Shown here: in pieces, positions 1-20,000 of the stretch
Layout of the letters: each line of letters opens with the position of its first letter
Position numbering within the stretch: the stretch's first letter is position 1
Translations under genes and position numbers: made by a program
Origin: Vermamoeba vermiformis
Taxonomy: Eukaryota
Assembly (NCBI GenBank): GCA_045837725.1
Contig: JBEWZL010000079.1
Span: forward strand, 60,352-80,351
Direction: 5' to 3'
DNA length: 20,000 nt
Notes under the pieces: model-generated
What the model saw: only the letters and a program-made list of their open reading frames with translations
What the model was told of the DNA's origin: nothing
Databases searched by the model: none

Positions 1-800
1 CTGAAAACAAAGTCGCGTTTGTGGACCTCAGACCGCTGCTTCAATATTACCGCAAGATGTACTTAACTACTCAAGAAAACTACGATCAAACAACAAACGA
101 AGGCTCAGCTGAAAATCAATGGCCGTTCAGTTTCAAATATGCACCGGAACAAGTCCCCGTCGTCGTGAAAGTTCTTGACATTGAAGAGCCAACAGCTGTT
201 TCGACGGGCACTTGGTGGAACACGCCGACCGTGCCCCGGTCTGAAAGTAAGCACGAACAACAGCTGCCGCTAATGACAGCTTATATTGCTTCAATGGACG
301 GCACTGTGCGCATGTACAACGTCACAAGTTTGATCATTCCTGATGCCCCAGCGGATGTACCCGACGAGCCGTGGAACACATTCCAAGTCGGAAAAAATCC
401 TACGCAGATCTTCCACGGATTTTTCAGCACTGCCAACGATGACTTGCAGATTGTGTGTCGTGGCGATCGATCGATCTATTACGTCTTTTACAACGGAACA
501 ATTACGGAGGTGCTCCGAGACTCGAGAATTCAAGATCCGGTCAATGTATTCGTGTCAATCAATTACGCTGGATACGGCGGTAGAGGTCCAGGCAAAGCTA
601 TTTACTCCTTCGTTATGTCCGTGATGGATTTTGAAGGCAAACAAGTGCTCGCGTACATGGTGAATGATTTGCGAAACAACAATGGCGAGTCGGTTAACTA
701 CACTAATCCGAATACTGGCGAAGAATTGAAGTACATGTTCGGCTGGGCTAATCCAACCAAGGGTTATCCATTTATGGCCAACGCTGATGAGGTCATTTAA
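1..800 (+). CDS. 3' part (last exon, 5'-truncated by the window) of an uncharacterised beta-rich, possibly beta-propeller protein of bacterial appearance
   Basis: Frame is open from position 3 (ENKVAFVDLRPLLQYYRKMY...) to TAA at 798-800; the GTG at 21 is not a real start. It has propeller-like motifs (AYIASMDGTVRMY, QVGKNPT, VCRGDRSI, LRDSRIQDP, SVMDFEGKQV). AATAAA follows at ~811. Confidence 0.8.
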   Translation, partial: ENKVAFVDLRPLLQYYRKMYLTTQENYDQTTNEGSAENQWPFSFKYAPEQVPVVVKVLDIEEPTAVSTGTWWNTPTVPRSESKHEQQLPLMTAYIASMDGTVRMYNVTSLIIPDAPADVPDEPWNTFQVGKNPTQIFHGFFSTANDDLQIVCRGDRSIYYVFYNGTITEVLRDSRIQDPVNVFVSINYAGYGGRGPGKAIYSFVMSVMDFEGKQVLAYMVNDLRNNNGESVNYTNPNTGEELKYMFGWANPTKGYPFMANADEVI

Positions 801-897
801 AAGTTTGTCAAATAAATTAGTAAATTAGAGTTACCCCAAAACGAGCACTTTTATTCTAACCTAACAATCACTAATCTATCACTAACTAGTAAAAATC

Positions 898-3800
898 TTA
901 AAGCAAAGCAAGAGCAATAAACACCAACGTGACAGCACTGATCCAAGTGACTTCCGATGCTGCAACTGAGACAGCCAAACTACCATCTTCGTGAGAAGAA
1001 TTATCGACAATAATATCACCAGTAGCAGATCCAGGCAAGGTCAAAGCAATTGGCGTGTTAGAATAACTGGCTGGTGGCAGAGTCAACACGTTAGTGCTCG
1101 ATGGTTGAACGACATTTGACATTGGTGACATGTTTGACGCGTCATCGAACGAGAACAACGCAATGTATGTCGGAGCTGTCGCGTTTGAATCAAAGTAGAA
1201 GTATTGATAATTTCCTAATTAAGCCGTTGATTAGATTTAATCTCGAAAAAACCCTACTTCGTACCGTTGCGATAGAAAGGTCCTTGGCCGAATGGAACTC
1301 CGACAGCTGATGCCGCCCACCAGTTGCACACAGATTGATTGAAATTAGCCTTTGGTACTATCGGACGAGCACAATGGACGGCATGATAACGCACTGAATT
1401 ACGAAGTTAACACCAAAAGTTCAATCATTAATCAAGTCCTATCGTACCTGCAGTAGCCACAGGAGTCCATCTAAACACCACTCGTGTATCACCTACTTTG
1501 CGATACGCAACGAGATCCGTGACTTTATTGGGCGGTTTTTTGTCGTCACGAGTGTGGTTTTTCACGCGAATGAAGAGTCTAGATAATATATATTTAGTTT
1601 GCTATATAATGCATTCATAATTATGAATATTACCTATTCTCGAACTGTCCGGTCCATTTTCTGAATTCTCCCCAAGGTCTATCACCGCCATTCAAACCAG
1701 CTCGGACGTACTAATGAAATGTTACCACTATAAGCAGACACAATAGCACTATATATACTTACGTTGATGGTATGGTTAATGAACCAGTCGTGGCCAGTGA
1801 TCAAGTACACGAACATTTCTGGGTCAACCAAAGTCAACGCTGTATTGGCCGAAGTTGAATTCGGATACTGTCCGCGATTTCTATAATCAGGGAATTGACC
1901 GTAATTGTAGTTCCAATCAGCCAAGCCGTACAAATGGTTGAACGCTTCAGCCATGTATTGAGCGTAGGTGTCATTTGTTGTTGCACCGTACAAAAGCTCT
2001 AATTAAAACAAAACGATAAGTCAATATAACATATAATCAAACGGCTATAGATTGGTACAAAAGGTGTAAATGTCAAAATGTCACTTGTCAAAAGTGTCAA
2101 AAGTGTCAATTTTACGGTCATACCGCTCCAATAGTTAGCGTTCCATCGCATGAGGTATCCAGTTTGATAACCAGCAGTAGTTGAGTCACCGTAATACGGA
2201 TTAGTTGTAGGCACGACGTAGTTGCGGAAATAGATCGCCATTTGATTGATGATGCGCAAGTCACCTGTTGCTTTGAACGCTGACAACGCATGATTCAAGG
2301 CATGACCCATCCCTCGGTGGCTCACTAATGAATAGCGTTAGAAATTGGTCTATTTTTCATTGCACGTACTGTCAGGAACAGGGTCTTTTTGGTGCAATCT
2401 GACTTGTCTGAACTGCGCGACAAATTTCATCCAGTCTTTGTACCACAAGTTGCCAGTCAGATAGTAGGCCTCGTCAACATGGTAAAACCATGCTGTATAA
2501 TAAAGTTAGTCTTGTTAGCAAAACTATATAGGCCCTACCATGCTCGTCATCTCTCGCGTCATAGATTCGGAGGGTGCCGTTGAAAATGGGTGCTGTCACC
2601 ACCGGAACTACGTCCGCAGGCTATGAAAAATAAAGATTATCATTTAAGCTAGGACGTGTTCACACTTACACCGAGAAACTGTCTCCAATTGCCTTCACAG
2701 TAGCCATTTTCAGTTAACTTCACTGCAGGAAAATCCTTGAAATAGTCGTAATGAGCAAGCCTTTAGAATTGTTGGAACAATATACACGGGTGATTTTTTA
2801 TGACTTACCATTGAGGACGAAGATTCAGCTCACCAATAATGTAATTTCTTGCCATGAAGTAGTCTGCGGGATCTTCCGAAGCGATCACATTAGCAGCCGC
2901 ATCGGGCCAACTACCAGGAACGCAGCTGTTAGCACGGTATATACCCTTAGGGTCTCCAAACGTAGACATGGTATGAAATTGCAAGTCGGGAGCATCCTTT
3001 CTCATGCGGATATCTGACATTAATTAGATGGAATTCCTAATTTTTCCGCGTGTCAAAAGTGTCACTTACTCGTAGGATTAGAAGGAGCGTCAATCGGCAC
3101 AGCACCGCCCAGGTCCAATGTAGCTTTAGTCTGTGCATACCAGCTCGTGGGTACAATAGCAACAGGTGGGTTGTGGAACAGTTTGATGACGTTCGTAACG
3201 GACTCAGACGACACATTTGCATTGTGGAAGTATAAGAACGACTCCTTGTAGATGTGAGTCATGTCAGCTACGTAATAAAGACCAGAAGGGTTGAGACCCC
3301 ATGGCTTGAAAATACTCGTCCACGTGGCTGAGCCCCTCGGGAACAGTTGCAGTGAAACTTTGTTGCCAGCCGCTTGCATAGCATTAGGCCATCGCTCCCA
3401 GAAATGACGGATAGTCGATGTGACGGCAACATTAGAGCTCGTGTCTTGAAGTGACAGCCAAACAAAGTTGCTTTGATTGTTCACGGACTTGACAACTGAT
3501 TCGCCGTCGTATAAATCACCTTTCAACAGTCCACTTTGGAACAAGCGAACATTAGGATAGCTTCCCACCTTCTCATATACGGATCTTTAAACAATCGTTA
3601 ATGTAACGCTGGCGAGCACCACGAAATTTCACTACGTACTTGTCAGCCATGCCCACACGAACACGGTTAGCGTTGAAATTGGTCAAAGTGAATTCGACGT
3701 TCATCTCTTTGAAGTAGAGGTACCACGAGAGAGGAACTTTGGCAGAGTTTTGCACTTGGTAGTCGAGGTACACGAATGGTTTGCCCGCGTAAGCATACAA

Positions 3801-4869
3801 ACGAACCGCTGCTCCACGCTTTAAAAGGCCTCTGCAAACATTGTTAAAAAAATTGAAATTTCAGTAAAAGACACTCTGTTAACTTACACGTCAGTTCCGT
3901 TATAGAGTGTCGGATAGTCCACGCGAATGACCGCTCGAAGAGGACCGCTTTCTTCAACTTCCCACGTCAGATCTGACCTTTGTGCATCGTACTGAGTGCT
4001 AGTACCGTCTCTTTCAATGAGCACACCACCGTTCTGATGTCAAAAAATGTTAAATATTGGATCTGGGTCTTCGCATTAGACAGGCATACCTTTGCATTGT
4101 GAGAAATGACTTTTTCTTTGTCTTCAAAGACTTTGTTACCGTTAGCATCAAACCACAGCTCGTTGATCACCGTGAAAGCACTTTTGCGAAGAACAAACTT
4201 CAACGGACCCTAATTATTAACAGAATCAGAAACCACGTGTTATAAATCACGTGCAGGCAAGAATCACTCACCGTAATAACAATAGTAGCGTTAGACGTAT
4301 CTTGTACCGTCACTGGAACTGCAGGACGCAATGCCTGTCCGGACAAATCATCGCGGACAAAGTACTGCTGGATACCGCTCGTCGGAGTCCTAAAGGAAAA
4401 CGAATAAATTAAAAACTTTGACTTTCAGACCACTAAATTTCGTTTCGCTTGCCCGCTAAATGCTGGCACAGATGGCTGGAAGTTCACCGTGACGTGACGA
4501 AGATACTGCGGGGTCGCCGTCCAATATCTGTTCAAGACCTCAAATTGAGCTGGAACTGCGGTGCCATTTTCATCCACCACGCGAAGTTTTTGAGTGTCGG
4601 TGAGGGCGCCAAAGGGAAGCGGGAGTACGAATGTGACAGGGACTATAAAACAAAGTAATTAAACGAGTGGATGAAGATGAGGTTGTTTGTGCCGTACATC
4701 CATCGGTGCCTGTCCAAGCAGTTTCTTTCACCGTGATTGGTACATTTAGTAGCATTGCCGAGCCTATCAAAAGAGCATTTAGCCAACAGAAAGTTAAGAT
4801 GGTTGTAAGCGAGTTTGAATTACCCAACAAGGCTAGGAGCAACAATATCGTCCGCTGCATCGTAGTCAT
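898..4869 (-). CDS. Secreted, probably GPI-anchored PcRGLX/YetA-like (polysaccharide lyase family 26-related) protein with a C-terminal FN3-like domain; 18 exons, ~990-1000 aa
   Basis: Spliced manually with the frame conserved across 17 introns (e.g. 4764-4823, 4643-4697, 4390-4452, 4210-4271, 4034-4089, 3832-3887, 3585-3639, 3014-3069, 2761-2808, 1999-2123). Signal peptide MTTMQRTILLLLALLGSAM. N-terminal barrel-type motif FPVTFVLPLPFGALTDTQKLRVVDENGTAVPAQFEVLNRYW. Sandwich motifs VEESGPLRAVIRV and IRHFWERWPN. Helical region EAYYLTGN...HRGMGHAL...AFKATGD. FN3-like PPNKVTDLVA...FRWTP...YIALFSFDDASNMSPMSNVV. Ser/Thr spacer, then hydrophobic tail WISAVTLVFIALALL-stop. Confidence 0.8.
2071..2109. 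repeat. Cluster of five TGTCA (TGACA) motifs, including the tandem 9-mer TGTCAAAAG, inside the longest intron of the PL26-like gene
   Basis: tgtcaaaatgtcacttgtcaaaagtgtcaaaagtgtcaa; the same TGTCAAAAGTGTCA recurs in another intron at 3051-3064. Confidence 0.6.
4390..4452 (-). other. Non-canonical GC-AG spliceosomal intron (63 nt)
   Basis: Minus strand ...TTT AGC GG|GCAAGC...TTCCTTTAG|G ACT CCG. The unspliced frame hits TGA and no GT donor of the required phase is present. Confidence 0.75.
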
Positions 4870-6286
4870 GCAGTTGTTGCAATAATTTCACGAACGAAAA
4901 GAATATAAAAAACTCTCGCAACAGAAAGACTTTTATAACCGGCCCAAATGAGAATCTTACTGCGATCCAGGACCATGCCACGGAATTTCGTGAAAAAATC
5001 GATGCTCATGGCACCGGACGCATATAATGTACCGCGCAATCGTATCCGTCCTCTTTGAAATTTACCTATCTGACGTACTGTCATGCGAAAACATCTTCGT
5101 ACAGATACACACTATCGAAATATAACTCCGTTAATAATTGCGTTACACTAGTCTTGAAAGGGACTTATAGAATAAGCAATCAAGTTTAGAGGAAGACGGG
5201 TGGACCTACTATGGGAGAGAATCCAGAGCTGGCTGTCCCGTCGCGTCGTGCTGACAGTAATATTGAAAATGCCCTTCAGCAGCTAGCGGACCTAGTGTAA
5301 TGTCCATGGTGTCTAATCGAAGACTGTTATTCTCGTTTCGCTAGTCACATAAGAACAAGCTGGTTCGCTACAAATCAGCTTGGATCCGCTTAGCGAAATC
5401 TTTCCTACCGCAAGACAATGACGTTAGAACTGTGAATGTATAATGAAATACACTTACACTAACGATACACTTTAATATAGCAGATGCAAAAACACGGTAA
5501 ATCTGCATATCAATCAAATCAAAAGGTTGCACGCACCGAAAGAGTCCTAATATATGTTCTAGCCACCGGAATAGCTGTATTGTATTCCTTTTGTACCATC
5601 AAACGAGATCATAATTCGAGAAAAAGCTTTTCTTTCTGTTGAAAAGAAAGTCGGACTCGAACGTAACAAATGTTGAAGGGGATCTCCACAGCAAGACCCA
5701 TTTATTCAAGCCACTGTTAGCGCGTCCATTATTGGTAGTAATACTGCTAATCAGTGTGCAAGCTGCTAAGATTATATCAATTCTAAGTTAATTTAATTAG
5801 AAATTCTTTTGCAATCCGCTTCGAACGAAATACAAATTACTAAAAATATATTATTATTTTGCTAACAATTGTACTATCATTATTTTATACCCGAATTATT
5901 TTTTTGTTCGATTGTACAATAAATAAAATTTGGCAGTGGTTTCAAGCTATCCTTCTTGGCTATAATTACGTACTTAATTGTCGTAGTGGTACTGAAAGTG
6001 AAGCTTTAATTGTGTTCTTATTGAATTGCGCTTTACAAATCAAAAGAAAAACTTCCGTTTCTTTTTTTATAAAAATCAAGACGAGTCATAATCTACGAAC
6101 TAGTGAGCACTTACTTAAGTGAGCACTTCAACTATAATGTAATCATTACATTTTACTTCTTGGAGAACGATTTAACCATGGCTTCGTAAGTAGAGTTAGG
6201 TAACGACTCTAATCATTATCTAGCCATGCCACAGTTCAATATCAATTTTCGAATAAATTAAAGTATTATTACTGAATATTTATTTA

Positions 6287-7371
6287 ATGCATAGGTACGC
6301 TGCGCTTACCATACCAGAAATTATCACTATAATTTTTAAAAATCTTCATTGGAAATCCATTCCAGTGGTGCGTCAAGTATGCTCTCAGTGGTACAATATC
6401 GTCAACAATAATGAGAATCTTAAATACAAGTTTAAATACTACTCTGAATTCGGAGGGCCACTTTACATCATTGACGAGGAAGATTATGACGAAGAAGAGC
6501 TTGAAAAACGAAAGAATTATCTTGAAATGGATTGGAAAGGCAAATATAATGCGCTGCTAGCTGAAATCGAGGAAATGAAAGGTAGATCCGGTCCATTTGT
6601 TTCAACGCTAAAATTTTTCTAGATTATGAGCATTATCAGTATCGACAGAACTATTGGTTCACTGAATGGGCGCTTCAAGAAGGACACTACAAATTTCTTG
6701 AAAAGTTGATCCTCGAAGATAAATACAACATTGAATTTTACGAAGGAGATCCGATACTTTCAGAATGCCTGCGCAAAAATGACATTAAGACCTTTAAAAT
6801 ATTAATGAAGTACGATAAGAAGAACAAGTCAGAATTATTTCCACCGTTGCGACATTCATCTTTGCAACACGAAGCGGCCAGATTAGGCAACCTCAAGTTC
6901 TTGAAGCTGTTATTAGACGCTGGTGTTGATATCGATCATTACGAGGACGGCGAAGGCACGCCTATTTTAGTCGCGTTAAATGAAAACTCAGAAGAGATCG
7001 TATTACTATTTTTGGAAAGAGGAGCAGATCTCGAGAACGTCTTTGAAGCATATTCTTTCGAAGAATTGATAGAACATTGCGCAACGAAGTTATGGGCCAG
7101 ATCGATTATTGCATTCATGGAGAAAGAGTGTAAACAAAGAGAAGATGGTTTGATGTTTGCTGGATCTGAAGTTGAAAGCATTAAAGAAGATCAGCGAGAG
7201 TTAGTACAATATATTACGGATGCTATTGAAACAATGAAGAACCAAGAACAGACGAATGAAGCAGCAGCGAACGCGATCCAACTCTTAGAAAATTATTCAA
7301 AAGAGCTTGAGACAAAATTCAACGAGATGATAAATGAGTTAAATACGCAACATATTAGTACTAATAAATAA
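6287..7371 (+). CDS. F-box (N-terminal) + ankyrin-repeat protein, 2 exons, ~347 aa
   Basis: F-box-like LTIPEIITIIFKNLHWKSIPVVRQVCSQWYNIV. A 41-nt intron 6582-6622 (GTAGAT...TTTCTAG) joins the two ORFs in frame (K|DYEHYQY). Ankyrin motifs SLQHEAARLGNLKFLKLLLDAGVDID and TPILVALNENSEEIVLLFLERGAD. Coiled-coil-like tail. Confidence 0.85.
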
Positions 7372-7555
7372 TGATTAATTTCTATTATTTGATTGGCTAT
7401 TGAGGCTTGGTGATTTGAATCGGTTAGTTTTATTCGGCAAAAATACAATAAGGACCATGCGGCCTTAATAATTAATATTAATTAAGTACCGAGCACTCAA
7501 TTAACGTAACAAAATAGTTTTTAGGAAATAAATAGTGGTCGTAACGAAGATCCGC

Positions 7556-10500
7556 TTAATCCAACAGAGGATCGCTTCCAGGCTTGAACTCGGCCTCGCA
7601 TTCTCGGATAAACTTGCCACTGATCTTGAACTTGTATAAATCCTTGAAAAATCGTTCAATATCCTCGACTTTTTGTTTTTTCTGCAAGATCGCGATAATG
7701 CCATCGAAATCCTTCGTCAAAAGTTGAGCTGATAAAACGTTAGCCGAGTATCATTATCATTGACGCCAATAATCTCATACGTACCTTCGTTATTCTTAAA
7801 TATTAAATAAGTTACTGTGTACATGATGTCAAATCCTTCCAAAAAGAAGACGTCCCAAATTCGCATTACGACTTCGAACGAGAAAGTATCCAAGAACAGC
7901 TTGATGAACCACTTGGTCAAATAATACGATTTGTGAACTCCATTCTTTTCCTGGAAAGTAAAAATTGGATCCGTTAGATCTGCTAACTTTCGAGCATTGG
8001 ATCTCAGTTAGGACTTACCAGATGATTATATAGTTTTGGCAAGTACTTCTCAAGAACCTTGCCATGTACGAAGAATGATCGTTTCAGCAAGGGGAATCCA
8101 TCTTCCCATTTGCCTTTCATCAAAAACTTCTGGTGCTCGCAGAGCTGGATCAGCATCCAGAACGCTTCTTCCTCTTCGACAAACATTAATAGCACTGAAC
8201 AAATATCGCTCATGCCCTGGCAGTATCCAACCTCTGAATCATAGACTGAATATGCCTTCAAAACGTTGAATAATGAAATTTGCCTAAAAAGGAAATGTCA
8301 ACTCTCCGCAGTATGACACCAATACTAATACTATATAGTTATTACTATAATAGTGCTTACATTTTTCCGTATCGCTCTTTAAAGTCAACGTGGTTACGGT
8401 TAGATCTGTTGATGTCCAAGTCAATCTGATGCATGATCTTCTCTTTGGCCTTAGCCTCGCGATATCCTTTGTACGTGTTTTGCTTCGAGTCTCTGACTTT
8501 AGCGCACTCAGTCAACAAGACCCACGCTTGACCACGCACGCGCTCAGGGATGCCTTTGTACACTCGCCTCTTGACCTAAACATTGTTCGGTAATTTAATA
8601 AGTGCACTTGATAATGATACTATTCGTTAGATTAACGAGCCATTATGGCATGATTGGTACCTTATTTAATTTTGAATCAATGAACGAGTCCCATCGCTTG
8701 ATCATTTTGACCCATTTCTTCGTTCTCAACCACTCCATTGCCTCGCGCTTTTGTTTCTCTTCTTCAGTCTCCTCACTGTTAATAATAATTTACCGTTAGC
8801 AATTTCTTCCCGATCGAACCGGGCCTCAAAATGTCCCTGTTATCAAGCTCTCTTGAGTCACTTACATATCACTGTCACTGTTGCCTTTAATAAAGCCCCA
8901 TCGATCCACTTTAGGCGGTGGTAGCTCCTCGCCATTGGTTACACTCGCGCTCTCTTCTTCGCTGGTCGAATACGACTCCATGCTGTTGCGTCGAGTTGAT
9001 GAAGATAACGAGCTGCGCGTCCATTAGTAAATATTATTCCGACTTATAAACACTACATACCTCTTCGGCGACTGTTTGGCTGGCCGTTCACTGAATCGTC
9101 TCTCGCGCTTTTTCCGTTCTAATGTCGGGTCGTATCGCACACTCACATCAGCACCGTTGTTTATCAGCACGTCTGCAAAGCAATGTTAATCGTTTCATCC
9201 AATCATTTAGCTATGTTTGTATTCTAGCCGAGGGCTATTACATACTTGCAATCTCTTCGTGCTCATTTTTCACTGCTAACCTAACAGGAGCAATGCCATC
9301 CTTGTTCACCGGCGAGATCTCCGCATTATGACGAATTAACAGTGTAACAATAGACAAATAACCTCGTTCCGATGCCTATAAAAAATTAATTATTAGCTAT
9401 GCAAGTATTGCATTAATTGTATTTTTGCTAGTACGCGAGATCCAAATAAGGAAAATTAATTATCCGATAACTTTCGATTCGAATTATTCTGCAACAGAAA
9501 AATTATTATCATACTTACTATATGTATAGGGGTATTATCATCTTCGTCTCGCGCGTTTACATTCGCACCGCGAGCAATTAATTTTTCAACTGAAGCTTCT
9601 TTGTCTTTCAAAATTGCTAAATGTAGTGGTGTTCGTTTCATTCTGTCTTCTAAATTTACATTCAAATCTTTGCTTTGGAATAATATCTGTATTCATAAAA
9701 GATTAGAAACGCGTTTTCAAAGTTTGTAAAGCGGGATCTGCCCAAAATAATATTTGCAAAGCATCGCTTTCTTAATATCGGATAAATACCTCTTCAAAGC
9801 CTTCTCTACTAAATCTATACACTAAGTGCAAAGGAGTAATGCCATCAACGTCTTGGACTGGATGTGACATGAATTAAAATTAGTTGTTCTAAAAATATTA
9901 ACGCGTTGTACTCGTGCAATTTGCATTATAATAACGATACTAAGTATGTATTAATGTATAATATGCCGTATAATTTTAGCTCGTATAATGGCATTGACAG
10001 TTGACAAGTATTTTACGTAAGAAAATTTAAATTAAATTCGATTCAATAGCCGAACAAATCAATAGAAATTTCGATAATAAATCATATCGTTAATAATATG
10101 CTATTAATATGCATTATTGACGTACCATTAACGTTGATCTTCTCGTGCGCCACAAGTAATTTAACTGTTTCTTGAAGTCCTTTGCAAACAGCCATATGAA
10201 GCGCTGTTCGCTTTAAATAATCGCCCGCATTTACATCAATAGTACTAGTTTTAATTAATGCTTTGAAGCATTCAAAATTCTCGTCCCTTGTCGATCTAAA
10301 AACAAAAAAAGTTAATAATTAATCTAAGCCGATCAAGGAGTCTATAGGTTTGAGTATCATAATTACATGCATATCGTGTAATATAAACACAAAATAGTCA
10401 AAAAATTCGAAAAATAGCCAGTAAAAAGTTGATGTGTTACGTTAGACGGTAATAGCGTATTTATCGTGGAAATTGATCATAAGTGCAGTATTATAGTTTA

Positions 10501-10884
10501 AATAATTAATCATAATTACCTGGCTGTTAAATGAAGAGGGTTTTTGCCGGTCTTGTCACCAAGATTCACATCTGCTCCTTTTTCGATTAAATAATTCACC
10601 ACATCGACTTTTCCTCTTCTACAAGCATGATATAACGCAGTACACTTGTTATCTCCATCTTGTGAATTTAATAAATTTGGATCTTTTGTTAGAAGATCTT
10701 TAACTGTTTCTAATTCGCCATTCTTCGCTGCTTTATGAAAAGGTGATAATCCATTTTTTTTCTTCGCGGCTGTACCATTACTGCCGTTTGATTTTTGACT
10801 TTTCTTCGTATTAGTATTATTTTTCTTTATATTCCGCCTTGGTGACTCTTTGTAATCTCTAGGCGACTCTGAGTTACTGCTCAT
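7556..10884 (-). CDS. Ankyrin-repeat + TBC (Rab GTPase-activating) domain protein, multi-exon
   Basis: About 7 ankyrin repeats (SPFHKAAKNG, TALYHACRRG, NPLHLTA, TALHMAVCKG, TPLHLVY, TPLHLAILKD, TPIHIASERG). Ser/acidic linker, then DRWGF and KGIPERVRGQAW. Catalytic IxxDxxR (QIDLDINRS) and YxQ (GYCQGMSDI) motifs, EEEAFW, RIWDVFFLEG. Stop TAA at 7556-7558 after ...KPGSDPLLD. Confidence 0.9.
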
Positions 10885-11193
10885 GGTGGATATTTATCGT
10901 TTCGATTTATCAAATAAATAAGTGTTTGATTTTCATCGCCGGATGTGTCGTCTTCTGTTGTTCAAAGAAAATTAAAATGACAAAACTAATTGCAACCCAC
11001 ACATTAGGAACGAATCGCATTCTATAAGATACTTTACCTAATATTGTAATCAATATAACCAACCGCAGAGCCTGCAAGATCACGCTTCCGAAATCTACTT
11101 CGGTAACAGCCGAAAAGCTGTTGCATTTTGTACTAAAGGGTAATCTCGCATTTATAATTTTGATGATTGATTTATTAATAAATAAACATGTTG

Positions 11194-13156
11194 TTAATCG
11201 GATTTGGCGTGGCCGTTAACTGATCCATTGCTCTCTTCTTTCAGCAGCAGTTTTGAAGCTTTCAAAGCATCTCTTATTAACAACTCGATGTGCTTAAGAG
11301 ACCTTAAATGCAAGCCGTCCTTTCTCTTCTCTGCGTACCGCTCCACATCCCGTATGCCCATGTGTTCGTACTTGGATGTGACGCAAAACACGAAGAAATC
11401 GAGCAAACTGAATTGCATCTCGTGCAATAGTTGGTCTAGAGTGTAGTCCGTCGATACTCCGAATTCTATAAGCGAGTTGTAGTAGTAGCGGATGAGCTCG
11501 TTGCGAATCTCTTCGGACTGCAGATCCTCGATGCGCATGCTTGTATATAAGTAGTACATCACATCAGTTGAGTTGAGGCCACCACCCATCCACTGCCAAT
11601 CTATATTTAACCGTTAGTACCGGATCGCGCATCCGAAATCTGGACGTACCGATAGTATTTACAAAATGGGTGCGGTTGTGTATAAACAAGTTTGATATCT
11701 TATAATCGCCGTGCACTAGAGTCCTAGTCTTGTTACTCGTGGACTGTACGATGAGCGGCAAGTTATTTTGAAGCAGATCGCCTAACTTATAGAGCTCAGC
11801 TTGGTCAACGTTGTTCAAGCTCAAATGCTCGCGGAAACTTCTTAGTGTCTTAGACCAAGACGTGGCTATGGACCGCTTCTCTCTCGCGCCTTCTTTGTCG
11901 CCGATCCAATAGCCACCACGATTCCATAGTTTCATCGTTGCCAGTTCTTTGCTTTCCCAAAAAGTTGCGTGCAGTTTGGCTAAATTACGCAGAAGTATCT
12001 TGCTATGCTATAATTAAGAGCATTAGTACGCACGTAACAATTAGAATATTTTTCAAGTTCGAATCCGATCCGAATTTGACGTACCTCCGCTGAAAACCCA
12101 TCAGGCTCGCCTCGTTCTTGATTAGGCGATACATCTTCTAATACAATTACGAAGCGCAAGTTGTAGTAGTCCTCAAATACAAAGAACGGCTTGGGTGTAT
12201 TGATCGGAATGGTATGAAATGCGTATTGCTTGTAAAAATTCGTTTCTGTTTCATATGACTTGGCATTGATAGTCTGTATATAATAACATTATTAGCACAA
12301 ATCAAAACAAATACGCAACATCACTAAAAATTTTGCTAATTTTCGGATCCACGACAGCAATCACAAACATGAAATTATAATCGTATCCTTATGATTATAT
12401 TACTGAAAACCTACCATTTTGTCGTTGACAAAGCCCAATTCTTTCTTTAATAAGCACATGAACTTGCCCCAAAGCGACATACTGACGGATGTGATCTTGA
12501 TGACAAGAGACTTGGGACACTTCGGCAACACTAGTGAAGGTGGACTTTCGTCGTTAATATCAATAGCATTCGCGGAACTACGAAGCTCTGGATCGAGTTC
12601 TACGTCCGGATCGAACGGCTCGGTCACTGGTTGCTTATGGCCGCCCATTCTCTGCACGATCTTTTTGTACTCGATATTGGCGCGGTATACTTTTGAATGT
12701 ACACCACCCTGTATAATAATGTTAATAAGAATTAAAAGAAGATAAAGATATGTTTGTAGTACGGAGGTACCAAAAAATAACTAAAATAATTCTAATAAAT
12801 GCAATGAACATATCCACGCTATAAACGTATTATGTGTGCTACTTGGAGCCGTAGAAAATATTAAATAGTGAAAATAAAACTAAAAATTTTTTTTGATAAT
12901 TCAGTTTAAATTATCGAAGCGGCATGAAAGCCCAAAATTACATTATAATAATTCCGATATTAATGTTCATGCTTACCTCCAATTGATCAAGTGACAAGTG
13001 CTCGACAAATACGTCTTTTGGGATGAGATCTTTTGTTATTAAAATGTCGGTGAGCCACTTTGTAGTAACATCATCGGGACCAGTTGGCACATTTTGTTTA
13101 TGTGGTTTAATTCGGGCTAATGCAAAATTAATGATCAGGGATATTATTTTCAGCAT
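11194..13156 (-). CDS. Ecdysteroid-kinase-like (EcKL) / choline-aminoglycoside kinase-like phosphotransferase, 5 coding exons
   Basis: Spliced motifs: SLVIKI, YETETNFYKQY, FVIVLEDV, LAKLHATFWES, Brenner-type TLVHGDYKISNLF and IDWQWMGGGLNSTDVMYYL. Start codon uncertain (see findings). Confidence 0.85.
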
Positions 13157-13851
13157 CTTGAGTGCTCATCTCGAGTAAAGCTTGTATCCGCTGTAGATCT
13201 TCGACCATTAAATATAAGTCTTTCGCTGGATCGTTGCAACGATGCCGGTTATGCAAACAATAATGAACAACGAAGGAAATTACCCGTAGAATTTCATTTT
13301 CGATTTTTTTTGTCCGAGACTTTCATACCCAATCTGTTCAGGGCACCAACACAAACGCGCTCTGGAATTCTACTTGGCTATATTTATACGAAGACACGTG
13401 CCTCGATCATGAACGGATTGGTTAATTCTTAATTCGCAACGGTAAAAGCCATCTAAGCACATCGAGTTTTCAGATGGCGTTTACTCGCTTAGCTCTCGTG
13501 CGTTTTGTGTCAGAACGATACTACAGTATGTCCATACCTTCTACTATATATTTAGTATTTTTTTAGAATTATTCGATCCCCTAAGCAAATTTTTTCGAGT
13601 TAGCCGTTACAAGCTTTGTAAATCTGGTTTGGGCTCCCAAGATTTTGCGAGTAAACAATAGAAATCGGCTCCAATATGCACCTTTCCCCCGAAAATCTAG
13701 TTTTGGAGTATTGTTAGTGAATTCCGTCAATTTTTGCTAATGGTATTTGTGCGCGCATCCAACACGGCCGAAAAACAAAAAACACTTAAAAATTCGCTTG
13801 TCACTTCACATTCAGTCCAAACACTAACAACAACAGAAATCAATACAAATA

Positions 13852-15006
13852 ATGTTTCGCAGAAGAGTAGCCGTTCGCCCAGGTGTTCGAGGACCCGTCG
13901 TGCGTGTTCGTCGCCCTGTCAGGTACCTCCACTTAGATCCGCTTTGATCAAAACTAATATCCGTATAATAGAGTCGTAGTATCACCCTTTAGAGTTCGCC
14001 CGTTTCTCATGACTCGTGCAATCGTCAGAAGTGTTGCTGTGGTGACGCTGACTGCTGTCACGGTCAATGAATTAAACAACATGGCTATATGCAAGGGCAA
14101 GAAAGGAGAGTTTAGAGAGATGCGAGACACTGTAAGTCTTCATATTTAAGCGCTATTTGAACAAGACTATGGTCGTGTCGCTACGCGATCCATTTTTATT
14201 TTCTATTTTTGGAGCGTTTACTGATTTCTGATCTTATCGATAACTAGGACCACCCACCTTGCAAGGTGCATACCATCAAGGATTTGGACTCGTTGATTGA
14301 GTTCCAGTTGAAGGACTCGAAGGGCGCATCTGCTACTGTCTACAGCAATAGTGTAAGTAGCTTCAAACACGTGCAGTCTTAAGTATAGGAAAAATATATA
14401 TCCTCTACTAAGGGCAACAAGGCTTATAAAGATCGCAGTCCTAGAAGACATACGGCAAATCTGCGACAAAATTCGTGGCTTTAAGACTTTTCATTCTTGC
14501 GATAACCACTCCTAATCCACTTGACAATTTTATCATTCTAACATGCTGTTTAATAGTATTGCACGACATGCGGTCAATATTTCTTCTTGACTAAGCAAGA
14601 TATCAACAAGCCGATCGAGTACCAAATGACCACCACGACAACCACTGTGCACCCTACTGCAGTGCCTGTTCAACCAGCGATGCAACCACAACAACAAGCC
14701 CAGGGCTATATGCCACAGCAACAACAATTCGGAGCACTTCCGCCTCAACAATATACGCAACAAGTGGTGCCTCAACCGCAATACGGTTATCCTCCCAATA
14801 TGGCCGCAATGCCGTATCAAGGCATGCCACAACAGCAACCGCAAGGCACGCCTTATTCTCAACAGCAGCCGCAAGGCATGCCTTATTCTCAACAGCCCAA
14901 TCAACAGTTTGTTCCGGGCACGCAAGGCCAGCCCAATCCGTACATGCAATCTGGTCCTTACCAACAGCAACAACAGTACCAAGTGCATACCACTCACCAG
15001 TCTTAA
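13852..15006 (+). CDS. 261-aa protein: Arg/Val-rich N-terminus, unrecognised CxxH...CxxC domain, P/Q/G/Y-rich tail; paralogue of the next gene
   Basis: Exons 13852-13922, 13972-14131, 14248-14352 and 14557-15006 splice in frame (786 nt) with canonical GT-AG. The translation includes KGKKGEFREMRDTDHPPCKVH...YSNSYCTTCGQYFFLTKQDINKPIEYQ. Confidence 0.85.
14830..14896 (+). repeat. 30-nt tandem duplication encoding QQQPQG(T/M)PYS x2
   Basis: CAACAGCAACCGCAAGGCACGCCTTATTCT / CAACAGCAGCCGCAAGGCATGCCTTATTCT / CAACAGC. Confidence 0.85.
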
Positions 15007-15286
15007 GTAGTCCAACTTGCATGATCCTATTCTCATGGACTTTTTAATGTTACGTTTTTTTTTCGGCTGGATCGTGTAATCCACTTTTTTCGACTTTTCG
15101 ATTGTAAATAATTGTAAATAATTTACATAAAAATTTAAGCAAATCAGCGGGATTACACTTACGCGTGTATCGAACAAGTACATAAAAAGCACGTGCGTGT
15201 CATTTTTTTTTGACAGTTCAGAAACTCGATCCAATTTTTTCGCAAATTCCTGCGATTGAATAAGAACACAACAGACGCGATCAACA

Positions 15287-18190
15287 ATGAGACGAGGCGG
15301 TGGAGGAGGATTTAAAGTGACGAAGACAGTCACCACTTCGAAGCCAACAGGTCGTGTTACAACTACGACCACAAAAACGGTGACGACATCCTCGCCTGGA
15401 ATCTTTTCAAGCCCAAGCGTAGTTGTTAAATCTCCAACTATAAGCCCTACAGTTAAATTGTCTTCATCGGGCGTCAAAGTAAAAGTTAAAACACCCGTTG
15501 GAAAAGTCAAAGTAAAGAAGACTTATGTTGTCAGAAGGTAAATATTCATGATTATTGTTGATATTTATGTATTTTAAAAATATTATTCTCGATACTAATT
15601 TTAAATAGAGTTACAGTTGCTCCGCCTAGACGCAGATTTTGCTTGGCGAGGGCTTTGGTATTTACCACCGCTGCTGTGGCTTTGACAACGGTTTCTTTAG
15701 CCGAAATGGATCGTGTTGTAATTATTAAAGGAAAAAAAGGCAATTTCCGGTGCGCCAGAGATACGGTAATATTTTGTGGATCAACGGTCCTGATCGAGAT
15801 CTGACACTTTGACCGAAGGATGCTCCCACCTGTGCCGTTCATAACATTAGAGAATTGGGACATTTGGTCGAAATAAGAGTCACGGATTCCATGGGTCAAA
15901 CTGGTTCATTTTACAGCGACAGCGTAAGATCCCAAAATGTACATTTTATCAAAACTAACACGTTCATTTTAGTACTGCGTGACATGTGGCCAATATTTCA
16001 TGCTCCGCAGAGAAGAAATCAATGTGCCGATCGAATATCAGATCCAGCAACAAACGACGGTTGTGCAAGGCATGCCTCCTGACGCAATGATGGGTGGTTC
16101 TCCTATGGGCCCTCAAGCTGTTCAACAAGTCGTCACCGTTCAACAACCACCATTGCCGACAATTAGACCTGCTTGGATTAAGGACCGTGATGCTCCAAAG
16201 TACGCTACTCGCAACACCTTATCAACATCCTTTTGTAGTCACTAATAATTTTACAGTTGCATGAGATGCCGATCAGAGTTCACAGTCACATTGCGAAGAC
16301 ATCACTGCAGAAATTGCGGCAAAATCTTTTGCACGGACGTAAGTCGAGTTTGACACGTGTCACAGATAATGTTGCTAATCCTTCGCTCAGTGCTGTTTCA
16401 AGAAGATAAAATTGAAGCATTTGGGCTATGACAGCAAAGAGCTGACGTGTGTTGAGTGCCTTAGTTTCTTAGAGCAATACTGGCACAACCAACGAAACCC
16501 GCAAAAAGTCGTTGTTAACACGCCTGCCAATACGAATGTCAGCGTGCTGCCCAACCCTATGCAACAGCCTATGGGCCCACAACCGCAGTATGGTGCCTAT
16601 CCTCAACAATCCGGCGCTAACCAAGTGCCGTACTATCCGCCGAACAATGGAAGCGTGCTGCCGAACCCCTCAAATCAACAACCCATCAGTGCGCCACAAC
16701 CTCAATACGATCAATACAATAACAACAATCAAATGATGCAACAACAACAGCCATACCCACCGCAACAACAGCCGTTTGATCCGTCTGGACAACAGAAGGT
16801 CTATTACCCTTCACAATACAGTGCTCACGCTCCAATCAATCAACAACAAGCACCGCAACCCCAGCCTACTGCTCAATTCACTCAAATTTACAACAGCGAC
16901 CAGCCCGCTTATGACCCGTCACGACCTCAACAGTTCAGTGCGCACGCTCCTCCTCCAAACAACCAGACTTATACGCCCACTATTGTTCCGACACACAGCA
17001 CTCCTTCTGGTCCCAAGAAGAACCTAGACGAGTTGTTTTCATCAGTCAAAACGAACTTATCAAACGCGACGCATATGCACTCGCACTACAGACACACTGA
17101 AGCTGCTGAGGCACTTGAGAAGGCACGCACTGATTTGAACATGATGGACACTGCTCCGTTCAATCTCGTTGACAATGTCAGGTCCTTCATCAATGACATG
17201 CGTTACCAAATTGACGCCTTGGAGAAGAAGATTGCTGAGTCCATGACAACACGTGTCGTGGAGGACAAGGTCCGTGAGGCCAAGACTCATGGCACCACCG
17301 CCAAGGACATGCACTATCACAACAGATACCAAGAGGCCCTCGAAGCTGTCGCCAAGGCCCGTGAAGCCATTGCACAACTCTCGAACCCGCCTTACAGTAC
17401 TCATCCCTCCGTGTACAGCTTCCTTCCTGACTTCATTAATCAAATCAATGAGATTGAAGCCAAGTGCGGCGAGTCCTTGCAATCTCGCAAGATTGACGAG
17501 AAGATCCGTGAAGCCAGGAGTCTTGGTACAAAGGCCAAGGACATGCACTACCACAACAGATACGATGAATCCCTCGATGCTGTTGCCAAGGCCCGCGAGT
17601 GCATCGTCAACCTTCAATCAACTTACGGAGCCTTCAAGAGTGTCGTAGATTTCTTGCCTGACTTTGTGCGACAAATCAACGAAATTGAAGCTATGTGCGG
17701 TGAATCCTTGCAAGGCCGTAAGATTGACGAAAAGATCCGCGAGGCCAAGAGTCTTGGCACCAAGGCCAAGGACATGCACTTCCACTACAGATTCAACGAG
17801 TCACTTGAAGCTGTTGCCAAGGCCCGTGAATGCATTGTCAACCTTCAATCAACCTATGGTACCTTCAGGAGCGTCATTGAGTTCTTACCGGACTTTATCC
17901 GACAAATTGACGACATCGAAAGACAGTGCGGCGAATCCTTGATGAACAGAACTGTTGACGAGAAGATCCGCGAGGCCAAGTCACACGGTACTACTGCCAA
18001 AGACATGATCTATCACAACAGATACCAAGAAGCCCTCAACGCTGTTGCGAAGGCACGTGAAAGCATTCTGCAGCTCTCTGATATGCCGTTCATTAACTTC
18101 CCTGCCGTCACTTCTTTCTTGCCCGAGTTCATCACCCAGATCAACGGCTACGAACAAACTTGTGACGCTGCTTTGGGTCCCAAGTATTAA
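15287..18190 (+). CDS. 873-aa protein: K/T/V-rich N-terminus, the same CxxH...CxxC domain, FYVE zinc finger, P/Q/Y-rich linker and five 77-78-aa helical repeats
   Basis: Exons 15287-15537, 15609-15765, 15819-15923, 15973-16199, 16257-16338 and 16391-18190 give 2622 nt in frame. FYVE: WIKD...CMRC...[22 protein letters not shown]...TCVEC. Confidence 0.9.
17024..18187 (+). repeat. Five tandem coding repeats of 234/234/231/231/234 nt
   Basis: Units start at 17024, 17258, 17492, 17723 and 17954. Consensus (I/V)[25 protein letters not shown](A/S)LxAVAKARExIxxL...FLPDFIxQIxxIExxCGESL; the first unit is divergent. Confidence 0.95.
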
Positions 18191-18194
18191 ATCA

Positions 18195-18945
18195 TGTAGT
18201 TATAAATCAGTTTTTATTACTGCTCGAGCAGATTGAAATTTGTTCTCAAATCTTTTTCGTGCGCAGGCCAAGCAAACGAACATTATCGATCTGTAAGGCT
18301 AACGAAGTTCTAGGACCTAAAAAATGAAATCCTCAGCGAACAAATTAAACACCAAAATCAGTCCGCAGTGCACGGAGTGTTTGTCTTGGGGCAGGGAAAA
18401 CGCCAGTGCAGTGTCACGTCGCGCAACCACAATACGTAGGATAACCCAGCTAGAAGCACGAGTCCTCACAACAGAGCTATCAGTATGGGAGCGAGCATAC
18501 CAACGCACGGGCTGCGCGACGAGAGTTGTCAAATCCAGAATCCTGAACCACAACGCACTGCATAAAAGCAAATAGATTCGTTAAGGAGCGAAACCGCACA
18601 CGGATTTCGAGTATGGTTATACATACCAGTATCGGGTCAACGGGAAGCAGGGCTACTTCAACATCTGCAAGAAAATAAATTAGAAATTACTATTAACGTT
18701 AAAATTACAAATATTTACTAGGATACAAACGAATACACGCAAACAGAATATAATAATAATGTATTAATAATTAATTACAAATGTTTATTTCGTGGAAATT
18801 ATCAATCACGCTTTCACTTCACTTACGGGTATTTTCGCGTAAAGGAAGCAAAAATATAATTAAATATTATCTGCTTCAGTCACGTCATTTTGCTGTTGTA
18901 GTGTTTGTTGGGTTTCGAAAAACAATGAAAAAGGGTTAGGACCTA
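18195..18945 (-). ncRNA. Candidate spliced, structured non-coding (or recoded) transcript; boundaries approximate
   Basis: Canonical minus-strand introns 18665-18826 (GTAAGT...TTCTTGCAG) and 18558-18626 (GTATGT...CTTAAC...TTATGCAG). AATAAA at 18213-18218. No substantial ATG-initiated ORF in the spliced product. Several G-U-containing helices form on this strand. Confidence 0.45.
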
Positions 18946-18968
18946 CCACCTTTCAATCAGTGAATCGA

Positions 18969-20000
18969 TAGTCGTTCGACTTTCGGGTAAGGTAAATTTT
19001 ACCTTCTTTTTTATTTACCTACCTGAAAAGTCGGAAGGTAACCAAAACCAGGTTATATTTACCAAGGTAAATTGGTAAATTACCAGTGTGTAGCCTTCCT
19101 CTTACGGGCAATATGCTTGGGTGTTGAACCAATCCACAATGTTAAATCCATTGGGGCTCAAATTAATAATTAATAGTGGAGTCAATTTAATTAATAATTA
19201 CAATTCCAATTATCGGCGAAGCAACGTACGTTGCTTATCAAATACCCGTCAATTAGTAAACAACTCTTATTGAAGGTTTAATATTCCTGCAGGTCGAAAA
19301 GATCACGGCCAAGCTGAATACTAAATTTGTTGAGGCTTTACAAAATTGTTCGTTCCAATTGGCGGATTGGATTGCAAGATCAACTTGAGCAAGTAGCGCC
19401 TCGAATAAGAACTTGCTAGTGCGGTCAAAGAACAGGTTATTGTCCACAAAAAGATAATGCGAACAGAATTCGAGTTGCTGAAAAAGCTGATCGAGCGACT
19501 GAACCGCGAGGATTGCACAAATTGTAATACGATGAATAACTCCCCCACGTAAGTAATGTTTCAATAGGGCTAATTAATACTAACCGACACCACAGTGCTG
19601 TTCCCGAGGTTTCGATCGAGGAAATAAAATCGCTTCTCTAGAGAAGACCTCACTACAAGCTATCGGTTCCAAATACAAATAAATCGACAAATGCAATAGT
19701 CTAATAAATTCAAAATGGCTGAAATATTGAATATAGAGAGATTAATTGGAGAAGGGTCGCAACAGATTCAGCTTTCGAAGGCAATCCAGGACTTGTCACC
19801 TAAATAAAACCTTTTGATATACTTATCCAAGAAGCGTGGCCAATGTTACTTCTTTATAGTCAGCTTTACATCATAGATTGGCAATTGGAGGTAAATTTAC
19901 CTTAACCTAAGGGAAAGGTAAATTATCCGTTTCCTACCCGAAAAGTCGGTAGGAAAAAAAAAACCAGGTAAAATTTACCTTACCCAGAAGTCGAACGACT
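18969..20000. mobile_element. Non-autonomous DNA transposon (TIR element, ~1.03 kb); right end reaches the window edge
   Basis: 18970-19003 AGTCGTTCGACTTTCGGGTAAGGTAAATTTTACCT is the reverse complement of 19967-20000 with 2 mismatches. Both ends carry subterminal arrays of GGTAAATT(T)ACC-type palindromes and CCTACC(T/C)GAAAAGTCGG. No transposase is encoded. Confidence 0.8.
19200..19700 (+). pseudogene. Decayed, intron-containing gene fragment inside the TIR element
   Basis: Intron-like 19226-19292 (GTACGT...TTCCTGCAG) and 19549-19595 (GTAAGT...ACTAAC...CACAG). The exon has helical, coding-like pieces (VEKITAKLNTKFVEAL; ELASAVKEQVIVHKKIMRTEFELLKKLIERLNRED) broken by stops and frameshifts. Confidence 0.5.

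Follow-up and report, generated by a model that had tools for sequence, protein, structure and literature searches.

A short, twice-spliced long non-coding RNA of Vermamoeba vermiformis with a conserved 3' exon predicted to fold strand-specifically

Intergenic and divergent long non-coding RNAs (lincRNAs) are transcripts of more than 200 nt in their mature form that carry the GT-AG introns typical of Pol II transcripts, consist of few exons, lack a usable open reading frame (ORF), are flanked by protein-coding genes, with another transcript oriented head-to-head, and combine fast-evolving 5' exons with a modest folding signal; lncRNAs of fungi are treated in PMC8113380. The RNA described here shares these features, the head-to-head arrangement being a putative one, and differs from the lincRNAs in that it is short (~307 nt) and in that one of its exons appears to be conserved like coding sequence and has a defined, predicted 105-nt three-way-junction fold. 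Partial parallels are offered by non-coding snoRNA host genes of the GAS5/UHG type, by exonic miRNA genes, the usual setting of which is a stem-loop in an exon of a spliced non-coding host, and by telomerase RNA.

The window analyzed, 20,000 nt of contig JBEWZL010000079.1, contains multi-exon genes with introns of ~50-160 nt, in which CTAAC or CTAAT is found shortly 5' of the 3' splice site and which have a fungus-like look; donors across the window are GTAAGT, GTATGT or GTACGC and acceptors are (Y)AG. Pfam matches elsewhere in the window include RabGAP-TBC, ankyrin and EcKL-like exons. An earlier note, made from the sequence alone, had drawn a spliced and structured non-coding transcript on the minus strand at 18195-18945, with the following features and neighbors as they now stand:

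16379-18190, plus strand: last open frame (603 codons) of a gene for a FYVE-domain protein, convergent with the candidate RNA and directly downstream of it.
18195-18372, minus strand: unsupported part of exon 3 as drawn (no contig of X1 or X2), containing AATAAA at 18218 and an ATG at 18283.
18339-18359, minus strand: U/GU-rich stretch just downstream of the contig ends.
18373-18557, minus strand: exon 3 as supported (185 nt), matched by an X1 contig with 0 differences.
18417-18521, minus strand: Y-shaped domain of 105 nt, a predicted three-way junction.
18558-18626, minus strand: intron 2 (69 nt), GTATGT...CTTAAC...TATGCAG, spliced in X1 and retained in the sole X2 contig.
18627-18664, minus strand: exon 2 (38 nt, from contigs and sequence), which begins ATG TTG AAG TAG.
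18665-18826, minus strand: intron 1 (162 nt), GTAAGT...CTAAT...TTGCAG, from contig joints in X1 and X2.
18827-18910, minus strand: exon 1 as supported, with X1 and X2 contigs over 18827-18893/18899, donor ACCC/GTAAGT and contig ends at 18893 and ~18910.
18838-18884, minus strand: predicted hairpin of 5+8+5 bp with a symmetric 2x2 internal loop, one bulged U and a 6-nt loop.
18970-19016 and 19954-20000, strand not assigned: the two arms of a 47-nt inverted repeat (89% complementary), the first ~60 nt upstream of the supported 5' end.
18992-19750, plus strand: neighboring spliced transcript, with an X1 contig over 18992-19545 and a GT..AG intron at 19549-19595.

The FYVE gene contains 231-nt tandem repeats, and a search of 5.8 billion clustered proteins returned a sole homolog of its product, a FYVE-domain protein of 696 aa (67% identity). 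No other copies of the exons were found within the 20-kb window. Read by eye, the branch-point-like motif is weaker in intron 2 (CTTAAC) than in intron 1.

Public sequencing runs were searched with 18195-18945, and four of them (X1, X2, X9 and X11) were aligned to 17900-20000. X1 derives from organism A and X2 from organism B, a relative; both were guessed to be RNA libraries from their records. Contigs of these two organisms contain the joints expected of a transcript spliced from the minus strand, and both introns are confirmed exactly as drawn. The joint 18664->18827, which skips 162 nt, occurs in two contigs of X1 (depth 38.6) and in one contig of X2, and the joint 18557->18627, which skips 69 nt, in one contig of X1 (depth 19.6); both skipped stretches read CT..AC on the plus strand, that is, GT..AG on the minus strand. 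The X2 contig is contiguous over 18515-18664, so that intron 2 is retained in it. In both X1 and X2, depth is 0 in the bins 18681-18822 of intron 1 and in the stretch that separates the candidate from the FYVE gene (18113-18325), and the data of these runs therefore behave like cDNA; the depth in the bin 18326-18396 is explained by contigs that begin at 18370-18373. The raw RNA runs X9 and X11 (~13 million reads each) placed only 15 and 17 reads, respectively, most of them partial and with 90-95% identity over coding parts (5-10% diverged), with 0 on 18184-19390, and are silent on expression, either way, because their source is too diverged at the 90% cut-off. The locus yields a genuine twice-spliced minus-strand RNA of ~307 nt without protein-coding capacity.

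The extent of this RNA is smaller than originally drawn. Contig support runs from ~18373 to 18893 in one X1 variant, whereas the second X1 variant reaches ~18910, as does X2; the 11 loose letters past 18899 are colinear with the genome but diverged (7/11 alike, read by eye). From ~18910 to 18373, the spliced RNA of X1 measures 84 + 38 + 185 = 307 nt, both ends being minimum estimates, which places it above the 200-nt threshold for lncRNAs. These ends are taken from the stops of de Bruijn contigs, which may reflect branches of the graph rather than ends of the RNA. On the 3' side, the contigs end at 18373 (X1) and 18370 (X2), the latter belonging to a contig that covers exon 3 over 18370-18521 with 2 differences and 1 gap. 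The stretch 18184-18372 is covered by no contig of X1 or X2, although contigs cannot prove absence; because none spans it, the AATAAA at 18218, previously proposed as the poly(A) signal, is unsupported, as are the last ~175 nt of the transcript as drawn. A U/GU-rich stretch is a familiar downstream element of poly(A) sites, and the one at 18339-18359 may represent such an element of a cleavage/polyadenylation site near 18370. The RNA would then end near 18370, at a site followed by this element.

On the 5' side, an uncovered gap of 81 nt (18911-18991 in X1 and X2) separates the candidate RNA from the contig of the neighbor, the assignment of which to the plus strand is based on one GT..AG intron and one divergent X2 joint. 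Given this short gap and the splicing of the neighbor on the plus strand, the two look like a putative divergent pair, judged from contig ends at 18910 and 18992. Transcription of the RNA would thus start ~80 nt from, and opposite to, the spliced transcript at 18992-19750, and we infer that the candidate RNA is one arm of a divergent pair beside an inverted-repeat element. This arrangement introduces the main rival to a functional RNA, namely that the transcript is real and spliced but is a by-product of bidirectional promoter firing, with no sequence-specific function and with folds that are chance inverted repeats, the promoter region being either shared with the plus-strand neighbor or created beside the inverted-repeat element. 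The proximity of the supported 5' end (18910) to the oppositely spliced contig end and the location of an arm of the inverted repeat at 18970-19016 are both what such a by-product would display, and the word depth of the RNA is ~1/10 of that of the FYVE gene, a poor measure of expression. Conversely, intron 1 is spliced in both organisms; the folding and conservation data that bear on this rival are considered below.

The absence of a normal ORF, also claimed in the earlier note, stands. The ATGs of the supported spliced RNA, at 18888, 18664 and 18498, open only MT*, MLK* and MLAPILIALL*, so that the longest ORF with an ATG has 10 codons; the ATG at 18283 opens an ORF of 27 codons within the unsupported part of exon 3. 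Nevertheless, one frame of exon 3 is free of stops for 79-87 codons, which is among the reasons to consider that the RNA is part of a protein-coding gene, that is, a 5' leader with coding exons beyond 18373, a carrier of a micropeptide or non-AUG ORF, or a start-less spliced remnant. At the local composition, a stop-free run of this length is expected by chance with a probability of ~0.06-0.07 per frame. The frame has no ATG, and the nearest ATG upstream opens just 3 codons before a TAG. The codon score of the frame is -0.118, compared with 0.296 +/- 0.104 (minimum 0.016) for 81 coding windows and -0.405 +/- 0.218 for 405 non-coding frames, all from the same 20-kb window; hence it scores below all 81 coding windows and within the range of the non-coding frames. 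A word search of 5.8 billion proteins yielded no candidate homolog of the 79-codon frame. An HMMER search against 1.84 billion representatives yielded 3 matches that were rejected as artefacts, each being a single ~24-bit match with 29% identity that recurs as many as 11 times along tandem-repeat proteins; these proteins belong to unrelated families (no Pfam family, Laminin_G_3 and Fasciclin).

Some details of the contigs are also compatible with a protein-coding gene. The X1 and X2 contigs stop no more than 3 nt apart and the next letters are GT (GTGCAC), so that a branch of the graph at an alternative donor could explain the stops; furthermore, organism B lacks 2 nt of exon 2 and has 2 extra nt where exon 3 begins, changes that cancel in the spliced RNA. 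The same indels also count in favor of a non-coding RNA. However, GTGCAC is unlike the donors used elsewhere in the window, no loose contig end is reported at 18373, and the minus strand downstream is the antisense of the convergent FYVE gene, while the introns read in this genome measure ~50-160 nt. A protein-coding origin is accordingly judged to be distinctly unlikely: no conserved ORF with a start codon was found, and ORF length, codon score and the homolog searches agree on the lack of coding potential that is expected of an lncRNA.

A separate observation concerns the spliced frame that starts at the ATG 18888, which contains six TGA codons and no TAA or TAG until 18312. Recoding of TGA was considered and attributed to chance, because the ORFs of the window use TGG for tryptophan (34 TGG among 2215 codons of 12 stop-free ORFs) and because the exon-3 part of the frame has a codon score of -0.30.

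The RNA has no match among the families of Rfam 15, in agreement with the earlier reading: a scan of the whole window, as unspliced DNA, gave 0 matches at gathering scores. At E<=10, the region 17900-19300 gave 5 matches, none above half of its gathering score, and exon 3 alone (18360-18570) gave 0; the TPP riboswitch (RF00059), which controls splicing in fungi and plants, is not among the matches for either region. The snoRNA-type matches on the minus strand, all far below threshold, snoR160 (21.5 bits vs 42) and snR46 (17.3 bits vs 60), mostly involve exon 1. Like the snoRNA host genes, the candidate is spliced, non-coding and full of short upstream ORFs; unlike them, it has no snoRNA that could be found in its introns, and its matches to snoRNA-type families are far below threshold. 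No C/D box pair was seen by eye and exon 3 lacks the hairpin-H-hairpin-ACA layout; the depth of 0 in intron 1 is a weak argument, as it would also be expected of a poly(A)-selected library. A tRNA-like origin of the Y-shaped domain was rejected, as ARAGORN finds nothing in the window.

Folding of the RNA was predicted for each element and for the spliced transcript. The hairpin of exon 1 is present as the earlier note described it, with 18 pairs (2 G-U) and a free energy of -14.8 kcal/mol on the minus strand (z -6.75, 0/200 shuffles as good) compared with -8.8 kcal/mol (z -3.83) on the plus strand; its pair probabilities within the spliced RNA are 0.76-0.94. In an unbiased tiling of the window, the 84-nt tile with this hairpin ranks 6th of 950, and 11 of the 950 tiles have z <= -3. 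In exon 3, what had been described as a ~105-nt rod retains its 12-bp closing helix (18510-18521/18417-18428; pair probabilities 0.98-1.0 in the spliced RNA) and its G-U pairs (9 of 42) but is predicted to be a Y-shaped three-way junction and not a rod. The 12-bp helix is part of a 19-bp closing stem with two bulges, from which a short arm (6 bp and an 8-nt loop) and a long imperfect arm of ~17 bp emerge; the 42 pairs comprise 21 GC, 12 AU and 9 GU. The energy of this domain is -46.9 kcal/mol on the minus strand (z -4.08, 0/200 shuffles) and -29.1 kcal/mol on the plus strand (z -1.71, 12/200), a difference of 17.8 kcal/mol, with z-scores that are optimistic because the boundaries were picked on the helix. 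Thus, the proposal that pairing is favored on the minus strand holds for both local folds, which are far better there than on the plus strand.

The claim of extensive structure has moderate support for these two elements and is not sustained for the RNA as a whole. The entire supported exon 3 has an MFE of -63 (z -1.76, 7/200 shuffles as good; plus strand z +0.52). The comparison with shuffles that the earlier note suggested gives z -2.54 (4/200 shuffles) for the 307-nt spliced RNA and z +1.52 for its reverse complement, but 3 of 130 real 307-nt tiles of the window, one of which overlaps exon 1, reach z <= -2.5. The z-score of the whole RNA thus falls in the top ~3% of what ordinary sequence of the window attains and does not exceed that range. 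The helix that was thought to pair exon 1 with the first bases of exon 3 across both introns is weak, its pairs forming with a probability of 0.16-0.21 in the spliced RNA, and falls outside the MFE structure; the changes of organism B at its two sides (at 18900, and at 18549 together with the 2-nt insertion) are, as read by eye, not compensatory. The overall structure is modest, and robust folding is predicted for the hairpin of exon 1 and the domain of exon 3.

Two stable stem-loops within the exons of a spliced non-coding host resemble the exonic pri-miRNA hosts, and the RNA could in principle be a precursor from which an RNase III enzyme cuts miRNA- or siRNA-like products out of the exon-1 hairpin or the 19-bp stem of the Y-shaped domain. 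Animal miRNA precursors are unbranched hairpins of ~33 bp that are processed by Drosha and Dicer and give rise to discrete small-RNA reads. The stems of the candidate are, by comparison, too short or branched: the 47-nt hairpin comprises 18 bp and the domain is branched, with a closing stem of 19 bp interrupted by two bulges, both below the canonical precursors of animals and plants. Moreover, no Rfam miRNA family matches either element (the sole miRNA-type match, the sub-threshold mir-247 at 16.2 bits vs a gathering score of 70, is on the plus strand at 18974-19036), and the contigs run through both elements without a break, at a depth equal to that over the remaining RNA. A role as a small-RNA precursor is therefore very unlikely.

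Alignment of the X2 contigs with the window indicates how the parts of the locus diverge between the two organisms:

Exon-3 core, 152 nt: 2 substitutions, 1 gap letter.
Exon 1, 73 nt: 8 substitutions, 0 gap letters.
Start of exon 3, intron 2 and exon 2, 150 nt: 6 substitutions, 5 gap letters.
Upstream region, first piece, 295 nt: 11 substitutions, 10 gap letters.
Upstream region, second piece, 148 nt: 5 substitutions, 14 gap letters.
FYVE coding sequence, 139 nt: 4 substitutions, 0 gap letters.

The exon-3 core differs from exon 1 (Fisher p 0.002). Compared with the four non-coding neighboring pieces pooled (30 substitutions and 29 gap letters in 666 nt), the difference is not significant for substitutions alone (p 0.10) and reaches p 0.002 when gap letters, which are not independent, are included. 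Judged from this alignment, the exon-3 core is conserved between the two organisms like the nearby coding sequence. These substitution contrasts, although based on small numbers, make the 3' exon look constrained and the 5' exons not. Within the Y-shaped domain itself, X2 has only 2-3 differences, too few to judge covariation.

These data cut both ways for the possibility of a by-product without function. The first two exons diverge like the flanking DNA, the z-score of the whole RNA is matched by ordinary windows, and hairpins of similar z exist elsewhere in the window, all of which such a by-product would explain. By contrast, it does not predict the coding-like conservation of the exon-3 core in the second organism and its identity over 185 nt in X1, nor the strong strand asymmetry of both folds, which is not expected from a palindrome at the DNA level. 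On balance, we regard this main rival as possible but doubtful.

The reading that we favor, with a confidence evenly poised between acceptance and rejection, is that of a spliced lncRNA in which the Y-shaped domain of the conserved 3' exon is plausibly functional as a protein-binding scaffold of a ribonucleoprotein (RNP). In kind, this is an ordinary spliced long non-coding RNA, that is, one further gene of a known class, and the only part of it that is plausibly functional is the conserved Y-shaped domain of exon 3 with its predicted strand-specific stability. Any sequence-dependent function would reside in the conserved 3' exon, where the 105-nt domain could serve as the protein-binding platform, a role that we infer from its stability and conservation; exons 1 and 2 and both introns would serve mainly in making and exporting a stable Pol II transcript. 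A stronger version, in which the domain at 18417-18521 is the core of a new structured-RNA family absent from Rfam 15, carried by a short spliced Pol II transcript, with a fold conserved across species and a role as an RNP subunit or scaffold, appears unlikely.

Beyond the spliced lncRNA with a putative scaffold domain, a telomerase RNA was considered, given a 9-nt template-like sequence complementary to 1.5 TTAGGG repeats (18932-18940, minus strand) and the three-way junction downstream of it. The 9-mer occurs once in the window, where ~0.04 occurrences of that permutation are expected per 20 kb, and it turns up in 9 of 200 shuffles. However, it was noticed post hoc and any of six permutations would have counted; the contigs of the RNA stop short of it, their furthest base being 22-30 nt downstream of the 9-mer, and the window contains no TTAGGG dimer. 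The candidate also differs from telomerase RNAs in the order of the arms, short then long, which is the reverse of the P6/P6.1 order of vertebrates and fungi, and in the lack of a match to any Rfam telomerase family; to our knowledge, no telomerase RNA is interrupted internally by two spliced introns. This identity is exceedingly improbable.

Taken as a whole, the earlier observation is partly confirmed and its interpretation partly supported. That a call of a spliced, non-coding, strand-specifically folded RNA made by eye from raw sequence proved largely correct is a useful check on such readings. The analysis contributes a short lncRNA gene from a eukaryote that is poorly sampled, next to a FYVE gene with a single homolog among billions of proteins, and the conserved exon-3 domain is its sole feature worth following. 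If covariation confirmed this domain, a structured lncRNA module, compact and tractable, would become available from a non-model organism; without such confirmation, the RNA is one among the many spliced non-coding transcripts made by eukaryotic genomes.

Metagenome contigs were also searched for relatives of the locus. A peptide pattern of the FYVE neighbor matched 53 stretches in these contigs, 0 of which were confirmed as a related locus. A two-arm DNA pattern (12-nt arms separated by a gap of 66-96 nt) retrieved 45 loci that are unrelated to the RNA: their G+C content is 59-75%, 36 of the 45 have a common span of 114 nt, and their interiors are alike but unlike that of the window, so that they look like one conserved bacterial gene.

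Translation of the spliced minus-strand candidate RNA from its first ATG (18888-18312) yields a frame that is free of TAA and TAG over about 150 codons and includes six TGA codons, and a transmembrane-like stretch emerges if TGA is read through. Given the codon score and the normal usage of TGG, we judged this TGA readthrough to be a chance occurrence.

The contigs of X1, a public run from organism A, contain two variants of exon 1 (18827-18899), with 1/67 and 8/73 differences from the window, respectively, both of which are spliced onto one identical exon 2. The three listed differences (18858, 18862 and 18865) are common to the diverged X1 variant and exon 1 of organism B, a relative represented by the second public run, X2. 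The two variants could be haplotypes, paralogues or the product of a mixed sample.

Matches in metagenome contigs were obtained for the two 12-mers that form the arms of the exon 3 helix (18510-18521/18417-18428). In most of 45 high-GC bacterial contigs (L002-L045), the two 12-mers are located exactly 90 nt apart, and the interiors are related. These loci look like one conserved bacterial gene that shares both arm sequences by accident, and they were rejected as unrelated to the candidate RNA.

The neighborhood of the candidate includes the following features:

14557-15541 and 15973-16245, plus strand: tandem paralogue pair
15973-18190, plus strand: FYVE-finger gene
18992-19750, plus strand: second transcript, spliced, in contigs of X1 and X2
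18970-19016 and 19954-20000: arms of a 47-nt inverted repeat, 89% complementary
18990-19085 and 19886-20000: further stretches listed with the inverted repeat

The second transcript, apparently oriented divergently from the candidate RNA, has an intron at 19549-19595 (GTAAGT...CTAAC...CAG) and only short ORFs (42-47 codons), and its divergence between organisms is rich in indels. Like the candidate, it may be non-coding, or it may encode a micropeptide.

The arms of the inverted repeat, the second of which is cut by the window end, enclose about 940 nt and carry many palindromic motifs that resemble GGTAAA(T)TTTACC. Folding z-scores are -4.9 and -4.3 on the two strands for the 84-nt tile 19909-19992, the most extreme values in the window on both. 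The repeat resembles a MITE or terminal-inverted-repeat element, or one element in two inverted copies.

The FYVE-finger gene has a Q/P-rich middle part and 231-nt tandem repeats (17420-18112) that encode helical units of about 77 aa, and a single homologue (67% identity) was identified in a collection of 5.8 billion proteins. The Pfam 'Mistic' match to one repeat (37.7 bits, cut-off 26) is probably spurious. In both 14557-15541 and 15973-16245, an exon begins with a near-identical YC(T/V)TCGQYF(F/M)L motif and continues into Q/P-rich sequence, a pattern suggesting that the FYVE-type gene was duplicated locally. The last ~110 nt of the FYVE-finger gene, encoding the C-terminus, differ in the relatives, with differences clustered at 18124-18146 and two loose ends, one at 18054 and the other at 18083.
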